NCBI GenBank assembly: GCA_039586895.1
Contig: JBDHJM010000007.1
Location: 11,263 to 75,262, forward strand
DNA length: 64,000 bases
From: Gemmatimonadota bacterium
Lineage (GTDB): Bacteria > Gemmatimonadota > Gemmatimonadetes > Gemmatimonadales > GWC2-71-9
Direction of reading: 5' to 3'
Part shown: positions 1-64,000 of the stretch, one piece after another
Layout of the letters: each line of letters opens with the position of its first letter
Position numbering within the stretch: position 1 is the first letter of the stretch
The notes under the pieces: generated by a model
What the model saw: the letters and a program-made list of their open reading frames with translations, nothing else
Databases searched by the model: none
Told to the model about the DNA's origin: nothing
Position numbers and translations under genes: made by a program

Positions 1-1296
1 GACACCGCGCTCCACGGCCTCCTTGGCCAGGGCCGCCGCCGCGGCGTATCCGATGCGGGGGGCCAGGGCGGTGACGATGGCAGGGCTCAGCTCCAGCCAG
101 CGGGCGGTCTGCTCCTCGTCGGGCTCGATCCCGGCGACGCAGCGCTCGGCCAGGACCCTGCTCGCGCTGGTGAGTATCTCCGTGGCGAAGAACAGGTTCT
201 GGGCGATCACGGGCATCATCACGTTGAGCTCGAGCTGACCCGCCTCCGCCGCGGCGGCCACCGTCGCGTCGTTACCCATGACCTGGTAGCAGACCATGTT
301 CACCATCTCGGCGATCACCGGGTTGACCTTCCCGGGCATGATGCTCGAGCCTGGCTGCACCGCCGGCAGGCGGATCTCGGCCAGTCCGGTGCGGGGACCC
401 GACGCCAGCAGCCGGAGGTCGCTGGCGATCTTGCTCAGGTCCACAGCGTAAGCGCGCAGCGCGCCGCTGAACGCCACCTGATCGCCCATGGACTGCATCA
501 GCTGCACCCGGTCCTGCCCCTCACGCAGCTCCAGGCCGCTCACCACCGCGAGCTGCTGCACGATGAGCGCCGGGTACTCAGGCTCCACGTTGAGCCCGGT
601 GCCCACTGCCGACCCGCCGATGCCGAGCTCGCGCAGCGCGGCGGCGGCGGCCGCAACGCGCGCGCGGTGGCGCTCCACCGTGTGGCCGTACGCGGTGAAC
701 TCCTGGCCCAGCCGGATGGGAGTCGCGTCCTGCAGATGGGTGCGGCCCGCCTTCACAAGCCCGTCGAAGGCACTGCCGCGCTCGAGCAGCGCCTCGGCCA
801 GCAGGGCCAGCGCCTCGTCCAGCGCCGGCAGCAGCGCGAGTGCTCCCAGCCTGATGGCCGTGGGGATGGTGTCGTTGGTGCTCTGCGCCATGTTCACGTG
901 GTCGTTGGGATGAACCGGCGCGTACTCTCCGCGCTTCCCGCCGAGCAGCTCATTGGCGCGGTTCGCGAGCACCTCGTTGACGTTCATGTTGTGGCTGGTG
1001 CCAGCTCCCGCTTGGTAGGGGTCCACCACGAACTGGTCGCGGTGCTGCCCCGCGAGGACCTCGTCGGCGGCGGCCACGATCGCGTCGGCCAGCTCGGCGT
1101 CGAGCCGTCCGGTCTCCCGGTGCACCAGTGCCGCGGAGCGCTTGATCCAGACCATCGCGTCCACGAACACGGGCAGCGGCATGAGACCCGAGATTGGGAA
1201 GTTGTGCCGCGCACGCTCCGTCTGAATGCCCCACAGCGCCCACGCCGGCACCGGCAGCTCGCCCAGTGGATCCTGCTCCAAACGAGTCTCGTTCAC
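1..1296 (-). CDS. aspA: aspartate ammonia-lyase (class II fumarase/aspartase family); C-terminus cut by window edge
   Basis: Reverse-strand translation from GTG at 1296 reads VNETRLEQDPLGE...QSTNDTIPTA...GRTHLQDATPIRLGQEF...GSSIMPGKVNPVIAEM (lyase-1 signature). QSTND and KVNPV favour aspartase over fumarase. It is absent from the ORF track because no stop lies in the window. Confidence 0.85.
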   Translation of the reverse strand, partial: MNETRLEQDPLGELPVPAWALWGIQTERARHNFPISGLMPLPVFVDAMVWIKRSAALVHRETGRLDAELADAIVAAADEVLAGQHRDQFVVDPYQAGAGTSHNMNVNEVLANRANELLGGKRGEYAPVHPNDHVNMAQSTNDTIPTAIRLGALALLPALDEALALLAEALLERGSAFDGLVKAGRTHLQDATPIRLGQEFTAYGHTVERHRARVAAAAAALRELGIGGSAVGTGLNVEPEYPALIVQQLAVVSGLELREGQDRVQLMQSMGDQVAFSGALRAYAVDLSKIASDLRLLASGPRTGLAEIRLPAVQPGSSIMPGKVNPVIAEMVNMVCYQVMGNDATVAAAAEAGQLELNVMMPVIAQNLFFATEILTSASRVLAERCVAGIEPDEEQTARWLELSPAIVTALAPRIGYAAAAALAKEAVERGV

Positions 1297-1397
1297 GTGC
1301 TCACCGCCTTCGGTCAATCCGGCGTCGGTATCGAGCCAGGAATCCGTCACGGCCGGATCGCATCAAGGGAAACACGCCGCGGTACCGAGTCGTGCCT

Positions 1398-1958
1398 TCA
1401 CCGCGTCACCTCCACCCGCAGCGCGTCGTTGAAGCGATTGAAGTAAGCGAACAAGCCGGCCACCAGCGTGATCTCAACGATCTCCCCTTCGTCCCAGTGA
1501 GCCGCCAGCTCGCCGTACGCCTCCTCGCTCACCGCGTGCCCGCTCTGGTTCACCAGCTCTGCGTGGCGCAGGGCGGCGAGCCATCCCGGCTCCATGCCGA
1601 CGAGGGATCCCGCGACATCGGAAGCCTCCTCGGGACTCTCCGCGCGCACCGCGGCGATCCACTCCTCGCGTGCTCCCAGCCGCCTCGCCAAGGCGGTGTG
1701 CGAAGCCAGTCAGTAGCGGCACCGGTTGATGGACGACACCCGCACCGAGATCAGCTCCTTGAGCAGGGGCGGTACCTCGCCCTCGGTCATCACGGTGCCG
1801 AAGTGCGCTATGAGCGTGCTGAGGTGCTTGGGCCGCACGGCCACCGTGCGGAACATGTTCGGGATGTTGCCGCGCTCGCGCAGGAACTTGTCGAAGATGC
1901 CGCGGGTCTCGGGTGTCACCTCGTCGGGCGTGCGCGGACGGATGCGGGGCTCGGTCAT
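1398..1958 (-). CDS. AhpD/carboxymuconolactone-decarboxylase-family protein with in-frame TGA (codon 83, 1710..1712), predicted selenocysteine
   Basis: ORF-track fragments 1710..1958 and 1398..1691 share one frame (561 nt = 187 codons). The junction reads INRCRY-[TGA]-LASHTAL, which is CxxCxxxH with TGA in place of the second Cys. Confidence 0.7.
1680..1696 (-). other. candidate SECIS-like hairpin downstream of UGA 1712..1710
   Basis: The mRNA sense reads CCGCC-UUGGCGA-GGCGG and begins 13 nt after the UGA. Flanking GCU/AGC could extend the stem. Judged by eye only. Confidence 0.3.
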
Positions 1959-1970
1959 GACAGTTCGGCC

Positions 1971-2195
1971 TCAGTCGGAGCAGTCGCCGAGGGGATACAC
2001 GAATCCGCAGTTGCGGCACGGGTTCTTGCAGCCGGACGCGCGCAGGGTGACCTCGAATCCACACCGGATGCAGAGATGAAGCGCGCCTGAATGTGTGGCG
2101 CCGCGAAGGCGGGGGTCCCCCTGAGCGAACGTTGGCCACTGCACAGTTCGTGAGGGGGGATCCCCCGCCACGCGGCGCCACATCCCGTCAGTCAA
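1971..2195 (-). CDS. small Cys-rich (zinc-ribbon-like) hypothetical protein
   Basis: The C-terminal half LCIRCGFEVTLRASGCKNPCRNCGFVYPLGDCSD has CxxC...CxxxCxxC spacing and strong GC3 bias. The TTG start overlaps the MBL stop, and an alternative ATG lies 4 codons in. The N-terminal half is weaker. Confidence 0.35.
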   Translation of the reverse strand: MTDGMWRRVAGDPPSRTVQWPTFAQGDPRLRGATHSGALHLCIRCGFEVTLRASGCKNPCRNCGFVYPLGDCSD

Positions 2196-2850
2196 GAGGA
2201 ATGGCTCCCGTAACGAACGGGTTCATGCGGCGCTCCGCGCCAATCGTGGTCTCAGGCCCGTGCCCTGAATAGACCACGGTCTCGTCCGGCAGCGTCATGA
2301 GCTGATCGCGGATGCTGGCCAGCAGAGTGGCCCCGTTGCCGCCGGGCAAATCCACGCGGCCCACCGATCCGGCGAACACCGCGTCACCCACGATGGCCAC
2401 GCCGTGTCCCACGAAGGCCACGCTGCCGGGGCTGTGCCCTGGCACGTGGCGCACCTCGAAGGAGAGCCCGCCCACGGTCATCACGTCACCGTGCGCCAGC
2501 TCGTGCTCGGGGGGCGGGGGCTGCTTGGCCCGCACGCCGAGCCAGGCGCCCTGCTCCTCGACTCCGTCGTACAGTGGCCGGTCGGCGGGGTGCAGGTGCA
2601 CCGGCACGCCGGTCCGCTCCACGACTTCACTCAATCCCAGGATGTGGTCCAGGTGGGCGTGCGTGAGCCACACGGCGCGTGGCGTCAGCCCCTCTGCTTC
2701 GAGGCGCCGCAAGAAGAGGTCGGCCTCCTCACCCGGATCGATGATGACGGCGTCGCCGGCTTCGCGGTCGACCAGGAGAAAGCAGTTCTCCTGGAACACG
2801 CTGTTGGTGAGGCAGATGACCTCAGGGCGAGGCAAGCGCCTCCTGCTCAT
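2188..2850 (-). CDS. MBL-fold metallo-hydrolase (glyoxalase II-like)
   Basis: Motifs seen are THAHLDH, VPGHSPGS and a C-terminal GHG. I chose the internal ATG (MSRRRLPRPEVICL...) rather than the long ORF-track start at 2967. Confidence 0.8.
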   Translation of the reverse strand: MSRRRLPRPEVICLTNSVFQENCFLLVDREAGDAVIIDPGEEADLFLRRLEAEGLTPRAVWLTHAHLDHILGLSEVVERTGVPVHLHPADRPLYDGVEEQGAWLGVRAKQPPPPEHELAHGDVMTVGGLSFEVRHVPGHSPGSVAFVGHGVAIVGDAVFAGSVGRVDLPGGNGATLLASIRDQLMTLPDETVVYSGHGPETTIGAERRMNPFVTGAIPLD

Positions 2851-3904
2851 TGGCCTCCCGGGCCTGGTCGCGCCGCTCTGTGAGGTGCTTCTCGACCGCG
2901 ATTGCCGCGGTGGTCGCATCGCCCACGGCCGTCGTGATCTGCCTGACGAGCTGGACCCTGAGGTCACCGGCGGCGAACAGCCCCTCTATGGACGTCATCA
3001 TATTGCTGTCCGTGACGATGTACCCGCCGGAGTCGTGCTCGAAGTGACCCTTGATGAGGCCGGAGTTGGGCGTGAAGCCTATGAAGATGAACACGCCGCC
3101 CACGTCGAGCTGTGAAGTCTCGCCGGTCTGCGTGTCCTTCAGCTCGAGGTGCGTGACGCCCCTGGGCGCGCCGTGGACCTCCTCCACGACCTTGTTCCAC
3201 ACGACCTCGATCTTGGGGTTGTTGAGCGCCCGCTTCTGCACGATGGGCTTGGCGCGCAGCTCGTCGCGCCGGTGCACGATGTACACCTTCTCCGCGTAGC
3301 GCGTCAGGTAGTCGGCCTCCTCGACGGCCGCGTCGCCGCCGCCCACCACGGCCAAAACCTCGCCCTTGAAGAATGCGCCGTCGCACACGGCACAGTACGA
3401 CACCCCGCGTCCCGCGTACTCCTGCTCTCCGGGCACCCCCAGCTTGCGCGGGGTGCCTCCCGCGGTGAGGATCACGGCCGGGGCGCGGTACGTGACCCCC
3501 TTCTCGGTGACCACGTCGAACTCGCCGTCCTCGCGCTTCGCTATGGACTGCACGGTGTCGGTCACCAGCTCGGCACCGAACTTGAGCGCGTGGTCGGTCA
3601 TCTTCTGTGCCAGCTCGGGTCCCTTGATGCTCTCGAACCCCGGGTAGTCCTCGACGAGCTCCGTATTCAGGATCTCGCCCCCGGGAGCTCCCCGCTCGAG
3701 CAGCAGCGTCTTGAGCATTCCCCGTCCCGAGTACATCGCTGCGCAAAGGCCTGCGGGGCCGCCGCCCACGATGATCACGTCATATGTCTGAACTCGGCTC
3801 TGCTGTTTCTCAGCCACTGGTTCCTCTGCGTGCCGTTGTCCTTCATCCTGGGCCGGGACCCTGCCCGGCCACCCGTTCGCCTCCAGCCCGAGAACGAAGC
3901 GCAC
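2822..3904 (-). CDS. trxB: thioredoxin-disulfide reductase
   Basis: Contains YDVIIVGGGPAGL (FAD site), the redox-active CAVCDG, and VVGGGDAAVEEA (NADPH site). The true start may be the GTG at 3817 (VAEKQQSRVQTYDV) preceded by GAGGAA. Confidence 0.9.
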   Translation of the reverse strand: MRFVLGLEANGWPGRVPAQDEGQRHAEEPVAEKQQSRVQTYDVIIVGGGPAGLCAAMYSGRGMLKTLLLERGAPGGEILNTELVEDYPGFESIKGPELAQKMTDHALKFGAELVTDTVQSIAKREDGEFDVVTEKGVTYRAPAVILTAGGTPRKLGVPGEQEYAGRGVSYCAVCDGAFFKGEVLAVVGGGDAAVEEADYLTRYAEKVYIVHRRDELRAKPIVQKRALNNPKIEVVWNKVVEEVHGAPRGVTHLELKDTQTGETSQLDVGGVFIFIGFTPNSGLIKGHFEHDSGGYIVTDSNMMTSIEGLFAAGDLRVQLVRQITTAVGDATTAAIAVEKHLTERRDQAREANEQEALASP

Positions 3905-3946
3905 GGCGCCGATGTTCCCGCCGCACGCCGCCCACCCGTAAAGTAC

Positions 3947-4387
3947 CTAACGCAGTGTCGCCAGGCTCTGGTCGGGGCCCGGCGCCCCGCGCGCCGCGAA
4001 CTCTACGGTGCCGTCCTGCTTCACCAGCACCACGGTGCGCTGGATCTTCTTCCCGTCGGGCTTGAGCGCACCGAAAGCCGCGATCGCGTTCCGGGTGGGG
4101 TCGCTCAGCAGCGGGAACGGCAGCTTTAGTTTGTTGGCGTACTTGAGGTGGCTGTCCACCCCGGCGAAGTTCACTCCGAAGGGCCGGACGTTGGCTGCTC
4201 TGTAGGTCTCGATCTCATCGCGCACGGCGGAGAGTTGCTTGTTTCAGCCAGGCGTGTTGTTGCCGGGATAGAAGATGAGCAGCACGTGGGACTCATCGAG
4301 CACGTCACGCAGCCTGTAGCGAGTCCCGTCGGACGCCTCCAGCGCGAAGTCCGGTGCGGCGGTGCCGACCGCGATCAAGTCATCCAT
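3947..4387 (-). CDS. peroxiredoxin (AhpC/TSA/Bcp type) with in-frame TGA (codon 48, 4244..4246), predicted selenocysteine
   Basis: Fragments 4244..4447 and 3947..4225 share one frame (441 nt = 147 codons). The junction reads LLIFYPGNNTPG-[TGA]-NKQLSAVRDEIETY, against the Prx consensus FYPxxxTPGC. The ATG at 4387 overlaps the PHP stop by 1 nt, with GGAGG upstream. Confidence 0.7.
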
Positions 4388-5238
4388 CACGTTGCCTCCG
4401 GTAGTTCGGTTCTCTGTAGGTGCAGCGTCCGGAGCCGCTCGAGCCACTCCTCCGGAATGGTGATCGACCCCAGAGCGGCGCGCTCCGGGGGAGTGGCGCA
4501 GTCACCGTGCCAGTCGGTGCCCCCGGTCGGCAGCAGGTCCAGCTCGGCGGCCAGCCGCTCCACCCGCTGCACGGTAGCCTCGTCATGCGCAGGGTGCATG
4601 ACCTCCACTCCGTCCAGTCCGGCGCCGCGCAGCTGCCGTAGGATGCCCCGGGTCGCGCGATCTCTCAAGTGTGCAGCCGAGGTCACGCCGCCCACCTCAC
4701 GCACCAGCGCGGTCACGTCGGCGACGGGCGGGAGCTCCTTGGGGACGAATGCGGGACGGCGCCACCCCAGGTACCTGCGGAACGCAGTGTCCACGTCGGG
4801 CACCAGCCCGCCGTCCACCAGAGCGCGGGCCACGTGGGGCCGGCCGATCGCCTCGCCGCTGGACGCCTGCAGCACCTGCTCCACCGTTATCACTGCCCCC
4901 GCCTTGTTGAGCCGCTCCACGATGCGCTCGGCGCGGCGGCGGCGCTTGAGCCGCTGGTCCAGCAGGAAGGCGTTGAGCCGCTCGTCGTCGGCGGGAAGGA
5001 AGTAGGCCAGCAGATGCATCTCCCCCCAAGGGGCCGCGACCGAGAACTCGCAGCCGGTGACGACGTCCACTCCCACGGCGCGCCCCTCCTGCTCGGCCGC
5101 GGGCAATCCAGCCAGCGAATCGTGGTCCGTGAGTCCGATCGTGGTGAGGCCGGCGGCCGCCGCACGCCGCACGACCTCCTCGGGCGCGCAGTCCCCATCG
5201 GACGCGGTCGAGTGCATGTGCAGATCGACCGAGCCCAC
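4387..5238 (-). CDS. PHP-domain phosphoesterase (TrpH/YciV-like)
   Basis: The N-terminus VDLHMHSTASDGD and the following GLTDHDS are typical PHP motifs. GTG start. Confidence 0.85.
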   Translation of the reverse strand: MGSVDLHMHSTASDGDCAPEEVVRRAAAAGLTTIGLTDHDSLAGLPAAEQEGRAVGVDVVTGCEFSVAAPWGEMHLLAYFLPADDERLNAFLLDQRLKRRRRAERIVERLNKAGAVITVEQVLQASSGEAIGRPHVARALVDGGLVPDVDTAFRRYLGWRRPAFVPKELPPVADVTALVREVGGVTSAAHLRDRATRGILRQLRGAGLDGVEVMHPAHDEATVQRVERLAAELDLLPTGGTDWHGDCATPPERAALGSITIPEEWLERLRTLHLQRTELPEAT

Positions 5239-5240
5239 GA

Positions 5241-5516
5241 CTATTTGGCCGTGCGACCGTAGCGCGTTTCGGGACTGGTTCGCTCCGCCTGTGAGTGATG
5301 GAACAGGTCGGAGAGCTGTCGGTCGGTGAGCTCGGTGAGCGCGGCATCCCAGCGGCGCGCGCCCAGCGGCGAGAACCGCGATACGCGCCGCACCCTGCCC
5401 GGGCCGGTGCCCTTTTCGAACACCAGCCCGAACTCATCCCTGTGGTAGCTGGTCACGCGGCCCGAGGGGTAGACGCGCCAGTGCTCGCCGTCGATCTCAA
5501 TCGTGCGGCGCGCCAC
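5241..5516 (-). CDS. hypothetical protein (91 aa)
   Basis: It fills the gap between E2 and the PHP gene on the same strand with a GTG start and GC3 bias. No motif recognised. Confidence 0.45.
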   Translation of the reverse strand: MARRTIEIDGEHWRVYPSGRVTSYHRDEFGLVFEKGTGPGRVRRVSRFSPLGARRWDAALTELTDRQLSDLFHHSQAERTSPETRYGRTAK

Positions 5517-5517
5517 G

Positions 5518-6861
5518 TCAGGCTACCCCGTCCGTGTAATCCTCGAGGTCGCGCTTCACGTCCGCCATGAACCGGTCGGCGTCGGCTCCGTCCACGATGC
5601 GGTGATCGTACGACAGCGAAAGCATCCCCATCGTGCGGATCGCGATCACGTCCTGGCCGTCTTCGAGCGTCATCACCTTGGGCCGCTTCTCGATGGCGCC
5701 GATGCCCATGATGGCAACCTGGGGCTGGTTGATGATCGGCGCGCCCGCGAACGACCCGAACCCGCCGGGGTTGGTGATGGTGAACGTGCCCTGCTGCACC
5801 TCGTCCGGGTTCAGCCGCTTGGTGCGGGCGCGCTCCGCCAGATCCGCCACGCGCTTGGAGATGCCGAACAGCGACAGCTCGTCGGCGTGCTTCAGCACGG
5901 GGACGATGAGCCCCCAGTCGAGCGCGACCGCGATACCGATGTTGATGTCCTTGCGGTAGATGATCGTGTCGCCGCTCACCGACGAGTTGACCACGCGATG
6001 CCGGCGCAGGTTGTCGGCCACCACCTCGATGATGAACGACAGGTACGTGGGGTTGGCGCCCTTCTCCGCGAAGTCCGCCTTGAGCCGGCGCCGCACCTGC
6101 GATATCGGAGTGAAGTCCACCTCGTAGAAGCTGGTCACGTGCGCCGAGATGCGGCGCGAGACGACCATGTGATCCGCGGTGAGCTTGCGGATGCGGCTCA
6201 TCGGCTGGACCTCGTCGCCGGGCCACGCCTCCACGGTGGGGTGCGCTACGTCTCCCGAAGGCGCGGCCGCGCCGGCGCGTGCCGCCGGTGCCGCCGGGGC
6301 GGCGGCCGCGGCCCCGCCCTCGATGAAGGCCATGATGTCCTTCTTCGTCACCCGCCCGGCGTGACCCGTGCCCTGCACCGAGCCGATGTCCACCCCGTGC
6401 TCTGCTGCGATGCGCCGCACCAGGGGGGTGGAGCGCCGCTTGACCCGCTCGTCCGCGCTCTCTCCCCTGCCGTCGCCGGATGGCTGTGTCGCAGGAGGCG
6501 GGGCGGGAGCTGCTGCTGCCGGAGCCGCTTCGACCTGCGGGGCCGGCGCCGCGGCCGGCGCAGCAGTTGCCGCAGGAGCAGCGGCGGCGGTCGGTGGGGG
6601 CGCGGCCTCTGCTGCGCCCTTCTCGGTCTCGATCACGGCCACCACGGTCTGCACCTCTACGGTCTGCCCCTCTTCGACCTTGATCTCGGTGAGCACACCC
6701 GAGGCCGGTGAGGGAATCTCGGCATCCACCTTGTCGGTGGAGATCTCGAGGATCGCCTCGTCCCGCTTGACCTCTTCACCCACTTGTTTCAGCCAGCGGG
6801 AGACCGTCCCCTCGGCGATCGACTCTCCCATCTGCGGCATGATTACATCTACACGCGCCAT
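5518..6861 (-). CDS. 2-oxoacid dehydrogenase E2 (dihydrolipoamide acyltransferase)
   Basis: Has a lipoyl domain (EISTDKVDAEIPSP), an Ala/Pro linker, a subunit-binding domain (PLVRRIAAEHGVD) and the catalytic SYDHRIVDGADA. AGGAG lies upstream of the ATG. Confidence 0.9.
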   Translation of the reverse strand: MARVDVIMPQMGESIAEGTVSRWLKQVGEEVKRDEAILEISTDKVDAEIPSPASGVLTEIKVEEGQTVEVQTVVAVIETEKGAAEAAPPPTAAAAPAATAAPAAAPAPQVEAAPAAAAPAPPPATQPSGDGRGESADERVKRRSTPLVRRIAAEHGVDIGSVQGTGHAGRVTKKDIMAFIEGGAAAAAPAAPAARAGAAAPSGDVAHPTVEAWPGDEVQPMSRIRKLTADHMVVSRRISAHVTSFYEVDFTPISQVRRRLKADFAEKGANPTYLSFIIEVVADNLRRHRVVNSSVSGDTIIYRKDINIGIAVALDWGLIVPVLKHADELSLFGISKRVADLAERARTKRLNPDEVQQGTFTITNPGGFGSFAGAPIINQPQVAIMGIGAIEKRPKVMTLEDGQDVIAIRTMGMLSLSYDHRIVDGADADRFMADVKRDLEDYTDGVA

Positions 6862-6945
6862 GCGTAGCTCCTGCCTGCCTGCATCAGTTCGTGGTCCACC
6901 AACATAGCCGGGTCCGGGCGGCGGCGGGAGTGCGTCGGGATCACC

Positions 6946-7923
6946 CTAGTACACCAGCAGCTGCCGTGCGGCCCGCACGATGTCGTCGGTCTGCGGCAGC
7001 ACGAAATCCTCGAGTGGCGCGGCATACGGGATCGGGGTGTCCTCTGCCGTCACGCGCAGGATCGGCCCGTCCAGCCACTCGAAGGCCTGCTCGTTCACGC
7101 GGGCCGCGATCTCCCCGGCCACGCCTCCCGTGCGGGTGTCCTCGTGCGCTACCAGCAGCCTGCTGGTCTTGCGCACCGATTCGACGATCGCCGCGTCGTC
7201 CATCGGAAGCAGCGTGCGGAGGTCGATCACCTCCACCGACGCGCCCTCGCCCTCGAGCACCGCGGCGGCCTCGAGCGCCTTCCACACGGTGGCCGACCAG
7301 CTCACGATGGTCAGGTCGCTTCCCTCACGCGCGATCCGGGCGCTGCCGATGGGAGTGAGTACGTCCTCTCCTTCCGGCAGCTCCTCCTTCACGCGGCGGT
7401 ACAGGTACTTGTGCTCGAAGTAGATGACCGGGTCGGGATCGCGCACCGCGGCCTTGATGAGCCCCTTCGCGTCCCGCGCCGTTGCCGGACACACCAGCTT
7501 GAGTCCCGGCGTGTGGAAAAAGGCGGCCTCGGGAACCTGGGAGTGGAACGGTCCGCCCCGCACGTACCCGCCGGCCGGGCCCCGCACCACCATGGACGAG
7601 TCCAGTCCGGCTCGGTAGCGCGCCGTCGCCACGTAGTTGGTGAGGATGTCGTAGGCGCACGAGATGAAGTCGATGAACTGCATCTCGACTACCGGGAGCA
7701 GCCCCATGTGCGCCGCGCCCGCTGCCGCTCCCACCACGGCCGTCTCGGATATGGGCGTGTCGATGACGCGCCCGTCGCCGAAGCGGTCGCGGAAGCCGGC
7801 GGTGAGCTTGAAGGCGCCGCCGTACAAACCGATGTCCTCACCCAGGAGGAGGACGCGCTCGTCGCGCTCCATCTCCTCCCAGAGGCCCTCCCGCAGGGCC
7901 TCGATGTAGGTCAGCTCAGGCAT
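6946..7923 (-). CDS. 2-oxoacid dehydrogenase E1 component, beta subunit
   Basis: MPELTYIEALREGLWEEMERDERVLLLGEDIG...GRVIDTPISE is a typical transketolase-like pyrimidine-binding/C-terminal E1-beta. Confidence 0.9.
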   Translation of the reverse strand: MPELTYIEALREGLWEEMERDERVLLLGEDIGLYGGAFKLTAGFRDRFGDGRVIDTPISETAVVGAAAGAAHMGLLPVVEMQFIDFISCAYDILTNYVATARYRAGLDSSMVVRGPAGGYVRGGPFHSQVPEAAFFHTPGLKLVCPATARDAKGLIKAAVRDPDPVIYFEHKYLYRRVKEELPEGEDVLTPIGSARIAREGSDLTIVSWSATVWKALEAAAVLEGEGASVEVIDLRTLLPMDDAAIVESVRKTSRLLVAHEDTRTGGVAGEIAARVNEQAFEWLDGPILRVTAEDTPIPYAAPLEDFVLPQTDDIVRAARQLLVY

Positions 7924-8131
7924 CTACCGTGGCCGCGTAACCGGTCGCGGTCACCACCTCGGCCAGGCCGTCGGCCTGCACCTTGCCGTCGTCGAAGTCG
8001 ACCTCGGCCGTGCCGCCGTCGAGGTCCACGAACGCACTCCACACTCCCGGCGTGCCGGTGAGGGCCTTCTCGACCTTGGCGACGCAGTGCTCGCAGGTCA
8101 TGCCGGATACCTTCAGTCGAACCGATGCCAT
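7916..8131 (-). CDS. copZ: heavy-metal-associated (HMA) domain metallochaperone, CopZ-like
   Basis: Carries a GMTCEHC metal-binding motif in a 71-aa ferredoxin-like protein. Confidence 0.85.
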   Translation of the reverse strand: MASVRLKVSGMTCEHCVAKVEKALTGTPGVWSAFVDLDGGTAEVDFDDGKVQADGLAEVVTATGYAATVDA

Positions 8132-8249
8132 GTGCGTCTCGATGTTGGTGGTTTGTCCGGTAACAACAATCGGCGGTCCACGGTGCCCGGAAACGGATGC
8201 CCCGCCCCAGCTCCCCGCGAACCGCCTGCCATACTGCCCTGCCGAGCGG

Positions 8250-8540
8250 TTAGTACGCCCCGCGTACCTCGTGCTCGCCGTGAATCCGGCTGTGGATCAG
8301 GCCCAGGAACCGTTTGGCGAGCTTGTCCGCCTCGCTCTCTCCGACCTGATCGGTCTTCACGGTGATCAACGTGTAGTGCCCACCCTCGGCCTGGACGCGC
8401 ATGTCGATGCGGCCCACGCCGCCCGAGAAGGATCGGGTCTGGCCGTCCGACCCGACGGGCTCGAGGCGGCTGCTGAAGTAACGGTCCGCCTCGGCCAGCA
8501 CGTCGGCCGGTGGCAGCGATGTCCGGTGGAAGTAGCGCAT
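8250..8540 (-). CDS. hypothetical protein (96 aa) between copA and copZ
   Basis: Same strand, 3 nt downstream of the copA stop, with coding bias. No motif recognised. Confidence 0.45.
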   Translation of the reverse strand: MRYFHRTSLPPADVLAEADRYFSSRLEPVGSDGQTRSFSGGVGRIDMRVQAEGGHYTLITVKTDQVGESEADKLAKRFLGLIHSRIHGEHEVRGAY

Positions 8541-8543
8541 CGT

Positions 8544-11096
8544 CTATTTCGTGAGCGAAGGGGTGAACCGTCTCAGTCTGAGGCTGTTGCCGACCACGCT
8601 GAGACTGGAGAGCGCCATGGCCGCGCTCGCGACCACCGGACTCAGCAGCAGGCCGGTGAACGGGTAGAGCACACCGGCGGCCAGCGGGATCGCCAGCGTG
8701 TTGTAAACGAACGCAAGGAACAGGTTGGAGCGGATGGTGCGGTTGGTGCGCTGCGACAGCTCGATGGCCGCCACGACGCCCCGCAGGTCGTTGCGGATCA
8801 GCGTCACGTCGGAAGCCTCGACCGCCACGTCGGTGCCGGTGCCGATCGCGAAGCCGACGTCCGCCTCGGCGAGCGCGGGCGCGTCGTTGATGCCGTCACC
8901 CACCATCGCCGTCACGTGCCCCTCCTGCTGCAGGCGCTTGATCTCGTCGGCCTTGTCGCGCGGGTCCACGTCGGCCATGACCCGCTCGATGCCGACCTCG
9001 CGCGCCACGATGTTGGCCGTCTTCTTGTTGTCGCCGCTCAGCAGGTAGACCGTGAGCCCGCGCTTCTTGAGGCTGGCCACGGTCTCCTTTGCCTCCGGCT
9101 TGATCTCGTCGGTCACGACCAGCAGACCCTGCACGGTGTCGTTGACCACGACCACGATGGGCGTGCGGCCGGCCAGGATGTGATGGTCCACCGGCCGCGC
9201 CAGGGATCCCAGCTGGAGGCTCCGCTCCTGTGCGTGGCGCACGCTAATCACCTCGACCAGGAACTTGCCCACTATGCCGCGGGCGCCGCGTCCCTCCATG
9301 GCCACGAACCGCTCGCACTGGCCCACGGGCACGTTCTTGGCCTCGGCCTCCTCCACCACGGCCTGCGCCAGCGGGTGCTCGGAGCGCGACTCCACGGCGG
9401 CCGCCAGCCGCAGCACGTCGGCCGGGCCCACCTGTGACCCGTCCTTGCGCTTGGCACCCATCACGTGAGTGACGGTGGGCCGCCCCAGGGTGATCGTCCC
9501 GGTCTTGTCGAACACGACCGCGTCCACGTTCTGAATGCTCTCCAGGGCCTCTCCGCCGCGGATCAGTATCCCGTGCTCGGCACCGCGCCCCGTCCCCACC
9601 ATGATGGCCGTGGGCGTGGCGAGCCCCAGCGCGCACGGGCATGCGATCAGCAGCACCGTCACCAGGGCGACGGTGGAGAACACGACCACCGGCTCGGGGC
9701 CTGCCACCCACCACACCACGAACGCGGCAATGGCGACGGCGATCACGACGGGAACGAAGATCCCTGCCACGCGGTCGGCGAGCCGCTGCACCGGTGCCTT
9801 GGTGCCCTGCGCCTCCTCGACCAGGCGGACGATCTGGGCCAGCGCGGTGTCGGTTCCCACCGCCGTCGCGCGGAACGTGAACGAGCCCGTCGTGTTGACC
9901 GTCCCGCCGAACACCTCGTCGCCCGTCTGCTTGGCGACCGGCATGGGCTCGCCAGTGAGCATGGCCTCGCTGACGCTGGACTCCCCCTCGACTACGATGC
10001 CGTCGACCGGCAGGGTCTCGCCCGGCCGCACCAGAACCCTGTCGCCGACCTCGACCTCCTCGACGGGGATTTCCATGTCCTCGGTGCCGCGCTGCACCCG
10101 GGCCGTCCTGGGCCTGAGGCCCAGCAGCTTGCGGATGGCTTCCGACGTGCTCCCCTTGGCCCGCGCTTCCATGAGCCGGCCCAGCAGGATCAGCGCGATG
10201 ATGGCGTTCACGCCTTCGTAGTAGACGTCGGCGGGGAGGCCCGCTCCGGCGAACAGCCAGGGCAATACCGTGGCGGCGATCGAGTAGAGCAAAGCGGCGC
10301 CGGTGCCAAGCGCGATCAGCGTGTTCATGTCCGCGGTGCGGTGCTTCATCCCGCTCCACGCACCGCGGTAGAACTGCTGCCCGCTCCACAGCACGACGGG
10401 CAGGGTGATGGCCAGCAGCGCGAGCTTGAGCAGCTGGGGGCTCGCCGCGGCGAACTCGTACAGGCCGGGGAGCACCCCGCTGAGCATGTCACTCAACGGC
10501 TGCATCAGGCGGGAAACCAGGTCGTGCTCCCGTGCCTGGTGCCCCGCCATGAGCGGCATGGAGCCCACCATCGTGACGAGTGCGGCTACCGCCGCCAGCG
10601 CGAACTTGAACGACAGCCGCTTGACCTCCGCATTGCGGCGCAGGCGCTCCCGCTCGACCGGGTCCTCGGCGGCGACCGGCTCCGCGACCTTGAATCCCGC
10701 CAGCGCGACCGCACCCTCGAGGTCCCGCGCGGTCACGAGCCCCGGCACGTACTCCACGCGCACCTGTTCGGTGGCCTGGTTGGCCGACACGCTGAGCACG
10801 CCCCCCAGCCCGGCCAGCCCGTCCTCGAGCCGGCCCACACCTGAAGCGTAGTGCAGTCCTTCGATACCGAACGTCACTATGGCCTTGGCGCAGTCGTAGC
10901 CCACGTCCCGCACGGCCCGCACCAGGTCGGCCACCTTGGCCTGCGACTGGTCGAGCTGCACCGTGGCCTTGCCGGTGGCGTAGTTGACGTTGGCATCGAG
11001 CACGCCCTGCGCCTGCGAGAGCCGCTTCTGCACGGTGACGGCGCACGCCCCACAGGTCATTCCCTCCACGGGGAGGGTTATGCGCGTGCTAGCCAT
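8544..11096 (-). CDS. copA: copper-translocating P1B-type ATPase
   Basis: Has an N-terminal [11 protein letters not shown] domain (a second HMA-like domain follows), the CPC motif ([11 protein letters not shown]), DKTGT, the GDGINDAP hinge and TGE-type actuator region. Confidence 0.95.
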
Positions 11097-11520
11097 GCTT
11101 GGCGTGCCCCTTCCCCAGATTGGCGCGGGCTGCGTCGCGCCCGACCTCGGCCACCACGCGGCCCTTTAGCACCTTCTTGCCGCAGCGGAAGGGGTAGTCG
11201 CCGGGCTCCTTGGGGGTGAACTGGACCATCGTGGTCTGGAACGCCGGCAGCTCCTCGTCGATGCCGAGCCCCTCGAAGACCACCCGCTCCGAGCACTCCG
11301 CAGTCTCGTCGCGATAGAAGTAGAGGCGGACCGGGCGGCCCGCCTCCACTGAAATCGTCGCTGGATCGTACCCGTCCTTCACGCGAACACGGACTTCCTG
11401 CACCACACTCTTGCCCGGCGCCAGGCGCGCCGGTGCGCTACGCGACCCCAGAAAGAACCAGAGCTCTCCGGCGATCAGCAGGACGCCCAGTACGATGACG
11501 ACGTAGTCGGCGGGACTCAA
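11089..11520 (-). CDS. membrane-anchored cupredoxin-like domain protein
   Basis: An N-terminal TM helix is followed by a beta-rich domain ([23 protein letters not shown]...GDYPFRCG). This type is commonly found next to copA. The TTG start overlaps the MIPS stop (TTGA). Confidence 0.6.
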
Positions 11521-12848
11521 ACGTTCTCGTACTCGTAGTATTCCACGCCGAGATGGGTAATCTGCTCCTCACCCATCAGCCAGCGCAGGGTGTTCTTGAG
11601 CTTGGTCTGCTGAATGAAGAGGTCGTGCTCCGGAGCCAGTCCGGGTGCGGCCATCGGGCTCTTGAAGTAGAACGACATCCACTCCTGGATGCCCACCAGA
11701 CCAGCCCGCTGCGCCAGGTCCAGGAACAGCGCGAGGTCGAGCACGATGGGAGCGGCCAGGATCGAGTCCCGGCACAGAAAGTCGATCTTTATCTGCATCG
11801 GGTATCCCAGCCACCCGAAGATGTCGATGTTGTCCCAGCCCTCCTTGTTGTCACCACGGGGCGGGTAGTAGTTGATCCGCACCTTGTGGTAGATGTTGCC
11901 GTAGAGGTCCGGGTACATCGACGGCTGCAGGATGTGCTCCAGCACGCCGAGCTTGGACTCCTCCTTCGTCTTGAAGGACTCGGGATCGTCCAGCACCTCA
12001 CCGTCGCGGTTGCCCAGGATGTTGGTGGAGTACCAGCCCGCGAGCCCCAGCATGCGCGCCTTGAGCATCGGCGACAGCACGGTCTTCATGAGGGTTTGGC
12101 CCGTCTTGAAGTCCTTGCCGCAGATCGCCGCACCCTCCTGCTCGGCCAGCTCCTGAATGGCCGGCATATCGACTGTCAGGTTGGGCGCTCCGTTGGCGAA
12201 CGGCACCTTCTCCTTGAGGCTGGCCCAGGCGTATACCATCGAGGGAGCGACGGCCTCGTCGTTCGCGTCCATGGCCTGCTCCAGCGCCGCTACCGACTCG
12301 TGCTGCGGGCCCGGCTTCAGGAACACCTCCGTGGAGGCGCACCACACCATCACCAGGCGGTCGCACTTGTGCTGGGCCTTGAAGCCGCGGATGTCTTCCC
12401 GCAGCTGCTCCCCCAGGTCGCGCCAGTTCTTGCCCTTCTTGACGTTGATGCCCTCGAGCCGCTTCACGTAGCGCTGGTCGAACACCGCCGGCATCGGCTT
12501 GATGCCCTGCAGGAACTCCTTTATGGGCTCGATGTGGGGCGCGTCCAGCACGCCGGCCACCTTGGCAGACTCGTATGCGTCGTCCGGAATGGGATCCCAT
12601 GCGCCGAACACCATGTCGTCGAGCGATGCGAGCGGCACGAAGTCCTTGATCAGCGGAGACCGGTTCTCGGTCCGCTTGCCCAGGCGGATCGTGGCCATCT
12701 CGCCCAACGATCCGATCGCCTTGGCGTTGCCGCGCCGGACGTTCTCCACTCCGGCTACGAAGGTCGTCGCTACTGCACCCAGCCCCACGAGGAGCACGCC
12801 GAGCGTGCCCTCTGCTGGAGCGACTTCCTTCCGGTTCGTTTCCGTCAC
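11517..12848 (-). CDS. ino1: inositol-3-phosphate synthase (myo-inositol-1-phosphate synthase)
   Basis: A 443-aa protein with a GVLLVGLGAVATT Rossmann start and the conserved C-terminal half (NILGNRDG, SKLGVLE, and others). The GTG start overlaps the upstream stop (GTGA). Confidence 0.85.
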   Translation of the reverse strand: MTETNRKEVAPAEGTLGVLLVGLGAVATTFVAGVENVRRGNAKAIGSLGEMATIRLGKRTENRSPLIKDFVPLASLDDMVFGAWDPIPDDAYESAKVAGVLDAPHIEPIKEFLQGIKPMPAVFDQRYVKRLEGINVKKGKNWRDLGEQLREDIRGFKAQHKCDRLVMVWCASTEVFLKPGPQHESVAALEQAMDANDEAVAPSMVYAWASLKEKVPFANGAPNLTVDMPAIQELAEQEGAAICGKDFKTGQTLMKTVLSPMLKARMLGLAGWYSTNILGNRDGEVLDDPESFKTKEESKLGVLEHILQPSMYPDLYGNIYHKVRINYYPPRGDNKEGWDNIDIFGWLGYPMQIKIDFLCRDSILAAPIVLDLALFLDLAQRAGLVGIQEWMSFYFKSPMAAPGLAPEHDLFIQQTKLKNTLRWLMGEEQITHLGVEYYEYENV

Positions 12849-13540
12849 TGCGGTGTCCTTTCCTTGGCCGACATTTCAGCGAGCGGAGAGGCCCAACGCG
12901 CTTGCGTGGACCGCTTCCGGACTCGCGTGATCTTTCGGACGTGATGAATGCGCTGCCCCACGGTGATCACCGCGAGCAGAGCGAGCACAGCCGTGATGCC
13001 GAGTAGCATGAAGCCGTTGGGACCGGCCCCGAATATCATGGTCGGGAAGCCGAGACCCAGCACCCGCTCGGCGCGCTGAGCGATACCCACCCTGCACTCC
13101 AGCCCCAGCCCCTCCGCGCGGGCGCGGGCGTACGACACGATGAGTCCCGCGCCCAGGGCGGTGATGCCGACTGCGGCCGCAGCGATGCGCCATGCCTCCG
13201 GCACGCCGCCCGCCACGAAGAAGATCGTGATGCCGCCGAACAGCGCCGCGTCACCGACACGGTCGAGCGTGGAGTCGTAGAACGCCCCGAACTTGGTGGT
13301 GCCGCCGCTCTTGCGGGCCACGCGGCCGTCGAGCATGTCGAGCACGCCGCTGAGCAGCAGCAAGAACCCGCCCAGCCGCACGGCGCCCAGGCCGAAGGCG
13401 GCCGCCGACCCGACGAGGACCAGTGTCCCCACCGTGGTGATCGCGTTCGGAGAGGCCCCGACCGCCACCAGACCGTTGACGATTGGGGCCAGCATGGCCT
13501 CGTTGGCGCGGCGCAGCCAACCGGGTATCAGGGACGCCAT
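12845..13540 (-). CDS. CDP-alcohol phosphatidyltransferase (phosphatidylinositol-phosphate synthase-like)
   Basis: Carries the DG(x2)AR(x8)G(x3)D(x3)D motif as DGRVARKSGGTTKFGAFYDSTLDRVGD. The protein is polytopic. Confidence 0.85.
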   Translation of the reverse strand: MASLIPGWLRRANEAMLAPIVNGLVAVGASPNAITTVGTLVLVGSAAAFGLGAVRLGGFLLLLSGVLDMLDGRVARKSGGTTKFGAFYDSTLDRVGDAALFGGITIFFVAGGVPEAWRIAAAAVGITALGAGLIVSYARARAEGLGLECRVGIAQRAERVLGLGFPTMIFGAGPNGFMLLGITAVLALLAVITVGQRIHHVRKITRVRKRSTQARWASPLAEMSAKERTPQ

Positions 13541-13591
13541 TTCTGCTCGGGTTCGGTGAGCGGTAAGAATAATGGGGAAAGGCGGTTGCGG

Positions 13592-14797
13592 CTAGTACAC
13601 GAGGTACGCCTCACGCGCCTGCCGGAACCGGTCCAGCTCGTCCACCCAGGAGGCGATCACAGCCTCCGGATCGGCGCCCTCGCTTATCGCTTGCCACAGC
13701 CTGGAGCCGCCGGCCAGCCGTGCGAGCCGGGCCTCGCGCACGGTCAGTGAATCGCCGTGCAGGCCGTGGACGGCCGCCAGCAGGCGCACCGCGGCGGCCA
13801 CCGGATCGTACGCGTCACGGTCCGTCACGAGCAGCCGCACAGCCGGGATCTCGCGGTCCGGGTACTTGCCGTCGGGCGGCTGCTCGGGGCGCACCGTGGT
13901 GTCGCTCAGCAGCGCCCCCGGCACGGCTCCCACCGCGCGGACGACGCCCGGGGCGTCCAGCCAGGGAGCACCCAGCACCTGGAATGCCACCGCAGTGCCG
14001 CGCCCCACCGAGAGGTTGGTCGCCTCGAACAGCACGGTTCCCGGATAGTGGGTCGCGCTCTCGAGATCGGGCATGCTGGGCGACGGCCGCACCCAGGGCA
14101 CGCCTGTGTCGTCATACCAGCGATCGCGGGTCCATCCCGCGGCCGGCACCACGGTCAGCCGCGCCCCGATTGCCAGCCAGTCGTTGCCGAACAGCGCCAG
14201 CTCGCCCAGCGTCATGCCGTGCCGCAGAGCCACCGGCAGCATCCCCACGAACGATGAGTACGTGGTGTCGAGGACCGGGCCCTGCACGTGGACGCCGTCG
14301 ATCGGGTTGGGCCGGTCCAGCACGAGTACCTGCACTTCGTGGACGGCCGCCGCCTCCATGGTGCGCAGGGCGGTGGAGATGAATGTGTAGGGCCGCGCCC
14401 CCACGTCGTGGAGGTCCACCAGAATGACGTCCACCTCCTGCAGCATCTCCTCCGTGGGAGCCCGCACGTTGCCGTACAGAGAGAAGATGGACGTTCCGGT
14501 AGTCGTATCGATGCCGTGCGCGATGAGCTCCTCGTCCAGCACGCCGCGATACCCGTGCTCCGGAGCGAAAATCGCTGTAACTTCGACCTCGGCCTCGAGC
14601 AGGCGCTCGAGGTCGCTGACACCGTTGCGGTCACGGCCCGTCTGGTTGGTGAGGAGTCCGACGCGCCGCCCCGCGATCAGGTGCAGCGAGTCTTCGAGCA
14701 GCACTTCGATGCCGGGGCGGACGGCCCGGTCGGCCGGAGCCGGCGGCGTGCAGCCCGCGCAGACGAGCGCCAACCACCACACAATGGGTTTATGCAT
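13592..14797 (-). CDS. namZ: DUF1343/YbbC-family protein (exo-beta-N-acetylmuramidase NamZ-like), lipoprotein signal
   Basis: Has GLLTNQTGRD, FAPEHGY and a C-terminal DUF1343-like region. The signal peptide is MHKPIVWWLALVCAGC. Confidence 0.75.
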   Translation of the reverse strand: MHKPIVWWLALVCAGCTPPAPADRAVRPGIEVLLEDSLHLIAGRRVGLLTNQTGRDRNGVSDLERLLEAEVEVTAIFAPEHGYRGVLDEELIAHGIDTTTGTSIFSLYGNVRAPTEEMLQEVDVILVDLHDVGARPYTFISTALRTMEAAAVHEVQVLVLDRPNPIDGVHVQGPVLDTTYSSFVGMLPVALRHGMTLGELALFGNDWLAIGARLTVVPAAGWTRDRWYDDTGVPWVRPSPSMPDLESATHYPGTVLFEATNLSVGRGTAVAFQVLGAPWLDAPGVVRAVGAVPGALLSDTTVRPEQPPDGKYPDREIPAVRLLVTDRDAYDPVAAAVRLLAAVHGLHGDSLTVREARLARLAGGSRLWQAISEGADPEAVIASWVDELDRFRQAREAYLVY

Positions 14798-17665
14798 TAT
14801 CGCTCACTCACCGTAGCCAGCCTGCTCCTCGTCTTTGCCTGCAGCCGGGCAGCCGCGCCCGCAGCCGAGGCGCCGCCGGTCGCGCCGGATCCCTATGCAG
14901 TACTGCCGCCCGCCGAGGTGCACGGGGCGTCGCCTAAGATAAGCATCGACTCGCTGCTGGAAACGCTCACGGTGCGGGAGAAGGTGGGCCAGCTGGTGAT
15001 GCCGTGGCTGCTGGGCAACTACGCAGCGTTCGAGAGCGAGGAGTACGACACGCTGGCCGTGTGGGTGGATTCGCTGGGGGTGGGCGGGATCATCATCTCG
15101 CTGGGTCAGCCGTTCGAGGTGGCGGCCAAGCTCAATGCGCTGCAGCGGCGCGCACGGCTTCCCCTGCTGATCGCTGCCGACCTGGAGTGGGGCAGCGGCA
15201 TGCGCCTGGCCGGGGGCACGACCTTCCCGCACGCCATGGCGTTCGGGGCCACGGGGCGCGTCGAGGACGCGTACGACCTGGCCCGCGTGACCGCGGCAGA
15301 AGCTCGCGCGGTGGGGATCCACCTGACCTTCTCGCCGGTGGCTGACGTGAACAACAACCCCGGCAACCCGATCATCAACACGCGGTCCTTCGGGGAGGAC
15401 CCGTCTGCCGCGGCCGAACTGGTTGCGGCCTATGTGCGGGGCGCCCGCGAGCACGGTCTGTTCACGACCGCCAAGCACTTCCCGGGTCACGGCGACACCG
15501 ATACCGACTCCCACATCCGGCTTCCGGTGGTGCGGGCCTGCTGGGAGCGGCTCGACACGCTCGAGCTGGTGCCGTTCCGCTCCGCGATCGAGGCCGGGGT
15601 CACTGCGGTGATGACCGCGCACGTCGCCCTGCCCTGCCTCACCGGCGACGACGCTCCGGCCACGCTCTCGCCCCAGGTGATAACCGGGGTGCTGCGGGAC
15701 TCGCTGGACTTCAAAGGCCTCGCCGTCACCGACGCCCTCACCATGGGCGCCATCGTGGAGCGCTACGGCGCGGGCGAGAGCGCGGTGCTGGCGCTGCTCG
15801 CGGGCAGCGACATGGTGCTGATGCCCAACGACGCCCGGGCGGCGATCGAGGCCGTGGTGGCGGCCGTCGACTCGGGCAGGATAAGCGAGGCGCGGCTCGA
15901 CACCTCGGTGCGCCGCGTGCTCACGCTCAAGTACAGCGCCGGACTGTTCGCGCGGCGCACCGTCCGGCTGGACAGCGTGCCGACGGTGGTGGGAAGCGAG
16001 GACTTCAAGGCCATTGCCGACGACGTGGCCGCACGTTCCCTGACTCTGGTGCAGCCCGGACCGCTCGAGCGGTTCCGCGCTCGGCGCGGCCCACTGGCCG
16101 TCGTCACGTACGCCGAGGAGTCGAACCTGACCGTCGGCAACCGCATGATCCGCGAGCTCAGGCGCCTCGGGAACTCGGTCACTTCGTTCCGCCTCTACCC
16201 GGCCTCCGGCACCCTGTCGTACGACTCGGCCCGAGCGCTGATCGCGGAACATCAGGAGATCGTCTTCGCGGTGAGCGTCCGCTTCCTCGCTTGGCGCGGG
16301 CACGTTTCGCTGCCCGACTCGCTGGCGGCGCTGGTGCTCGCGACCGACAGCGTGCGGCCCACCGTGCTGGCTTCACTGGGGAGCCCCTATCTGCTGGCGC
16401 AGTTGCCCGGGTTCGGCGGCGCCTATCTCATCGCGTGGAGCGACGCCGCCGCCACGGAGCGCGCCGTCGCGCAGGCGCTGTCGGGCGGGGCCGCCATTAC
16501 CGGGCGCCTTCCCATCACGCTCTCGGAGGCCCATCCGGTCGGGTTCGGGGTCGAGGTCCCGCCGCAGCGGCGGCTCGACCTTGAGCGCCTCGCAGCAGTC
16601 ACGCTGTTCCTCGAGGAGAGGTCGGCCGAGGGCGCCTTTCCCGGCGGCGTGTTCGAGGTGGGCCACCGCGGAGTGGTGGCGTATCGCAGCCCGGTGGGTC
16701 ACTACGCGGAGGACGACCTGCGGCCCGTGAGCGATACGACCGTGTACGACCTGGCCAGCCTCACCAAGGTCATAGGGCTCACCACGGCGGGCATGCTGCT
16801 GGTGGCCGACGGCGCACTGGACCTGGACCGTCCGGTAGTGGACTACGTCCCGGGATTCAGCGGCGCGGGCAAGGAGTCGGTTCTGGTCCGGCACCTGCTC
16901 ACGCACACCTCGGGACTGCCAGCGTGGGAGCCGATTTACGATAGGGCGGCCTCGAAGGACGAGGCCGTGGCGATGGTGCTTGCCGCGGATCTCGTGTCGC
17001 CTCCCGGCGAGCGCTACCTGTACTCCGACCTGGGCGCGATCACCCTCACGCAGGTGGTCGAGGCCGTGGCCGGGGAGCCGCTGGACAGCTACCTCGAGCG
17101 CCGCGTGTTCGGGCCGCTCGCAATGGAGCGCACCCGGTTCCGGCCCCCCCGGGACTGGCTCGAGTTCATCGCCCCCACCGAGCACGATCCGTGGCGCGGC
17201 CGCCTGCTGCACGGCGAGGTGCACGACGAGAACGCCGCGCGTCTCGGCGGCGTGTCGGGCCACGCGGGGCTGTTCTCCAACGCGCCGGACATGGCGCGCT
17301 TCGCCCTCTGGCTGCTCGACGCCTGGCACGACCGGCTGCCGCCCGACGCAGACCCATACATTCCGGGCGAGATCGTGCGCGGCTTCACCCGGCTGCAGCC
17401 CGGCCCCGACGGCTCCACCCGCGCGCTGGGATGGGACACGCCCACTCCGTCCGGCGGCGGCTCGGCGGGGCACTTACTCTCTGCCACGGCCTTCGGCCAC
17501 ACCGGGTTCACGGGGACCAGCATCTGGATCGACCCCGAGCGCGAGCTGTTCATCTTGCTGCTGACCAACCGGGTGCACCCGACGCGCGAGAACCGCGCGA
17601 TCCTGAGGATTCGCGGCGATGTTGCGGACTCGGTGGTGGAGGCGCTGCTGCAGCCCCACGAGTAG
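14792..17665 (+). CDS. fusion protein: GH3 beta-N-acetylhexosaminidase (NagZ-like) + serine hydrolase/beta-lactamase-fold domain (AmiE-like)
   Basis: Starts with the signal MHYRSLTVASLLLVFAC. GH3 motifs are KHFPGHGDT and AVTDAL, and the C-terminal domain has SLTK (SxxK). I chose the ATG at 14792, not the ORF-track start at 14288. Confidence 0.85.
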   Translation: MHYRSLTVASLLLVFACSRAAAPAAEAPPVAPDPYAVLPPAEVHGASPKISIDSLLETLTVREKVGQLVMPWLLGNYAAFESEEYDTLAVWVDSLGVGGIIISLGQPFEVAAKLNALQRRARLPLLIAADLEWGSGMRLAGGTTFPHAMAFGATGRVEDAYDLARVTAAEARAVGIHLTFSPVADVNNNPGNPIINTRSFGEDPSAAAELVAAYVRGAREHGLFTTAKHFPGHGDTDTDSHIRLPVVRACWERLDTLELVPFRSAIEAGVTAVMTAHVALPCLTGDDAPATLSPQVITGVLRDSLDFKGLAVTDALTMGAIVERYGAGESAVLALLAGSDMVLMPNDARAAIEAVVAAVDSGRISEARLDTSVRRVLTLKYSAGLFARRTVRLDSVPTVVGSEDFKAIADDVAARSLTLVQPGPLERFRARRGPLAVVTYAEESNLTVGNRMIRELRRLGNSVTSFRLYPASGTLSYDSARALIAEHQEIVFAVSVRFLAWRGHVSLPDSLAALVLATDSVRPTVLASLGSPYLLAQLPGFGGAYLIAWSDAAATERAVAQALSGGAAITGRLPITLSEAHPVGFGVEVPPQRRLDLERLAAVTLFLEERSAEGAFPGGVFEVGHRGVVAYRSPVGHYAEDDLRPVSDTTVYDLASLTKVIGLTTAGMLLVADGALDLDRPVVDYVPGFSGAGKESVLVRHLLTHTSGLPAWEPIYDRAASKDEAVAMVLAADLVSPPGERYLYSDLGAITLTQVVEAVAGEPLDSYLERRVFGPLAMERTRFRPPRDWLEFIAPTEHDPWRGRLLHGEVHDENAARLGGVSGHAGLFSNAPDMARFALWLLDAWHDRLPPDADPYIPGEIVRGFTRLQPGPDGSTRALGWDTPTPSGGGSAGHLLSATAFGHTGFTGTSIWIDPERELFILLLTNRVHPTRENRAILRIRGDVADSVVEALLQPHE

Positions 17666-17792
17666 CCGTTTCGGCACGCCTTCGGACAGCGCCGGCCGGG
17701 AACCCAGGACACACTGGATTCGTTACCTGTGTGACGGCGTAAGTCATTAACTAGCAGCGACATGCAGGATTCGGGCCAGCGTCTCCCAAGCG

Positions 17793-17821
17793 TTGACTAA
17801 TGGCCCGGGACTCCTTACCTT
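17793..17821 (+). promoter_or_regulatory. candidate sigma70-type promoter for the iscA-like gene
   Basis: TTGACT (17793..17798), a 17-nt spacer, then TACCTT (17816..17821), about 25 nt upstream of the ATG. Confidence 0.25.
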
Positions 17822-17846
17822 GCGCGCTCACACTGGAGGCACGCGC

Positions 17847-18209
17847 ATGACCACAACTCAGCGGCCACAGGTCACCGTAGCGGTCAATCTGACCGACGAG
17901 GCAGTGGCTCAGATTCGTAGTTTCATGGAGCAGGAGGACGTCCCGCAGGAGACCGCCGGTCTTCGGATCGCGGTGTTGCCGGGCGGCTGCTCCGGCTTCA
18001 AGTACGGCCTGAACATCGAAGAGCGTCCGCTTGACGACGACATCCAGGCCGAGGTCAACGGCCTCCGGGTGTTCGTGGACGCTTTCAGCGCGCAGTACCT
18101 GAACGGCACGACCGTCAACTACGTCTCCACGATGCAGGGGGCGGGGTTCACATTCGAGAACCCGAACGCCACCGGCGGGTGTGGCTGCGGCAGTTCGTTC
18201 ACGGCGTAG
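17847..18209 (+). CDS. iron-sulfur cluster insertion/assembly protein (IscA/ErpA/HesB family)
   Basis: Has GGCSGFKY and a C-terminal GGCGCGSSF. GGAGG lies 7 nt upstream of the ATG at 17847. Confidence 0.9.
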   Translation: MTTTQRPQVTVAVNLTDEAVAQIRSFMEQEDVPQETAGLRIAVLPGGCSGFKYGLNIEERPLDDDIQAEVNGLRVFVDAFSAQYLNGTTVNYVSTMQGAGFTFENPNATGGCGCGSSFTA

Positions 18210-18238
18210 CCGCTTGCGCATTCAGTTGGAGTTCTTCC

Positions 18239-18274
18239 AGGGGCCTGCGACCATCGCGGGCCCCTTTGCTTTTG
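18239..18274 (+). terminator. rho-independent terminator after the iscA-like gene
   Basis: A 12-bp stem AGGGGCCTGCGA/TCGCGGGCCCCT (one G-U pair) is followed by TTGCTTTTG. Confidence 0.6.
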
Positions 18275-18287
18275 CACCCAACCGACC

Positions 18288-19721
18288 GTGACCGCGCCAG
18301 ACATCGTCGTGATGGCGGCGTACTTCGCCGCCGTGCTCGCAATCGGCGTGTACTTCACGCGGCGCCAGCACGACGCAGCCGACTACTTCCTGGGACGGCA
18401 CCAGCTGCCGTGGTGGGCGGTGATGTTCTCCATCGTGGCCACGGAGACATCGGCGCTCACGGTGATCTCGATACCCGGCTTGGGCGCTCGCGGCGACCTC
18501 ACCTTCCTGCAGCTCCCGATCGGTTACCTGGTGGGGCGTGTCGCGGTGGCCGCATGGCTCCTGCCCGGCTACTTCACGGGCGAGCAGGAAACCGCGTATC
18601 AGAGGCTGGAGACCAGGTTCGGACCGGGCACCCGCAAGGTCGCGGCGGGGATCTTCATGGGGATCCGCGCCCTGGGCGACAGCGTGCGGGTGTTCGCGAC
18701 CGCGATTCCGTTGGCCATCGTCACGGGCTGGTCGGTATCCACCAGCGTCGTGGTCGTCGCCGCGGTCACGCTGTCCTACACCTGGGCGGGCGGCATCAAA
18801 GCCGTGGTCTGGGTGGACGTGATGCAGCTGATCATCTACGTGGTGGGAGGCGTCGCGACCGTTGCGGCCGCCGCCATCCTCCTGGGCGACTTCGGCGGCG
18901 CCATGCAGGAGGCCGCCGCCGCCGGCAAGCTGCGCGTGTTCGACTGGTCGCTCTCGCTCAGCACGACGTACACGTTCCTCGGCGGGCTGGTGGGCGGCGC
19001 CCTGCTCTCGGCGGCCTCACACGGTACCGACCACCTCATAGTGCAGCGCTTGCTGGCGACCCGCCGGCTCGGCGATGCGCGCAAAGCCCTGGTAGGATCG
19101 GGCATCCTCGTGATACTGCAGTTTGCCCTGTTCCTGTTCGTCGGCACGATGCTGTGGGCGGTCGGATCGGCCGACCCCACGCTCAGCGGTGATCAGCTGT
19201 ACCCGACATTCGTGGTCAACAGCCTGCCGCCCGGATTGGCCGGCCTCGTGGTGGCGGGCTTGCTGGCGGCGGCGATGAGCACGGTGAGCTCATCGCTCAA
19301 CTCCCTGGCCTCGGCCACTACGCACGACTTCTACGCACCGATGAGCGGACGGCGCGAGCCGCGGCACCTCCTGTCAGTAGGCCGCCGGGCGACGGTCGGG
19401 TGGGCAGTCGTGCTCACGGCTGGAGCGCTGTCGTTCCGCTCCACCGATCAGCCCGTGGTGGAGCTCGCCCTCTCGATCGCATCCATCACCTACGGAGCCC
19501 TGCTGGGCACCTACATCCTGGGCGGCATCTCGAAGCGGGCGCGGCAGATGGACGCCATAGCGGCGATAGCCGTGGCCACGGTGACGATGCTCGTGATCGT
19601 GCTGCTCGGACCAGGTGTTTTAGGCGACCTGGCGTGGCCGTGGTACGTGCCGCTCGGCACGGCGATCACCCTTCTGGTGGGCTGGCTCTCGACGGCGCTG
19701 CGCAGCAGGGTCAGGGCATGA
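18288..19721 (+). CDS. sodium:solute symporter family transporter
   Basis: About 13 predicted TM helices in a typical SSF layout, with a GTG start. Confidence 0.8.
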   Translation: MTAPDIVVMAAYFAAVLAIGVYFTRRQHDAADYFLGRHQLPWWAVMFSIVATETSALTVISIPGLGARGDLTFLQLPIGYLVGRVAVAAWLLPGYFTGEQETAYQRLETRFGPGTRKVAAGIFMGIRALGDSVRVFATAIPLAIVTGWSVSTSVVVVAAVTLSYTWAGGIKAVVWVDVMQLIIYVVGGVATVAAAAILLGDFGGAMQEAAAAGKLRVFDWSLSLSTTYTFLGGLVGGALLSAASHGTDHLIVQRLLATRRLGDARKALVGSGILVILQFALFLFVGTMLWAVGSADPTLSGDQLYPTFVVNSLPPGLAGLVVAGLLAAAMSTVSSSLNSLASATTHDFYAPMSGRREPRHLLSVGRRATVGWAVVLTAGALSFRSTDQPVVELALSIASITYGALLGTYILGGISKRARQMDAIAAIAVATVTMLVIVLLGPGVLGDLAWPWYVPLGTAITLLVGWLSTALRSRVRA

Positions 19722-20650
19722 GCGGGATCGTCGGCGTCGACGCGGGAGCCTCTCACACCGAGGCAGCGGCTGCCCCGTCCGGGCAGCCGGCCGGAGAGCA
19801 ACCGACCGGACGCGCGGTGGGCGGGGGCGGCGCGGTGCGCCTGGGCGGCGTGGAGACGGCGGCGCAGGCCATCACCGATACCGTCTCGCGGGCTCTGGCG
19901 GAGGCCGGGCTAAACCCCGCCCCGATCGCGGTGGTGGTGGGCGCGGCGGGTGCTGGCCGCGACGAAGCGGAACGCGCCCTGCTCGCCGCGCTGCAGGAAT
20001 CCTGGGGAGCCGATGCGCTCGTCCGGGTGGTCACGGACGGCGAGATCGCCCTGGAGGCGGCCTTCCCAGGCCGGCCCGGCATCCTGCTCGCGGCCGGCAC
20101 CGGCTCGATTGCCTACGCCCGGGAACCGGACGGCCGGCTGGAGCGCGTGGGGGGGCTGGGGTGGCGCGTGGGCGACGAGGGAAGCGGGTTCGCGCTGGCT
20201 CGGGCCGCCCTGCGGGCCGTGGCCCGGGCGGCCGACCGCCGTGGGCCGCATACGGATCTGGCGCAGCGCCTCACCCGGGCCGTCGGAGTCGATTCGGTCG
20301 CGCAGCTGGCCGGGATGATGCACGCGAGCAGCCACACCGATTTGGCGGCGCTGGCGCCCGCGGTGTGCGAGGCAGCGCTGGCGGGAGACGCGGTCGCGCG
20401 GGGCCTGGTGCGCGAGGCCGCGCTGGATCTGGCCCAGCACGTGGCCGCACTGCTTCCACTGTTCACCGGAGCACCCAAGGTCGCGGTGGCACTGACCGGC
20501 GGCTTGATCCAGCCCGGCTCACCGGTGCGCGACCAGCTGGTGGATCTGCTGCTGCAAGACATGCCGGCGGTCGAGCTGCACGAGGAGCGGGTAGACCCGC
20601 CCCTCGGAGCCCTGCGCATGGCGCGGCAGCTGCTGGAGCGGGTCGGTTAG
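19718..20650 (+). CDS. BadF/BadG/BcrA/BcrD-type ATPase (N-acetylglucosamine/MurNAc kinase-like)
   Basis: Has the N-terminal GVDAGASHT phosphate-1 motif and GTGS later. The ATG overlaps the symporter stop (ATGA). Confidence 0.7.
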   Translation: MSGIVGVDAGASHTEAAAAPSGQPAGEQPTGRAVGGGGAVRLGGVETAAQAITDTVSRALAEAGLNPAPIAVVVGAAGAGRDEAERALLAALQESWGADALVRVVTDGEIALEAAFPGRPGILLAAGTGSIAYAREPDGRLERVGGLGWRVGDEGSGFALARAALRAVARAADRRGPHTDLAQRLTRAVGVDSVAQLAGMMHASSHTDLAALAPAVCEAALAGDAVARGLVREAALDLAQHVAALLPLFTGAPKVAVALTGGLIQPGSPVRDQLVDLLLQDMPAVELHEERVDPPLGALRMARQLLERVG

Positions 20651-22614
20651 ACGGCTTCCCTGCTCTTCCCCAGGATCCGCACCACCGCCCAGATGGCCGC
20701 ACACCCCACGACTATCATCCCGACCGCCGCAACGGGGTGCGACCCGAACACCGTGCCCACGATCAGGGACGCGGCGACCCCCACTCCCGCCACCAGCAGC
20801 GCGTAGGGCAGCTGAGTGCGCACGTGGTCCACGTGGTCGCAGCCCGAGGCCATCGAGCTCAACACCGTTGTGTCTGAGATGGGCGAGCAGTGGTCGCCGA
20901 AGATCGCGCCGGCCAGCACGGAGGCGATGCCGCCCAGCAGGGCGCCCGTAGCGGCGCCGCCGTCCAGGTTGCCCCCCAGTGCGACCGCCAGCGGAACGAC
21001 CAGCGGAATGAGGATCGCCATCGTGGCCCACGACGTGCCGGTCGCGAACGCGATCACCGCCGCCACCACGAACACCGTGGCCGGCAGCAGCGCCAGCGGA
21101 AGCCGGTCGGAGAGCACGCTCGACAGGAAGGACGCCGTCGACAGCGAGTTGGTCACCTCACCCAGCGACCACGCCAGCACCAGGATCACCATGGCCACCA
21201 TCATGGCCTTCATCCCGCCGACCAACGCGTTCACGGCCTGCGCCAAAGACAGGATGCGCTGTGCGGTGGCCATCACGATTGCGGTGCCGGCACCCACCAG
21301 CGCGCCCCACAGCAGCGTCGAGAAGGCATCGGTGTTGTTGAGCACGTAGCGCACGGTTTCCTGGAAGCTGGCGGCACCCGAGTCTGCCAGCCCCCGCGTG
21401 CCGGTCCAGAACAGGCCCGCCAGGACCACCACGACCACCACGAGCACCGGCACGGCACCGTTCCACCAACGCAACGGTGTGTCGGGCGGCACCTCGCCCA
21501 ACTCCCCCTCCAAGTCGGCTGCCAGCTGAGCTCCCGGGCGGTACAAGCCGCCGCCCGAAGCCGCGCGCCGCTCGGCCTCGAGCATGGGCCCGAAGTCGCG
21601 CCCGGTCCACGCGAACAGCGCGACGGCGAAGATGGCCAGGATGGGATAGAACAGGTACGGGATCGACATCAGGAAGACCCCGAACGGGGAGGCGCTCGCG
21701 AGCTGCTCCGCGGCGGCCCCGGTCGCCACACCCTGGTCCACCGCGAGCTCCAGACCCTGACCGATCAGGCTGATCTCGTAGCCCACCCAGGTGGACACGA
21801 ACACGACCGCGGCGACCGGGGCGGCTGTAGAGTCCACGATGTAGGCGAGCTTTTCACGGGATATGCCGCGCCGGTCGGTGAGCGGCCGCATCGTGTTGCC
21901 CACGATGAGCGTGTTGGCGTAGTCGTCGAAGAACACGGCGAGGCCGCTGAGCCAGGTTGCCAGCTGTGCGCGGCGCGGCGTCGTGGCCAGCGGCGTCACG
22001 GCTTCCACGATGGCTCGCGTGCCACCCATGCGGCTCATCACCCCGACCATCCCTCCCAGCAGCAGCGAGAAGATCATGATCGAGGCATGATTCGGGTCCG
22101 CCAAGGCCGGCATGATGTAGCTGTCTATGCTCCGCAGCAGCGCGGCGAACGGGTTGTAGCCCGTCAGGAAGAAGCAACCCAACCACACCCCGAGGAACAG
22201 GCTGGTCACCACCTCGTGGAACACGAGCGCCAGCACGATGGCCAGCAGCGGCGGCAGGATGCTGAACCAGCCCGGAAGCGCCGGCCGCGCGAGCTCCTGG
22301 CTCTCGCCACCCACTTCCAGCTCGAGGGGCAGCTGAGCGCCGCCCGCCACGACCACGTCGTAGAACGTGACTTCGCCTATGGGCGGAATCACCGCTTCGG
22401 CGACGAGAGCCCCGTCCGCCGTCCGCAGGGTCACCGGCAAACTGTCGAGCGAGCGCGGTGCGCTGACGGTCACCGAGAACGGGATCCGCTTGAGGATCAC
22501 CAGCGGCATTCCGACATCGACATCCTGCGCCCGCGCGGGAAGGGCCCCCGCGGCCAGCAGGACTAGTGACCACCAAATGACGTGCACGGAGCGTCGGACG
22601 TTCCGGAGCGGCAC
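20647..22614 (-). CDS. Na+/H+ antiporter NhaC-family membrane protein with N-terminal periplasmic extension
   Basis: A polytopic NhaC-like core is preceded by a signal peptide (VHVIWWSLVLLAAGALPARAQ) and a beta-rich segment of about 130 aa. I chose the GTG at 22614, which has GGGAGAAG upstream. Confidence 0.75.
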   Translation of the reverse strand: MPLRNVRRSVHVIWWSLVLLAAGALPARAQDVDVGMPLVILKRIPFSVTVSAPRSLDSLPVTLRTADGALVAEAVIPPIGEVTFYDVVVAGGAQLPLELEVGGESQELARPALPGWFSILPPLLAIVLALVFHEVVTSLFLGVWLGCFFLTGYNPFAALLRSIDSYIMPALADPNHASIMIFSLLLGGMVGVMSRMGGTRAIVEAVTPLATTPRRAQLATWLSGLAVFFDDYANTLIVGNTMRPLTDRRGISREKLAYIVDSTAAPVAAVVFVSTWVGYEISLIGQGLELAVDQGVATGAAAEQLASASPFGVFLMSIPYLFYPILAIFAVALFAWTGRDFGPMLEAERRAASGGGLYRPGAQLAADLEGELGEVPPDTPLRWWNGAVPVLVVVVVVLAGLFWTGTRGLADSGAASFQETVRYVLNNTDAFSTLLWGALVGAGTAIVMATAQRILSLAQAVNALVGGMKAMMVAMVILVLAWSLGEVTNSLSTASFLSSVLSDRLPLALLPATVFVVAAVIAFATGTSWATMAILIPLVVPLAVALGGNLDGGAATGALLGGIASVLAGAIFGDHCSPISDTTVLSSMASGCDHVDHVRTQLPYALLVAGVGVAASLIVGTVFGSHPVAAVGMIVVGCAAIWAVVRILGKSREAV

Positions 22615-22705
22615 TGGCTTCTCCCAGGGGATGAGCGGTCTGACAGAGTGCACCGGACCGCGGCCTGCCGCAAGGACGGCGGCGGTCGCTGCCGGGATCG
22701 TGCTG

Positions 22706-23467
22706 CTACAGCGTGATGGGAATGACGACCACGCCGTCAACCGGCGTGCCGTCCATGGTGCGAGCCGGTGTGAATTGGAACTGGTACATCTGATCCAAGA
22801 ACTTGCGGCGGTATTCGGAGTCTTCGATCGAAGGCTCCACCTCCACCCGGGTGACCCTTCCGGTGGCGTTCACCCAGAACCGCACCTGGAATTCACGCCC
22901 CCGCACCGAGCTGGGCCGGTCGGCCGGCACGATGATGAAGCGCGGCTCCGGCGGGAAGGCCGTACCGTCCCCGGTGCCGCTGCCGGGGCCCACCCCCGAG
23001 CCGACGCCGGTGCCTTGGCCGCTGCCCGCTCCACCGCCCGTTCCGGTGCCCGCGCCGGGTCCCCCACCGGCGCCCGGACCACGGCCCAGCTGCACCGCTT
23101 GCAGCGTCGGACGCCTGAGTGCGGGCGGCTGCCAGGTCTGGATCTGTTCGGGGATCGTCGTGAGGTTGGGCTGCGGCAGCGCGAGCTCGACCGGCTCCGT
23201 CTCGGGCACCTCGGCAGCCGGCTCGCTGGATGCCCAGGCGGGCAGCTCCATGTAGCGCACGATCGCGTTGCCGCCGCCTCCGCCCCCACCGGCCGGGCCG
23301 GGCCCGGCCAGGGCGGTGAACACTTCCGCCGTGGACGCCGCCACGATGACGAACACCAGCAGCGCGCCTCCGTGGACCATCGCCGAGACGGCCACTCCGG
23401 AGGTGAAGCGCTTGTCGTCGCGCGGGAGGCGCGCCGTCGGGACCTGCAGACGCCGGGGGCGCTTCAT
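22706..23467 (-). CDS. tonB: TonB-family energy transducer
   Basis: Has an N-terminal TM anchor, a Gly/Pro-rich linker and a C-terminal TonB domain (REFQVRFWVNATGRVTRVEVEP). Confidence 0.8.
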   Translation of the reverse strand: MKRPRRLQVPTARLPRDDKRFTSGVAVSAMVHGGALLVFVIVAASTAEVFTALAGPGPAGGGGGGGNAIVRYMELPAWASSEPAAEVPETEPVELALPQPNLTTIPEQIQTWQPPALRRPTLQAVQLGRGPGAGGGPGAGTGTGGGAGSGQGTGVGSGVGPGSGTGDGTAFPPEPRFIIVPADRPSSVRGREFQVRFWVNATGRVTRVEVEPSIEDSEYRRKFLDQMYQFQFTPARTMDGTPVDGVVVIPITL

Positions 23468-23553
23468 GACTCCATTATACACCACGGGCGCGGGTGCCTT
23501 CCGGTTTCGGCCCCCGCGCCCCACCCCACCTCGTTTGGAAGGCTCCTGCTAGG

Positions 23554-23988
23554 TTAGTCGCCGCTGCCTTCTTCCTCTTGCGGCGGGGTGAATCCGATCA
23601 CCTGGACTCCCGCCCCGCGCGCTATGTCTATTGCGCCGATAACCTCCTCATACCGCCGGTTCCCCGCCGACCTCACGAACATGATCTTGGCCGGGCGGTT
23701 GTCGTAGATCCGGTGAAACTCCCGGTCCAGCGCGGCGAACTCGACCGTCTGGCCGTTGATCTCGTACGTGCCGTCACCCTTGAGGTCCAGCACGATGTTG
23801 TTGCTGGGAGTCGCGGACTGCTGCTGCTGGCTCCGTATCTCGGGCGGGACCTGTACGTCCATCGCCTTGCGGGACAGCGGAATCTGCATCATGAAGATGA
23901 TCAACAGCACCAGCAGGATGTCGATCATCGGTACCACGTTCGGCTCGGCGTTGAAGTCGCTGCCGGATTCGGGAATGTGAATCGCCAT
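23554..23988 (-). CDS. exbD: ExbD/TolR biopolymer transport protein
   Basis: EPNVVPMIDILLVLLIIFM TM segment with the conserved Asp. Confidence 0.9.
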   Translation of the reverse strand: MAIHIPESGSDFNAEPNVVPMIDILLVLLIIFMMQIPLSRKAMDVQVPPEIRSQQQQSATPSNNIVLDLKGDGTYEINGQTVEFAALDREFHRIYDNRPAKIMFVRSAGNRRYEEVIGAIDIARGAGVQVIGFTPPQEEEGSGD

Positions 23989-23994
23989 GGCCGC

Positions 23995-24456
23995 CTACTC
24001 CGATCTACCGAAGATGCCGGCGCTCTCTTCGCGCCGCTCCTCGGTCACTGCGGCCAGCACCCGCACCCCCGCGGCCCGGGCCGTCTCGATCGCCTCCTGC
24101 ACCCGCGAGAACGGCAACGACTTATCGGCGCGGAAGTACATGATCTTGTCCTTGGTCCGCGTGTCGAACACCTGCCGCAGCACGTCCTCCAACTGACCCT
24201 CGGGAACCATGCCGATCTGACCCGTGCCGGGATCCAGATAGAACTGGCCCTCGTTGTCGATGCCGAGGACGACGTCTTCCGGTTCGTCCTGCCGCGACTC
24301 GACGTGCTTCGCCATCGGTATCTGGGCCTGGAAACCGGCCGTGATCACGGGCGTCACGATCATGAAGATGATCAGCAACACCAGCATGATGTCGATCATC
24401 GGGACCACGTTCGGCTCGGCCTTCAGTGAGCCGCCGCCACCTACCTGCATGCCCAT
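23995..24456 (-). CDS. exbD: ExbD/TolR biopolymer transport protein (second copy)
   Basis: EPNVVPMIDIMLVLLIIFM, a paralog of the adjacent gene. Confidence 0.9.
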   Translation of the reverse strand: MGMQVGGGGSLKAEPNVVPMIDIMLVLLIIFMIVTPVITAGFQAQIPMAKHVESRQDEPEDVVLGIDNEGQFYLDPGTGQIGMVPEGQLEDVLRQVFDTRTKDKIMYFRADKSLPFSRVQEAIETARAAGVRVLAAVTEERREESAGIFGRSE

Positions 24457-24490
24457 AGTTCAGGACTCCTCGTAGTGGACTCGAACCCGG

Positions 24491-25234
24491 CTACTTGCTC
24501 ACGTGTCCCGTCGAGGCCGCCTGCTGGGCCTGGAACTCCTTCGTGAAGATCGACCGCCCGAACTCGCTGCCGACGCTCTTGATGAGGTAGTCGACGAGCT
24601 CCTTCGAGGTGTAGGTCATCTCGACGGTCATGTTCTCCACTTTGGTCTGGAAGTAGTTGAACAACCACACCGCCGGAATCGCCACGGCCAGACCGAACGC
24701 GGTCGTGATGAGTGCCTCGGCGATACCAGCCGACACTGCGGCGAGGCCGCCGGTACCGGAGGTCGCCATGCCCGTGAAGGAGTTCACGATGCCCATCGTG
24801 GTGCCGAGCAGGCCCACGAACGGGGCCGTCGAGCCCACGGTGGCCAGGATGCCGGTGCCGCGCTTCAGCTCGGACAGAATGATGAGCATCTGCCGCTCGA
24901 TGGCGCGCTCGGCGGAGTTGATGTCCGCACTGGTAATGGTGGCCCGATCGCGCAGCAGGGGCTTCACCTCGGCCAGGGCCTCACCCAGCACCCGCGCCAC
25001 GTGCGACTCCTTGGCGTTCTCGGCCAGCTCGATCGCCTGGTCCAGCTGCTCTTCCTGCAGGTAGCGCGCGAACTCGGGGGCGAAGTTGGCCGTGGCCTTC
25101 CGCGCCTTGAGGAACCGCCACCACTTCTGCACGCCCGTGCCCAGCGAGATCACCGACATGAAGCCCAGCAAGATGATGATCCCCTTAGCGAACCATCCGG
25201 CGTCATGCCACAGTATGAGTAGTGATACTTCCAT
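24491..25234 (-). CDS. exbB: MotA/TolQ/ExbB proton-channel protein
   Basis: Three TM helices with the conserved LGTVGSTAPFVGLLGTTMGI segment. Confidence 0.9.
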   Translation of the reverse strand: MEVSLLILWHDAGWFAKGIIILLGFMSVISLGTGVQKWWRFLKARKATANFAPEFARYLQEEQLDQAIELAENAKESHVARVLGEALAEVKPLLRDRATITSADINSAERAIERQMLIILSELKRGTGILATVGSTAPFVGLLGTTMGIVNSFTGMATSGTGGLAAVSAGIAEALITTAFGLAVAIPAVWLFNYFQTKVENMTVEMTYTSKELVDYLIKSVGSEFGRSIFTKEFQAQQAASTGHVSK

Positions 25235-25293
25235 GGTTTACTGCGCCTCCCTTACGAGGTACGTCGTTGCTTTCAATCCGACGGCGGGGTGGA

Positions 25294-26013
25294 TTATCCG
25301 CCCGAAGTCAGGTTGAAGAAGATCGGCATCTGAACCAGCACACGCACGGGGCGCGCCCGCACGCGACCGGGCCGGAACAGGCACCGGGCTATCAGGTTGC
25401 GGGCCGGGCCCTCGAAGGCCTGGTGGCTCGCACTCAATGTCTGGATCGACTCGCCCTTCACGTGGCCGTCGGTCTCCACCACGAACTGCAGCAGCACCTG
25501 ACCCTCGATGTTGGCCTGCCGCATCATCCGGGGATATTCCAGCGGCGGGCAGGAGATCCGCTCGGGGACCTCATCCACGACCGCCTCGGCGAAGACCTGC
25601 TCCAGGTCCACCGGGCCGGTCCCACCCTCGACGCCGCTGAATACACCACCCTCGACGCCCACACCGCTGTAGTCCCGCGGGTCGAAGCGCTCCTCGAGAT
25701 CGATGGGCGGGATTTCGGTGGGGATGTCCACGGGCGCCGACAGGACTTGGAACCCCCGCGGGGGTGGATTGAGGGACGTGATGACCGGTGGGGGCGGCTC
25801 TTCGGGCTGCTCCTCCTCCGGCTCGGGCTCGTCCATCACCAGCATGATGGTGTCGATGTCGACTTCCGTGACTTCCTCGGCAACACCCATCGTCGCCATC
25901 ACGGCGGCGATGATCACGATGGTCTGGCCCACCGTCGAGGTGACCATGCCCATGATCGTGCCCTTGAAGTCGCGCCTGCCGCGTCGATTGGATTCCACGA
26001 GAACGTCAAACAC
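25294..26013 (-). CDS. tonB: TonB-family energy transducer (second)
   Basis: Has a TM anchor, a Glu/Pro-rich linker and a C-terminal TonB domain (EGQVLLQFVVETDGHV). The GTG at 26013 lies 6 nt after GGAGGT. Confidence 0.8.
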   Translation of the reverse strand: MFDVLVESNRRGRRDFKGTIMGMVTSTVGQTIVIIAAVMATMGVAEEVTEVDIDTIMLVMDEPEPEEEQPEEPPPPVITSLNPPPRGFQVLSAPVDIPTEIPPIDLEERFDPRDYSGVGVEGGVFSGVEGGTGPVDLEQVFAEAVVDEVPERISCPPLEYPRMMRQANIEGQVLLQFVVETDGHVKGESIQTLSASHQAFEGPARNLIARCLFRPGRVRARPVRVLVQMPIFFNLTSGG

Positions 26014-26047
26014 GCCTTTACCTCCGGTCCTCGTTCGCGTTGCACAA

Positions 26048-26055
26048 ATTCTACA
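26048..26055 (-). promoter_or_regulatory. candidate extended -10 element (TGTAGAAT) for the tonB-exbB-exbD operon
   Basis: The minus-strand sequence ggTGTAGAATttg lies about 35 nt upstream of the GTG start. No good -35 element is present. Confidence 0.3.
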
Positions 26056-26197
26056 CCTGCGCGCACGCGATTGGCTACCAGCGAGCCGGGCAAAGCTCTT
26101 CAAGTGAGATTACAAAACGCTAACAATCTGGTTACGGCCGCTGCTATGTGACGTGCTGCGCAGCGCGGGATAAACTGGGCCGCGGTCCCGGGTCGCG

Positions 26198-27667
26198 CTA
26201 GTGGTCGGCGGGCTCCTCCTGATCGTGGCCCACGGGCACTACCACGGTGAAGGTCGTGCCCCGCCCGGGCTTGCTCTGCGCCTCGATCGAGCCGCCGTGC
26301 GCCTCGGCGATCCAGCGACAGATGGCGAGCCCCAGACCGGCTCCAGGCCGCGCTCCGGTCCGGCTGCGGGCCGGATCCGCCCGCCAGAACCGGTCGAAGA
26401 TGCTCTCGAGATCCCCCGGGGCGATCCCGATCCCCGAGTCGCGCACGGTGAGGACGACCCTGCCGTCTTCCCGTCGGGAGGAGACGTGGACTTTCCCGCC
26501 GGCAGGCGTGTACTTGACCGCGTTGGACAGCAGATTCTGCAGCAGCTGGCGCAGGCGGCCCCGGTCGGCACGCATCAGCAGAGCGTCGTCAGGGACGTCC
26601 ACTGCCACCTCCACCGACGCCTGCTCTCCCAGGATTCCCGCCGTCTCGGCCAGCTCGAAGAGCAGCTCGCGCAGATCGAGCTCGTCCAGATGGAGTGGCG
26701 CCCGCCCCTCGTCGGCCCGGGCGAGGGTGAGGAGCGAATCGACCAGCTCCGCCATGCGGTTCACCTCGAGCAGCGTCTCGTCCAGCGTCTCCATCACTTC
26801 GGCGGACGTCGTGGGATGTGTGAGTGAGCGCTCGATTCCGGAGCGCAGCACGGTAAGCGGCGTCTTCAGCTCGTGGCTCGCGTCCGCCGTGAACCGCCTC
26901 AGGGTGCCAAAGCTCTGCTCCAGGCGCTCCAGCATGGCGTTGAGCGTGGCCGTGAGCCGCGCCAACTCGTCCTGCCCCCCCTGCTCGGCCAGCCGCTTGT
27001 GCAGGCCGCGCCCATCGGTGATGGCCCGAACCTCGTCGACGATCTGCTCGACCGGCTTGAGCGTGCGCCCCACCAGCATGTAGCCAATCACGAGAGACAC
27101 CGCGAGGATGAACGGCGTCGTCCACAGCATCGCAGTCATGAGGCGGGGCGGACTCACGACGAAGCCTGAGGTGGGTGCCGCTGATATCACCGCCGCGACC
27201 AGCGCGCCCGCCTCCGTTATGGGCCGCACGTAGTAGCGCACCTGTCCCACGGGCGGAGCCAGGTCCACCAACCCGAAGCTCCCGGATGCCGCCGGGTCCT
27301 CGGCCGCGTCGATCAGGGCCCGGTAGGCTCCGAACGGCAGCGCTCGCGTCTCTGCCGAAAGGTGCAGCACCATGCGCTCCGGCCCGAGCACGATCACGTA
27401 GCCCGGCACGCCCTCCAGCAGGGACGCCACGTCGGGCGTGAGCGCCGGCTGTCCGGTCTGGGGATGGGGCCACACGACGCGGGAGCGGGCGCTGTAGGCC
27501 TCGCTCAGGATCGCGGAGATGAGATCCGACTCCACGCGCACGCGGCTGTCCAGCTCCGCGAACGCCCGGGAGCCCTGGGCCACGTACACTATGGCGCCGA
27601 ATACGAACAGGGTGGCGCCCAGCGCCAGGGCGTAGCCCACCGCGAGGCGCGCGCGGATGGTCTGCAT
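26198..27667 (-). CDS. sensor histidine kinase, heavy-metal-sensor (CusS/CopS)-like
   Basis: Two TM helices, a HAMP domain, the HisKA box FTADASHELKTPL and HATPase N/G boxes. Confidence 0.85.
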   Translation of the reverse strand: MQTIRARLAVGYALALGATLFVFGAIVYVAQGSRAFAELDSRVRVESDLISAILSEAYSARSRVVWPHPQTGQPALTPDVASLLEGVPGYVIVLGPERMVLHLSAETRALPFGAYRALIDAAEDPAASGSFGLVDLAPPVGQVRYYVRPITEAGALVAAVISAAPTSGFVVSPPRLMTAMLWTTPFILAVSLVIGYMLVGRTLKPVEQIVDEVRAITDGRGLHKRLAEQGGQDELARLTATLNAMLERLEQSFGTLRRFTADASHELKTPLTVLRSGIERSLTHPTTSAEVMETLDETLLEVNRMAELVDSLLTLARADEGRAPLHLDELDLRELLFELAETAGILGEQASVEVAVDVPDDALLMRADRGRLRQLLQNLLSNAVKYTPAGGKVHVSSRREDGRVVLTVRDSGIGIAPGDLESIFDRFWRADPARSRTGARPGAGLGLAICRWIAEAHGGSIEAQSKPGRGTTFTVVVPVGHDQEEPADH

Positions 27668-27673
27668 GGGCCG

Positions 27674-28345
27674 CTATTCCGCCTTCAGCACGTACCCCAC
27701 GCCGCGGATGGTGTGGATCAGCTTGGGGCTGAACCCCTGATCCACCTTCTTGCGCAGGCGGTTGATCACCACGTCCACGATGTTGGTGCCCGGATCGAAG
27801 TGATAATCCCAGGCGTATTCGGTGATCAGGGTGCGCGACATCACGCGGCCGGAGTTGCGCGCCAGGTACTCCAGCACGGCGTATTCCTTGGGAGTCAGCT
27901 CGATCGCGTCATCGCCGCGGCGCACCTGGTGGCGTCCGGTGTCCACCACGAGGTCGGCGACCTCGAACACGGGCGGCACGATCTCCTTGGGACGTCGGCC
28001 CAGCGCCTCGACCCGGGCCAGCAGCTCCTCGAACGCGAACGGCTTGGTAACGTAGTCGTCGGCGCCGGTGCGCAGGGCCTGCACCTTGGACTCCACCGCG
28101 TCCTGGGCAGTGAGCACCAGCACCGGCGTCGCCACGCCCCGGTCGCGCAGGGTGCGCAGCACCTCCACGCCCGACATGCCTGGCAGCCGCAGGTCGAGCA
28201 CTATCACTTCGTAGGCCGCCTGCGAGGCGCGCTCCAGCGCTTCGAGCCCGTCCTCAACCAGATCCACATGGTAGCGCTGCTCCTCCAGCCCGCGGCGCAC
28301 GAACTGCCCCACCGTGCGGTCGTCCTCGACCACGAGGACCTTCAT
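27674..28345 (-). CDS. OmpR-family response regulator, CusR/CopR-like
   Basis: MKVLVVEDD...DLRLPGMSG...DDYVTKPFAFEELLARV...TIRGVGYVL aligns by eye along the whole length with E. coli CusR. The ATG overlaps the upstream kinase stop (ATGA). Confidence 0.9.
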   Translation of the reverse strand: MKVLVVEDDRTVGQFVRRGLEEQRYHVDLVEDGLEALERASQAAYEVIVLDLRLPGMSGVEVLRTLRDRGVATPVLVLTAQDAVESKVQALRTGADDYVTKPFAFEELLARVEALGRRPKEIVPPVFEVADLVVDTGRHQVRRGDDAIELTPKEYAVLEYLARNSGRVMSRTLITEYAWDYHFDPGTNIVDVVINRLRKKVDQGFSPKLIHTIRGVGYVLKAE

Positions 28346-29982
28346 GCGTGCCCCTCTCCACCACCTCCCACAGGCAGCGTCACCTGAAACACCGAACCCT
28401 GGCCCAGCTGCGACTCGACGCTGATGCGGCCTCCGTGCTCCTGCACGATGCCGTAGCAGATCGAGAGCCCCAACCCCGTGCCCTGCCCCGGCAGCTTGGT
28501 TGTCCAGAACGGCTCGAAGATCTTGGGCAGATCCTCGCGCGGAATGCCGCCGCCCGTGTCGTGGAACTCGACTATCACGTCGTCGCTGCGCTCCGGGCTG
28601 GGATAGGTGCGCACCGTCAGCACGCCCTTCCCTTCCATCGCGTCGATCGCGTTCATCATCAGCGACAGGAACACCTGGATGAGCTGCTCCGCGTTGCCGT
28701 CCACCGCCGGCAGGCCCTCGGCCAGATCCCGCTCCAGCGTTATGCGTCGGAACTTGTCGTGGTGCTTGACCAGGAAGAGGGCGTCCTCTACGACCTGGTT
28801 CACCTCGCACGCCTTTTTCACACGCGTCTTGGGCCGCGAGAAATCGAGCAACCCGTCCACGATCGACTTGCAGCGAGCGAGCTCGGACTCGATGATGCGC
28901 AGGTACTCCTCGTGTCCCGCCCGCTCCAGCTCCGGGAGCTCCTCGACACGCAGGGAGAGCGCCTCGACGCAGGCCCCAATGGTGGCCAGCGGGTTGTTGA
29001 TCTCGTGCATGACACCGGCCGCCAGCTGGCCCACCGCCGCGAGCTTCTCGGAGTGGGACACCTGCTGCTGCACCCGCTTCCAATCGGTGATGTCCTCGCC
29101 GATGGTGATGACGTGGGTCACGTCATCGTCGTGCACCCGCATTGGGATCTTGCTCACACGGTAGTGGCGCAGCTCTCCGGAGGCCGTCGACTCCGTTTCC
29201 ATCTGCTCCATCTGGCCCGTGTTGAACGCCCGGTCGAACTCGCGCTTGAGCAGCACGCGGGGCTGTCGGTGCAGCACCTCGAACACGGTGCGGCCCATCA
29301 CCTCGCCGCGGTCCACGCCGCGGGTGCCCGTCTCGCGCTTGCGGTTCCACGCCTGGATGCGGTACTCCCGGTCCACCACGTAGAGGCCGACCGGGAGCGA
29401 GTCGATGATCTTGGATGTAAAGCGGCGCTGGGCCTCGATCTCGCGCGTGCGGGCGGCCACTTCGCTCGCCAGATCCTCGGAGAGCTCGAAGGAAGCGATC
29501 AGTGGCGACAAGACGTTGGCGACGACCTCCACGACCTGCCGCAGGTTGCGGGACGCCTCGTCGTCCGGTACGCGCGCCTCCAGCAGGCCGAGCCGCTCTC
29601 CTTCGTACGCCAGCGGCAGGCGCAGCCGCCAGGTCCCGTCCTCGCGCTGCTCGGATTCGGTCCCGGCGATCCATCGCGCCACGTCCTCGGCCGAGAGGGG
29701 ATCCGGCAGCACGTCGCCCTCACCGACGAGGGCACGATACTCCGTGCCGTCCGCGGCGCGGATCCAGATGCGGCAGTAGTCGCTCCCCAGCCCGCGCGCC
29801 AGCACGCCTGCCACCCGGGAGAGGACCTCCTGCGACCCCATCCCGGCGGCCAGGAAGCCCGCCACGTCGGCCAGGATGCGCAGGCTGCGCTCGTCCAGCG
29901 GCTCCCGGATTTCGGGAGTGGAGCCTTCACCGGATGGTTGTGTCATGTCCGTGAACGTATGGGACCCCGTGCGTCGCTTCAA
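28342..29982 (-). CDS. cytoplasmic GAF-PAS sensor histidine kinase
   Basis: A GAF-like N-terminus, a PAS domain, the HisKA box [10 protein letters not shown] and an HATPase domain. No TM helix. The start is uncertain (TTG at 29982 or ATG at 29946). Confidence 0.85.
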
Positions 29983-30060
29983 GTGAGCACGCCCGCGTCA
30001 GGGCGCCGTCTCGGGTGCGGCCGCCGGCCAGCGCCTTGTGCTGGCCCGCCCGCCATGTCT

Positions 30061-30087
30061 AATTACGTTCCCCATAAGGAATTACGT
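30061..30087 (+). promoter_or_regulatory. direct repeat AATTACGT-N11-AATTACGT in an AT-rich patch upstream of sod
   Basis: The copies are at 30061..30068 and 30080..30087, 40-65 nt upstream of the sod ATG. This is the only AT-rich patch in that intergenic region. Confidence 0.25.
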
Positions 30088-30127
30088 GTACCCAAGGCAA
30101 TCAAGCAGCGAGAAGGAGCAGCACATC

Positions 30128-30736
<609 letters not shown>

Positions 30737-30760
30737 TAGGCGGAGGCACCTGACACGACC

Positions 30761-31348
30761 ATGAAGAGATCGCTCTGGCTGGCCCTGACCCTGGTTCTGG
30801 TCGCGGCGCCCGCGCGCGCTCAGACCAGCGCCATCCTGCTGTTCGCGAACGGAGGCCGCTGGTGGCCCGTCTCCGACATGTCGTCCGAGACGGGCGACAA
30901 GTTCAGTGCCGAGTGGAGCTACGGCGGAGGGCTGGGCTGGCAGTTCCACGACCGGGCCGCGCTCAGGCTGAGCGTGAACCATCTGCAGACCAACTGGATC
31001 GGCGACCGACTGTTCGAGGTCTTCCCCACGGTCACCGACCGGCGCTTCAACCGCACCTACTTCATGGCCGACATCCAGTACGGCTGGCCCACTGCCAAGG
31101 GGCTGATCCCGTACATCTACGCGGGAGGCGGCGCGGTCTACACGTCGCCCAAAGACGACGAGCTGGAGAGCTTCACCGACTTCACCGGGCGGTTCGGCGG
31201 CGGGCTCAACATCATCTCCGCCATCGGCGTGTGGTTCCTGGAGACGGACATGGCGGCGTGGCGCCTCAACTCGCTGGACGTCGAGTTCCACGGCCTGAAG
31301 ATCGAGCTCTCGCTGCGGGTGGGCTGGGTCCTGGTCATTCCGTACTAG
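30761..31348 (+). CDS. outer-membrane beta-barrel protein (OmpW/OmpA-barrel-like)
   Basis: Signal peptide ending ARAQ, alternating amphipathic beta strands and a C-terminal aromatic residue (VLVIPY). Confidence 0.6.
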   Translation: MKRSLWLALTLVLVAAPARAQTSAILLFANGGRWWPVSDMSSETGDKFSAEWSYGGGLGWQFHDRAALRLSVNHLQTNWIGDRLFEVFPTVTDRRFNRTYFMADIQYGWPTAKGLIPYIYAGGGAVYTSPKDDELESFTDFTGRFGGGLNIISAIGVWFLETDMAAWRLNSLDVEFHGLKIELSLRVGWVLVIPY

Positions 31349-31371
31349 CCGGCGCGGCGGCGGGCAAACGA

Positions 31372-31403
31372 AGAGGCGCCCCGGACGAGTCCGGGGCGCC
31401 TCT
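31372..31403. terminator. bidirectional hairpin terminator between the OMP gene and tRNA-Ala
   Basis: A perfect 14-bp stem AGAGGCGCCCCGGA/TCCGGGGCGCCTCT with loop CGAG. Confidence 0.6.
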
Positions 31404-31417
31404 CTCATGCTCGCTGA

Positions 31418-31490
31418 TGGAGCGGATGGGATTCGAACCCACGACCCCCGGCTTGCAAAGCCGGTGCTCTCCCAACTGAGCTACCGCCCC
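31418..31490 (-). tRNA. tRNA-Ala (anticodon UGC)
   Basis: The reverse complement GGGGCGGTAGCTCAGTTGGGAGAGCACCGGCTTTGCAAGCCGGGGGTCGTGGGTTCGAATCCCATCCGCTCCA folds as a cloverleaf. It has the G3:U70 Ala identity pair and a GGTTCGAATCC T-arm. CCA is not encoded. Confidence 0.9.
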
Positions 31491-31553
31491 GATGCACGCG
31501 AGACAAAAACTAGACCCCGCCGGGCCTAACTCCAAGCCCCCGAACGACCCGCC

Positions 31554-33233
31554 CTACTGCGTCTGCTGCCCCAGCCGCTCGAACCGCAGGCCGCGCGAGC
31601 GGCCGTTGCTGATGGACAGGCTCGTCACCCGTCCCTCTTCGTCGCGGTGGAACCGCACCGAGCGCAGGAACCACGCCTCGCCCCGAAACTCGTCCTCAAG
31701 CAGCGGGATCAGCACGATGTCGCCGTGGCGCGGGTGGCGCATGACGAGATCGGCCTCCCGCGGCACCACCCGGTAGGCGGTTTGGAGCTCCTCGCTCGCG
31801 TAGGCGCCTTCGTACTCGGGCAACTCCTCGGGCAGGGGCGGCCGCAGCTGGACCCGGTCGGCCACGATGTCGAGGTAGGTGAGATACGTGACCGCTCCCG
31901 TGGTGTCGCGCCGGAAGCGCATCGCAGCGCCGTAGGCGGGCACGTAGAACTCCGACAGAGAGATGGCCCGCGTGTGGAACCGCGGCTCCGTCGTGGCCTG
32001 AACCAGGAGGCTGTCGCCGTCGCGGGTGAAAGTCACCAGCCGGCCGGGGCCGAGCATGTAGGTGCCGACGTACTCGTCCAGCATCTCGCCCGGCACGTCC
32101 ACCTTGGGGAGCAGCGCCCAGTTGGTCGCCGCCGCCGGCTGAGGGGTGAGCCGCTCAGACAGGTAGATGTCGGCGATCTGATGCGCGCGCCGGCCGGCAG
32201 CCATGCGCGCGTCGTTGGCCAGCACGACCACCCCGAAACGCTCCTCCGGGAAGTGCAGCAGGAAGGTCCGGAACCCGGCCCACGAGCCGCCGTGGCTCAC
32301 CGTGGACCTCCCCCGGTACGGACGCACGTTGACGCCGTAGGCGTAGCTGATCTCCCGGCCGCTGGTGAGCACCCCACGGGTGCGCATCCGTTCGATCACC
32401 GCAGTGCCGCCCACGCGGTGGTCGTCAAAGTTGAGCAGCCACGCGCCGAGGTCGTCGACCGTGGTGAACAGCGAGCTGGAGCCGAGCGCGGTGAGCCCGT
32501 TTGCGATGTTGCTGTAGACACCGTCGTCGAAACCGTAGGCGGCAGCACGGTTGGGAACCAGCTCGGTGTGATCGTCCTGGAAATGCGTGTGCGACATGCC
32601 CAGCGGCGCGAAGATGTGCCGCTCGGTCCACTCGCGGAACGACTGTCCGGTCACGCGTGCCACCAGCTCTGCCAGCAGGTTGTAGCCCGTATTGGAGTAC
32701 GAGTACTCCTCACCCGGCACGAAGTTGAGCCCCCGCTGGTTCCATACCATCTGCAGGATCTGTTCGAACGAGATCACGTCGTCCATCTGCCACCCGGCCA
32801 CGGCCAGCGTGCCCGGCCAGTCCCGGACCCCGCTCATGTGATGCACCAGGTGCCTGACCGTAATCGTGACGCCGAAGTCCGGCACTTCCGGTATGTACTC
32901 GCGGATGTCGTCGTCCAGCCCGATCACGCTGTCCTCGACCAGCATGGCGATCGCCATCCCGGCGAACTGCTTGGATACCGAAGCGATGTCGAACACCGTC
33001 TCGGGCGTGATGGGAATGCCGTGCTCCAGGTCGGCGCTGCCGTACCCCCTGCGGTGCACGACCTCACCTTCCCTCACCACGAGCACCGCCGCACCCGGCG
33101 ACTCGGCGCCGTACACGTCCGAGAACAGGGCATCCACCTGGGCCGACAGCTCCCGGGCATCCTGGGCGCAGAGGGGCGTCCCGTACGAGAGGGCTGCGAG
33201 AAGCAGGAGTCGGATTGGTCTGTGTATCGTCAT
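31554..33233 (-). CDS. secreted serine hydrolase, beta-lactamase/class C family, with C-terminal extra domain
   Basis: Signal MTIHRPIRLLLLAALSYGTPLCAQ, SVSK (SxxK) and YSN (YxN). I chose the ATG at 33233. Confidence 0.8.
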   Translation of the reverse strand: MTIHRPIRLLLLAALSYGTPLCAQDARELSAQVDALFSDVYGAESPGAAVLVVREGEVVHRRGYGSADLEHGIPITPETVFDIASVSKQFAGMAIAMLVEDSVIGLDDDIREYIPEVPDFGVTITVRHLVHHMSGVRDWPGTLAVAGWQMDDVISFEQILQMVWNQRGLNFVPGEEYSYSNTGYNLLAELVARVTGQSFREWTERHIFAPLGMSHTHFQDDHTELVPNRAAAYGFDDGVYSNIANGLTALGSSSLFTTVDDLGAWLLNFDDHRVGGTAVIERMRTRGVLTSGREISYAYGVNVRPYRGRSTVSHGGSWAGFRTFLLHFPEERFGVVVLANDARMAAGRRAHQIADIYLSERLTPQPAAATNWALLPKVDVPGEMLDEYVGTYMLGPGRLVTFTRDGDSLLVQATTEPRFHTRAISLSEFYVPAYGAAMRFRRDTTGAVTYLTYLDIVADRVQLRPPLPEELPEYEGAYASEELQTAYRVVPREADLVMRHPRHGDIVLIPLLEDEFRGEAWFLRSVRFHRDEEGRVTSLSISNGRSRGLRFERLGQQTQ

Positions 33234-33376
33234 CGCGCTCAAATTCGCTGGATCATTTTGGCCCAACACCTGAACTCCATGAGGGAGTGAAAGGTTGCAT
33301 GTTGCCGCAACTTCGGGCAACGCTTAGTGTGGGGAATGGACACCGGGCAGGTTTCCATCACTGGAGGTCCGAGATC

Positions 33377-33811
33377 ATGCGCGTTCCGTTGGCCCTAGGC
33401 ATTCTGCTCGTCGCGGCGCCCGCGACGGCTGCAGCGCAGCAGTGCTGGAACAACCTGGGCGTGAAGCAGGAGTACGAGCCGGCGGCACAGCTGCAAGAGA
33501 TGCGCCAGCTCATCGAGCACCACGACTGTCCGGTGCTGGTGATGATGTGGCGGATTGAGATCACGGAGGAGCGGCGCAGCATACTGATCTGGGATGCCGA
33601 GTCGGAGACCATGTGGCGCGTCCACGCAGGAGACGAGAACGCGCAGTGGGAGGGCTGGCCCGGCTCCGGCCGGGAGCAGGTCCTCTCCGACAGCTACATG
33701 GGCGTGCTCTCTCGCGGTGCCGCCCACGGCTTCGGCAAGGTGCCGGCCTCGCAGGAAGTGAAGCACTTCGTCCAGACGCGCGGCAGCGGCCTCTTCGCGG
33801 CCGCGTTCTGA
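33377..33811 (+). CDS. secreted hypothetical protein (144 aa)
   Basis: GGAGGT lies upstream of the ATG at 33377, and the signal peptide is MRVPLALGILLVAAPATAAAQQ. No motif recognised. Confidence 0.5.
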   Translation: MRVPLALGILLVAAPATAAAQQCWNNLGVKQEYEPAAQLQEMRQLIEHHDCPVLVMMWRIEITEERRSILIWDAESETMWRVHAGDENAQWEGWPGSGREQVLSDSYMGVLSRGAAHGFGKVPASQEVKHFVQTRGSGLFAAAF

Positions 33812-33821
33812 TCCAACAGTG

Positions 33822-33852
33822 ACGGGATCGCCTGGTCACCAGGCGATCCCGT
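33822..33852 (+). terminator. hairpin after the 144-aa gene
   Basis: The arms ACGGGATCGCCTGG/CCAGGCGATCCCGT form a 13-14 bp stem. There is no clear U-tract. Confidence 0.45.
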
Positions 33853-33963
33853 AGTCCTCCCCGTAGTCGCTCGCCCCACCCCAGAAGCTCCCGTTCTCCC
33901 AGTCGAGGAACTCACTCCGACCGGACGGTTGCGGCAGCGGCCCCGCCTGCTTTGCTTCGAGCC

Positions 33964-36900
33964 ATGAACCGACTCAGCTCTCGTTTCGCACTCGCGGCCC
34001 TGCTGGCTGCTCCCGCGCTACCCCACGCCCAGCTCCGCGCCCAGGAGGCGTCCGCAGACTCGCCTCCAGAGCTGCCGGCGGGTGCCGCCTCGACCCAGGC
34101 CTTCACACCCGCACTCTTCTCGGGACTCGAATACCGCATGATCGGGCCCTCGCGGGGCGGCAGGGTCACCGCCGTAGCCGGCCATGCAGCCCACCCCGGC
34201 ACGTTCTACATGGGCGCCACCGGTGGAGGAGTGTGGCAGACCACCGACTACGGCCAGACCTGGCGCAGCATTTCCGACGGCTACTTCGGCACCGGATCGA
34301 TCGGCGCCATCCGCGTGGCGGACTCCGATCCGGACGTGATCTGGGTGGGGACCGGCTCCGACGGCCTGCGCAGCAACGTGATCGGCGGCCGCGGCGTGTA
34401 CCGCTCGGCCGACGGAGGGGAAACGTGGGACTTCGCCGGGCTGCGCGACGCGGGGCAGATCGGTGCCGTGCTGATACACCCGGACGACCCCGATCTCGTC
34501 TATGTCGCCGCCATCGGTCACGCGTTCGGTCCCGCCCCCCAGCGCGGCGTGTACCGCACGAAGAACGGAGGCACGACATGGGAGCTGGTGCTGTTCGTGT
34601 CGGACTCCACGGGAGCAGTGGACCTCGAGTTCGCGCCCGACGACCCGCGCCAGATCTACGCCGCCATGTGGCGGGCCGAGCGCAAGCCGTGGACCATCAT
34701 CAGCGGTTCGCGCGAGGGGGGCGTGTACCGCTCCGCCGACGGCGGCGACACGTGGCGCCGCCTCGGCGGCGGCCTGCCCGACGGCCTGGTCGGCAAAAGC
34801 GACCTGGCCGTGTCGGCGGCCGATCCCGGGCGCCTCTACGTGCTGATCGAGGCGGAGCCCGGCGGCGGGCTGTACCGATCCGACGACCGGGGTGAGTCGT
34901 TCGAGCTGGTGAGCACGCAGGACGGGCTGCTGAACCGGCCGTTCTACTACACCAACGTGGACGCCGACCCGAGCGACGCCGACGTCGTGTACGTGAGCAA
35001 CGAGAGCTTCTTCCGGTCCACGGACGGCGGGCGCGCTTTCACCCGCCGCTCCACGCCGCACGGCGACAACCACGACATGTGGATCAGCCCAGACGACCCC
35101 GACCTGTACGTCCAGTCCAACGACGGCGGCGCCAACGTGACACGCGACGGCGGCGAGACCTGGTCCACGCAGCAAAACCAGCCGACCGCCGAGCTCTATC
35201 AGGTGAACGTGGACGACCGGTTCCCCTATTGGGCTTACGCCGGCCAGCAGGACAACTCGACCATCATGGTCCCGAGCATGCCGCCGTTTTCGGCACCGGG
35301 GGGCCACACCGCTCATTGGCGGGCGGTCGGCGGCTGCGAGACGGGCCCGGTCGTGCCCAAGCCGGGCAATCCGGACATCGTCTACGCAAACTGCAAGGGC
35401 CGGTTCGGGCGCTACAACCTGGCCACGGGACAGGAAAAGCAGTACTACGTGGGCGCCCAAAACATGTACGGGCACAACCCGCGCGATCTCCCGTTTCGGT
35501 TCCAGAGGGTCTCGCCGATCGAGATCTCCCCGCACGACCCGGGCGTCATCTACCACGCTTCGCAGTACGTGCACCGCACGAGCGACGAGGGCGCTACCTG
35601 GGAGACGATCTCGCCCGACCTGACCGCCAACCCGCCGGAGGGACAGGTGATCTCGGGCAGCCCGATCACACGCGACATCACGGGCGAGGAGTTCTACAGC
35701 ACGATCTACGCAGTGCGCGAGTCGCCGCACGAGCCGGGCGTCATCTGGGTTGGGGCCAACGACGGCCCGATCCACCTGACGCGCGACGGAGGGCGCAGCT
35801 GGTGGGACGTCACCCCGGACGATCTCCCGCCGGGCGGACGGGTCCAGAACATCGAGCCCTCGCCGCACCGGCCGGGGAAGGCGTACGTCGCGGTGTACCG
35901 CTACCTGTTGGGCGATTGGCAGCCCTACCTATACCGCACCGACGACTACGGCGAAACCTGGGTGCGGCTCACCACCGGGACTAACGGGATCCCCGCCGAC
36001 TATCCCACGCGCGTGGTTCGCGAGGACCCCGACCGCGAGGGACTGCTGTACGCGGGTACCGAGTTCGGGATCTTCATTTCGTTCGACGACGGAACCAGCT
36101 GGCAGCCGCTCCAGCTCGACCTGCCCGTCACGCCCGTCACCGACATCCGGGTGCACCGCAAAGACCTCGTGCTCTCCACCATGGGGCGCTCTTTCTGGGT
36201 GCTGGACAACCTCACGCCGCTGCACCAGTTGAACGGCGTAGATGCGGGGGCGCCGTCCCATCTGTTCCGGCCGCGCGACGCCCACCGCATGCGCTACGGC
36301 GCGGCCGGCTACCGTGGCCGCCAACCCGGAGAGCCCGAGTACCCGCAACCGGGAGCGATGATCGACTACATCCTGAGGGAGCAGCCAGCGGGGACCGTGG
36401 CACTGGAGATACTGGACGAGGAGGGCGTGGTGGTGCGCCGCTTCACAGCCGCGGCTGCCAGTGAAGAAGTCCAGCGCACGCCGGGCATGGGAGGTCCGCC
36501 CGTGCGCCACGCGGCTCCCACACCCGACACCGACCGCGGAATGCACCGCTTCATCTGGGACCTGCGTTACCCGGGACCGGTCAACGCCGAGAGCGGCGAG
36601 CCGGAAGGCCGCGGGCCGCTGGCGGTCCCGGGATGGTACAGCGTGCGGCTCACCGTGGGCGATTGGAGCGCAGAGGAGCGCCTCCGCGTGCTGATCGACC
36701 CGCGGGTTGCAGAGGACGGTGTCACCGAGGAAGATCTGCAGGAGCAGCTCGCGCTCGGCCTGCAGGTGCGGGACGCCATCAGTGAGGCCCGCCGCGCTGC
36801 GCGGCAGGTCGATTCGGCGCGCACTGCGCTCGACGCTGCACACGAGGAGGACCGGGCCGGGTGGACGGGCGCCGAGCTGGAGCTGATGCAGCGGGAGCTT

Positions 36901-37104
36901 GCCGTGCTCGACTCGGCTCTGGTCACTCGGGAGGGGCGCTACCAGCAGCCGATGCTGCTCGACCAGCTGCAGTACCTGTATTCGATGCTGGACCGGGCCG
37001 ACCAGCTGCCCGGCCGCGATGCACACGTGCGCTACGCAGGCCTGCGCACCGCCCTGGACGGGATTCTCTCGCGCCTCGCGGGGCTGCTCTCGGCGGCTGA
37101 TTGA
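33964..37104 (+). CDS. secreted BNR/Asp-box repeat protein (sortilin/VPS10-like beta-propeller)
   Basis: Has at least 9 Asp-box-like repeats (SADGGETW, TKNGGTTW, SADGGDTW, STDGGRAF, TRDGGETW, TSDEGATW, TRDGGRSW, TDDYGETW) and a signal peptide. Confidence 0.8.
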   Translation: MNRLSSRFALAALLAAPALPHAQLRAQEASADSPPELPAGAASTQAFTPALFSGLEYRMIGPSRGGRVTAVAGHAAHPGTFYMGATGGGVWQTTDYGQTWRSISDGYFGTGSIGAIRVADSDPDVIWVGTGSDGLRSNVIGGRGVYRSADGGETWDFAGLRDAGQIGAVLIHPDDPDLVYVAAIGHAFGPAPQRGVYRTKNGGTTWELVLFVSDSTGAVDLEFAPDDPRQIYAAMWRAERKPWTIISGSREGGVYRSADGGDTWRRLGGGLPDGLVGKSDLAVSAADPGRLYVLIEAEPGGGLYRSDDRGESFELVSTQDGLLNRPFYYTNVDADPSDADVVYVSNESFFRSTDGGRAFTRRSTPHGDNHDMWISPDDPDLYVQSNDGGANVTRDGGETWSTQQNQPTAELYQVNVDDRFPYWAYAGQQDNSTIMVPSMPPFSAPGGHTAHWRAVGGCETGPVVPKPGNPDIVYANCKGRFGRYNLATGQEKQYYVGAQNMYGHNPRDLPFRFQRVSPIEISPHDPGVIYHASQYVHRTSDEGATWETISPDLTANPPEGQVISGSPITRDITGEEFYSTIYAVRESPHEPGVIWVGANDGPIHLTRDGGRSWWDVTPDDLPPGGRVQNIEPSPHRPGKAYVAVYRYLLGDWQPYLYRTDDYGETWVRLTTGTNGIPADYPTRVVREDPDREGLLYAGTEFGIFISFDDGTSWQPLQLDLPVTPVTDIRVHRKDLVLSTMGRSFWVLDNLTPLHQLNGVDAGAPSHLFRPRDAHRMRYGAAGYRGRQPGEPEYPQPGAMIDYILREQPAGTVALEILDEEGVVVRRFTAAAASEEVQRTPGMGGPPVRHAAPTPDTDRGMHRFIWDLRYPGPVNAESGEPEGRGPLAVPGWYSVRLTVGDWSAEERLRVLIDPRVAEDGVTEEDLQEQLALGLQVRDAISEARRAARQVDSARTALDAAHEEDRAGWTGAELELMQRELAVLDSALVTREGRYQQPMLLDQLQYLYSMLDRADQLPGRDAHVRYAGLRTALDGILSRLAGLLSAAD

Positions 37105-37111
37105 AGAGAGG

Positions 37112-46884: not shown

Positions 46885-49002
46885 CTAACGCAGCTGCCGC
46901 ACGATGCGGCCGAAGGAGTCCACCTCATAGAGCGGACCGCGCCAGATGTCGTCGCCGAGATTGATCCTGAGCCCTCCACGTGCGGCAAACGCCGGTGGCG
47001 CCGGAGGAACCGTGTATGACTCTGATCCAGCGAGATTCACCTCATAGCCGAGATCCCACAGCGAGGCCGTCGTGAGCCGGCTGAGCGGGTCCGTCGCAGC
47101 GTTGAGGAACGGCGTCATGAGCTCGGTGCCCAACTCGATTTCCCGCCAATGGGCATCTGCCTGGCCCTGTACCGCGGTATTCTCCACGGGCACGCTGTCA
47201 CCTGTCACGTAGTCGTTCCCTCCCAAGGCGTCGAACTCTGCGTTGGCGATGGGGCCCGTGAAATGTGTATCCACGCCCGGGCTGCTCGGCCGGGACGGGT
47301 TCGCCAGGAACCCGAGGTTATCCCAGAGGGTCCCCACCCCAATCACGTGGCCCATCTCATGCAGGACTATGCGCTCCAATGATGCGGCGAATGCCGCCGT
47401 GTCGGCTTCGTCGAACACCATGATGCCCAACACGGTGAGGCTTCCCGTTGTCCGGATGAGGCACGGTCCGCCAAACCCCAGCGTGGACCCCGGGCCGTCG
47501 ATGCTGTCCACCTGAGCGATGATCAGCAGGTCATCCACCGTCTCGCTGATCGCCGGGAGGCTGTCCAAGCCGCATGATCCCTGCGCGACCGAGAGCGGGA
47601 TGTCGGTCAGCTCACCGATGACGAGCTGTTCCCACTTTGCTTCCGCGCTGGTGAACGCTGCAGCGATCGTGCCGGAGAGTGTAGTCCCGATGGCCGGCCG
47701 GATCTCGACATCGTAGGAGCTGTTAACGCCTGTGGCCGTGAACGACGTGGTGATCGCGGTGCTCTGCACAGTCGCGTCGAGCGTGTTGGTGCCCGTCGCC
47801 CCACCGAGGATCCAACTGCCGACCTCGGCCATTCCCTGCGCGTCCGTCACGACGCTGCCGCCCGTCACGCCGCCTCCACCCATGCTCACCGTGAAGTCGA
47901 CCGTCGCGCCCGGGAACGGTGTGCCGACAAGATCCCGCACGATGACCGTCGGATTCACGTTCACTGCGAATCCCACGAGGCCCGTCTGCCCGTCACCGGT
48001 ATCGACTGCGATGCTTGCGGGTGCCACATCCAGTGCCGTGGCACCGACCGACACTGGCGAGTTCACGAGCGGCGTGCCCATCTGGACGGAACTGCCTGAG
48101 ATCGACTGGCCCCCGCCGATCTCCGGCCCCAGGGTCCACTCGGTTGCGGCGAGGCCGGCAGCGTCGGTGTTCACGGTGGTCGGACTCACCGAGCCCGTCC
48201 CGCCCGTGACCGAGAAGTCGACCTGGTGCGCCGACACGGCATTGCCGTACTGGTCGTCCACCCGCATGACTACCGAATCGGGCAGCGCCGAGCTGATCTG
48301 CTGGGTCTGTCCGCCCCCTGATACGAGCGCAAGCGTGTCCGCAACATCCGGATCTGCCGTGCCGTCGAACGCCGCACTCCCAGTACCCGTTGCCGGCTGC
48401 GCCGTCACCGTGTGCGCTCCGGCGGTCGTGCCGAAGGTCCACTCTGTAGCCACCCGGCCGTCAGAGCCGGTCGTGCCGCTCACCGGCATCACCGTCCCAC
48501 CGTTGGTCGAGACCGTGAAGTTCACGGTCACACCGGAGATGGGGTTACCCATGGCGTCGTTGACCTGGGCCTTCAGCGAGTCGGTGAGCGTCGCAGTCAC
48601 TGCATCCGTCTGCGCGTCGCCCGCGGTCTTCTGCACCTGTGCCGGTGTCTGAGCCACCGTCACGGCTGCATTGCTGTTCGCGCTGCCCACCGTCGCGGTC
48701 ACCGTTGCGCTGCCGTTGGTCACTGCCGTGACCAGGCCGGAAGTGCTCACCGTCGCCACCCCAGTGGCGCTAGACGTCCAGGTCGGCGTCTGGCCAGACA
48801 TCGTGTTGCCGTTCTGGTCCCTGACGACGGCCGTCAGTTGATCGGTGGCCCCGATCGCGTTGAGCGTAACGGTCGTCTTGTTGAGCTCGATACTGGTCGG
48901 GACCGGGGTGGGACCGGTACTGCTGCTGGAGTCGCTGCATGCCCAGATGACCGTGGCGGCCGCGAGGACCGCGCCCGTGAGGTGGGTGAGACGAGGCTTC
49001 AT
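46885..49002 (-). CDS. surface lipoprotein with Ig-like (Big) repeats and a C-terminal leishmanolysin (M8)-like zinc metalloprotease domain
   Basis: Signal and lipobox VIWAC, then repeated Big-like modules (VTATV...NAAVTVAQ, and others). The catalytic part has HEMGHVIG (HExxH) followed by AHWRE...ELMTP. I chose the ATG at 49002. Confidence 0.7.
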   Translation of the reverse strand: MKPRLTHLTGAVLAAATVIWACSDSSSSTGPTPVPTSIELNKTTVTLNAIGATDQLTAVVRDQNGNTMSGQTPTWTSSATGVATVSTSGLVTAVTNGSATVTATVGSANSNAAVTVAQTPAQVQKTAGDAQTDAVTATLTDSLKAQVNDAMGNPISGVTVNFTVSTNGGTVMPVSGTTGSDGRVATEWTFGTTAGAHTVTAQPATGTGSAAFDGTADPDVADTLALVSGGGQTQQISSALPDSVVMRVDDQYGNAVSAHQVDFSVTGGTGSVSPTTVNTDAAGLAATEWTLGPEIGGGQSISGSSVQMGTPLVNSPVSVGATALDVAPASIAVDTGDGQTGLVGFAVNVNPTVIVRDLVGTPFPGATVDFTVSMGGGGVTGGSVVTDAQGMAEVGSWILGGATGTNTLDATVQSTAITTSFTATGVNSSYDVEIRPAIGTTLSGTIAAAFTSAEAKWEQLVIGELTDIPLSVAQGSCGLDSLPAISETVDDLLIIAQVDSIDGPGSTLGFGGPCLIRTTGSLTVLGIMVFDEADTAAFAASLERIVLHEMGHVIGVGTLWDNLGFLANPSRPSSPGVDTHFTGPIANAEFDALGGNDYVTGDSVPVENTAVQGQADAHWREIELGTELMTPFLNAATDPLSRLTTASLWDLGYEVNLAGSESYTVPPAPPAFAARGGLRINLGDDIWRGPLYEVDSFGRIVRQLR

Positions 49003-49205
49003 AGTGGCACCGTGGATAGGAGGTTCCGGCAAACCTACGCCTGGCTGAGAGTTCGAGCAAATTGCAGTGTGGCTCAAGGACGGCGGGCGGCGCGGTGAGC
49101 CAGCGCACATGGCGCCCGGACCGCGCGGATTCTCGGGATGCGATTCGCCCCCGGCATCCGCGAACGGACACCGAGGGCGAAAGCGCTGACCCAGAAACCT
49201 CGGCG

Positions 49206-49592
49206 CTACTGAACCGTCAGCGCCATCCCTGTGACCGTCACCAGCTCGTAGTCCGGCTCCGAAGCCTCCAGCAGCTGGCCGATGTACGCAGCCGCCTGTC
49301 GCGTGTCGGGCACGGCGATTCTCAGCAGCGGCCCGGCCACTACAGTGCCGGTGACCACCCCCCGCACTTCGGTCGTGCTGATGCGCGTGGTGAATACCTG
49401 ACACGACGTGCAGGCTGCCGTCACCGTATCTATGGTGGCGGGCTCGACCGACGTTACTCGGAACGAGACCGCTCCGAGGCTGGGCACCGGGGTGGTGAGG
49501 TCCATCGTCAGGTTGCCGGCCGTCGGGCCGGAGTCGCAGGCGACGGAAAAGGCAGCCGCCAGGGCGAGCAATGCAACGATCTTGGTTCTCAT
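49206..49592 (-). CDS. hypothetical lipoprotein (128 aa)
   Basis: Has the lipobox FSVAC. The ATG overlaps the upstream M6 protease stop (ATGA). Confidence 0.55.
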   Translation of the reverse strand: MRTKIVALLALAAAFSVACDSGPTAGNLTMDLTTPVPSLGAVSFRVTSVEPATIDTVTAACTSCQVFTTRISTTEVRGVVTGTVVAGPLLRIAVPDTRQAAAYIGQLLEASEPDYELVTVTGMALTVQ

Positions 49593-51616
49593 CGCCCCCT
49601 CCCGCGCAGCGCCGCGATCCGCTCGGCAAGTGCTGCAGCCGTGACCGGCGAGTCACCGCTGTCCACCCAGGCGTGGAAGTCGCCCACGTCATACGCGAAG
49701 TTGCGGTTCCCCAGAAGGTCCAAGTATAGCAGCTCTTCCGCGGTGAGCGTCTGCTCCACCTCGAGCAGCTCGTCGAGCACGGCGCCGACCGCCAGCAGCG
49801 GCGCGGTTACATCGAGCGCAATCATCTGGTCTTCCGTCTGAATGCCGGACGAAACCTGCACCGTGGCGGAGAAGCTCCCTGTCTCGGCAGGCACGCCCGC
49901 CAGCTCCCCCGTGCTGCCGTTCAGGGTCAGCCCCTCGGCCAGTGCGCCGGCCGTGACCTGCCAGGTGTAGCCGCCCAGACCACCACTCGCCGTGAACTGG
50001 TACTGATACGCAGAGCCCATCAGGCCGTCCGGCGGGTCGGCGGGATCCATCACGAGCAGCGCCGCGCTATGAGTGACGACCACGCGGATCGCCCCGGCCG
50101 GACCCAGGGGATCGAGCTGTTCAACCGAGTCCACCGTCACCGCTGTCGGGCTGCCGTCGTTCTTGGCGCTTGACGGATCGGTGTCGAAGCTGAACCGGGT
50201 GGCTGCAGAGCTGCCCGGCCAGGGATCTCCCGGATCGCCCCGATTGACGCCCAACCCGAGTCCATCCGAGCCGTCGGCCTGCATGAGCCGCACCGCCTCG
50301 GGGGAGGTCGCGTTCACCGTGTTCGACCCGGAGCGGATTCGAGCCATCACCGAGTCCACGTGCCAGATGAGGAGCCCACGCCGGTGCAGAGCCACGTCCG
50401 AGCCGACCAGCTGGCGATTCTCCAGCAGGAAGTACTCGTTGGAGGAAGGGATCGGGATCACGTACGCCGTATCGGAGAGCGCCACCGCCGATATGGCCAC
50501 GGCTGTGTCGTTGGGCAGCATCACTTCGGTGACCCAACCCAGCTCGGCCCGCGACCAGGCCTCCATGTGGGCCGGGGTGTCGGGATCGTTCCAGTTGCCG
50601 GAGCCCATCAGGCCCCAGTGGCCGATCCCCTCGCTGTTACGGGCACCGTTGGTGTTGTACAGGTCCGGCAGACCGAACAGGTGGCCGGTCTCGTGCGAGA
50701 TCAATCCCGGCGCCTGGGGCTGCAGCGGTGTGCAGCCGCTGCTGCCTCCCTGGCCACCCTGGACGATGTAGTCATTGACGTCGATCACGCCGCCCCCGGC
50801 CGCCGGGTCGTTCGTGTTGAGCGGTGAGCCGGTCCACCCGCTGTAGACCCACCTATGCGCCCAGATGTTGCTAGTGCCGCACGCGCCGTCCACTTCGGGG
50901 TGCATGATTACGATGGCGTCCACGAGACCGTCGTCGTCGCCGGAGTTGGGCACGCCGTCTGGCCCGTCGTTGTCGAACTGGCCGAAGTCGATGGCACCGT
51001 CGTGGGCCGCGACCATCTCGGCGATGAGCTCGCCCATGGCTCCATCGCCGCCCAAGCCGTTGCTGCTGCCCTCGTAGTAGGTGTCGACGCTGTCCAGGCG
51101 GGTCCATTCCAGCACGGTACCGTTCACCCGCAGGGAGTCGTTAGAGATCTCGAGATAGTAGGTATGCACCGAGTACGGCGGCGCCGCACTCGTGCTGAAC
51201 AGCGTCGTCTCCAACGCGGTGCGCGGAATCGCGGTCACCAGCGCAGTCGAGTCGGTGTTGTCGTACATGGCCAGGAACACAGGCATGTAGACGTCGCCCA
51301 CCAGGATGCCGTTGGCATTCGTGTGAGCCCGCTGCGGGCCCAGCATGCCGGACGCGAGCTGACCCCGCATCGCCCCGCGCCGCGCCGCTATCTCGCGGCC
51401 GCGCCGGATCCAGCCGTTGTTCTGGGAGAACCGGAACGCCCTGGGGTGGCGGTTCAGCATCTCGTAGTAGCCTGGCGGCGGCCTCACCCCGTATCTCTTG
51501 CCCAGCTCCTCAACGTCCGTCTGGGCCAGCAGCACACGGGGGCCCAGGAGGCCCACAGTCAGCGTTAGGAGGGCAACGGCCGTTGGCAGCAAGCGGCGGG
51601 TTGGGCGATCTGGCAT
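49589..51616 (-). CDS. secreted M6-family (immune inhibitor A-like) metalloprotease with C-terminal Ig-like domain
   Basis: HETGHLFGLPDLY (the HExxH...DLY motif of M6), a signal peptide, and a putative Ig repeat YQYQFTASGGLGGYTWQV. Confidence 0.8.
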   Translation of the reverse strand: MPDRPTRRLLPTAVALLTLTVGLLGPRVLLAQTDVEELGKRYGVRPPPGYYEMLNRHPRAFRFSQNNGWIRRGREIAARRGAMRGQLASGMLGPQRAHTNANGILVGDVYMPVFLAMYDNTDSTALVTAIPRTALETTLFSTSAAPPYSVHTYYLEISNDSLRVNGTVLEWTRLDSVDTYYEGSSNGLGGDGAMGELIAEMVAAHDGAIDFGQFDNDGPDGVPNSGDDDGLVDAIVIMHPEVDGACGTSNIWAHRWVYSGWTGSPLNTNDPAAGGGVIDVNDYIVQGGQGGSSGCTPLQPQAPGLISHETGHLFGLPDLYNTNGARNSEGIGHWGLMGSGNWNDPDTPAHMEAWSRAELGWVTEVMLPNDTAVAISAVALSDTAYVIPIPSSNEYFLLENRQLVGSDVALHRRGLLIWHVDSVMARIRSGSNTVNATSPEAVRLMQADGSDGLGLGVNRGDPGDPWPGSSAATRFSFDTDPSSAKNDGSPTAVTVDSVEQLDPLGPAGAIRVVVTHSAALLVMDPADPPDGLMGSAYQYQFTASGGLGGYTWQVTAGALAEGLTLNGSTGELAGVPAETGSFSATVQVSSGIQTEDQMIALDVTAPLLAVGAVLDELLEVEQTLTAEELLYLDLLGNRNFAYDVGDFHAWVDSGDSPVTAAALAERIAALRGRGR

Positions 51617-51788
51617 GTCTCGAAAGTCCTCCGGCTTTGAACGCGCAAGCTAACGACGAAGGGCGCCTCGACCAACACTCTATTGGCCCGCCGGCAGCTC
51701 GCGCCGTGCGCCCGCTCACGCGGGGTCCGGGGTCTTCGGGCCAATCCTGGTAACCCCTTTTGTTACACCGAGTTCCCGCTCCGGGGCC

Positions 51789-51817
51789 TTGTGTTGGAGA
51801 CCGGTCGGCGGTAAAAT
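51789..51817 (+). promoter_or_regulatory. candidate sigma70-type promoter for the spt operon
   Basis: TTGTGT (51789..51794), a 17-nt spacer, then TAAAAT (51812..51817), about 65 nt upstream of the GTG start. Confidence 0.3.
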
Positions 51818-51882
51818 CGTAGAGCCCGTATCCCGGGTTGCGGGTCGGGCGTGTGCGGTTTTCCCTAATGGGTTGAGGATCC

Positions 51883-53085
51883 GTGGACATACACACGCTG
51901 CAGCAGGTCGCGCTGTTCGATAAGTGCAAGAACTTCACGACCGCGCGCGAAATTCAGGCCGCCGGCCTGTACCCCTACTTCAAGCCCATATCACAGGCGG
52001 AAGACACCGTCGTGGTGATCGAGGGTGAGAAGAAGGTGATGATGGGCTCGAACAACTATCTGAGCCTCACTCACCACCCGAAGGTGCTCGAGTCCGCCAA
52101 GCTGGCCCTCGAGCGGTACGGATCGGGCTGCACCGGCAGCCGGTTCCTCAACGGCACCCTGGACCTCCACGAGCAGCTCGAGTGCCGCCTGGCAGAGTTC
52201 TTCGGCAAGGAAGCTGCCCTCGTCTTCTCCACCGGCTACTCCGCCAACCTGGGCCTGATCTCCGGGCTGGTGGGGCGCGGCGACGTGGTCCTTATCGACA
52301 AGCTGGATCACGCCTCGATCGTCGACGGCGCCAAGATGGCCTACGGCGAGACGGTGCGCTTCGGACACGGCAACCTGGAGCAGCTCGAGCGCATGCTGCA
52401 GAAGCACAGCAAGCGCGGCATGATGATCATCGTAGACGGCGTGTACTCGATGGAGGGGGACATCGCCGACGTGCCGAACCTGCTCAAGCTGGCGCAGCGC
52501 TACGGAGCGGCACTCGCCATCGACGACGCACACGCCGTGGGCGTGCTGGGACCCCGGGGCGACGGCACGGCGGCGCACTTCGGGCTGGCCGACGAGGTCG
52601 ACATCGTGGTGGGCACGTTCTCAAAGTCGCTGGCGTCGATCGGCGGGTTTGTGGCGGGCTCCGACACCGTCATTCATTATCTGAAGCATCACAGCCGGCC
52701 GCTCATCTTCACCGCGGCCCTGCCGCCGGCCAACACCGCAGGCGTGCTTGCGGCCCTCGAGATCATGATCGCGGAGCCGGAGCGGCGCGACCAGCTGTGG
52801 CAGAACACCAAGCGATTCCAGGAAGGTGTGCGCAGCCTCGGGTTCGACATCGGTCCCACCGAGACGCCCATCGTGCCGGTGCTGATCGGCACGCTGCACA
52901 ACACGTTCGCATTCTGGCGCAAACTGTTCGACGCCGGCGTGTTCACGAACCCGGTGGTGCCGCCTGCGGTGCCGGCCGACGAGTGCCGCCTGCGCGCCAG
53001 CCTGATGGCCACGCACACAGCGGATCAGATAGACTTCGCCCTGGACACGTTCCAGCGGCTCGGACGGGAGATGGGGGTCATTTGA
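51883..53085 (+). CDS. spt: alpha-oxoamine synthase, serine palmitoyltransferase-like
   Basis: Similar along its whole length, by eye, to Sphingomonas SPT: GSGCTGSRFLNGT, FSTGYSANLG, HASIVDG, the PLP lysine in VVGTFSKS, RPLIFTAALPP and the C-terminal GVI. The N-terminal YPYFKPI is typical of SPTs. Confidence 0.75.
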   Translation: MDIHTLQQVALFDKCKNFTTAREIQAAGLYPYFKPISQAEDTVVVIEGEKKVMMGSNNYLSLTHHPKVLESAKLALERYGSGCTGSRFLNGTLDLHEQLECRLAEFFGKEAALVFSTGYSANLGLISGLVGRGDVVLIDKLDHASIVDGAKMAYGETVRFGHGNLEQLERMLQKHSKRGMMIIVDGVYSMEGDIADVPNLLKLAQRYGAALAIDDAHAVGVLGPRGDGTAAHFGLADEVDIVVGTFSKSLASIGGFVAGSDTVIHYLKHHSRPLIFTAALPPANTAGVLAALEIMIAEPERRDQLWQNTKRFQEGVRSLGFDIGPTETPIVPVLIGTLHNTFAFWRKLFDAGVFTNPVVPPAVPADECRLRASLMATHTADQIDFALDTFQRLGREMGVI

Positions 53086-54209
53086 CGGTGACGGTGGTCG
53101 TGCGGCCGGTTGAGACGGCCCGCGACCTCGAGCGCTTCATCGCATTTCCATATCGACTTCACCGGGGGGACCCCATGTGGGTCCCCCTGTTGCGCATGGA
53201 CGTGCGGACGATGCTGTCGCGCGAGAAGAACCCCTTCTTCCAGCACGCGGAAGCCCAGTACTTCGTGGCCGAGCGGGGCAGCGGGCGTCGCAGCGTCGTG
53301 GGCCGCATCGCGGCCATCCATAACCACGGGCACAACGAATTCCACGGGGACCGTGTCGGCTTCTTCGGGTTCTTCGAGTGCGAGAACGACCAGGCCGTGG
53401 CCGACGCCCTGTTCGAGGCAGCCGCCGAGTGGCTCAAGGAGCGGGGCCTCGACACGATGCGCGGGCCGGCTTCGTTTTCCACCAACGACGAATGCGGGCT
53501 GACCGTGGAAGGGTTCGACACGCCGCCCACGATCATGAACCCGCACAACCCTCCCTACTACATAGATCTCGTAGAGCGTGCCGGCTTCACCAAGGCGATG
53601 GACATGCACCAGTTCCGCACGGTGAGCAACCAGCTCCCCGACCGGCTGGTGCGCGGGGCCAAGCTGATCAAGAAGCGCCAGGGCATCACGCTGCGCACGC
53701 TGGACGTGAAGCGGTTCTACGAGGAAGTGGACCGCATCAAACCGATGTACAACGCCGCGTGGGAGAAGAACTGGGGCTTCGTGCCGATGACCGAGGCGGA
53801 AATCGACCACATGGCGAAGCAGCTGAAGCCGGTCGTGGTGCCCGATCTCGTGGTCTTCGCCGAAAAAGACGGCGAGACAATCGGATTCGCGCTGGCGCTG
53901 CCGGACCTGAACGTGGCGCTCAGGAAGAACCCGTCGGGAAGGCTGTTTCCGGGCATCCTCAAGGTCCTGTGGGCGGCCCGCAAGGTCACCCGCATGCGGA
54001 TAGTCGCCCTGGGTGTGCTCGAGCAGCACCGCAACACAGGAGCTGACGCCGTGCTGTACCACTGGATCTGGGACCGCGGCTACCAGATCGGATACCGCTG
54101 GGCGGAGGCCGGGTGGATACTCGAGGACAACGCGCCGATGGCCAACGCCCTGGTCCGCATGGGCTTCGAGGCGTACAAGACACTGCGGCTGTACGACCGA
54201 CGACTGTGA
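53082..54209 (+). CDS. GNAT-fold N-acyltransferase-like protein (candidate bacterial ceramide synthase)
   Basis: A protein of about 375 aa. The TTG start overlaps the spt stop (TTGA), and a GTG lies 2 codons later. The fold assignment comes from family recollection (FGFFEC..., WAEAGWILEDN) and the function from gene context. Confidence 0.55.
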   Translation: MTVTVVVRPVETARDLERFIAFPYRLHRGDPMWVPLLRMDVRTMLSREKNPFFQHAEAQYFVAERGSGRRSVVGRIAAIHNHGHNEFHGDRVGFFGFFECENDQAVADALFEAAAEWLKERGLDTMRGPASFSTNDECGLTVEGFDTPPTIMNPHNPPYYIDLVERAGFTKAMDMHQFRTVSNQLPDRLVRGAKLIKKRQGITLRTLDVKRFYEEVDRIKPMYNAAWEKNWGFVPMTEAEIDHMAKQLKPVVVPDLVVFAEKDGETIGFALALPDLNVALRKNPSGRLFPGILKVLWAARKVTRMRIVALGVLEQHRNTGADAVLYHWIWDRGYQIGYRWAEAGWILEDNAPMANALVRMGFEAYKTLRLYDRRL

Positions 54210-55204
54210 GAGCCTTCGTCACGGGCGCGACCGGCTTCGTAGGGTCACACCTCGTCGACACACTCATCGAACAGGGCCATCAGGCCGTGTGCCTGGTCCG
54301 CAATCCCGCCAAAGCCAAGCGCCTGTTCCCCGACCGCGCACCCGAGACCGTGAGCGGAGACCTCTCCGACGAAGGTGCGATGCGGGAGGGCATCGACGGC
54401 GCCGACGTGGTATTTCACATAGCCGGCGTCACGTCCGCCCGCACCCGCGCGGACTTCTTCACCATAAACACCGAAGCCACACGCCGCGTGCTGCGCGCGG
54501 CACAGGCCGCAGCACCCGGCCTCAAGCGCTTCGTGTACGTGAGCAGCCTCTCCGCGGCCGGCCCCACACAGCGCGGCGGGATGCTGACCGAGACGGACCC
54601 GCCCGCACCTGTGAGCGCGTACGGCCGCAGCAAACTCGCGGCCGAGGAGGCGGTACGGGAAGGACCGCTGCCCTGGACGATCCTGCGGCCGCCGGCCGTG
54701 TACGGCCCGCGCGACGTGGAGCTGCGCAGGGTTTTCACCTTCGCACGCTGGGGCATCGCGCCTGTGTTCGGCGACGGCGGACAGGAGCTCACGATGATCC
54801 ACGTGGACGACCTCGTTGCGGCTCTGCTGGCTGCGGCGGGTTCCGACCACACCGCCGGCGGAGTCTACTTCGCCACACACCCCGAGGTCGTCACGGCGAA
54901 GCAGTTCCTGGAGCGGGTGCACCAGACGGTGCGGGAGGTCCAGGGAAGGTCCGCCCGGGCGCCCACCGAGCTTCCCGTACCGCACTGGCTGGTTCGTGGC
55001 TTCCTCGCGGCCAGCTGGGCCAGCGCCCGGCTCACCGGACGGGCCACGGTGCTGTCGCCCGACAAGGCCGACGAGTTCCTGGCTCCTTCATGGGCCTGCT
55101 CGCCCGCGGCGCTGGAGCGGGATACCGGCTGGCGGGCCCGGATCGCGCTCACGGAGGGACTGGAGCAGACCGCCCGCTGGTACCGGGACCAGGGATACCT
55201 ATGA
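54206..55204 (+). CDS. NAD(P)-dependent epimerase/dehydratase-family (extended SDR) protein, candidate ceramide reductase CerR
   Basis: VTGATGFVGSHLV (GxxGxxG) and YGRSKLAAE (YxxxK). The GTG overlaps the upstream stop (GTGA). Confidence 0.7.
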   Translation: MRAFVTGATGFVGSHLVDTLIEQGHQAVCLVRNPAKAKRLFPDRAPETVSGDLSDEGAMREGIDGADVVFHIAGVTSARTRADFFTINTEATRRVLRAAQAAAPGLKRFVYVSSLSAAGPTQRGGMLTETDPPAPVSAYGRSKLAAEEAVREGPLPWTILRPPAVYGPRDVELRRVFTFARWGIAPVFGDGGQELTMIHVDDLVAALLAAAGSDHTAGGVYFATHPEVVTAKQFLERVHQTVREVQGRSARAPTELPVPHWLVRGFLAASWASARLTGRATVLSPDKADEFLAPSWACSPAALERDTGWRARIALTEGLEQTARWYRDQGYL

Positions 55205-56055
55205 GCCGGCTCGACGCGCTGAACCCCGTCGACAAGCTGATCGCCGTCTATCTCGCCTTCGTGACTCTGATGGCGGTGGTCAACCTGGGGCTGGGCGACA
55301 GCTACTTCTGGTGGATTCTCCTGTCGCACGTGCTGATCGGCGTCCTGCTGTACCTGTTCACGCTCCTCACGCCGCGGCAGCGGGCGGGGCAGGTCCTGCA
55401 CGACCTGTACCCGCTCATCCTCATCCCCGCGCTCTACACCGAGCTGGCGTTTCTCAATGTGGGGCTGGGACTGGACACGGTGTTTGCGCACGATGCGATC
55501 GTACAGGGCTGGGAGGAGGCTCTGTTCGGCGAGCAGATATCCTACACATGGATCCGGAACCACCCGTCGGTGTTCTGGTCGGGTCTGCTGCACGTCGCCT
55601 ACGTCACCTACTATCCGATCGTCTACCTCGGCCCGATCCTGCTGCTGGCACGGGGCAAGAGACAGGGCGCACGCAACGTGCTGTTCGCCACGATGGTGGC
55701 CTACCTTATCTGCTACACCGTCTTCATCGTGTTCCCGGTTGCCGGCCCCAACTGGGTGTTCGATCACCCGACCGGCCCGGTGCGCGACGTGTGGAGCGCG
55801 CGCATGGTGTACGGCCTGCTCGGCACCGGCTCGTCGGTCGGCACGGCGTTCCCGTCCTCGCACGTGGCGGCCACGTTTGCAGCGGTGTTCGCCAACTGGA
55901 GGGAGTGGCGCACGCTGGCGGTGATCTTCCTCGTGCCGGCGTCGTTCATGGCGGTGGCCACGGTGTACTGCCAGATGCACTACGCGGTGGACGCCCTGGT
56001 GGGGTTGGCGCTCGCGGTCGCGGTCGCGCTGGCCACACGGCGCGTGCAGGCCTAG
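55201..56055 (+). CDS. PAP2-superfamily polytopic membrane protein, IPC-synthase/sphingomyelin-synthase-like
   Basis: About 7 TM helices. FPSSHV and MHYAVDAL match the H...H-x3-D catalytic pattern of AUR1/SMS-type PAP2 enzymes. The ATG overlaps the upstream stop (ATGA). Confidence 0.6.
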   Translation: MSRLDALNPVDKLIAVYLAFVTLMAVVNLGLGDSYFWWILLSHVLIGVLLYLFTLLTPRQRAGQVLHDLYPLILIPALYTELAFLNVGLGLDTVFAHDAIVQGWEEALFGEQISYTWIRNHPSVFWSGLLHVAYVTYYPIVYLGPILLLARGKRQGARNVLFATMVAYLICYTVFIVFPVAGPNWVFDHPTGPVRDVWSARMVYGLLGTGSSVGTAFPSSHVAATFAAVFANWREWRTLAVIFLVPASFMAVATVYCQMHYAVDALVGLALAVAVALATRRVQA

Positions 56056-56076
56056 ACGCACCCGGACCTGCAACAA

Positions 56077-56111
56077 AGAAAGCCGGCCGGGTCAGTCCCG
56101 GCCGGCTTTCT
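56077..56111. terminator. bidirectional hairpin terminator
   Basis: A perfect 15-bp stem AGAAAGCCGGCCGGG/CCCGGCCGGCTTTCT with a 5-nt loop, between convergent genes. Confidence 0.65.
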
Positions 56112-56132
56112 CCATTTGCGTCGCCTTGAGGG

Positions 56133-57248
56133 TCAGTGCTGGTGCGCCGAGTGGTCGTCCATGGGCGCCATTTGCCCCGGCTCCATCGCGACTATGTCCT
56201 CGTAGCGGCCCCGCACCTGCTGCAGGTAGTGGCTCCGGTCGAGTTGGTACAGTTCGTTCGAGACGTCCGCGAGCGGCCACATCATGCTCTCGCCAGGCGA
56301 GAAGACGCCTCCAACCACCCCCATGCCACCGGCGAACAGCGTGTCGGCAAACGGGTTCTCGTAGGTCACGGTGACCCGGTACACGTGATCGGGCGTGATC
56401 TTCACGCCCAGCTTGCGGTACAGGCGTCCTATCGTCACGCCCACCACGCGCTCGCCCTCGTCGGTGATCGAGCGTCCTTCCCAAATCAGCTCGCCCGACG
56501 TGACGTCCTCGAACCTGATGCCGGTGGCGTACTCATGCAGGTGGCCGCCGATCGCCATGATGCGGCCAGCCATGGCGGGCCGCGCCTCGTACGACTTGCT
56601 CGACTCGCCGGGCGGCAGATCGAAGGCCTTGTCACCGGCCGGGAACGCCACGTCCAGCTGGAACGGGTAAACACTCATGAAGGGCCAGGGCCGTCCGGCC
56701 TTCACGTACTTGAGCCGCACCCGCACGGTCACACCCGGATGGTCCACCTCGTGCGGATTGTGCAGCATCGCCGACACGACCATCCTCGTCCCTCCTGGCA
56801 CCGGGTAGCCCATGAGGAGCCACGGCATGGACTGATCGCCGGTCTCCTTGCCCACGGCCAGCATGCGCTGCGAGATGGGGAGGAAGAGCTCGCGGTTGGC
56901 GGGGTTGATGAGGTTGAGGTGGTGCACCAGCTCGGTCGGAAGCTGCTCGCCGCTGCTGTCGAGCACCTCGTAGCTGAAGCCGTATAGGTACCCGCCCGAG
57001 GGGAAGGTGAGCTCGGTGACCGGCGGGAAGATCGCGCCATGCCCACCATGGCCTCCGTGACCGCCCGGATCTTCCGGCACCATAGCCATGGCCGGGAGAT
57101 CGACTGGGCCGATGACGACCACGAACTCCCCGGCGTCCTCGTCGTGAACCAGGCGCACCGTGTCGGCCGACTCCTGCGCCTCACTCGCCACCGCCACACA
57201 GAACAGCGCAAGGCTGCACGCAGCCAGTCTCCGGACCTTCGCCATCAT
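56133..57248 (-). CDS. secreted His-rich protein with PHM/DBH-like (type II copper monooxygenase) ligand spacing
   Basis: Has a signal peptide and a GGHGGHGGHG tract. Candidate ligands are H109-H110, H163/H166, H236-x-H238 and M309, compared with rat PHM H107/H108/H172 and H242/H244/M314. Confidence 0.45.
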   Translation of the reverse strand: MMAKVRRLAACSLALFCVAVASEAQESADTVRLVHDEDAGEFVVVIGPVDLPAMAMVPEDPGGHGGHGGHGAIFPPVTELTFPSGGYLYGFSYEVLDSSGEQLPTELVHHLNLINPANRELFLPISQRMLAVGKETGDQSMPWLLMGYPVPGGTRMVVSAMLHNPHEVDHPGVTVRVRLKYVKAGRPWPFMSVYPFQLDVAFPAGDKAFDLPPGESSKSYEARPAMAGRIMAIGGHLHEYATGIRFEDVTSGELIWEGRSITDEGERVVGVTIGRLYRKLGVKITPDHVYRVTVTYENPFADTLFAGGMGVVGGVFSPGESMMWPLADVSNELYQLDRSHYLQQVRGRYEDIVAMEPGQMAPMDDHSAHQH

Positions 57249-57333
57249 CTCGCCTCGCTGAGAAAACCCGCTCGAGTAGTACGGAATGGAGCCTAATGCA
57301 ACAGCCTGCGGGCCGATAAATCAAGCCCGACGC

Positions 57334-58794
57334 TCACCCCGCTATTCGGCGTTCCTCGTCCAGTTGGGGCACCCGGCCGTCGATGCCCAACGGAATGGGG
57401 AGGCCAAGGAAGTTCAGCACGAGCGGAAACAGATCCACGGTGCGCATTGCGGCAGGGAGCTGCTGGTTGGCCGCCACCAGGCAGCGCATGTGGTCGTGGA
57501 CGAGCGATCCGTGTCCCGAGCGGTGCTCCGGCACCTCCCAGTCGAACCGCAGGTCGAACCCCTCCGCAGCCGTCACGACCAGGTCACCGGCGCGCGGCGA
57601 CCGAAACAGCTGAGTGAGCTGCACGGGGGCATCCGGAAAGCGGGCCGCGAGCGAGCCCTCGAACCACTCCCGCTCCCCTCGCACACCCTGCCCCAGCCCG
57701 AGCACGTCGCCACTGACGTGCCGGTACTCGATGCGTCCGTCGGGCAGCTCCAGCAGGGTGGCGCGCCCGGCGTGCGACACCAGCTCCACGCCGGATTCGG
57801 ACGTACCGGCAACCAGCGCCACGCCGGGCAGCGCTGCGATGTCGCGCACGAGATGGCGCGAGATGCCGGCCACCTCGCCCTCTTCGATCGCCTCGACCGT
57901 GTGCCGGTGAGGCCGCCGCACTCCCGGACGCAGGTAGAGCTGCGCCGACCCGTTGCCCGAGATCATCACCGCCACCTGCGGGTTGCGGCGCCAGATGAAG
58001 GGATAGTGCAGCACGGGGACGCCGTCCCTCTCCAGCGCGAGGGCGACGTCGGTGTGGCGGTCCACACGCGAGAGCCCGTGGTCGCTCACGAGCAGAGTGA
58101 GCTGATCGCCGTCGAAGCCCCCGGCCGCGGCATAGCGCCCCACGATGCCGTCGAACGCGCGGTACATGTCCAGCACGTCGGGGTGCCAAGGATCCCAGAA
58201 GTGGGTCACGCCGTCCACGCCGGGGAACACGGCGAACACGAACCGCGGGCGCTCCCGCACCGTGCCGCACAGCGCGTTTCCAACGGCGCGCTCGAGAGCA
58301 TCGTAGTAGCCGGTGTAGTGTGCGACTGCTCCCCAGAAAGCGCGTTGGAGCTTCACACGGTCCCGGGAGGGAGGGAGGCCCCGATTGAACGGACTGCACA
58401 AGGCCACCGAGTCCGGGATCATGTCGAACAGGGTGGGCATCTCGTGGGGGATGTCGCTGTTGAGCAGGCCGCTCTGCGGGCCGCAGTAGCTGCGCAGGTG
58501 TACCCGGTCGCGCAGCCAACGGCCGGCGTAGCCCCGCGGGTCGAGCCAGCGGATGCCCGGCACGTTGCAGGTACCCGGATAGCAGCCTGTCAGGAACGGC
58601 AGGTAGGCGACACCGGTAGTGGAGGGGAATACGGTCACGGCGGGCACGGTGCCGCCCGGCTCGAGCAGGTGCCGGCTGATGTGGGGCAGCTGCCCGGCCG
58701 ACACGAGATGCTCGAACACGTCGGCTCGCGCCCCGTCCAGCAGCAGCAGCGTGACCCTGCGGCCCGCCCCGCTCCGCACCTCACTACCTGCCAT
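57334..58794 (-). CDS. alkaline-phosphatase-superfamily protein (type I phosphodiesterase/nucleotide pyrophosphatase-like)
   Basis: LLLLDGARAD, FPSTTGVAY (nucleophile Thr region) and VSDHG. I chose the ATG at 58794, which has GGAGGG upstream. Confidence 0.7.
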   Translation of the reverse strand: MAGSEVRSGAGRRVTLLLLDGARADVFEHLVSAGQLPHISRHLLEPGGTVPAVTVFPSTTGVAYLPFLTGCYPGTCNVPGIRWLDPRGYAGRWLRDRVHLRSYCGPQSGLLNSDIPHEMPTLFDMIPDSVALCSPFNRGLPPSRDRVKLQRAFWGAVAHYTGYYDALERAVGNALCGTVRERPRFVFAVFPGVDGVTHFWDPWHPDVLDMYRAFDGIVGRYAAAGGFDGDQLTLLVSDHGLSRVDRHTDVALALERDGVPVLHYPFIWRRNPQVAVMISGNGSAQLYLRPGVRRPHRHTVEAIEEGEVAGISRHLVRDIAALPGVALVAGTSESGVELVSHAGRATLLELPDGRIEYRHVSGDVLGLGQGVRGEREWFEGSLAARFPDAPVQLTQLFRSPRAGDLVVTAAEGFDLRFDWEVPEHRSGHGSLVHDHMRCLVAANQQLPAAMRTVDLFPLVLNFLGLPIPLGIDGRVPQLDEERRIAG

Positions 58795-58978
58795 GCAGCC
58801 CTCCGCTGAACGAGGATGCCGTGACCGACGAGGCAAGCCGCACGACCCCGGCGAGCCGTGCGGCGCCACTCCGGCCGATAATCTAGCGTGCCGGGTAGGC
58901 TTGAGAAACGTGCCTCTCCCCCCGGGTATGTAACCGGGAGGTTGAATTTTCCGGTCAATCAGAGAACTTGAGGGCACC

Positions 58979-59383
58979 ATGAGACTGCTTGTAGTGCTCG
59001 CCGCGGCGATCGTAGCCGCCTCAGCATGCGTTCCGGGCAGCCCCGTTTACGTGGGGCCCTACGCCGTCGTCACGTTCGAGGGCAACATCTACGTGTTCGA
59101 GACCCGGGAGCCGGCCGGTCTGGCCGAGGTCTGCGCCTTCGGCGCCGACACGACGTGCATCCGGGCGGACGAGAAGGGCCACTATTGGATGCAGATCAGG
59201 GCGGAGATACTGGGGGACAGCGGCGAAGTGACCCTGCGCTTCCTGGCGCAGGGAATGCACCCGGCCGCCGTACACCTGTCTGACCTCGAGGTCGACTCCA
59301 AGACGTTCGTGGACTGCTCCATCAGCAACCGCGCGAGCCTCAGCAGCGAACCGAGAGCCTGCCTGCCCCCGCCAGAAGACTGA
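58979..59383 (+). CDS. hypothetical lipoprotein (134 aa)
   Basis: Has the lipobox VAASAC and six further Cys residues. No motif recognised. Confidence 0.5.
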   Translation: MRLLVVLAAAIVAASACVPGSPVYVGPYAVVTFEGNIYVFETREPAGLAEVCAFGADTTCIRADEKGHYWMQIRAEILGDSGEVTLRFLAQGMHPAAVHLSDLEVDSKTFVDCSISNRASLSSEPRACLPPPED

Positions 59384-59387
59384 CCTG

Positions 59388-60158
59388 ATGCCCACACCGC
59401 CGCCGTGCACGAGACTCGGCCGACAATGCCGGGAGCTCGCAGTAACACTGCGCATTGCAGAGTCGGATGACAGCCGCACACTGCAGGATGCGGCCGCCAC
59501 CTGGCTGCTGGGACACACCGAGCGCATCACCATGGGCAAGCCCTACTGGAGCGACGATGAGTTCCTGGTGGACGCCACGCTGCATGTGCCGTGCAAGTAC
59601 CTGAAGGAGCAGGGCAAGTCGGGGCGTGCGCACTGTACCGCCCACGGCTTCAGGGGGCCGATGCCTTTGAGCAGCCAGCGTGTGGGTGAGCAGCGCGAGG
59701 AGCTCTTGCTGGACAACGGCACATACGTTCTGGTCTACAAGGGACGCCAGCGCGCCCTCGACCTCCCGCTCAAGAAGGCCGCGCGGCGAGCGCTGCCGGT
59801 AGTGCAGAACCACAACCCCTGCCTCGATGCTCCCTGCCGCACGGGGGACAACAAGCGCGGCGCGGCCTGCTGCAGGGACCTCACGCTCGAGCTCGACCTG
59901 CCGGAGCCGTCCACGCGCATGATGGCCCTGCTGCGCGCCCGCAAGTCTCCATACCTGTGCAAGGTCACCCGCGAAGGCCCGAACGCGGTCGAGGTCGAGG
60001 TGATCTCCGCCTGTGGATACCTGGGCGACGACGGAATCAGCTGCGTGCTGCACGACCGGGTGCTGCCCAACGGGCGCCTCGCGAAACCTTCAATCTGCAT
60101 GGAGTGGCCGGACCTCGACGATGACGACGAGGGCCATCCCGGCTGTGCACTCACCTGA
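59388..60158 (+). CDS. cysteine-cluster protein (partly YkgJ/UPF0153-like)
   Basis: Thirteen Cys residues including PCLDAPC...AACCRD and ACGYLGDDGISCVLHD...PSICMEWP. It starts 4 nt after the upstream gene. Confidence 0.5.
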   Translation: MPTPPPCTRLGRQCRELAVTLRIAESDDSRTLQDAAATWLLGHTERITMGKPYWSDDEFLVDATLHVPCKYLKEQGKSGRAHCTAHGFRGPMPLSSQRVGEQREELLLDNGTYVLVYKGRQRALDLPLKKAARRALPVVQNHNPCLDAPCRTGDNKRGAACCRDLTLELDLPEPSTRMMALLRARKSPYLCKVTREGPNAVEVEVISACGYLGDDGISCVLHDRVLPNGRLAKPSICMEWPDLDDDDEGHPGCALT

Positions 60159-60192
60159 AGCCCGTTACAGCGACAACCGAAGGACGGACCAC

Positions 60193-61335
60193 ATGATGGT
60201 GCCCGAGATCACTCCCGACGAACTGGCCCGCGCGCTGGAGGCGGGCGACCCGGTGCAGGTGCTCGACGTCCGGGCGCCGCAGCGCCTGGCCGCCGGCCGC
60301 ATCGAGCTGGCGCCCGAGGACAGGTTTCACAACATCGTGGGGTCCCGGATCGTCCAGATGCGCTCCGCCGACGAGACCGGCCTGGACGCGGCCGCACCCG
60401 TGGCGGTCGTGTGCGGGCACGGCAACGACAGCAAGGTCGTGGCCACCCTGCTGAACCGGTTCGGCTTCGAGGCCGCGTCGCTGCACGGCGGCATGGCTGG
60501 ATGGAACCTGCTCACGCTGCCGCGCGAGCTGCCGGCGACGGATTCCCTGGACCGGCTGGTCCAGTTCGACCGCATGGGCAAGGCCGCACTGGGCTATCTC
60601 CTGGTGAGCGACGGTGAGGCCATGGTCGTAGACGCGCCGCGGGAGTTCTCGACTTACCTCGCCGCGGCCGACGAGGCTGACGCCCAGATAGTGGCCGTGG
60701 CCGACACTCACTGTCACGCCGACTACATCAGTGGCGGCCCGCACCTGGCGCGTGCGCTGGGCGCTCCCTACTACCTGCACGAGGCAGACAGCAGCTACCC
60801 CTACGACGGTACGCCCGGCCGGCTCCGGTTCGAGCCGCTAGAGGACGGGACGTCCATCCGCGTGGGACGCGCCACGGTGCGCGTACAACGCACGCCGGGC
60901 CACACCGAGGGCAGCGTCACGTTCCTGGTGGACGAGCAGGCGGCCTTCACCGGCGACTTCATATTCGTGGCCTCGATCGGGCGGCCCGACCTGGCCGGCA
61001 AGTCGGCCGAGTGGACGGTGCAGCTGTGGGACAGCCTGGCCGCGGCGAAGTCCGACTGGCCGGCGGACGTGGCGATCTACCCGGCGCATTACGCGCTGGA
61101 GGAAGAGCGCAACGCGGACCGCTCGGTAGGGCGGCCGCTGGGAGAGCTGCTGCGCACCAACGAGCCGCTCGCGATCGGCGACCGTGGCACGTTCGTTCAG
61201 TGGGTGGAGGCCCGCACCGGCACGTTCCCGGAACAGTACCGCGTAATCAAGGCCGTGAACGTGGGCCTCACTCCGGTGACGGAGCTGCAGGCCGAAGAGC
61301 TGGAGATGGGAAAAAACGAGTGTGCGCTGGGGTAG
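60193..61335 (+). CDS. rhodanese-persulfide dioxygenase (MBL-fold) fusion protein
   Basis: The N-terminal rhodanese has the loop VCGHGNDS. The MBL part has DTHCHADYISGG and TPGHTEGS. I chose the ATG at 60193. Confidence 0.8.
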   Translation: MMVPEITPDELARALEAGDPVQVLDVRAPQRLAAGRIELAPEDRFHNIVGSRIVQMRSADETGLDAAAPVAVVCGHGNDSKVVATLLNRFGFEAASLHGGMAGWNLLTLPRELPATDSLDRLVQFDRMGKAALGYLLVSDGEAMVVDAPREFSTYLAAADEADAQIVAVADTHCHADYISGGPHLARALGAPYYLHEADSSYPYDGTPGRLRFEPLEDGTSIRVGRATVRVQRTPGHTEGSVTFLVDEQAAFTGDFIFVASIGRPDLAGKSAEWTVQLWDSLAAAKSDWPADVAIYPAHYALEEERNADRSVGRPLGELLRTNEPLAIGDRGTFVQWVEARTGTFPEQYRVIKAVNVGLTPVTELQAEELEMGKNECALG

Positions 61336-61344
61336 CGCCGGGGT

Positions 61345-62097
61345 TCAGGGCGTGTAGCTGGCCATGAACTCCCCGGCCACTGGGCGTCCCTCCACCGTCC
61401 GGGCCGGATAGAATACCCACTGACGCAGCCGCTGCAGCAGAGCGCGCCGGAACGCGGAGTCCTCGAGTTTCGGCTCGATCTCCACCTTGGTCACCGCACC
61501 ACGCCGGTTTACCCAGAAGTGCAGCGTAAACTCCCTGCCCTTCACCGAAGGGGGCGCTTCCTCGAAGGGATACAGCACGGCGCGCGGCTCGGGTGCGTAG
61601 GCCACGCCACCGCCGCCCGTACCCGGACCCTCGTAGCGCCCCACACCGGTTCCACGTCCGGAGCCGACACCACCCCCACTGCCGGTCCCGGTTCCCTCAC
61701 CTTCTCCGGTGCCCTGCCCGGCTCCCTCCTCCACTATCACCACCCGTCGCGGAGCCACTGTCTCGAGCACCACTTCCTGGTCCGCTTCCTCGATGCTCGG
61801 ATCGGGGAGGGCCACTGCCGTCTGGTCGGGGGCCTCCGCCTCCTCGCGGCTTGCGGATGCCGCCGCCGGCATGGGAGGCAGCTCGATGTACTGCACGTTG
61901 TCGTTGCCGCCCCCGCCTCCTCCGCCGATCGGCCCCGGACCGTAGCCCTCGCCGGCGTACGCGCCCACCGCCGTTCCGGCTACTATGATCAGGACCACCG
62001 CCGCTCCGTGCAGCGCTACCGACAGCACGACACCCGCTCCATAGCGGCGGTCCTGGCGCGGGGGTAGTACCGTGGGCTTCGGTCTGCGTCGCGGCAT
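61345..62097 (-). CDS. tonB: TonB-family protein (third; paralog of 22706..23467)
   Basis: Same architecture and shared strings: GGGGGGGN..V.Y.ELP, and REFTLHFWVNRRGAVTKVEIEP against REFQVRFWVNATGRVTRVEVEP. Confidence 0.75.
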   Translation of the reverse strand: MPRRRPKPTVLPPRQDRRYGAGVVLSVALHGAAVVLIIVAGTAVGAYAGEGYGPGPIGGGGGGGNDNVQYIELPPMPAAASASREEAEAPDQTAVALPDPSIEEADQEVVLETVAPRRVVIVEEGAGQGTGEGEGTGTGSGGGVGSGRGTGVGRYEGPGTGGGGVAYAPEPRAVLYPFEEAPPSVKGREFTLHFWVNRRGAVTKVEIEPKLEDSAFRRALLQRLRQWVFYPARTVEGRPVAGEFMASYTP

Positions 62098-62150
62098 GTC
62101 CTGTCTCTATACACCTAACGGGGCTGCCTGGCGCCCCCAGTCTACCGACC

Positions 62151-64000
62151 CTACCGCCGCCGCACTTCCTCCCGCAGGCGCTGATACTGATCTGGTGCGA
62201 GGAAGTAGACTCGCTCAAACGCCTCGTTGGTCTTGCTGTCCTCCGCTCCGACCGCGTCCAGGAAAACCCTGCGGTACCGGGATGCAAGGGTCGGTGCGTA
62301 GAAGTCGAGGATCAGCGCGCCGCAGCGAACCGCTGCCCGGCGCCTGAGGTCCTCGAGCTCGAATCCACCGATGCCGGCACCCAGCACCTGGTCGTCCACC
62401 AGCAGGAAGCAGAGCTCCTTCAGGAACGCGAAGATCGTGACCTCCGGCTCGTCCGTTCCCAGAGGCATCTGCACCGAGACGATCTGGTCGTCGCGCTGCA
62501 GCTCGTCGAACTCCACGATGCGCCCCTCGGGTCCCATGGGCGGCGACGGGAACACCAGCCCCGCGGTGATCCGGCGGCGCTCGAGGTATGTCCCGATATG
62601 GGGCACGAACAGTGTGTCCCACATCATCTGCATCGCCTCGAACCGCGGAGCCTGCTCCTGAACGTACTCGTCCCAGTAGTCCCGGTAGAAGACCTCCCAC
62701 TCGATCTCCGCGGCCTCCACCAGCCGCTTCAGCAAATCGCGCGAGCGCCCCGACTGCAGCGACTGATCCAGTATGAACATGCCGAACGCGGCGTCCATCG
62801 GATTGCCGCGCGGGCGCGCCGTGGCCTCTTCGCCGGGCTGCGTGGGCTGCACGCCCTGGGGAACGCCCCTCTCTGCGCCGGGGCGCATGCCCATCAGTTC
62901 GTTTCGGGACGGCAGCTGCCGGTTGGCCACACGCCTCAACGCCTCCAGCAGCTGCTCGGGCCCCACCAGCGGGAAGTACAGGGGCACGAAGTGCAGCACG
63001 TCCAGATCGCCGCGCTCCGTGATGTTCTCACGCAGGTCGATGGCGAGCGAGTCGAGCGGAGTGGGGTAGACGCCGCGCTCCCGCTTGATGTCCCTTATGC
63101 GGCGCGCGTAGTCGGCGCTGTACATGCCCAGGGGGCCGGGTTGATCGGCCGCGATCACCGCCAGAGTGTGGAACCAAAGATCGGCGTGTGCAGCGGGGCG
63201 CAGGATCCACGAGGTCGGACCGGTCGGCTGCACCATCTCCACCGGCGCCTCCGCCACCCGGGGAGCCGTGCGCTGACGCAGGGCGTCGAGCACCGTGCGC
63301 TCCACGAAATACACCTCTGCGAAGGTCATGCCGGCCACTTCGGGGCGGCTCTCCAGCGCGGCCGCAAGGAAGACCGCCTCGTAACGCTCCACCTGCTCCG
63401 GAGCGTTGGCCTCGAGCAGCAGGGAACCGCATCGCACGGCAGTGCGGCTCATGGTGTCGGAGTCGGACCCGTCCAGGCCGGCGCGCACGGCGTCCGCCGC
63501 GGTGGAGAAGCACGACTCGCGCAGGATGGCGTAGGCCGAGGCGTCCGGATCGCGCGGCTCCTGCGGTGAGCGCACGGCCACGACGTTGTCGAGGCGGCGG
63601 AACGGGCTGCCCTCGTAGATCCGGCCCTCGGGCCCCAGAGCGGCAGACACCAGCACCGTCCCGGCGTCCACGGCACGCGACTCCAGGAACGGCATCACGG
63701 GCGGGGCCACTTCTTCGGTCCAGCGGCGCTCGACCTCGGCCACGTGCGCTGAGTCAGATCCGATAGTGCGGGTCCAGTAGTCGGCAAAGAACTCCGCCCA
63801 CTCCGCCTGCAGCACCTCCACGAAGCGCTCCAGCACCTCGCGGTGGTCGCCCTCGCGGAAGATCCCGGCCGCCTCCCTGATACCGAACCGCGTGCGCGAA
63901 TCGAAGAACTGCGCCTGGCTCATGTTGCGCTGGGCCACCGCCTGGAGCGCGAACAGCATCTCCTCGGGTTCCGCCTGCGCGAAGTAGAGCGGGATGAAAT
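62151..64000 (-). CDS. hypothetical protein with internally duplicated modules; N-terminus lies beyond the window
   Basis: The frame stays open upstream of the ORF-track Met at 63959 to the window edge (..FIPLYFAQAEPEEM..). Module pairs recur: AEWAEFFADYW/EIEWEVFYRDYW, GPEGRIYEG/GPEGRIVEF, AVRCGSLLLE/AVRCGALILD. Confidence 0.6.
   Translation of the reverse strand, partial: FIPLYFAQAEPEEMLFALQAVAQRNMSQAQFFDSRTRFGIREAAGIFREGDHREVLERFVEVLQAEWAEFFADYWTRTIGSDSAHVAEVERRWTEEVAPPVMPFLESRAVDAGTVLVSAALGPEGRIYEGSPFRRLDNVVAVRSPQEPRDPDASAYAILRESCFSTAADAVRAGLDGSDSDTMSRTAVRCGSLLLEANAPEQVERYEAVFLAAALESRPEVAGMTFAEVYFVERTVLDALRQRTAPRVAEAPVEMVQPTGPTSWILRPAAHADLWFHTLAVIAADQPGPLGMYSADYARRIRDIKRERGVYPTPLDSLAIDLRENITERGDLDVLHFVPLYFPLVGPEQLLEALRRVANRQLPSRNELMGMRPGAERGVPQGVQPTQPGEEATARPRGNPMDAAFGMFILDQSLQSGRSRDLLKRLVEAAEIEWEVFYRDYWDEYVQEQAPRFEAMQMMWDTLFVPHIGTYLERRRITAGLVFPSPPMGPEGRIVEFDELQRDDQIVSVQMPLGTDEPEVTIFAFLKELCFLLVDDQVLGAGIGGFELEDLRRRAAVRCGALILDFYAPTLASRYRRVFLDAVGAEDSKTNEAFERVYFLAPDQYQRLREEVRRR

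What the first reader, a model, noticed from the sequence alone, without database searches (positions are those of the whole stretch)
1398..1958. AhpD/CMD-family gene with TGA replacing the second Cys of CxxCxxxH (second predicted selenoprotein)
Fragments 1710..1958 and 1398..1691 share one frame (561 nt = 187 codons). The only interruption is TGA at 1710..1712. The junction reads ...RVSSINRCRY-[TGA]-LASHTALARRLGAREEW, that is C-R-Y-[TGA]-L-A-S-H. This reproduces the AhpD active-site pattern Cys-x-x-Cys-x-x-x-His with UGA at the second Cys. A GC-rich hairpin (CCGCC UUGGCGA GGCGG, 1696..1680 in mRNA sense) starts 13 nt after the UGA. That is where bacterial SECIS elements sit. AhpD-like proteins are a reported Sec-containing family.
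Basis: partly seen in the sequence, partly recalled or inferred. Interest (0 to 1): 0.75.

Follow-up and report, generated by a model that had tools for sequence, protein, structure and literature searches.

The report
AhpD-like selenoprotein gene with SECIS hairpin

Summary
Minus strand 1958..1398 is one 187-codon frame with a single internal TGA (1712..1710) in the motif C-R-Y-[TGA]-L-A-S-H. The CMD/AhpD-core domain runs straight across it.

Comparative data support selenocysteine.
- 71 of 80 related genomic loci (Gemmatimonadota, Acidobacteriota, Chloroflexota, Clostridia) have TGA at this column. 8 have TGC and 1 is unresolved.
- The frame after the TGA is under the same purifying selection as the frame before it.
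- A 7-bp hairpin with a GGC loop starts 13 nt after the UGA. All 7 pairs form in 60 of 63 distinct TGA forms, and 6 of the 7 pairs show compensatory changes.
- Ten Cys orthologs, three of them syntenic, form only 0–4 of these pairs.
- Resampling synonymous codons gives about 3.6 pairs, so the peptide sequence does not explain the hairpin.
- A PrxQ/BCP-like gene 2.3 kb upstream also has TGA at its peroxidatic Cys.

No selA, selB, selD or tRNA-Sec lies in the window. The genome-level machinery check stays open.

The family (AhpD-like, CxxU) has been a published selenoprotein family since 2005. This gene is a new, mis-called member of a known kind, so interest is low to moderate.

The parts
1398..1958 (-). 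AhpD-like / CMD-family selenoprotein gene: 186 residues with Sec (U) at residue 83, ATG start at 1958, and its own terminator TGA at 1400..1398
   Evidence: Single frame with one internal TGA. PF02627 spans residues 43-106. TIGR00778 is above its cutoff and TIGR01926 scores 70 bits. Orthologs are 55-77% identical over the full length.
1710..1712 (-). In-frame UGA, predicted Sec-83, at the second position of the C-R-Y-U (CxxU) redox motif
   Evidence: TGA at the same column in 71 of 80 genomic relatives, TGC in 8. It aligns with the second Cys of CxxC in homologs and PDB structures.
1719..1721 (-). Cys-80 codon, the first (resolving) Cys of the CxxU motif
   Evidence: Translation. This column is less conserved than the Sec column; it is T or S in several Cys-form homologs.
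1698..1700 (-). His-87 codon of the CxxUxxxH motif. S86 and H87 are invariant in the family.
   Evidence: Invariant columns S86 and H87 in alignments A1 and A3.
1680..1696 (-). Predicted bacterial SECIS hairpin: 7-bp stem (1696..1690 with 1686..1680) and GGC triloop (1689..1687), starting 13 nt after the UGA
   Evidence: RNAalifold predicts exactly this helix. Cells are 98.4% paired, 6 of 7 pairs show compensatory changes, and there are 62 double-change cells against 17 in shuffles (0 of 500 shuffles reach this). All 7 pairs form in 60 of 63 Sec forms against 0-4 in 10 Cys forms (p = 8e-14). Synonymous resampling gives 3.6 pairs. The loop is GGC in 60 of 63.
3947..4387 (-). Companion PrxQ/BCP-like peroxiredoxin gene with in-frame TGA at 4246..4244 (FYPGNNTPG-U-NKQL; Sec-48 at the peroxidatic Cys position)
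   Evidence: Translation. With C in place of U it matches the full AhpC-TSA profile, E = 3e-30, and PrxQ/BCP NCBIfam models. The TGA is conserved in all 10 close relatives that carry the gene. Gene callers split it into 47 + 92 aa.
2822..3718 (-). Thioredoxin-disulfide reductase (TrxB) with a CAVCDG redox motif. The true start is probably upstream of 3718, since the ORF extends to 3904.
   Evidence: TIGR01292, 341.7 bits against a cutoff of 343.45, with the profile entered at position 24. Sequence. Pyr_redox_2, E = 5e-48.
2188..2835 (-). MBL-fold, GloB-like hydrolase gene between trxB and the AhpD-like gene
   Evidence: PF00753, E = 4e-32. TIGR03413 GSH_gloB, 96 bits, below its cutoff. Syntenic in all Gemmatimonadota loci that keep enough upstream flank.
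1..1350 (-). Class II fumarase (FumC) directly downstream, running off the left end of the window
   Evidence: PF00206, E = 2e-88, plus FumaraseC_C. Syntenic.
2094..2182 (.). Imperfect palindrome (37-nt arms, 76% complementary) in the 229-nt spacer between the MBL gene's stop and the AhpD-like gene's start. Role unknown; possibly a terminator or regulatory site.
   Evidence: the repeat finder I1. Single copy in the window.

Best explanation
The gene at 1958..1398 (minus strand) encodes a 186-residue AhpD-like, "peroxidase-related" thiol/selenol oxidoreductase. The UGA at codon 83 is decoded as selenocysteine, not read as a stop.

Decoding (inferred from the established bacterial mechanism):
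- The mRNA hairpin at 1696..1680 lies inside the coding sequence, 13 nt after the UGA. It has a 7-bp stem and a GGC apical loop and acts as a bacterial SECIS element.
- It would recruit SelB·GTP·Sec-tRNA(Sec) to the ribosome when the UGA is in the A site.
- The gene's own terminal UGA (1400..1398) has no such hairpin and terminates translation.

Chemistry (inferred from the AhpD family):
- Sec-83 replaces the better-conserved, nucleophilic second Cys of the C-x-x-C-x-x-x-H active site.
- Its selenolate attacks an oxidised substrate, either a peroxide or a sulfenic/selenenic acid or disulfide on a partner protein.
- A Cys80–Sec83 selenenylsulfide then forms and is re-reduced by a thiol system.

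Context (shown): the gene sits in a same-strand cluster of PrxQ/BCP-like peroxiredoxin (also UGA at its peroxidatic Cys), TrxB, GloB-like MBL hydrolase, AhpD-like (Sec), FumC and Rrf2. The most likely role is therefore in a thioredoxin-reductase-driven peroxide or redox-stress defence module, possibly as reductant or partner of the adjacent selenoperoxiredoxin.

What is shown: the frame, the domain, the Sec/Cys column, the covarying hairpin specific to TGA forms, the synteny and the fold.
What is inferred: actual Sec insertion, the partner proteins and the substrate.
For: 1. One frame, one internal TGA, and the CMD/AhpD-core domain spans it.
2. Database "proteins" end exactly at ...C-R-Y or start exactly at (M)-[AS]-SHTALA. 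This is the signature of gene callers splitting a gene at a conserved TGA. The DNA confirms TGA in L001-L008.
3. Of 80 GTDB species-representative loci, 71 have TGA, 8 have TGC and 1 is unresolved. They span Gemmatimonadota, Terriglobia/Acidobacteriota, Ktedonobacterales/Chloroflexia, Clostridia and a Proteobacteria MAG.
4. Cys forms are true orthologs: they occupy the same TrxB, MBL, CMD, FumC, Rrf2 slot.
5. Substitutions downstream of the TGA concentrate at third codon positions (for example 10/10/28), as they do upstream (13/8/26).
6. SECIS: RNAalifold recovers the 7-bp helix, with 6 of 7 pairs showing compensatory double changes. Cells are 98.4% paired, against 36-63% when the partner is slid; there are 62 double-change cells against 17 ± 2.8 in shuffles (0 of 500). 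The compensatory changes are non-synonymous (TALARR, TVLARQ, TALAKQ, TALAAR), so the peptide bends to keep the RNA pairing.
7. Controls: 10 Cys forms pair at 0-4 of the 7 positions (mean 2.4 against 6.89; p = 8e-14). Synonymous resampling gives a mean of 3.6 and a maximum of 4.0. The loop is GGC in 60 of 63.
8. The codon after the TGA is mostly CTG, CTC, AAG or AGG, none of which is a start codon.
9. A second gene in the cluster (PrxQ-like) has TGA at its catalytic Cys in the window and in all 10 close relatives that carry it.
10. A model of the syntenic Cys ortholog P0003 (pLDDT 95) matches AhpD-like / peroxidase-related structures 6K40, 2PRR, 2OYO and 3C1L with TM about 0.85. PDB sequence alignments put the Sec on the second Cys of CxYCxxSH.
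11. Literature: AhpD-like CxxU is a recognised selenoprotein family, and neighbouring Prx-like and AhpD-like selenoprotein genes have been noted (PMC1088965, PMC2398784, PMC1794560, PMC13188914).
Against: - No selA, selB or selD homolog (all tblastn E > 0.3) and no tRNA-Sec in the 64-kb window, and none in any fetched flank. Sec machinery in this genome is therefore unverified.
- No Rfam family matches the hairpin, even at E ≤ 10.
- On the single sequence the fold is not more stable than shuffles.
- TIGR01926, the NCBIfam model that the 2026 review attaches to AhpD-like selenoproteins, scores 70.1 bits, below its 81.8-bit cutoff.
- There is no experimental evidence for selenium incorporation. 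The biochemical role, partner and substrate are inferred only from family membership and gene neighbourhood, and that neighbourhood is conserved only within Gemmatimonadota.
Confidence: 0.92

Rival explanations
1. The TGA is a real stop. The locus is a pseudogene, an assembly or sequencing error, or a recent nonsense mutation in a Cys-type AhpD-like gene.
For: Gene callers treat it this way, as 82-aa and 97/103-aa fragments. No Sec machinery is seen in the window.
Against: The same TGA is present in independent assemblies of the same population (L092, L093) and in 71 of 80 species-level relatives from several phyla. The downstream frame is under purifying selection equal to the upstream frame. 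The TGA co-occurs with a covarying hairpin that Cys forms lack.
Confidence: 0.01
2. A genuinely split gene. Translation stops at the UGA and a second polypeptide is started just downstream, giving two chains that assemble into one AhpD-like fold. The hairpin would serve coupling or re-initiation.
For: In a few lineages the codon after the TGA is ATG (5 of 63) or TTG (1 of 63), so callers can start a second ORF directly after the stop (L001, L008).
Against: In most lineages the next codon is CTG, CTC, CTA, CTT, ATC, AAG or AGG, which are not start codons. In the window the first possible start is TTG at 1691, which would delete the invariant S86-H87. The break falls inside the CxxC active-site helix, exactly on the catalytic Cys column. 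A split there would remove the catalytic residue from both chains.
Confidence: 0.02
3. The UGA is read through, but not as selenocysteine. It could be decoded as Trp, Cys or Gly by near-cognate or suppressor decoding, or by a reassigned code, with the hairpin acting as a general read-through stimulator.
For: One database homolog (P0014) has Trp (CEYW-LDSHT) at this column, one nucleotide away from TGA. Sec machinery was not demonstrated here.
Against: The gene uses TGA as its own terminator, and TGA ends many long high-GC3 ORFs in the window, so there is no code reassignment. The column is a catalytic Cys in homologs, where only Sec is a functional replacement. The hairpin has the position and the G-containing small loop typical of SelB-binding SECIS elements (PMC1088965). 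The same family is an accepted selenoprotein family in proven Sec-decoding bacteria such as Alkaliphilus (PMC1794560).
Confidence: 0.04

Closest known systems
AhpD-like selenoprotein family (COG2128/YciW, TIGR01926-type, CxxU motif), described from the Sargasso Sea (2005) and GOS (2008) metagenomes and from Alkaliphilus (PMC1088965, PMC2398784, PMC1794560, PMC13188914)
   Same: CMD/AhpD-core domain. Sec at the second position of CxxC (CxxU). Widespread Cys homologs. A stem-loop with a small G-containing apical loop directly after the UGA. Occasional adjacency to a Prx-type selenoprotein gene.
   Different: The host lineage here is Gemmatimonadota, and no paper in the searchable library links that phylum to selenoproteins. 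The protein scores 70.1 bits on TIGR01926, below the 81.8-bit cutoff, so it may be a sister subfamily. I could not compare it directly with the published exemplar sequences.
Solved AhpD-like / "uncharacterized peroxidase-related" proteins: D. radiodurans AhpD (6K40), 2PRR, 2OYO, 2PFX, 3C1L, S. pneumoniae AhpD (6E8L)
   Same: Same all-helical fold: the model of the Cys ortholog gives TM 0.80-0.86. Same C-x-Y-C-x-x-S-H motif, aligned with the Sec column.
   Different: All the solved proteins use Cys, not Sec. Sequence identity is only 19-26%.
Mycobacterium tuberculosis AhpD (1KNC, 1GU9), the classical AhpC reductant reduced by lipoamide on DlaT/SucB
   Same: CxxCxxxH active-site logic and a peroxiredoxin partner encoded nearby. 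A SucB_Actino-type E2 (428 bits) lies about 3.5 kb upstream on the same strand.
   Different: Not the same subfamily. TIGR00777 scores 22 bits against a cutoff of 192, and structural similarity is weak (TM about 0.5, Foldseek E 0.1-0.3). The adjacent flavoprotein is TrxB, not Lpd. A link to the E2 is speculation.
Escherichia coli fdhF-type bacterial SECIS element
   Same: A hairpin inside the coding region just 3' of the UGA, with G residues in a small apical loop. The loop G's sit at positions +24 and +25 counting the U of UGA as 1, against about +22 and +23 in fdhF (the fdhF numbers are from my memory, not tested here).
   Different: A 7-bp perfect stem with a 3-nt GGC loop and no conserved bulged U. 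The lower stem I proposed is not supported. No Rfam model matches.
Bmp8 debrominase (6OHI, 6OHJ), a CMD-fold thiol-dependent reductive dehalogenase
   Same: Same fold (TM about 0.80) and a sequence hit at E = 9e-5. It shows that this fold can do Cys-based reductive chemistry other than peroxide reduction.
   Different: Different context and only 21% identity. Nothing in the neighbourhood suggests halogenated substrates.

Membership tests
AhpD-like (CxxU) bacterial selenoprotein family | CMD / AhpD-core domain | tested here: met
   PF02627, 62 bits (cutoff 23), spanning residues 43-106 across the TGA. TIGR00778 ahpD_dom, 57.3 bits (cutoff 27.8).
AhpD-like (CxxU) bacterial selenoprotein family | Score above the curated cutoff of TIGR01926 (peroxid_rel), the model the 2026 review attaches to this family | tested here: not met
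   70.1 bits against a cutoff of 81.8, although the alignment is full-length (residues 5-182 on profile positions 2-173). The gene is therefore filed as AhpD-like in the broad sense, possibly a sister subfamily.
AhpD-like (CxxU) bacterial selenoprotein family | In-frame UGA aligned with a conserved Cys in homologs (Sec/Cys pair), at the second Cys of CxxC | tested here: met
   The column is at least 90% Cys in Cys-form homologs. TGA in 71 and TGC in 8 of 80 genomic loci. It aligns with the second Cys in 2OUW, 2PFX and 2OYO.
AhpD-like (CxxU) bacterial selenoprotein family | Reading frame conserved downstream of the UGA | tested here: met
   Invariant S86, H87, A91, G95 and N177 after the UGA. 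Third-position-biased substitutions downstream, the same as upstream.
AhpD-like (CxxU) bacterial selenoprotein family | Stem-loop immediately 3' of the UGA with a small apical loop containing G (bacterial SECIS features as stated in PMC1088965) | tested here: met
   7-bp stem 13 nt after the UGA. GGC loop in 60 of 63. Covariation in 6 of 7 pairs. Absent from Cys orthologs.
AhpD-like (CxxU) bacterial selenoprotein family | Host genome encodes selA, selB, selC (tRNA-Sec) and selD | not testable with these tools
   Not in the 64-kb window or in the fetched flanks. The rest of the genome could not be read. A database search with E. coli SelA listed only enterobacterial or unnamed hits among the 120 shown.
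AhpD-like (CxxU) bacterial selenoprotein family | Selenium actually incorporated at the UGA position | not testable with these tools
   Needs 75Se labelling or mass spectrometry.
AhpD-like / peroxidase-related structural family (6K40, 2PRR, 2OYO type) | All-helical AhpD-like fold of about 180 residues | tested here: met
   Tested on the syntenic Cys ortholog P0003 (60% identical), not on the window protein itself. pLDDT 95.2; TM 0.80-0.86 to 6K40, 2PRR, 2OYO and 3C1L.
Classical AhpD (M. tuberculosis type, TIGR00777) | Match to the AhpD equivalog-level model and fold | tested here: not met
   TIGR00777, 22.2 bits against a cutoff of 191.95. TM about 0.5 and E 0.1-0.3 to 1GU9 and 1KNC.
Gamma-carboxymuconolactone decarboxylase (the enzyme that gives Pfam CMD its name) | Match to a decarboxylase-specific model | tested here: not met
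   No PcaC-type model is among the NCBIfam hits at E ≤ 0.01. All hits are AhpD- or peroxidase-related.
Rfam-curated SECIS families | Covariance-model match | tested here: not met
   No match at gathering thresholds over the whole window, and none at E ≤ 10 in 1300..2100. This lowers the claim 'it is a member of a curated Rfam family', not the claim 'it works as a bacterial SECIS'.

The most novel reading that the evidence does not exclude
In Gemmatimonadota the gene is part of a dedicated two-selenoprotein peroxide-defence operon: PrxQ(U), TrxB, GloB-like hydrolase and AhpD-like(U). In this reading the AhpD-like selenoprotein is the specific reductant of the selenoperoxiredoxin, making a selenium-based analogue of the mycobacterial AhpC/AhpD couple. 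More broadly, the Sec form, not the Cys form, would be the default state of this subfamily in soil and sediment phyla (Gemmatimonadota, Acidobacteriota, Chloroflexota) that are not usually thought of as selenoprotein users. The almost phylum-independent SECIS (stem-UUGGCAA-stem) hints at horizontal spread of the gene together with its SECIS.
Probability: 0.25. Interest if true: 0.45.

Novelty: new member of a known kind. Interest (0 to 1): 0.25.

Why it matters
For annotation, this gene and its PrxQ-like neighbour are split into meaningless fragments (82 + 97/103 aa and 47 + 92 aa) in public MAG and metagenome annotations. The same error is present in at least 71 species-representative genomes. 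Correcting it restores two catalytic selenoproteins.

For biology, it indicates that this Gemmatimonadota lineage, and many Acidobacteriota and Chloroflexota, decode UGA as Sec and invest selenium in peroxide or redox defence. It also offers a compact and very well conserved SECIS (7-bp stem, GGC loop) with a natural Sec/Cys ortholog series for studying Sec-to-Cys exchange.

It does not change what is known about how selenoproteins work.

Tried and rejected
- **Extended SECIS.** The single-sequence fold suggested a lower stem (columns 13-20 with 41-47). Pairs 13-15/45-47 are unpaired in most sequences, and pairs 16/44 and 17/43 barely vary, so they carry no covariation signal. Only the 7-bp upper stem is retained.
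- **Single-sequence thermodynamics.** Not significant (z = +0.73), so not used as evidence.
- **Rfam.** No match at gathering thresholds or at E ≤ 10.
- **Sec machinery.** tblastn with E. coli K-12 SelA, SelB and SelD (taken from the annotated record) found nothing in the window or in the loci fetched up to that point. ARAGORN found no tRNA-Sec in the window or in 16 loci. A database search with E. coli SelA scored only the 8000 candidates sharing most words with the query, and the 120 listed were enterobacterial or unnamed. This was a dead end and used one of three searches.
- **Literature.** Two searches for selenoproteins in Gemmatimonadetes/Gemmatimonadota found nothing relevant.
- **Motif scans.** It was found through the gene calls of the matching metagenome contig.
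- **Structure prediction.** The syntenic Cys ortholog was modelled instead.
- **Upstream palindrome.** The idea that 2094..2182 is a dispersed repeat was not supported. It is single-copy in the window.
- **Stop-codon tally.** My count for 'real' genes (TAG 15, TGA 12, TAA 2) rests on a crude GC3 proxy. It is used only to show that TGA also terminates ORFs.
Full report
**Observation.** On the minus strand, 1958..1398 is a single 187-codon frame beginning with ATG. Its only internal stop is TGA at 1712..1710 (codon 83), in the context ...SSINRCRY-[TGA]-LASHTALARRLGAREEW. The frame ends with another TGA at 1400..1398. The mechanical ORF list shows the two halves as separate ORFs, 1710..1958 (82 aa) and 1398..1691 (97 aa). 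By itself this hairpin is not statistically unusual in such GC-rich RNA (z = +0.73 against dinucleotide shuffles). The single-sequence observation is therefore correct but not sufficient.

**What the protein is.** With Cys placed at the TGA, the sequence matches Pfam CMD (PF02627; 62 bits against a cutoff of 23) over residues 43-106, straight across the stop. Each half alone matches only marginally. NCBIfam gives the AhpD core domain (TIGR00778; 57 bits against a cutoff of 27.8). It also gives a full-length but sub-threshold match to the 'peroxidase-related enzyme' subfamily TIGR01926 (70.1 against 81.8). Several weaker hits are to models explicitly named as (seleno)proteins. The classical AhpD model TIGR00777 is far below its cutoff. 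The closest solved structures are AhpD-core / 'uncharacterized peroxidase-related' proteins (2OUW, 2PFX, 2OYO, 3C1L, 2PRR, 6K40; E from 4e-10 to 3e-7). In the three alignments shown (2OUW, 2PFX, 2OYO) the TGA column falls on the second Cys of a C-x-Y-C-x-x-[SA]-H motif. An AlphaFold model of the closest syntenic Cys ortholog (P0003, 60% identical; pLDDT 95) superposes on 6K40, 2PRR, 2OYO and 3C1L with TM 0.80-0.86. It superposes on M. tuberculosis AhpD only at TM about 0.5.

**Relatives: the TGA is conserved.** The protein search returned full-length Cys homologs of about 180 aa (55-60% identical, Gemmatimonadales). It also returned many fragments that end exactly at ...C-R-Y or begin exactly at (M)-[AS]-SHTALA. 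Their DNA shows an in-frame TGA between adjacent called ORFs (82 + 103 aa, 80 + 106 aa) in three diverged lineages. A scan of one genome per GTDB species gave 80 loci. After resolving the loci that my patterns first missed, 71 carry TGA at this column, 8 carry TGC and 1 is unresolved. The TGA forms come from Gemmatimonadota, Terriglobia/Acidobacteriota, Ktedonobacterales/Chloroflexia, Clostridia and a Proteobacteria MAG. The 80 loci were chosen for similarity to a Sec-form query, so the proportion is biased towards close relatives. In the protein alignment the Sec column is at least 90% Cys among Cys forms. The first Cys of the CxxC is often Thr or Ser, so the TGA sits on the better-conserved, presumably nucleophilic, residue. 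Substitutions between the window gene and ten Sec-form orthologs concentrate at third codon positions downstream of the TGA (for example 10/10/28), just as they do upstream (13/8/26). Both halves are therefore translated and under purifying selection.

**The hairpin is a family-wide element specific to TGA forms.** I aligned 63 distinct TGA contexts without gaps.
- RNAalifold predicts one helix: 7 bp at columns 23-29 and 33-39, which is window 1696..1690 with 1686..1680. Six of the seven pairs have compensatory double changes.
- For this helix 98.4% of cells are paired, against 36-63% when the 3' partner is slid by 1-3 columns.
- There are 62 double-change cells against 17 ± 2.8 in column shuffles (0 of 500 reach the observed value).
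- The variants are CCGCC/GGCGG, CUGUC/GACAG, CUGCU/AGCAG, CCGUC/GACGG and CCGCG/CGCGG. They change the encoded peptide (TALARR, TVLARQ, TALAKQ, TALAAR), so the protein sequence yields to keep the RNA pairing.
- The apical loop is GGC in 60 of 63. Two Chloroflexota sequences keep the register with a GUU loop, and one Clostridia sequence has an off-register hairpin.

Controls:

| Set | n | Stem pairs formed (of 7) |
|---|---|---|
| Sec (TGA) forms | 63 | mean 6.89; all 7 in 60 sequences |
| Cys (TGC/TGT) orthologs, three in the identical syntenic slot | 10 | 0-4; mean 2.4 (Mann-Whitney p = 8e-14) |
| Synonymous-codon resampling of the Sec forms | 500 runs | mean 3.6; maximum 4.0 |

A lower stem suggested by the single-sequence fold is not supported. 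[quoted passage not shown] This hairpin meets that description. No Rfam model matches, and bSECISearch was not available.

**Rival readings.**
- A pseudogene or assembly error is excluded by the identical TGA in independent assemblies of the same population and in 71 species.
- A split gene with re-initiation is unlikely. The codon after the TGA is CTG or CTC in 53 of 63 contexts, and AAG or AGG in the additional Chloroflexota loci. The first possible start in the window (TTG at 1691) would delete the invariant Ser86-His87. The break would also remove the catalytic residue from both chains.
- Reassignment of TGA is excluded because the gene itself, and many other ORFs in the window, end with TGA.

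**Context and likely function.** The window is 99.9% identical over 16.7 kb to a contig of the Gemmatimonadota MAG GCA_039587565.1. The gene's N-terminal fragment is on record in two JGI metagenome contigs. On the same strand the order is:
1. E1-beta and an E2 of the SucB_Actino type.
2. A PHP-domain protein.
3. A PrxQ/BCP-like peroxiredoxin.
4. Thioredoxin reductase (TIGR01292, 342 bits; CAVCDG motif).
5. A GloB-like MBL hydrolase.
6. The AhpD-like gene.
7. FumC.
8. Rrf2.

The peroxiredoxin reads FYPGNNTPG-[TGA]-NKQL, with TGA (4246..4244) at the peroxidatic Cys. With Cys substituted it matches the full AhpC-TSA profile (E = 3e-30). The TGA is present in all 10 close relatives that have the gene. 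TrxB, MBL, AhpD-like and FumC are syntenic in all Gemmatimonadota loci that keep enough flank, for Sec and Cys forms alike, and in none of the other phyla. The PHP-Prx module is limited to the closest clade.

The best-supported model is this. The selenolate of Sec-83 acts as the nucleophile of a CxxU redox centre. It forms a selenenylsulfide with Cys-80, which is recycled by the TrxB/thioredoxin system. The AhpD-like protein acts either as a peroxidase itself or as the reductant of the neighbouring selenoperoxiredoxin. This functional part is inference from family chemistry and gene neighbourhood.

**What remains open.** The window contains no selA, selB or selD homolog and no tRNA-Sec, and neither do the fetched flanks. 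I could not read the rest of the genome. An attempt to reach Gemmatimonadota SelA through the protein database listed only enterobacterial or unnamed entries among the 120 hits shown.

**Comparison with what is known, and novelty.** 'AhpD-like protein' with a CXXU motif (COG2128) was reported as a new selenoprotein family from the Sargasso Sea (27 sequences; PMC1088965). It was among the most abundant families in GOS (299 sequences, plus 70 of 'AhpD-like 2', pfam02627; PMC2398784). It was found in Alkaliphilus (PMC1794560). It is listed in the 2026 review with TIGR01926 and in BSepDB (PMC13188914, PMC13326102). The GOS paper and the review also note neighbouring Prx-like and AhpD-like selenoprotein genes. 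The present gene is therefore a new, mis-annotated member of a known kind, in a phylum for which I found no selenoprotein literature. Interest is low to moderate.

Noticed in passing
window 3947..4387 (minus strand); TGA at 4244..4246: PrxQ/BCP-like peroxiredoxin with in-frame TGA at the peroxidatic Cys (FYPGNNTPG-U-NKQL), called as 47 + 92 aa fragments in public data. The TGA and about 35 nt downstream (UGAAAC...CAACUCUCCGCCGUGCGCGAUGAGAU) are conserved in all 10 close Gemmatimonadota relatives that have the gene. I did not work out its SECIS structure.
   Followed up: partly
window 2094..2182: Imperfect palindrome (37-nt arms, 76% complementary, 15-nt spacer) filling most of the 229-nt gap between the MBL gene's stop and the AhpD-like gene's start. 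It is single-copy in the window. It could be a terminator, an operator (an Rrf2 regulator is encoded nearby) or a remnant of a deletion. In the three Cys-form loci examined an LPG_synthase_TM gene occupies this gap.
   Followed up: partly
L094, L095, L096 (Cys forms) compared with the window and L001-L006, L092 (Sec forms); also P0106: In the three Cys-form Gemmatimonadales loci examined, a roughly 290-aa LPG_synthase_TM membrane-protein gene lies between the MBL gene and the AhpD-like gene, overlapping its start in two of them. It is absent from the Sec-form loci whose gene calls I saw (window, L001-L006, L092, L093). The database entry P0106 is a fusion-like read-through of such a gene into the N-terminus of a Sec-form AhpD-like gene that ends at ...GCRY.
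   Followed up: no
L037 (DATIXG010000109.1): A Cys form (HWNQCHY-C-LNSHT) sits among closely related Sec forms (L022-L042) in the same syntenic slot. Only 4 of the 7 hairpin pairs remain. It is a candidate recent Sec-to-Cys (or Cys-to-Sec) conversion with a decaying SECIS.
   Followed up: no
P0014 (metagenome protein, 182 aa): One homolog has Trp at the Sec/Cys column (NDCEYW-LDSHT). TGG is one substitution from TGA. This may be a real variant, a sequencing error or a caller artefact.
   Followed up: no
window about 4352 (end of MAG contig JBDHIG010000049.1): The public MAG contig that matches the window at 99.9% identity ends at window position 4352, inside the PrxQ-like selenoprotein gene. 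The AhpD-like gene therefore lies on a different contig of that MAG, and the two-selenoprotein cluster is broken in the public assembly.
   Followed up: no
L001 3165..5009; L094-L096 downstream of FumC: Downstream of FumC, relatives carry Rrf2 followed by rhodanese or ThiF-rhodanese. One locus (L095) continues with PALP (cysteine-synthase-like) and Prok-JAB genes. This resembles a sulfur-carrier-protein cysteine biosynthesis cluster and hints at a wider sulfur/selenium and redox neighbourhood.
   Followed up: no
L071, L083 (Chloroflexia/Chloroflexi); L084 (Clostridia): Variant SECIS forms. L071 and L083 keep the same 7-bp register but have a GUU loop in place of GGC. L084 has only 3 of 7 pairs in register and an alternative, larger-loop hairpin (CUGCC-AUAGCAAAAGG-GGCAG).
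   Followed up: partly
window 5518..6861 and 6946..7923 (minus strand): An E2 dihydrolipoamide acyltransferase of the actinobacterial SucB/DlaT type (TIGR02927, 428 bits) and an E1-beta gene lie upstream on the same strand. In M. tuberculosis the DlaT lipoyl domain is the reductant of AhpD (from my own knowledge, not tested here). Whether that link applies here is untested.
   Followed up: no

What the first reader, a model, noticed from the sequence alone, without database searches (positions are those of the whole stretch)
1398..5238. One operon combining thioredoxin reductase with two UGA-containing redox enzymes
On the minus strand the order is PHP phosphoesterase, Prx(UGA), TrxR, MBL hydrolase, small Cys-rich ORF, AhpD-like(UGA). 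The genes have 1-29 nt overlaps or short gaps. Two independent in-frame TGAs within 2.6 kb, both at redox-active Cys columns and both flanking trxB, argue for a dedicated Sec-based thiol peroxidase system. They argue against two pseudogenes. In that system TrxR would be the likely electron donor. Standard gene callers would split or drop both genes.
Basis: inference. Interest (0 to 1): 0.7.

Follow-up and report, generated by a model that had tools for sequence, protein, structure and literature searches.

The report
Two selenoprotein genes flanking thioredoxin reductase
Two genes beside the thioredoxin reductase gene of a Gemmatimonadota bacterium very probably use their internal TGA "stop" codon to insert selenocysteine at the active site; both belong to known selenoprotein families that gene callers routinely cut in two, and the evidence that they form one dedicated operon is weaker.

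Summary
On the minus strand lie PHP phosphoesterase, peroxiredoxin (TGA at 4244-4246), TrxR, an MBL hydrolase, a small Cys-rich ORF and an AhpD-like gene (TGA at 1710-1712). Both TGAs sit at catalytic Cys columns (T-P-G-U and C-R-Y-U).

They are very probably real Sec codons:
- The Prx TGA is kept in 72 of 80 Gemmatimonadota species loci, and the AhpD TGA in 28 of the 33 loci that hold the gene.
- There are no other in-frame stops, and dN/dS is equal on both sides of each TGA.
- Each TGA is followed by a SECIS-like hairpin. The AhpD hairpin has three compensatory pairs. The Prx hairpin is nucleotide-invariant.
- Both hairpins decay in every Cys-form orthologue.

Both families (Prx TxxU, AhpD-like CxxU) are long-known selenoproteins, so these are new members of known kinds.

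"One dedicated operon" is only partly supported:
- The genes sit in a phylum-wide syntenic block running from 2-oxoacid dehydrogenase to fumarase.
- Other clades carry 0.4-2.7 kb of unrelated genes between Prx and trxB.
- AhpD is often absent, inverted or Cys-type.
- A conserved ECF-type promoter motif (GGAAC-N18-GTT) lies in the 129-nt Prx-trxB gap, which suggests two transcription units.

The Sec machinery (selA, selB, selC, selD) could not be checked.

The parts
4387..5238 (-). PHP-family phosphoesterase. Its stop codon overlaps the Prx ATG by 1 nt.
   Evidence: Pfam PHP 54 bits. NCBIfam nucleoside-bisphosphate phosphatase / RNase RNM-like, below cut-offs. It lies directly upstream of Prx in 78 of the 80 loci.
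3947..4387 (-). Peroxiredoxin of the BCP/PrxQ type, 146 aa, motif T-P-G-U. It has no Cys residue at all, so Sec is its only redox residue.
   Evidence: TGA is kept in 72 of 80 species loci, with TGC in the other 8.
4244..4246 (-). Sec-UGA codon of Prx, at the peroxidatic Cys column.
   Evidence: Aligned with Cys in full-length homologues and with TGC in 8 loci.
4214..4234 (-). Putative bSECIS core of Prx: CUC-UC-CGC[CGUGC]GCG-AU-GAG, nt 13-33 after the U of UGA.
   Evidence: Nt 13-29 are invariant in 73 sequences. Synonymous entropy is zero at codons L52-R56, against 1.3-1.5 bits at flanking invariant codons. Cys forms differ at 2-6 of the 21 nt. MFE is -6.5 kcal/mol in the window and -14.1 for the phylum consensus.
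3893..3918 (-). ECF-sigma-type promoter motif GGAAC-N18-GTT in the Prx-trxB gap.
   Evidence: It is the only conserved block of the intergenic region apart from the RBS and start codon. It is found up to 170 nt upstream of trxB in 26 loci, out of 58 matches in 1.03 Mb. It matches the GGAAC-N17-18-cGTT consensus of sigmaH/sigmaE promoters (PMC10012870).
2822..3817 (-). Low-Mr thioredoxin-disulfide reductase (GGGPAG, CAVC, HRRDELR), 331 aa counted from the conserved GTG.
   Evidence: TIGR01292 381.8 bits, above the 343.45 cut-off. The start is supported by a conserved GAGG RBS plus GTG.
2188..2850 (-). MBL-fold hydrolase, glyoxalase-II (YcbL/GloC)-like. It overlaps the end of trxB by 14-29 nt.
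   Evidence: Pfam Lactamase_B 113 bits. PDB 2ZWR 1e-46 and 2XF4 7e-38.
1971..2183 (-). Small Cys-rich protein. The conserved C-terminal domain is C-x2-C-x11-GCKNPCxNCGFxYPLGDCSD (1974-2072) and looks like a zinc ribbon. The N-terminus and start codon are uncertain.
   Evidence: The C-terminal 33 aa are 70-85% identical in about 55 loci. Homologues are 42-91 aa, and JGI labels some 'Zn-ribbon DUF1610'. There is no Pfam or NCBIfam hit.
1398..1958 (-). AhpD-like (carboxymuconolactone decarboxylase family) protein, 186 aa, active-site motif E-x11-C-R-Y-U-x3-H.
   Evidence: PF02627 62 bits; TIGR00778 57 bits, above the 27.8 cut-off; TIGR01926 70 bits, below the 81.8 cut-off. TGA in 28 species loci; Cys in 5 loci plus 2 further genomes.
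1710..1712 (-). Sec-UGA codon of the AhpD-like gene, at the second Cys of CxxC.
1672..1706 (-). bSECIS of the AhpD-like gene: a 7-bp upper stem (1680-1696) closing a GGC loop 20 nt after the UGA, plus a lower stem.
   Evidence: The upper helix is 99.5% paired in 29 sequences. Three pairs show compensatory double changes, in 12, 14 and 5 sequences. Slid controls give 44-57% paired. MFE is -18.2 kcal/mol. Only 1-4 of the 7 pairs remain in the 7 Cys-form genes.
5241..5516 (-). Conserved 91-aa ORF of unknown function, between E2 (1 nt upstream) and PHP (2 nt downstream).
   Evidence: Found by tblastn in 76 of the 80 loci. No Pfam hit is on record.
1..1350 (-). Class II fumarase (FumC), N-terminal part. 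It starts 47 nt after the AhpD stop and runs off the window.

Best explanation
The window comes from a Gemmatimonadota genome. It carries two genuine selenoprotein genes of known families, one on each side of trxB.

(1) The first is a Cys-free BCP/PrxQ-type peroxiredoxin whose peroxidatic residue is Sec (TxxU). During translation the UGA at 4244-4246 would be recoded by SelB and Sec-tRNA bound to a short hairpin 9 nt downstream, which is invariant across the phylum. The enzyme would reduce peroxides through a selenenic acid. Having no resolving Cys, it must be recycled by an external dithiol, most simply thioredoxin reduced by TrxR and NADPH.

(2) The second is an AhpD-like CxxU oxidoreductase. 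Its UGA at 1710-1712 is followed by a canonical bSECIS: a 7-bp stem with a GGC loop 20 nt from the UGA.

The genes are not one dedicated operon. They sit in a conserved chromosomal block and most likely form two transcription units. The first is E1beta-E2-orf91-PHP-Prx, where the genes from E2 to Prx are 1-2 nt apart or overlap. The second is a stress-inducible unit, trxB-MBL-Zn-ribbon-AhpD(-fumC), driven by an ECF-sigma-type promoter (GGAAC-N18-GTT) in the Prx-trxB gap.

Shown here: the TGA positions, their conservation, the purifying selection, the RNA constraints, the synteny and the promoter-like motif. Inferred: actual Sec insertion, the electron path, and the transcription units.
For: TGA state:
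- TGAs sit at catalytic columns and the family models match across them.
- The Prx TGA occurs in 72 of 80 species loci and the AhpD TGA in 28 of the 33 loci with the gene.
- No other in-frame stop occurs in any orthologue.
- dN/dS upstream and downstream of the TGA is 0.32 and 0.30 for Prx, and 0.18 and 0.21 for AhpD.

RNA constraints:
- The AhpD hairpin is 99.5% paired, with three compensatory pairs and an invariant GGC loop. It meets every published bSECIS constraint.
- Prx has 17 consecutive invariant nucleotides and zero synonymous variation at five 4- to 6-fold degenerate codons in 72 species.
- Both RNA signals are lost in all Cys-form orthologues.
- The Cys/Cys loci form one clade, where both genes switched together.

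Known families: both are listed selenoprotein families, Prx TxxU and AhpD-like CxxU (PMC2398784, PMC13188914).

Operon structure:
- TrxR passes the TIGR01292 cut-off.
- Synteny and the variable insertions are shown.
- The promoter motif is conserved upstream of trxB in 26 loci and matches the sigmaH/sigmaE consensus that also drives trxB1 in Corynebacterium (PMC10012870).
Against: - No selA, selB, selD or tRNA-Sec gene lies in the 64-kb window or in 1.03 Mb of related loci. The rest of the genome could not be searched, so the Sec-decoding trait of this lineage is inferred only.
- In this window the Prx hairpin folds at only -6.5 kcal/mol, weaker than the -7.5 limit of the bSECIS model. It has no covariation because it never varies.
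- The Sec-to-Cys co-switch of both genes is a single evolutionary event. Mixed states exist, with Prx-U next to AhpD-C.
- The promoter is a consensus match only. No ECF sigma gene was found in the window, and the simple scan found no terminator between Prx and trxB. Read-through co-transcription of all the genes therefore remains possible.
Confidence: 0.8

Rival explanations
1. All six genes form one operon that encodes a dedicated selenium-based thiol peroxidase system. The co-encoded TrxR is the specific electron donor for both the Sec-Prx and the Sec-AhpD-like protein.
For: - The genes share a strand and are close together in this window. No terminator-like site was found between them.
- The Prx ... 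TrxR-MBL-small ORF order is kept across the phylum.
- In the window's own clade both selenoprotein genes flank trxB within 2.6 kb.
- BCP-type peroxiredoxins are classically thioredoxin-dependent (established knowledge; NCBIfam family names).
Against: - A conserved ECF-type promoter motif sits between Prx and trxB.
- In most other clades 0.4-2.7 kb of unrelated genes separate them.
- AhpD is absent from this position in about half of the loci covered through to FumC, and lies on the opposite strand in L062, L067 and L080.
- The block extends to 2-oxoacid dehydrogenase and fumarase genes, which is typical of a conserved backbone rather than a functional module.
- No thioredoxin gene was seen among the ORFs scanned, and TrxR does not normally reduce Prx directly.
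Confidence: 0.2
2. A mycobacterial-type relay. The AhpD-like CxxU protein is the direct reductant of the 1-Sec peroxiredoxin. It is itself reduced by the lipoyl domain of the E2 acyltransferase encoded just upstream, with NADH and Lpd as the ultimate source, as in M. tuberculosis AhpC-AhpD-DlaT-Lpd.
For: - An E2 gene with a biotin/lipoyl domain lies three genes upstream of Prx, and the genes from E2 to Prx are 1-2 nt apart or overlap.
- The Prx has no resolving Cys and needs an external reductant.
- The AhpD fold carries the E-x11-CxxC/U-x3-H relay motif.
Against: - The protein is not an AhpD orthologue: TIGR00777 gives 22 bits against a 192-bit cut-off. Its nearest solved relatives are uncharacterised 'peroxidase-related' proteins.
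- Prx is kept in many genomes whose block lacks AhpD.
- The E2-Prx linkage is equally explained by backbone synteny.
Confidence: 0.08
3. The TGAs are true stops or errors: pseudogenes, sequencing or assembly artefacts, or genes deliberately split into two polypeptides.
For: Gene callers annotate them as split. No Sec machinery was seen in the window.
Against: - The same TGA sits at the same column in 72 and 28 independently assembled species, with no other stops and equal purifying selection on both sides.
- The catalytic residue would be missing from both fragments.
- The RNA hairpins co-occur strictly with the TGA.
Confidence: 0.01
4. The UGA is read through, but by something other than Sec. 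An example is near-cognate or suppressor insertion of Cys or Trp, helped by the downstream hairpin.
For: The Sec machinery was not observed, so Sec itself is not demonstrated.
Against: - TGA is the ordinary stop of most neighbouring genes, so there is no general reassignment.
- The hairpins fit the bSECIS geometry: G in the loop, and 17 and 20 nt from the UGA.
- Both families are recurrent selenoproteins in other phyla.
Confidence: 0.03

Closest known systems
Prx selenoprotein family (PF00578, motif TxxU), e.g. PrxU of Eubacterium acidaminophilum. Listed in the GOS selenoproteome (253 sequences) and in the 2026 review.
   Same: AhpC-TSA fold. Sec replaces the peroxidatic Cys in the T-x-x-U motif. 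The catalytic Arg is conserved. The bSECIS lies directly after the UGA.
   Different: It scores far below the NCBIfam PrxU model (33.6 bits against 270) and is closest to BCP/PrxQ proteins (3DRN, 2CX3, DOT5). It has no Cys at all, so it is a '1-Sec' enzyme. Its SECIS is very short and invariant across a phylum. It is a Gemmatimonadota lineage that public annotation records as 92-aa fragments.
AhpD-like selenoproteins (CxxU; COG2128 / TIGR01926 / PF02627), found in the Sargasso Sea and GOS metagenomes.
   Same: CMD/AhpD core domain. Sec sits at the second position of CxxC within E-x11-CxxU-x3-H. Cys-form homologues are common. The bSECIS is canonical.
   Different: It falls just under the TIGR01926 cut-off (70.1 against 81.8 bits). 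It does not match the curated (seleno)protein subfamilies NF053654 and NF041238. Its function is unknown, and its nearest solved structures are uncharacterised.
[quoted passage not shown]
   Same: A peroxiredoxin-type and an AhpD-type selenoprotein gene lie close together on one strand.
   Different: Here the Prx is the TxxU type, not the UxxC 'Prx-like 1' type. The two genes are separated by trxB, an MBL hydrolase and a Zn-ribbon gene. The linkage varies within the phylum.
SigR/SigH/SigE (ECF) thiol-stress regulons of Actinobacteria, which drive trxB/trxC from GGAA[T/C]-N17-19-GTT promoters.
   Same: The same -35 and -10 motif and spacing lie upstream of a thioredoxin reductase gene.
   Different: The phylum is different. 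No cognate sigma or anti-sigma gene was identified. The promoter is inferred from sequence conservation only.
M. tuberculosis AhpC-AhpD-DlaT-Lpd peroxidase relay.
   Same: A peroxiredoxin, an AhpD-fold CxxC-type protein and a lipoyl-E2 gene lie in one neighbourhood.
   Different: The AhpD-like protein is not an AhpD orthologue. The Prx is BCP-type rather than AhpC-type. The linkage is not conserved.

Membership tests
Bacterial selenoprotein gene (Sec-UGA recoding) | In-frame UGA aligned with a conserved, catalytic Cys of homologues (a Cys/Sec pair). | tested here: met
   Prx U48 aligns with Cys in full-length homologues and in 8 TGC loci. AhpD U83 aligns with Cys in 5 loci, 2 further genomes and many database homologues.
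Bacterial selenoprotein gene (Sec-UGA recoding) | TGA-containing orthologues in other organisms, with coding constraint on both sides. | tested here: met
   72 species loci for Prx and 28 for AhpD. dN/dS is 0.32 and 0.30, and 0.18 and 0.21. No other in-frame stops.
Bacterial selenoprotein gene (Sec-UGA recoding) | bSECIS after the UGA: a 3-9 nt loop with G in its first two positions, a 4-16 bp upper stem, 16-37 nt from the UGA, MFE at or below -7.5 (PMC13188914). Tested on the AhpD-like gene. | tested here: met
   GGC loop, 7-bp stem, 20 nt spacing, -18.2 kcal/mol. Three covarying pairs.
Bacterial selenoprotein gene (Sec-UGA recoding) | The same bSECIS constraints, tested on the Prx gene. | tested here: inconclusive
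   The loop is CGUGC or CGU, with G at position 2, 17 nt from the UGA. The stem is 3+3 bp around an internal loop, or 8 bp with two bulges. MFE is -6.5 in the window, which fails the limit, but -14.1 for the phylum consensus. The element is invariant, so covariation cannot be tested. Support comes from zero synonymous variation and from decay in the Cys forms.
Bacterial selenoprotein gene (Sec-UGA recoding) | The genome encodes selA, selB, selC (tRNA-Sec) and selD. | not testable with these tools
   None lies in the window or in 83 related loci. One ARAGORN 'tRNA-SeC' call in L060 was not confirmed by Rfam. Whole genomes could not be searched.
Peroxiredoxin (AhpC-TSA) catalytic core | P-x3-T-x2-C(U) motif and the conserved catalytic Arg. 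| tested here: met
   P41-x3-T45-x2-U48. R117 is invariant in alignment A1. PF00578 105 bits against a cut-off of 26.
BCP/PrxQ thioredoxin-dependent thiol peroxidase (NF006960, NF053650) | Score above the equivalog cut-off, and a resolving Cys five residues after the peroxidatic Cys in the atypical 2-Cys members. | tested here: not met
   64 bits against 140, and 63 against 260. Position +5 is Ser (codon TCC) in all 72 Sec forms, while 2 of the 8 Cys forms have Cys there. The best PDB matches are nevertheless BCPs. It works like a 1-Cys BCP but is not an equivalog.
AhpD-like protein family (PF02627 / TIGR00778 core; TIGR01926 'peroxidase-related enzyme') | AhpD core domain with E-x11-CxxC-x3-H, and score above the cut-offs. 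| tested here: met
   PF02627 62 against 23, and TIGR00778 57.3 against 27.8, are both met. The motif E68-x11-C80-R-Y-U83-x3-H87 is present. TIGR01926 at 70.1 against 81.8 is narrowly not met.
Mycobacterial AhpD (TIGR00777) | Score above the family cut-off. | tested here: not met
   22.2 bits against 191.95.
Low-Mr thioredoxin-disulfide reductase (TIGR01292) | Equivalog score, redox CxxC, and FAD and NADPH motifs. | tested here: met
   381.8 bits against 343.45. CAVC, GGGPAG, GGGDAA and HRRDELR are all present.
Single operon | Co-directional genes with short gaps, no internal promoter or terminator, and linkage conserved as a unit. | tested here: inconclusive
   Gaps are tight within E2-orf91-PHP-Prx and within trxB-MBL-small ORF-AhpD. 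The Prx-trxB gap is 129 nt and holds a conserved promoter-like motif, and it varies from 53 to 2704 nt among species. No terminator was detected. Transcripts are not testable here.
ECF sigma (sigmaH/sigmaE/sigmaR-type) promoter | -35 GGAA[C/T] and -10 (c)GTT at a spacing of 17-19 nt, with a cognate ECF sigma in the genome. | tested here: inconclusive
   The sequence and spacing match exactly, and the motif is conserved upstream of trxB in 26 loci. No ECF sigma gene was found in the window. Activity was not tested.

The most novel reading that the evidence does not exclude
Across Gemmatimonadota, a Cys-free '1-Sec' PrxQ and a CxxU AhpD-like protein could work together with an ECF-sigma-driven trxB / glyoxalase-II-like / Zn-ribbon unit as one selenium-dependent thiol-stress module. 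The conserved Cys-rich mini-protein or the AhpD-like protein might serve as the missing redox shuttle. The Prx would be recoded by an unusually small, phylum-invariant 21-nt SECIS that falls below the standard bSECIS energy threshold.
Probability: 0.15. Interest if true: 0.55.

Novelty: new member of a known kind. Interest (0 to 1): 0.35.

Why it matters
- It corrects a systematic annotation error. Across Gemmatimonadota, a phylum abundant in soils and sediments, this peroxiredoxin and this AhpD-like gene are recorded as truncated fragments or hypothetical proteins.
- It implies that much of the phylum decodes Sec, and that one Gemmatimonadaceae clade replaced both Sec residues with Cys.
- It gives a clean comparative data set: 72 Sec forms against 8 Cys forms, and 28 against 7. 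The set shows how SECIS constraints freeze synonymous sites and then decay once Sec is lost.
- It offers a testable link between an ECF-type stress promoter and trxB outside the Actinobacteria.
- It does not reveal a new kind of system.

Tried and rejected
- Single-sequence folding of the regions after the TGAs was uninformative in this GC-rich DNA: z = +1.4 for Prx and -0.65 for AhpD. Only the comparative analysis resolved the hairpins.
- A search for the Sec machinery found nothing. ARAGORN and Rfam were run on the window. Pfam was run on about 30 further window ORFs.
- An ARAGORN 'tRNA-SeC' call in L060 (13192-13268) was rejected, because Rfam gives no tRNA hit there.
- Literature searches for Sec use in Gemmatimonadetes/Gemmatimonadota gave nothing specific.
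- The 'perfect' Sec/Cys co-variation of the two genes (30 U/U, 5 C/C, no mixed states) was downgraded. The C/C loci form one clade, so this is one event. Mixed Prx-U/AhpD-C genomes turned up in a protein search.
- The sigma-70 promoter and intrinsic terminator scan found nothing useful.
- The outer stem of the Prx hairpin (GCCA/UGGC) is present or absent rather than covarying, so it was not used as evidence.

Full report
**Observation.**
The minus strand of window 1-5516 encodes the following genes in order:
- a conserved 91-aa ORF (5241-5516);
- a PHP phosphoesterase (4387-5238);
- a peroxiredoxin (3947-4387);
- thioredoxin reductase (2822-3817);
- an MBL-fold hydrolase (2188-2850);
- a small Cys-rich ORF (1971-2183);
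- an AhpD/CMD-like gene (1398-1958);
- the start of a class II fumarase (1-1350).

The Prx frame has one internal TGA at 4244-4246, and the AhpD-like frame has one at 1710-1712. With Cys substituted at those positions, the translations match Pfam AhpC-TSA (105 bits, residues 7-130) and CMD (62 bits) across the TGA. TrxR passes the TIGR01292 equivalog cut-off, 381.8 against 343.45.

The Prx TGA lies in FYPGNNTPG-U-NKQ, which is the peroxidatic Cys column of full-length homologues. The AhpD TGA lies in E-x11-C-R-Y-U-x3-H, at the second Cys of the AhpD core motif.

That gap is 129 nt to the conserved GTG start.

**Source and relatives.**
The window matches a Gemmatimonadota MAG, GCA_039587565.1, and a near-identical JGI contig. 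On that JGI contig the gene caller splits Prx into 47+92 aa and AhpD into 82+97 aa.

A protein search returned dozens of 91-95 aa C-terminal Prx fragments from Gemmatimonadota. Sources name them 'hypothetical protein' or 'redoxin domain-containing protein'. The same search returned 147-148 aa Cys-form homologues at 53-58% identity.

A scan of one genome per GTDB species returned 80 loci, all Gemmatimonadota.

**Are the TGAs Sec codons?**
- *Conservation.* In those 80 loci the Prx catalytic codon is TGA in 72 and TGC in 8. The AhpD-like gene was found in 33 of them, with TGA in 28 and TGC or TGT in 5.
- *Selection.* No orthologue has any other in-frame stop. Median pairwise dN/dS is the same upstream and downstream of the TGA: 0.32 and 0.30 for Prx, and 0.18 and 0.21 for AhpD. 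The downstream parts are therefore translated.
- *AhpD hairpin.* The 66 nt after the TGA hold a hairpin with a 7-bp upper stem and an invariant GGC loop 20 nt from the UGA. Over 29 sequences it is 99.5% paired. Three pairs switch between C-G and U-A by double changes, in 12, 14 and 5 sequences. Slid controls give 44-57% pairing. It meets every constraint of the published bSECIS model.
- *Prx hairpin.* Nucleotides 13-29 after the UGA are identical in all 73 sequences. Codons L52, S53, A54, V55 and R56 show zero synonymous variation in 72 species. Invariant P, G and T codons just upstream show 1.3-1.5 bits. The block folds as CUC-UC-CGC[CGUGC]GCG-AU-GAG, with a G-U in the loop 17 nt from the UGA. 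The only variable base, nt 30, is unpaired in both alternative folds.
- *Weakness of the Prx hairpin.* In this window the hairpin is weak, at -6.5 kcal/mol. Most species add a GCCA/UGGC outer stem, which gives -14.1.
- *Decay in Cys forms.* The 8 Cys-form Prx genes differ at 2-6 of the 21 core nucleotides. The 7 Cys-form AhpD genes keep only 1-4 of the 7 stem pairs, and most lose the GGC loop.
- *Phylogeny.* A tree of E1beta, TrxR and PHP places the five Cys/Cys loci in a single clade nested among Sec forms. Both genes therefore changed on one branch, as expected if that lineage lost Sec decoding. This counts as one event, not many. Two further Gemmatimonadales genomes carry Prx-TGA next to a Cys-form AhpD, so the two genes can also change independently.

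Pseudogenes, sequencing errors and deliberate gene splitting are excluded.

The one missing element is the machinery. No selA, selB, selD or tRNA-Sec gene lies in the window or in the related loci. One ARAGORN tRNA-SeC call was not confirmed by Rfam. Whole genomes could not be searched.

**What the proteins are.**
- *Prx.* It belongs to the BCP/PrxQ branch. Its best solved relatives are 3DRN, 5ENU, DOT5 and 2CX3. It scores below all NCBIfam equivalog cut-offs. It has no Cys residue, and position +5, where atypical 2-Cys BCPs carry the resolving Cys, is Ser in every Sec form. It is therefore a '1-Sec' peroxidase that needs an external reductant.
- *AhpD-like protein.* It has the AhpD core domain (TIGR00778) and sits just under the TIGR01926 'peroxidase-related enzyme' cut-off. 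It is not a mycobacterial AhpD. Its nearest structures are uncharacterised structural-genomics proteins.
- *MBL protein.* It resembles the short glyoxalase-II proteins TTHA1623 (2ZWR) and YcbL/GloC (2XF4).
- *Small ORF.* It has a strongly conserved 33-aa C-terminal domain, C-x2-C-x11-GCKNPCxNCGFxYPLGDCSD. This is probably a zinc ribbon. It has no family assignment.

**Operon or neighbourhood?**
The whole stretch E1beta-E2-orf91-PHP-Prx ... TrxR-MBL-small ORF-(AhpD)-FumC is syntenic across the phylum. Three observations argue against a single unit:
- *Variable gap.* The Prx-TrxR distance is 53-220 nt in most of the window's clade. It is 0.4-2.7 kb elsewhere, filled with SDR, AF_1314_C and DUF309 genes.
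- *Variable AhpD.* About half of the loci that reach FumC have no AhpD gene at this position. Three have it on the opposite strand. In another clade it is coupled to an LPG_synthase_TM gene.
- *Internal promoter motif.* In the window's clade the only conserved parts of the Prx-TrxR spacer are a GAGG RBS with the GTG start and the motif GGGAAC-N18-GTT. That motif lies up to 170 nt upstream of trxB in 26 loci, against 58 plus-strand matches in 1.03 Mb overall. The window holds 3 matches against 0.63 expected. It equals the GGAAC-N17-18-cGTT consensus of ECF sigmaH/sigmaE promoters, which drive trxB1 in Corynebacterium (PMC10012870).

Prx follows PHP with a 1-nt overlap, PHP follows orf91 after 2 nt, and orf91 follows E2 after 1 nt. 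The most economical reading is therefore two units. The first is E1beta-E2-orf91-PHP-Prx. The second is an ECF-controlled trxB-MBL-Zn-ribbon-AhpD(-fumC). Read-through between them cannot be excluded, since no terminator was found.

**Mechanism.**
- *Shown:* the recoding signals and the catalytic motifs.
- *Inferred:* SelB and Sec-tRNA insert Sec at both UGAs. Prx-Se(-) reduces peroxide to give a selenenic acid, which is recycled by thioredoxin, TrxR and NADPH. The thioredoxin gene would lie elsewhere, because none was seen among the ORFs scanned in the window.
- *Open:* the AhpD-like CxxU protein is a thiol/selenol oxidoreductase of unknown substrate. An AhpC-AhpD-lipoyl-E2 type relay is a minority alternative.

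**Comparison with the literature.**
Prx (PF00578, TxxU) and AhpD-like (CxxU) are established prokaryotic selenoprotein families. They were abundant in the GOS metagenome, with 253 Prx sequences and 299 plus 70 AhpD-like sequences (PMC2398784). Both are listed in a 2026 review, which also mentions neighbouring Prx-like/AhpD-like genes (PMC13188914).

No paper in the searched library reports Sec use in Gemmatimonadota.

**Verdict.**
These are new members of known families. The 'one dedicated operon with TrxR as donor' idea is only partly supported.

Noticed in passing
window 3893-3918 (-); also 17699-17724 (+) and 41547-41572 (-): There are three matches to the ECF-type promoter pattern GGAAC-N18-GTT in the window, against 0.63 expected. 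The first is the conserved one upstream of trxB. The third lies at the end of a molybdopterin oxidoreductase gene, upstream of TusA and an MBL-fold gene, and may mark a second member of the same regulon.
   Followed up: partly
window 1971-2183 (-); about 55 related loci: A small protein has a very conserved Cys-rich C-terminus, C-x2-C-x11-GCKNPCxNCGFxYPLGDCSD. It always follows the MBL gene after trxB and has no Pfam or NCBIfam family. It is absent from the Gemmatimonadaceae clade, both Cys-type and Sec-type members. Gene callers often miss it.
   Followed up: partly
window 5241-5516 (-): A 91-aa ORF with no family assignment is conserved across the phylum. It is wedged between the E2 acyltransferase gene (1-nt gap) and the PHP gene (2-nt gap).
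   Followed up: no
L024, L027, L029, L033, L058, L066, L084-L087 (between Prx and trxB): Other clades insert one or two SDR genes, an AF_1314_C-domain gene with a GGGCYG dinucleotide-binding motif and a CPTHC motif, and a DUF309 gene between Prx and trxB.
   Followed up: partly
L084 9153-10543; L086 9126-10534: In one Gemmatimonadales clade the AhpD-like gene, here in its Cys form, overlaps by 4 nt the end of an LPG_synthase_TM membrane-protein gene. This differs from the Zn-ribbon coupling in the window.
   Followed up: no
L002 14416-14856; L084 12518-16741: Downstream of fumC lies an Rrf2-family regulator. In L084 this is followed by rhodanese, a PALP enzyme, a JAB peptidase and a ThiS-ThiF-rhodanese fusion. 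That looks like a CysO-type sulfur-carrier cysteine pathway.
   Followed up: no
Prx codon 53 (window 4229-4231): The position five residues after the catalytic residue is Ser (codon TCC) in all 72 Sec forms, but Cys in 2 of the 8 Cys forms and in P0013. The Cys forms can therefore carry a resolving Cys that the Sec forms never use.
   Followed up: partly
L060 13192-13268: ARAGORN calls a 77-nt tRNA-SeC (anticodon TCA) here, but Rfam finds no tRNA. It is probably a false positive.
   Followed up: yes
L001 (NCBI contig JBDHIG010000049.1): The NCBI copy of this region is a 29-kb contig that ends inside or just after the PHP gene, immediately before the Sec-Prx gene. The window itself continues past that point.
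   Followed up: no
window 39863-46042 (-) and 60004-61332 (+): There is a sulfur-metabolism-like cluster: a molybdopterin oxidoreductase, a 4Fe-4S/NrfD fusion, TusA and an MBL-fold protein. A rhodanese-MBL fusion lies elsewhere in the window. An Fe/Mn superoxide dismutase is at 29987-30733 (+).
   Followed up: no

What the first reader, a model, noticed from the sequence alone, without database searches (positions are those of the whole stretch)
3947..4387. Peroxiredoxin gene with an in-frame TGA exactly at the peroxidatic-Cys position (predicted selenocysteine)
Two same-strand, same-frame ORF-track fragments (4244..4447 and 3947..4225) are separated only by TGA at 4244..4246. Read through from the ATG at 4387, they give a 146-aa AhpC/TSA/Bcp-type protein: MDDLIAVGTAAPDFALEASDG...HVLLIFYPGNNTPG-[TGA]-NKQLSAVRDEIETYRAANVRPFGVN. 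In peroxiredoxins the residue after T-P-G is the catalytic Cys (FYPxxxTPGC). A random nonsense mutation landing on that exact codon is unlikely. Coding bias (GC3) also continues on both sides. Prx-like proteins are among the families reported to have Sec-containing members. I could not identify a convincing SECIS hairpin by eye downstream of this UGA, only short stems such as CGAU-GAG-AUCG.
Basis: partly seen in the sequence, partly recalled or inferred. Interest (0 to 1): 0.75.

Follow-up and report, generated by a model that had tools for sequence, protein, structure and literature searches.

The report
Selenocysteine peroxiredoxin gene in Gemmatimonadota
The apparent internal stop codon in this bacterial antioxidant-enzyme gene almost certainly encodes selenocysteine at the catalytic site; this is a known kind of selenoprotein that gene callers routinely split into two fragments, and a second such gene lies about 2 kb away.

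Summary
On the minus strand, ATG 4387 to TAG 3947 encodes a 146-codon Bcp/PrxQ-type peroxiredoxin. Its only interruption is TGA 4246..4244, at the peroxidatic-Cys position (PxxxT-P-G-U).

- **Conservation:** the same TGA is present in 42 of 44 Gemmatimonadota genome loci and 79 of 80 metagenome loci. Syntenic orthologs carry TGC (Cys).
- **Selection:** both halves evolve under equal purifying selection.
- **RNA signal:** a 21-nt stretch 9 nt after the UGA (4234..4214) is frozen at synonymous sites in every Sec-type gene. Cys-type orthologs encode the same amino acids there with varied codons. The stretch folds into a small hairpin with G-U in the apical loop 17 nt after the UGA, so it is SECIS-like but weak (about -5.4 kcal/mol).
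- **Second gene:** an AhpD-like gene (1958..1398, TGA 1712..1710, CxxU) lies about 2 kb downstream. Its SECIS is canonical and shows compensatory covariation. This argues that the lineage decodes Sec.
- **Not tested:** selA, selB, selC and selD were absent from about 1 Mb of fetched DNA. Their presence elsewhere in the genome could not be tested.

Sec-Prx (TxxU) and AhpD-like (CxxU) are both catalogued selenoprotein families. This is a new member of a known kind, and public records mis-annotate it as truncated ORFs.

The parts
3947..4387 (-). Selenoprotein gene: Bcp/PrxQ-type 1-Sec peroxiredoxin. 146 codons: M1...T45-P46-G47-U48-N49-K50..., stop TAG 3949..3947. The protein contains no Cys residue.
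   Evidence: AhpC-TSA 3.1e-30, full-length match. (closest to Bcp PRK09437 and PrxQ, below the equivalog cutoffs). (PDB Bcp alignments). Orthologs.
4244..4246 (-). In-frame TGA, the predicted Sec codon (U48), at the peroxidatic-Cys position.
   Evidence: TGA in the window, in 42 of 44 genome loci and in 79 of 80 metagenome loci. TGC in syntenic orthologs L030 and L047-L052.
4214..4234 (-). Predicted SECIS core: CUCUCCGCCGUGCGCGAUGAG (nt 13-33 counted from the U of UGA). Small hairpin with G22-U23 in the apical loop. It includes the GTG (4225) that gene callers mistake for a start codon.
   Evidence: The codons CTC TCC GCC GTG CGC .. GAG are identical in 43 of 43 sequences, while invariant residues upstream use 2-4 codons each. 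pS is 0.14 here versus 0.56-0.61 elsewhere. Cys-type orthologs differ at 2-6 of the 21 nt. 77 of 79 metagenome copies are identical apart from Y30.
4395..4399 (-). Shine-Dalgarno GGAGG, 7 nt upstream of ATG 4387.
   Evidence: Read directly from the sequence.
4387..5238 (-). Upstream PHP-domain phosphoesterase gene. Its TGA stop (4389..4387) overlaps the Prx ATG, which suggests translational coupling and shows TGA acting as a genuine stop here.
   Evidence: NF041577 and NF047791 hits, below cutoff. PF02811 in syntenic loci.
2822..3718 (-). Thioredoxin-disulfide reductase (TrxB, CAVC motif), the next gene downstream. It is the likely head of the reducing system for the Prx.
   Evidence: TIGR01292 at 381.8 bits, above the 343.45 cutoff. 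Called as a 298-aa gene on the public contig.
2188..2835 (-). MBL-fold hydrolase, a conserved member of the cluster.
   Evidence: PF00753 3.9e-32. Synteny.
1398..1958 (-). Second predicted selenoprotein gene: AhpD/CMD-like, 186 codons, motif C80-R-Y-U83 (CxxU).
   Evidence: PF02627 5.2e-17. ahpD_dom at 57.3 bits, above the 27.8 cutoff, and TIGR01926 at 70.1 bits, below the 81.8 cutoff. TGA at this codon in 15 copies (14 loci plus the window), TGC in L051.
1710..1712 (-). In-frame TGA, the predicted Sec codon of the AhpD-like gene.
1680..1696 (-). Canonical bSECIS hairpin of the AhpD-like gene: CCGCCUU-GGC-GAGGCGG (nt 17-33 from the U of UGA).
   Evidence: 100% of cells paired. Two pairs change C-G to U-A on both sides in L023, L032 and L033. 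RNAalifold gives -10.66 kcal/mol.

Best explanation
The gene at 4387..3947 (minus strand) encodes a 146-residue Bcp/PrxQ-type peroxiredoxin whose peroxidatic residue is selenocysteine (U48), specified by UGA 4246..4244.

Proposed decoding (inferred from the established bacterial Sec pathway): during translation, a small mRNA hairpin starting 9 nt after the UGA (4234..4214) acts as the bacterial SECIS. It recruits SelB-GTP-Sec-tRNA(Sec) to the ribosome, so the UGA is read as Sec and not as stop.

Proposed catalysis (inferred from Prx chemistry and gene context): the selenolate attacks peroxide and forms a selenenic acid. The protein has no Cys at all, so there is no resolving Cys, and it should work as a '1-Sec' Prx recycled by an external thiol. 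The most likely reductant is thioredoxin, kept reduced by the TrxB encoded immediately downstream.

The gene sits in a conserved redox cluster (PHP - Prx(U) - TrxB - MBL - AhpD-like(U)). That cluster holds a second selenoprotein gene with its own canonical SECIS.

Shown here: the conserved TGA, the Cys orthologs, purifying selection on both halves, the RNA-level constraint tied to the TGA, and the hairpin geometry. Inferred: SelB/tRNA-Sec dependence, actual Se incorporation, peroxidase activity and the reductant.
For: 1. The TGA is at the exact catalytic-Cys column of a full-length AhpC-TSA domain.
2. TGA is conserved in the window, in 42 of 44 species-level Gemmatimonadota genomes and in 79 of 80 metagenome contigs, at protein identities down to about 53%.
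3. Positional orthologs in the same synteny carry TGC.
4. pN/pS is 0.46 upstream and 0.47 downstream of the TGA, so the N-terminal 47 codons are translated and functional.
5. Six of the seven codons at +4 to +10 use a single codon in 43 of 43 genes, whereas the invariant residues FYPGNNTPG just upstream use 2-4 codons each. pS falls four-fold there.
6. Control: seven Cys-type orthologs encoding (nearly) the same residues differ at 2-6 of the 21 nt. Sec-type genes differ at 0-1, and only at one unpaired position.
7. The hairpin has a 3-5 nt apical loop containing G22-U23, 17 nt after the UGA. This satisfies three of the four published bSECIS criteria.
8. TGA ends 23 of 46 crude ORFs in the window, including the overlapping upstream gene, so there is no code reassignment.
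9. A GGAGG RBS and an ATG precede the N-terminal fragment.
10. A second gene about 2 kb away (AhpD-like, CxxU) has a conserved TGA, a Cys ortholog, and a -10.7 kcal/mol hairpin with compensatory changes. This shows that the lineage uses UGA+SECIS recoding.
11. Prx (TxxU) and AhpD-like TIGR01926 (CxxU) are catalogued selenoprotein families.
Against: - No selA, selB, selD or tRNA-Sec was found in the window or in about 1.06 Mb of related DNA. They may simply be unlinked, but their presence in this genome is untested.
- The Prx hairpin is weak: -5.4 kcal/mol for the core, -6.5 in context, against a bSECIS cutoff of -7.5. It is no more stable than shuffled sequence.
- Being invariant, the Prx hairpin offers essentially no covariation. 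Only one variant, L111, keeps a hairpin by re-registering the lower stem.
- No Rfam family matches.
- A covariance model built from the neighbouring AhpD-like SECIS does not detect the Prx hairpin.
- No accessible paper documents the Sec trait in Gemmatimonadota.
- There is no experimental evidence of Se incorporation.
Confidence: 0.9

Rival explanations
1. The gene is a pseudogene or truncated gene: a nonsense mutation inactivated the peroxiredoxin, and only a 47-aa stub is made.
For: Public gene callers annotate it as 47-aa and 92-aa fragments. No Sec machinery was found nearby.
Against: The same TGA occurs in more than 120 independent loci spanning 53-88% protein identity. Both halves stay in frame, with pN/pS about 0.46. 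The few truly damaged copies look different: a frameshift in L042 and an internal deletion in L039.
Confidence: 0.01
2. The UGA is read through by a mechanism other than SelB/Sec. Examples are near-cognate Trp or Cys insertion, or a suppressor tRNA, with the conserved 21-mer acting as a generic read-through stimulator.
For: The Sec machinery was not demonstrated in this genome. The Prx hairpin is weaker than the bSECIS energy cutoff, and it is not recognised by a model of the neighbouring canonical SECIS.
Against: The codon sits exactly where homologs have the redox-active Cys, in two different enzyme families in the same cluster (TxxU and CxxU). That is the hallmark of Sec. Trp, Arg or Gly at the peroxidatic position would abolish catalysis. 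Hairpin position and G-U loop fit the bSECIS model. Both families are known selenoproteins.
Confidence: 0.04
3. Two separate polypeptides are made: a 47-aa N-terminal peptide, and a 92-aa C-terminal protein initiated at the internal GTG 4225. On this reading the conserved 21-mer is a translation-initiation region.
For: GTG 4225 lies inside the invariant block, and gene callers use it as a start in about 100 database entries.
Against: The sequence upstream of the GTG (CUCUCCGCC) resembles the complement of a Shine-Dalgarno sequence, not an SD itself. One AhpC-TSA domain spans both parts. The C-terminal fragment would lack beta1-beta3 and the catalytic residue. Cys-type orthologs are single 147-152 aa proteins in the same synteny.
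Confidence: 0.01
4. The TGA is a sequencing or assembly artefact, and the true codon is TGC or TGT.
For: The window is metagenome-derived sequence.
Against: TGA was recovered independently in more than 120 assemblies from many projects and samples. It is coupled to a specific downstream nucleotide signature that the TGC genes lack.
Confidence: 0.005

Closest known systems
Sec-containing peroxiredoxin family (Prx; PF00578 / COG1225 Bcp; motif TxxU). The founding example is PrxU of Eubacterium acidaminophilum (Sohling et al. 2001, as cited in PMC9312934 and PMC13188914).
   Same: AhpC/TSA fold. Sec replaces the peroxidatic Cys in PxxxTxxU. UGA is followed by an in-ORF hairpin. Cys-containing orthologs exist.
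   Different: It is not a PrxU equivalog: NF040737 scores 33.6 bits against a cutoff of 270. It forms a Gemmatimonadota-specific Bcp/PrxQ-like clade with its own invariant SECIS and no Cys anywhere in the protein. No accessible paper discusses the phylum in this context.
1-Cys and atypical 2-Cys Bcp/PrxQ peroxiredoxins (PDB 3drn, S. solfataricus Bcp1; 5enu; E. coli Bcp, PRK09437).
   Same: They are the best sequence matches. The active-site motif FYPxxxTPG-C aligns with the TGA. The conserved Arg (R117 here) is invariant.
   Different: Sec in place of Cys. No resolving Cys at +5 (Ser53 here). One Cys-type ortholog, P0013, has CxxxxC. Scores are below the Bcp and PrxQ equivalog cutoffs: 64 versus 140, and 63 versus 260.
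Bacterial SECIS consensus (Zhang & Gladyshev model as summarised in PMC13188914; archetype E. coli fdhF).
   Same: A hairpin inside the ORF just 3' of the UGA. A small apical loop with G followed by U in its first positions. 17 nt between the UGA and the loop, within the 16-37 nt range.
   Different: Stability of -5.4 to -6.5 kcal/mol misses the -7.5 cutoff. The stem is 3+3 bp around an internal loop, or 8 bp with two bulges. The element is conserved as sequence (21 nt invariant), not as a covarying structure.
AhpD-like selenoproteins (TIGR01926, CxxU), and the Prx-like/AhpD-like selenoprotein gene clustering reported from ocean metagenomes (PMC13188914).
   Same: The second gene in the window has CxxU in the AhpD core motif, its best NCBIfam hit is TIGR01926, it has a canonical SECIS, and it is co-located with a Prx selenoprotein gene.
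   Different: TIGR01926 scores just below its cutoff (70.1 versus 81.8). Here the two genes are separated by trxB and an MBL hydrolase gene, so they are not adjacent.

Membership tests
Peroxiredoxin (AhpC/TSA, PF00578) | A single thioredoxin-fold AhpC-TSA domain | tested here: met
   PF00578 E=3.1e-30, 105 bits (cutoff 26). Residues 7-130 match profile positions 1-123 of 124 and span the TGA.
Peroxiredoxin (AhpC/TSA, PF00578) | Active-site motif PxxxTxxC, with the peroxidatic residue at the C position | tested here: met
   P41-G-N-N-T45-P-G-[TGA]48. The TGA aligns with Cys in 9 full-length homologs and with TPGC of PDB 5enu.
Peroxiredoxin (AhpC/TSA, PF00578) | Conserved catalytic Arg | tested here: met
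   R117 (IQ-R-TVVLV) is invariant in alignments A1 and A3, and aligns with the Arg of IERSTFLI in 5enu. Its catalytic role is inferred.
Peroxiredoxin (AhpC/TSA, PF00578) | Peroxidase activity | not testable with these tools
   Needs an enzyme assay.
Bcp / PrxQ equivalogs (NF006960, NF053650) | Score above the curated equivalog cutoff | tested here: not met
   64.2 bits versus 140, and 62.7 bits versus 260. These are the closest subfamilies, but this is a distinct clade.
PrxU selenoprotein equivalog (NF040737) | Score above the curated cutoff | tested here: not met
   33.6 bits versus 270.
Bacterial selenoprotein gene | In-frame UGA aligned with Cys in homologs (Sec/Cys pair) | tested here: met
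   TGA in more than 120 loci. TGC in L030 and L047-L052, and Cys in P0002, P0004, P0005, P0006, P0010, P0013, P0014, P0061 and P0095.
Bacterial selenoprotein gene | Coding conservation on both sides of the UGA | tested here: met
   pN/pS is 0.46 upstream and 0.47 downstream. GC3 is 0.86 on both sides.
Bacterial selenoprotein gene | bSECIS: 3-9 nt apical loop on a stem of at least 4 bp, with G in the first two loop positions (G[G/U]) | tested here: met
   The loop is CGUGC or CGU, with G22-U23. The stem is 3+3 bp around a 2x2 internal loop, or 8 bp with two bulges. The exact register is unresolved.
Bacterial selenoprotein gene | bSECIS: 16-37 nt between the UGA and the apical loop | tested here: met
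   17 nt (nt 4-20).
Bacterial selenoprotein gene | bSECIS: MFE of -7.5 kcal/mol or lower | tested here: not met
   -5.4 kcal/mol for the 21-nt core, -6.5 in a 50-nt context, -6.3 by alifold. The neighbouring AhpD-like SECIS reaches -10.66.
Bacterial selenoprotein gene | RNA-level (synonymous-site) constraint downstream of the UGA, specific to the UGA-containing forms | tested here: met
   One codon in 43 of 43 sequences at six of the seven codons +4..+10. Cys-type orthologs show 2-6 mismatches in the 21 nt.
Bacterial selenoprotein gene | Base-pair covariation in the SECIS | tested here: inconclusive
   The Prx element is invariant. Only L111 varies, and it retains a hairpin by re-registering the lower stem.
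Bacterial selenoprotein gene | Genome encodes selA, selB, selC (tRNA-Sec) and selD | not testable with these tools
   Absent from the window and from about 1.06 Mb of related loci. Indirect support: a second UGA+SECIS gene in the same cluster.
Bacterial selenoprotein gene | Selenium actually incorporated | not testable with these tools
   Needs 75Se labelling or mass spectrometry.
AhpD-like selenoprotein (TIGR01926 / PF02627, CxxU), second gene at 1398..1958 | AhpD core domain with CxxC/U, UGA aligned with Cys, canonical SECIS | tested here: met
   ahpD_dom scores 57.3 bits, above the 27.8 cutoff. PF02627 5.2e-17. TIGR01926 scores 70.1, just below 81.8. The motif is C-R-Y-[TGA]. L051 has TGC. 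The hairpin has 7 bp, loop GGC, a 20-nt spacing and -10.66 kcal/mol, with 2 compensatory pairs.

The most novel reading that the evidence does not exclude
The Prx element may be a distinct, sequence-specific class of bacterial SECIS. It is a weak 21-nt hairpin (about -5 kcal/mol) held absolutely invariant across an entire order. It coexists in the same genomes, and within 3 kb, with a canonical, stable, covarying SECIS in the AhpD-like gene. This could mean that one SelB reads two very different signals. Alternatively, the invariant 21-mer may carry an added function, such as tuning Sec insertion efficiency or termination to selenium supply.
Probability: 0.2. Interest if true: 0.45.

Novelty: new member of a known kind. 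Interest (0 to 1): 0.3.

Why it matters
**Annotation.** More than 100 database clusters of 92-93 aa 'peroxiredoxin' or 'hypothetical' proteins from Gemmatimonadota are halves of one selenoprotein. Many are named by JGI, and a few are deposited at NCBI. The neighbouring AhpD-like gene is likewise split into unannotated 82-aa and 97-aa ORFs. Correcting these calls restores two antioxidant enzymes to the metabolic picture of a phylum that is abundant in soils and sediments.

**Biology.** The finding indicates that selenium is used for peroxide defence in mostly aerobic soil Gemmatimonadota. No accessible paper discusses Sec use in this phylum.

**SECIS models.** The locus provides a natural paired example of a canonical and a borderline SECIS in one gene cluster. 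The BSepDB paper reports that about 13% of bacterial selenoprotein genes lack a canonical element, so such cases are useful for refining models.

None of this is conceptually new, because Sec-Prx and Sec-AhpD-like families are established.

Tried and rejected
- **Rfam.** The scan at gathering threshold and a permissive scan of 4100-4320 gave no SECIS or other family.
- **Plain MFE folding.** Folding 50-114 nt after the UGA gave energies no better than shuffles (z = +0.1 to +1.5). By this test alone no SECIS would be called.
- **RNAalifold on wider windows.** It found no conserved lower-stem extension.
- **Covariance model from the AhpD-like UGA+SECIS (R1).** It finds only its own site (68.7 bits) and not the Prx site at E up to 10. 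The CCGCC shared at nt 17-21 is therefore not evidence that the two are one RNA family.
- **Sec machinery searches.** ARAGORN on the window and all loci found no tRNA-Sec. tblastn with E. coli SelA, SelB and SelD against about 1.06 Mb found no hits.
- **More selenoprotein genes.** The Prx 21-mer (up to 4 mismatches) does not follow a TGA anywhere else. A crude TGA-split-ORF scan of the window recovered the Prx and missed the AhpD-like gene. Its other hits look like antisense frames or adjacent genes.
- **Literature.** Searches for Gemmatimonadetes/Gemmatimonadota with selenocysteine or selenoprotein, and the supplements of three surveys, yielded nothing specific.
- **Genome-wide TGA reassignment.** Rejected: 23 of 46 crude ORFs end in TGA.
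Full report
**Observation.** On the minus strand, the ORF fragments 4244..4447 and 3947..4225 lie in one frame and are separated only by TGA 4246..4244. From ATG 4387 the read-through product has 146 codons: 47 aa, then TGA, then 98 aa, ending at TAG 3949..3947. A GGAGG lies 7 nt upstream of the ATG, and the ATG overlaps the TGA stop of the upstream PHP-domain gene (GTGATGG). With Cys substituted for the TGA, Pfam AhpC-TSA matches residues 7-130 over profile positions 1-123 of 124 (E=3.1e-30). One domain therefore spans both fragments. The TGA follows T45-P46-G47 inside P41-x-x-x-T45-x-x-[TGA]. PDB alignments place it on the peroxidatic Cys of Bcp-type peroxiredoxins. GC3 is 0.86 on each side.

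**Is it a real, maintained feature?** A protein search gave an unusual picture. About a hundred clusters at 60-88% identity are only 92-93 aa long and cover only the C-terminal 62-63% of the query. The full-length (147-152 aa) hits are only 47-58% identical. Fetching DNA explained this.
- 44 genome loci were recovered, of which 43 are Gemmatimonadota MAGs. In 42 of them the same codon is TGA, with both halves conserved in frame.
- L030 has TGC, and the distant L044 also has Cys.
- Among 80 metagenome contigs, 79 have TGA.
- The 92-aa 'proteins' start at a GTG nine codons after the TGA. On the public contig that carries this very sequence, the gene is called as a 47-aa ORF plus a 92-aa ORF.
- Nei-Gojobori estimates over 741 pairs give pN/pS 0.46 for the 38 codons before the TGA and 0.47 for codons +11 to +60. 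The N-terminal part is as constrained as the C-terminal part.

Pseudogene, sequencing error and two-polypeptide readings are therefore untenable. Genome-wide reassignment of TGA is excluded as well, because 23 of 46 crude ORFs in the window end in TGA, including the gene that overlaps the Prx start.

**Sec/Cys pairs.** Nine full-length homologs carry Cys at the TGA column. Six Cys-type contigs were fetched. They show the same neighbourhood as the window: 2-oxoacid dehydrogenase E1/E2, PHP, Prx, a pyridine-nucleotide disulfide reductase and an MBL hydrolase. They are positional orthologs.

**The SECIS.** Simple folding of the 50-114 nt after the UGA is no better than shuffled sequence, and Rfam finds nothing. 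Comparative analysis does reveal an element.
- Codons +4 to +8 and +10 (CTC TCC GCC GTG CGC .. GAG) use one codon each in 43 of 43 genes. The equally invariant residues FYPGNNTPG just upstream use 2-4 codons each.
- Synonymous divergence falls from 0.56-0.61 to 0.14 in codons +1 to +10.
- The decisive control is that the Cys-type orthologs keep the same peptide (N-R-Q-L-S-A-V-R-D) but spell it with varied codons. They show 2-6 mismatches to the 21-mer in 7 of 7 genes. Sec-type genes show 0-1 mismatch, always at one position.
- In the metagenome set, 77 of 79 copies are identical apart from that position.

The constraint is therefore on the RNA and is coupled to the TGA. The 21 nt are window 4234..4214, which is nt 13-33 counted from the U of UGA. 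They fold in one of two ways: CUC/GAG plus CGC/GCG around a 2x2 internal loop with apical loop CGUGC (-5.4 kcal/mol), or, nearly isoenergetically, as 8 bp with two single-nucleotide bulges and a CGU triloop. The one variable nucleotide (Y30) is unpaired in both models. The one divergent intact gene (L111) keeps the upper five pairs and the triloop while re-registering the lower stem.

I compared the hairpin with the published bSECIS criteria (PMC13188914). The loop size, the G followed by U in the first loop positions, and the 17-nt spacing are all met. The -7.5 kcal/mol threshold is narrowly missed. Because the element is invariant, it gives no real covariation evidence.

**Does the lineage decode Sec at all?** No tRNA-Sec and no selA, selB or selD lie in the window, in the 44+80 related loci, or in the extra flank of the source contig. 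That is about 1.06 Mb in total.

Indirect evidence came from synteny. The Cys-type locus L051 has a CMD/AhpD-like gene a few genes downstream. At the equivalent place in the window there are only two short ORFs. Read together (ATG 1958 to stop 1398, minus strand), they form a 186-codon AhpD-like protein with an in-frame TGA (1712..1710) at the second Cys of the family's CxxC motif, giving C-R-Y-U.
- Pfam CMD matches at 5.2e-17. The NCBIfam AhpD core domain scores above its cutoff. The best full-length model is TIGR01926 at 70 bits against a cutoff of 82.
- The TGA is conserved in 15 copies, and L051 has TGC.
- It is followed by a canonical SECIS: a 7-bp stem at nt 17-33, loop GGC, a 20-nt spacing and -10.66 kcal/mol. 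All cells are paired, and two pairs switch C-G to U-A on both sides in L023, L032 and L033. Those three sequences probably form one clade, so this represents few independent events.

Two different redox enzymes in one gene cluster each have UGA at the redox-active Cys position, a Cys ortholog and a hairpin in the right place. This is the standard computational signature of a Sec-decoding organism.

**Mechanism.**
- Shown: gene structure, conservation, the RNA constraint and the hairpin geometry.
- Inferred from the established bacterial pathway: SelB-GTP-Sec-tRNA(Sec) binds the hairpin and inserts Sec at UGA 4246..4244.
- Inferred from Prx chemistry: U48, activated by T45 and R117 (invariant), reduces peroxide via a selenenic acid.
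- The window's protein has no Cys at all, and Ser occupies the +5 position where atypical 2-Cys Bcp proteins, and the Cys-type ortholog P0013, have the resolving Cys. It should therefore act as a 1-Sec enzyme recycled by an external thiol.
- The next gene downstream is a bona fide thioredoxin reductase (TIGR01292 at 382 bits, above cutoff), which points to the thioredoxin system.

**Comparison with what is known.** Peroxiredoxin (PF00578/COG1225, TxxU) is an experimentally founded selenoprotein family, found in 78 organisms in a 2016 survey. AhpD-like (TIGR01926, CxxU) and CMD-like (CxxU) families are catalogued, and co-location of Prx-like and AhpD-like selenoprotein genes has been noted in marine metagenomes. 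The present Prx is not a PrxU equivalog (33.6 versus 270 bits), and it falls below the Bcp and PrxQ equivalog cutoffs. It is a Gemmatimonadota-specific clade. No accessible paper discusses selenoproteins of this phylum. The 2026 BSepDB resource covers 16,621 species in 88 lineages and may already list these genes.

A covariance model of the AhpD-like SECIS does not recognise the Prx hairpin. The two elements are structurally different, although both have CCGCC at nt 17-21.

**Verdict.** The main gap is the untested presence of selABCD. It is a new member of a known kind, valuable for annotation and mildly interesting for SECIS diversity, but not surprising to a specialist.

Noticed in passing
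window 1398..1958 (-), TGA 1710..1712, hairpin 1680..1696: A second predicted selenoprotein gene: AhpD/CMD-like with a C-R-Y-U motif. Its canonical SECIS shows compensatory base-pair changes across loci. Public gene calls split it into 82-aa and 97-aa ORFs with no Pfam hit.
   Followed up: yes
L053 (Logan SRR28211907 contig), protein P0021: An ortholog has CGA (Arg) in place of the TGA, yet its 21-nt SECIS core is perfect (0 mismatches). This is either a very recent TGA-to-CGA change that would kill catalysis, or a sequencing or strain variant. P0050 similarly shows Ser at this column.
   Followed up: partly
L042 and L039 (genome loci): Two Sec-type copies look damaged. L042 is frameshifted after '...KSHAG', and L039 has an internal deletion of about 26 codons. 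These may be genuine decay or assembly errors, and they contrast with the intact majority.
   Followed up: no
L051 / P0013, and L047-L053 compared with window 2822..3947: Cys-type loci carry an SDR gene between the Prx and the reductase gene, and most also carry an AF_1314_C-domain gene there. The window lacks both genes. The Cys-type P0013 has a resolving-type Cys at +5 (CNKQLC), where all Sec-type genes have Ser, encoded inside the SECIS.
   Followed up: partly
L050, L052 (Cys-type orthologs): Some Cys-type genes differ from the Sec-type 21-mer at only 2-3 positions. This could be a fossil SECIS from a Sec-to-Cys conversion, or merely high-GC codon bias. The direction of evolution was not resolved.
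   Followed up: no
window 62151..63959 (-): A 602-aa ORF has no NCBIfam match and appears to consist of two similar halves. For example, '...GPEGRIYEG...' recurs as '...GPEGRIVEF...', and 'EWAEFFADYWT' recurs as 'EWEVFYRDYWD'. Function unknown.
   Followed up: no
window 60013..61335 (+) and 39860..40660 (-): The first ORF is a rhodanese + MBL-fold protein resembling sulfurtransferase/persulfide-dioxygenase fusions. The second is a possible MBL-type ORF (judged by eye, not annotated) that starts immediately after an in-frame TGA ending a same-frame upstream ORF (TGA at 40666). The second case is most likely just two adjacent genes, not recoding.
   Followed up: no
window 31418..31490 (-): The only tRNA in the window is tRNA-Ala(TGC). 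Many related loci have a tRNA-Leu(CAG) about 6-10 kb from the Prx gene, but the window does not.
   Followed up: no

What the first reader, a model, noticed from the sequence alone, without database searches (positions are those of the whole stretch)
11517..13540. Inositol-3-phosphate synthase coupled to a CDP-alcohol phosphatidyltransferase: predicted bacterial inositol phospholipid synthesis
The two genes overlap by 4 nt (GTGA). The pairing of MIPS with a CDP-alcohol phosphatidyltransferase is the core of the phosphatidylinositol-phosphate route. That route is known in Actinobacteria, Archaea and Bacteroidetes. Inositol lipids are uncommon in bacteria, and here the pair sits in the same window as a ceramide operon (see 51883..56055).
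Basis: partly seen in the sequence, partly recalled or inferred. Interest (0 to 1): 0.55.

Follow-up and report, generated by a model that had tools for sequence, protein, structure and literature searches.

The report
Gemmatimonadota inositol phospholipid gene pair
Two overlapping genes in this soil-phylum (Gemmatimonadota) genome encode the enzyme that makes inositol phosphate and a membrane enzyme of the type that attaches it to a lipid. The pair is kept across the phylum, so these bacteria very probably make inositol lipids, which nobody seems to have reported for them.

Summary
On the minus strand, a 231-aa CDP-alcohol phosphatidyltransferase (12845..13540) ends inside the GTG start of a 443-aa inositol-3-phosphate synthase, MIPS (11517..12848), giving a GTGA overlap.

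- The transferase has the full catalytic motif and the arginines that bind the phosphate of inositol phosphate in solved PIP synthases.
- Its best solved relatives are the Renibacterium and Mycobacterium PIP synthases. It scores about 147 bits against PIP/AIP synthase models and about 26 against PgsA/PssA.
- In a tree it sits with sequences that pass NCBI's PIP synthase cut-off, far from the genome's own PgsA and Pss paralogues.
- The MIPS is the Bacteroides BT_1526 type (E 2e-167).

The genome is a Gemmatimonadota MAG. In 201 genomes of the phylum, the transferase occurs in 196 and this MIPS type in 174. The two genes are adjacent in the same order in every pair I compared on one contig but one, and are lost together.

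I found no DIP or mycothiol genes. No PgpA or classic PAP2 phosphatase was found, so the PIP phosphatase is unidentified.

The ceramide operon 40 kb away ends in an AUR1-like transferase by fold, so inositol phosphorylceramide is plausible but unproven.

This is a known pathway in a phylum where it has not been described.

The parts
12845..13540 (-). PIP-synthase-type CDP-alcohol phosphatidyltransferase, 231 aa (P0001). It is the first gene of the cassette.
   Evidence: PF01066. NCBIfam PIPSynth 147.3 bits and AIP synthase 146.8 bits. The D68-x2-D71-G72-x2-A75-R76-x8-G85-x3-D89-x3-D93 motif, R156-x2-R159 and R197 are invariant in 28 Gemmatimonadota homologues. Best PDB relatives are 5d92, 6wm5 and 6h53.
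11517..12848 (-). myo-Inositol-3-phosphate synthase (MIPS), 443 aa (P0002). Its GTG start overlaps the transferase stop (GTGA).
   Evidence: PF07994 323.8 bits and PF01658 115.4 bits. E 2.1e-167 to the solved Bacteroides thetaiotaomicron MIPS 7nwr over residues 6-432. Single copy in the genome.
8250..8540 (-). Conserved 96-aa soluble protein of unknown function (P0394). It lies directly after MIPS in relatives that lack the copper insertion. It is a possible third member of the unit; its function was not established.
   Evidence: Homologues at 40-71% identity in 13 loci of families f1-f3, same strand. They start about 2.0-2.4 kb after the transferase start (right after MIPS) where cupredoxin-copA is absent. 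Found elsewhere in the genome in f4-f7. No Pfam family. The fold match to KA1/BamC-N-like domains is weak.
8544..11520 (-). Cupredoxin-like membrane protein (11089..11520) and CopA copper P-type ATPase (8544..11096). They sit between MIPS and the 96-aa gene. I do not count them as part of the inositol pathway.
   Evidence: Pfam and NCBIfam hits. Present in only 6-7 of 20 related loci. A TTGA overlap joins the MIPS stop to the cupredoxin start.
51883..53085 (+). Serine palmitoyltransferase, the first gene of the ceramide operon.
   Evidence: NF047600 529.7 bits (cut-off 640) and PF00155.
53088..54209 (+). Bacterial ceramide synthase-like GNAT acyltransferase.
   Evidence: Open frame and GTG at 53088. 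Weak GNAT match. Conserved in 131 of 201 genomes, next to the other operon genes.
54206..55204 (+). CerR-like NAD-dependent reductase. GTGA overlap with the preceding gene.
   Evidence: PF01370 132 bits. GTG at 54206 followed by the FVTGA Rossmann start.
55201..56055 (+). AUR1-like PAP2_3 phosphotransferase, 284 aa. ATGA overlap with cerR. Candidate inositol phosphorylceramide synthase, and the proposed consumer of PI.
   Evidence: PF14378 67 bits. PSSH and HYAVD motifs are invariant, and there is no KxxxxxxRP box. Best profile hit in the PDB is AUR1, E 0.024. The predicted fold is closest to the AUR1 structures 9vj4_A (E 1.5e-5, TM 0.62) and 9ivc_A.

Best explanation
The two genes form a translationally coupled cassette for de novo inositol glycerophospholipid synthesis. 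MIPS cyclises glucose 6-phosphate to L-myo-inositol-1-phosphate (also written D-myo-inositol-3-phosphate). The membrane transferase then moves the phosphatidyl group from CDP-diacylglycerol, made by the genome's CdsA, onto that inositol phosphate, giving phosphatidylinositol phosphate (PIP). A phosphatase that is not of the PgpA type and is still unidentified would remove the phosphate to give phosphatidylinositol (PI). What is shown: the identity of both enzymes by sequence, motif, solved relatives and phylogeny, and the conservation and co-loss of the pair. What is inferred: the actual lipid products, the dephosphorylation step, and the further step in this genome's family. In that step the AUR1-like enzyme at the end of the spt-bcerS-cerR operon would transfer phosphoinositol from PI to ceramide, giving inositol phosphorylceramide.
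For: Transferase:
- The CDP-alcohol motif is complete.
- The two arginines that bind the phosphate of inositol phosphate, and that are specific to PIP synthases (R153/R191 in Renibacterium, R155/R195 in M. tuberculosis; PMC4634129), align to R156/R159 and R197. They are invariant in 28 homologues.
- PDB ranking: PIP synthases E 1e-28 to 9e-23, AF2299 1e-8, DIPP synthase 2.5e-6, PS synthase 8e-4.
- NCBIfam: 147 bits for PIP/AIP synthase against about 26 for PgsA/PssA.
- Tree: it shares a clade (SH-aLRT 96) with sequences scoring 216-243 bits on the PIP synthase model, whose cut-off is 170.
- The genome has separate PssA and PgsA-like genes and a CdsA.

MIPS:
- E 2e-167 to the biochemically characterised BT_1526 (PMC9246714).

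Pair:
- The transferase is present in 196 of 201 genomes of the phylum and this MIPS type in 174 of 201.
- The families without this MIPS type carry a short-type MIPS instead.
- The pair is adjacent and co-oriented in 20 of 20 fetched loci.
- All five genomes without the transferase also lack MIPS.
- In families f4-f7 the pair sits among housekeeping genes (prfA, prmC, tmk, obg), as expected for a core function.

Alternative fates of inositol:
- No IPCT/DIPP synthase and no MshA reach their cut-offs.

IPC step:
- The AUR1-like fold and motifs of the operon's last gene.
- Genome G043 keeps the ceramide synthase but lacks MIPS, the transferase and the PAP2_3 gene.
Against: - The transferase scores below NCBI's equivalog cut-offs (147.3 against 170, and 146.8 against 180), so curators' thresholds do not name it.
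- No PIP phosphatase was found. PgpA is absent, and the only PAP2-superfamily genes are the two PAP2_3 genes. The genome is 91% complete.
- Species descriptions of cultured Gemmatimonadota that I could read list PE, DPG, PG and an aminolipid as major polar lipids and do not mention PI (PMC7844134, PMC11651109). If inositol lipids are made, they may be minor or unrecognised.
- For the IPC step: genome G027 has the PAP2_3 gene next to the ceramide synthase but no MIPS of either type. The PAP2_3 gene is rare in families f2 and f7, which still keep the inositol pair. The fold cannot tell which head-group donor is used.
Confidence: 0.78

Rival explanations
1. Inositol phosphate feeds only soluble products, such as di-myo-inositol phosphate, mycothiol-like thiols or free inositol as an osmolyte. 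The transferase would then be a DIPP-synthase-like enzyme acting on CDP-inositol.
For: The transferase gives a weak match to the DIPP synthase half of NF041135 (48.7 bits). The genome has one IMPase-family gene that could release free inositol. PI is not listed among the major lipids of cultured relatives.
Against: No gene reaches the IPCT/DIPP synthase cut-off (best 47.7 against 580), and only a generic nucleotidyltransferase match exists. The best MshA match is 107 bits against a cut-off of 462. The solved DIPP synthase is a 22-orders-of-magnitude weaker match than the PIP synthases. The PIP-synthase-specific arginines are conserved.
Confidence: 0.05
2. The enzyme is a PIP-synthase relative with a shifted substrate. 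It might use a different lipid donor, or a different phosphorylated polyol as acceptor, so the product would be an inositol-like lipid that is neither PIP nor PI.
For: Scores fall below both equivalog cut-offs and are equal for the bacterial and archaeal models. The Gemmatimonadota sequences split into two parts of the tree. The proteins carry a basic C-terminal tail of about 30 residues that the solved PIP synthases lack.
Against: The tight, phylum-wide coupling to MIPS points to inositol phosphate as the acceptor. The phosphate-binding arginines are kept. CdsA is present. The f2 homologue scores 168.4 against the cut-off of 170.
Confidence: 0.1
3. PI is made but is mainly an intermediate. 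It would serve as the phosphoinositol donor for inositol phosphorylceramide, or as a membrane anchor for glycoconjugates as in mycobacterial PIMs, and would not be a bulk membrane lipid. This adds to the main explanation and does not exclude it.
For: An AUR1-like gene closes the ceramide operon. PI is not reported as a major lipid in cultured relatives. In B. thetaiotaomicron, PI feeds PI-dihydroceramide through the AUR1 homologue BT_1522.
Against: Families f2 and f7 keep the inositol pair but mostly lack the PAP2_3 gene (3 of 38 and 1 of 23) and the ceramide synthase (5 of 38 and 6 of 23). IPC therefore cannot be the only use. I did not search for PimA-type mannosyltransferases.
Confidence: 0.35

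Closest known systems
Actinobacterial PIP synthase (M. tuberculosis PgsA1, Renibacterium salmoninarum PIPS; PDB 6h53, 6h59, 5d91, 5d92) with Ino1
   Same: Same enzyme class and predicted reaction. The catalytic motif is complete and the phosphate-binding arginine pair is conserved. These are the closest solved relatives, and the window's protein shares a tree clade with sequences that pass the PIP synthase model. The PIP phosphatase was also described as unidentified for these bacteria in 2015 (PMC4634129).
   Different: About 40% identity or less to members of that clade, and below the equivalog cut-off. The MIPS partner here is the long Bacteroides/eukaryote-like type, closer to 7nwr (E 2e-167) than to the short archaeal type (1u1i, E 1.6e-45). 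Here the two genes are fused into one overlapping cassette.
Bacteroides thetaiotaomicron inositol lipid cluster BT_1522 (AUR1-like PI-DHC synthase), BT_1523 (PIPS), BT_1525 (PgpA-like PIP phosphatase), BT_1526 (MIPS) (PMC9246714)
   Same: The MIPS is of the same type as BT_1526 (E 2e-167). A PIPS-type transferase and an AUR1-like PAP2_3 enzyme are both present in the genome. The predicted end products are the same: PI and inositol phosphorylceramide.
   Different: No PgpA-type phosphatase is present. The transferase matches the BT_1523 model at only 107 bits against a cut-off of 350. The AUR1-like gene is not beside the inositol genes. It closes a Caulobacter-type spt-bcerS-cerR operon 40 kb away.
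Archaeal archaetidylinositol phosphate synthase (NF040950)
   Same: The HMM score equals that for bacterial PIPS (146.8 bits), and the acceptor is the same.
   Different: The archaeal enzyme uses CDP-archaeol. This bacterium has CdsA and ordinary PssA/PgsA-type genes, and nothing suggests ether isoprenoid lipids.
Yeast AUR1 inositol phosphorylceramide synthase (PDB 9vj3, 9vj4, 9ivc), for the linked PAP2_3 gene
   Same: Pfam PAP2_3, the PSxH and HYxxD catalytic motifs, and the best fold match.
   Different: 18% identity. No Kei1-like subunit is known here. The sequence-profile match is marginal (E 0.024). Donor specificity is untested.

Membership tests
PIP synthase (class I CDP-alcohol phosphotransferase acting on CDP-DAG and inositol-1-phosphate) | Signature D-x2-D-G-x2-A-R ... 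G-x3-D-x3-D | tested here: met
   D68, D71, G72, A75, R76, G85, D89 and D93 are present and invariant in 28 homologues.
PIP synthase (class I CDP-alcohol phosphotransferase acting on CDP-DAG and inositol-1-phosphate) | Two arginines that bind the phosphate of inositol phosphate (Rs R153/R191, Mt R155/R195). They are conserved in PIP synthases and absent from eukaryotic PI synthases. | tested here: met
   The RxxR motif (R156, R159) and R197 align to ERSER and QR of 5d92 and to ERPER and GQR of 6wm5. They are invariant in alignment A1. Their role is taken from PMC4634129.
PIP synthase (class I CDP-alcohol phosphotransferase acting on CDP-DAG and inositol-1-phosphate) | Score above NCBIfam equivalog NF045883 cut-off (170 bits) | tested here: not met
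   147.3 bits. The f2 homologue reaches 168.4 bits.
PIP synthase (class I CDP-alcohol phosphotransferase acting on CDP-DAG and inositol-1-phosphate) | Groups in a tree with accepted PIP synthases and apart from PgsA/Pss | tested here: met
   It lies in a 35-row clade (SH-aLRT 96) that holds a 13-row clade whose sampled members score 216-243 bits on NF045883. The genome's own PgsA-like and PssA genes are long outgroup branches. This was a quick tree with no bootstraps.
PIP synthase (class I CDP-alcohol phosphotransferase acting on CDP-DAG and inositol-1-phosphate) | Enzyme forms PIP from CDP-DAG and L-myo-inositol-1-phosphate | not testable with these tools
   Needs an enzyme assay or lipidomics.
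myo-Inositol-3-phosphate synthase | Pfam NAD_binding_5 and Inos-1-P_synth domains over their cut-offs, and full-length similarity to a characterised enzyme | tested here: met
   323.8 and 115.4 bits. E 2.1e-167 to 7nwr (BT_1526) over residues 6-432.
Bacteroides-type inositol lipid cluster (BT_1522/23/25/26) | PgpA-family PIP phosphatase (BT_1525 type) | tested here: not met
   PF04608 was not found in the genome, which is 91% complete. The control rang in B. thetaiotaomicron.
Bacteroides-type inositol lipid cluster (BT_1522/23/25/26) | AUR1-like PI-ceramide synthase encoded beside the inositol genes | tested here: not met
   An AUR1-like gene exists, but it lies 40 kb away at the end of the ceramide operon.
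IPCT/DIPP synthase (soluble di-myo-inositol phosphate route) | Inositol-1-phosphate cytidylyltransferase domain and DIPP synthase over the NF041135 cut-off | tested here: not met
   Best 47.7 bits against a cut-off of 580.
PgsA / PssA | Score over TIGR00560 or TIGR00473 cut-off | tested here: not met
   27.2 and 25.5 bits against cut-offs of 109 and 107. A separate gene passes the PssA cut-off, and two other genes are PgsA-like (87.9 and 62.8 bits, below the 109.1 cut-off).
AUR1-type IPC synthase (for gene 55201..56055) | PAP2_3 domain, catalytic His-His-Asp (PSxH ... HYxxD), and an AUR1-like fold | tested here: met
   PF14378 67.4 bits. H221, H260 and D264 are invariant. Foldseek best hits are 9vj4_A (E 1.5e-5, TM 0.62) and 9ivc_A.
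AUR1-type IPC synthase (for gene 55201..56055) | Uses phosphatidylinositol as head-group donor | not testable with these tools
   The phyletic pattern is mixed: G043 supports it and G027 contradicts it.

The most novel reading that the evidence does not exclude
Gemmatimonadota, one of the commonest soil phyla, make inositol lipids as a phylum-wide core trait. Its largest sampled family (f1, to which this genome belongs) goes on to make eukaryote-like inositol phosphorylceramide through an AUR1-type synthase built into a bacterial ceramide operon. The PIP phosphatase would be of a kind not yet known, since the genome has neither PgpA nor a classic PAP2 phosphatase. The conserved 96-aa protein that follows MIPS in families f1-f3 could be a new accessory factor of the pathway.
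Probability: 0.35. Interest if true: 0.62.

Novelty: new member of a known kind. Interest (0 to 1): 0.45.

Why it matters
Inositol lipids are regarded as rare in bacteria. They are known mainly from Actinobacteria, some Bacteroidota, spirochaetes and myxobacteria (PMC9246714). Here the gene pair is close to universal in a whole environmental phylum and sits among housekeeping genes. This extends the known range of the pathway and makes a simple prediction for cultured Gemmatimonas strains, whose published polar lipid lists do not mention PI.

The phylum also offers a clean comparative system. Two MIPS types serve the same kind of transferase. Some lineages have lost the pair, and some have or lack an AUR1-like ceramide head-group transferase.

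The missing PIP phosphatase is an open question in Actinobacteria as well, so a phylum without PgpA or PgpB is a useful place to look for it.

The enzymes themselves are ordinary, so the interest is moderate.

Tried and rejected
- PgsA/Pss identity of the transferase: rejected.
- DIP and mycothiol routes: rejected, as no gene reaches the cut-offs.
- A PIP phosphatase next to the pair: none found. Neighbours are NamZ and an unknown 499-aa protein upstream, with cupredoxin, CopA and PDH genes downstream in f1-f3, and prfA, prmC, a YlbF-like gene, tmk, ctpA and obg in f4-f7.
- PgpA and classic PAP2 phosphatases in the genome: none.
- My first reading, that families f10-f12 have the transferase without MIPS, was wrong. 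The protein query and PF07994 miss their short-type MIPS, which PF01658 finds.
- Sequence search of the PAP2_3 protein against the PDB found nothing. Only the profile and the fold search reached AUR1.
No named reference genomes could therefore be added to the tree, and clades were labelled by NCBIfam scores instead.
- The 96-aa protein has no Pfam family and only weak fold matches. I give it no function.
- Promoter and terminator scans of 8000-15000 were no better than shuffles.
Full report
**The observation**

The window holds two minus-strand ORFs at the stated coordinates: 12845..13540 (231 aa) and 11517..12848 (443 aa). The plus strand reads TCAC at 12845-12848. On the coding strand this is GTGA, so the TGA stop of the first gene overlaps the GTG start of the second. 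GTG is the only possible start before the NAD-binding glycine motif of the second protein, and a purine-rich AAGGAAAGGA stretch precedes it. Pfam assigns PF01066 (CDP-alcohol phosphatidyltransferase) to the first gene, and PF07994 plus PF01658 (myo-inositol-1-phosphate synthase) to the second at 324 and 115 bits.

**The organism**

The window lies on a 96-kb contig of a 3.24-Mb assembly with 67.7% G+C, 130 contigs and 91% completeness. The few named close homologues of the transferase carry the names Gemmatimonadales or Gemmatimonadota.

**The transferase**

- Its sequence carries the full class I signature, D68-x2-D71-G72-x2-A75-R76-x8-G85-x3-D89-x3-D93.
- NCBIfam gives 147.3 bits to the PIP synthase model, 146.8 to archaetidylinositol phosphate synthase and 107.4 to the BT_1523 model. 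It gives only 27.2 to PgsA and 25.5 to PssA. All the inositol models stay below their equivalog cut-offs.
- Against the PDB, the best relatives are the Renibacterium PIP synthase (E 1.3e-28) and the Mycobacterium PIP synthases (E about 1e-23). AF2299 (1e-8), the DIPP synthase (2.5e-6) and PS synthases (about 1e-3) are far behind.
- Clarke et al. showed that two arginines bind the phosphate of inositol phosphate. They are conserved in all PIP synthases, absent from eukaryotic PI synthases, and needed for activity (PMC4634129). In the printed alignments they correspond to the RxxR motif R156/R159 and to R197 of the window's protein. All three are invariant in 28 Gemmatimonadota homologues.
- The genome has four other CDP-alcohol transferase genes. 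One passes the PssA cut-off, two are PgsA/ClsA-like and one is unassigned.
- I built a maximum-likelihood tree of 96 sequences: 68 from the exhaustive search of 1.84 billion proteins (the window's own protein among them), 24 Gemmatimonadota loci and the four paralogues. The window's protein lies in a clade of 35 (SH-aLRT 96). That clade also contains a 13-member clade whose sampled members score 216-243 bits on the PIP synthase model. The paralogues are long outgroup branches.

**The synthase**

P0002 matches the solved and biochemically characterised B. thetaiotaomicron MIPS (BT_1526, 7nwr) at E 2.1e-167 over nearly its whole length. Eukaryotic (E about 1e-52) and archaeal (E about 1e-45) enzymes are more distant. 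It is single-copy in the genome.

**Conservation**

- In a sample of 201 genomes of the phylum, the transferase is found in 196 and this MIPS type in 174.
- The 19 genomes of families f10-f12 lack this MIPS type. All five that I tested carry a short-type MIPS found with PF01658, on the same contig as the transferase in three of them (2-23 kb away). Their transferases keep the motif and the arginines.
- All five genomes without the transferase also lack MIPS. Three of them (G043, G088, G132) have no MIPS of either type; G189 was checked only with the long-type query. The fifth, G097, is flagged as unpublished.
- In 20 of 20 loci fetched from seven families, the two genes are adjacent, co-oriented, and ordered transferase first. 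The place tables show the same in every genome where both matches lie on one contig, except G007, where about 1.6 kb separates them.
- No other neighbour is conserved across the class. In f1-f3 the pair lies between namZ plus an unknown 499-aa gene and pyruvate dehydrogenase genes. In f4-f7 it lies within prfA, prmC, a YlbF-like gene, tmk, ctpA and obg.
- The tallies include three or four genomes flagged as unpublished (G057, G157, G182, G097). No separate claim rests on them.

**Other fates of inositol, and missing steps**

CdsA is present, and so is one IMPase-family gene. No IPCT/DIPP synthase and no MshA reach their cut-offs, so I found no route to di-myo-inositol phosphate or mycothiol. 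The PgpA family, which supplies the PIP phosphatase in Bacteroides, is absent. The only PAP2-superfamily genes are two PAP2_3 genes. The dephosphorylation of PIP to PI is therefore inferred, and its enzyme is unknown. It was also described as unidentified for bacterial PI synthesis in 2015.

**The ceramide operon**

| Gene | Coordinates | Junction with the gene before |
|---|---|---|
| spt | 51883..53085 | first gene |
| GNAT-type ceramide synthase-like gene | 53088..54209 | 2-nt gap |
| cerR-like reductase | 54206..55204 | GTGA overlap |
| PAP2_3 gene | 55201..56055 | ATGA overlap |

These assignments rest.

- The PAP2_3 protein has invariant PSSH and HYAVD motifs and no KxxxxxxRP box.
- Its profile finds yeast AUR1 as the best PDB hit, but weakly (E 0.024).
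- Its predicted structure (pLDDT 82) is closest to two AUR1 structures (E 1.5e-5 and 8e-5, TM 0.62 and 0.57). PAP2 phosphatases score E above 0.01, and the sphingomyelin synthase-related protein scores E 0.25.
- The PAP2_3 gene occurs in 112 of 201 genomes: 89 of 96 in family f1, but 3 of 38 in f2 and 1 of 23 in f7. The ceramide synthase occurs in 131 of 201.
- In many f1 genomes the operon lies 20-80 kb from the inositol pair on the same contig. This is conserved synteny, not an operon.
- Genome G043 lacks MIPS, the transferase and the PAP2_3 gene but keeps the ceramide synthase. That fits a PI-dependent role. Genome G027 has the PAP2_3 gene and no MIPS, which does not fit.
- I rate inositol phosphorylceramide as plausible, at roughly even odds, and not shown.
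- An earlier follow-up in this scan reached the same reading of that operon.

**The 96-aa gene and the copper genes**

Notes from other windows pointed to a 96-aa ORF after MIPS. Here it lies at 8250..8540, after copA. Homologues at 40-71% identity follow MIPS directly in loci without copA, and follow copA where the cupredoxin-copA pair is present. The copper genes are therefore an insertion between MIPS and this gene. The MIPS stop overlaps the cupredoxin start (TTGA). In f4-f7 the 96-aa gene lies elsewhere in the genome. It has no Pfam family. Its confident model (pLDDT 88) resembles KA1, AMPK C-terminal and BamC N-terminal domains only weakly. I give it no function.

**Literature**

Heaver et al. 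describe the Bacteroides pathway and list the bacteria known to make inositol lipids. Gemmatimonadota are not among them, and their survey covered Bacteroidota, Chlorobium and a few Proteobacteria. Full-text searches that combined Gemmatimonad* with inositol lipid or sphingolipid terms found nothing relevant. Descriptions of Gemmatimonas groenlandica and Gaopeijia list PE, DPG, PG and an aminolipid as major polar lipids, with no PI. The library holds only open-access papers, so an earlier report cannot be excluded.

**Verdict**

This is a real, well-supported PIP synthase and MIPS cassette: a known pathway in a phylum where it has not been described, and there it is a core trait. Products remain predictions. 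The score is moderate.

Noticed in passing
window 8250..8540 (-): A conserved 96-aa soluble protein (motifs MRYFHR, EGGHYT, GESExDK, and a C-terminal RGAY). It follows MIPS directly in f1-f2 relatives that lack copA, and follows copA here. It appears to be a Gemmatimonadota-only family with no Pfam match. The predicted fold is weakly KA1/BamC-N-like.
   Followed up: partly
window 8544..11520 (-): A membrane-anchored cupredoxin-like gene and copA lie between MIPS and the 96-aa gene. TTGA (MIPS/cupredoxin) and 8-nt (cupredoxin/copA) overlaps would put copper efflux on the same transcript as the inositol genes. The insertion is present in only 6-7 of 20 related loci.
   Followed up: partly
loci L050-L054 (G006, G003, G011, G022, G002): Families f10-f12 of the phylum use a short (about 380-400 aa) MIPS type where the class containing this genome uses the long Bacteroides-like type. 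A protein query with the long type and Pfam PF07994 both miss the short type. One pathway is thus served by two MIPS lineages within one phylum.
   Followed up: partly
G000:C102:54126-54941 (L007:1183-2073 +): A second PAP2_3 paralogue, 34% identical to the operon copy, overlaps by 4 nt an M1-peptidase-like gene. A weak endonuclease/exonuclease/phosphatase-family gene lies downstream on the other strand. Many f1 genomes have 2-3 such paralogues. It could be a phosphatase or a second head-group transferase.
   Followed up: no
whole genome G000: No PgpA family gene and no PAP2 gene other than the two PAP2_3 genes were found. The phosphatidylglycerophosphate phosphatase of this organism is therefore also unassigned.
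   Followed up: partly
window 14804..16303 (-): A 499-aa protein with no Pfam or NCBIfam match lies upstream of namZ. It is conserved in 11 of 20 related loci of families f1-f3.
   Followed up: no
G027:C83:38290-40400: In this f4 genome a shorter PAP2_3 match lies directly after the ceramide synthase gene, and the genome has no MIPS of either type. This suggests that some members of this PAP2_3 family use a head-group donor other than PI.
   Followed up: partly
G000:C23:48895-49392 (L005:1315-2097 -): A fifth CDP-alcohol transferase paralogue (260 aa, motif DSLDGTLARVRKAERPKYGYYIDHVVD) has only a weak AIP synthase match (50.9 bits). Its substrate is unknown.
   Followed up: no
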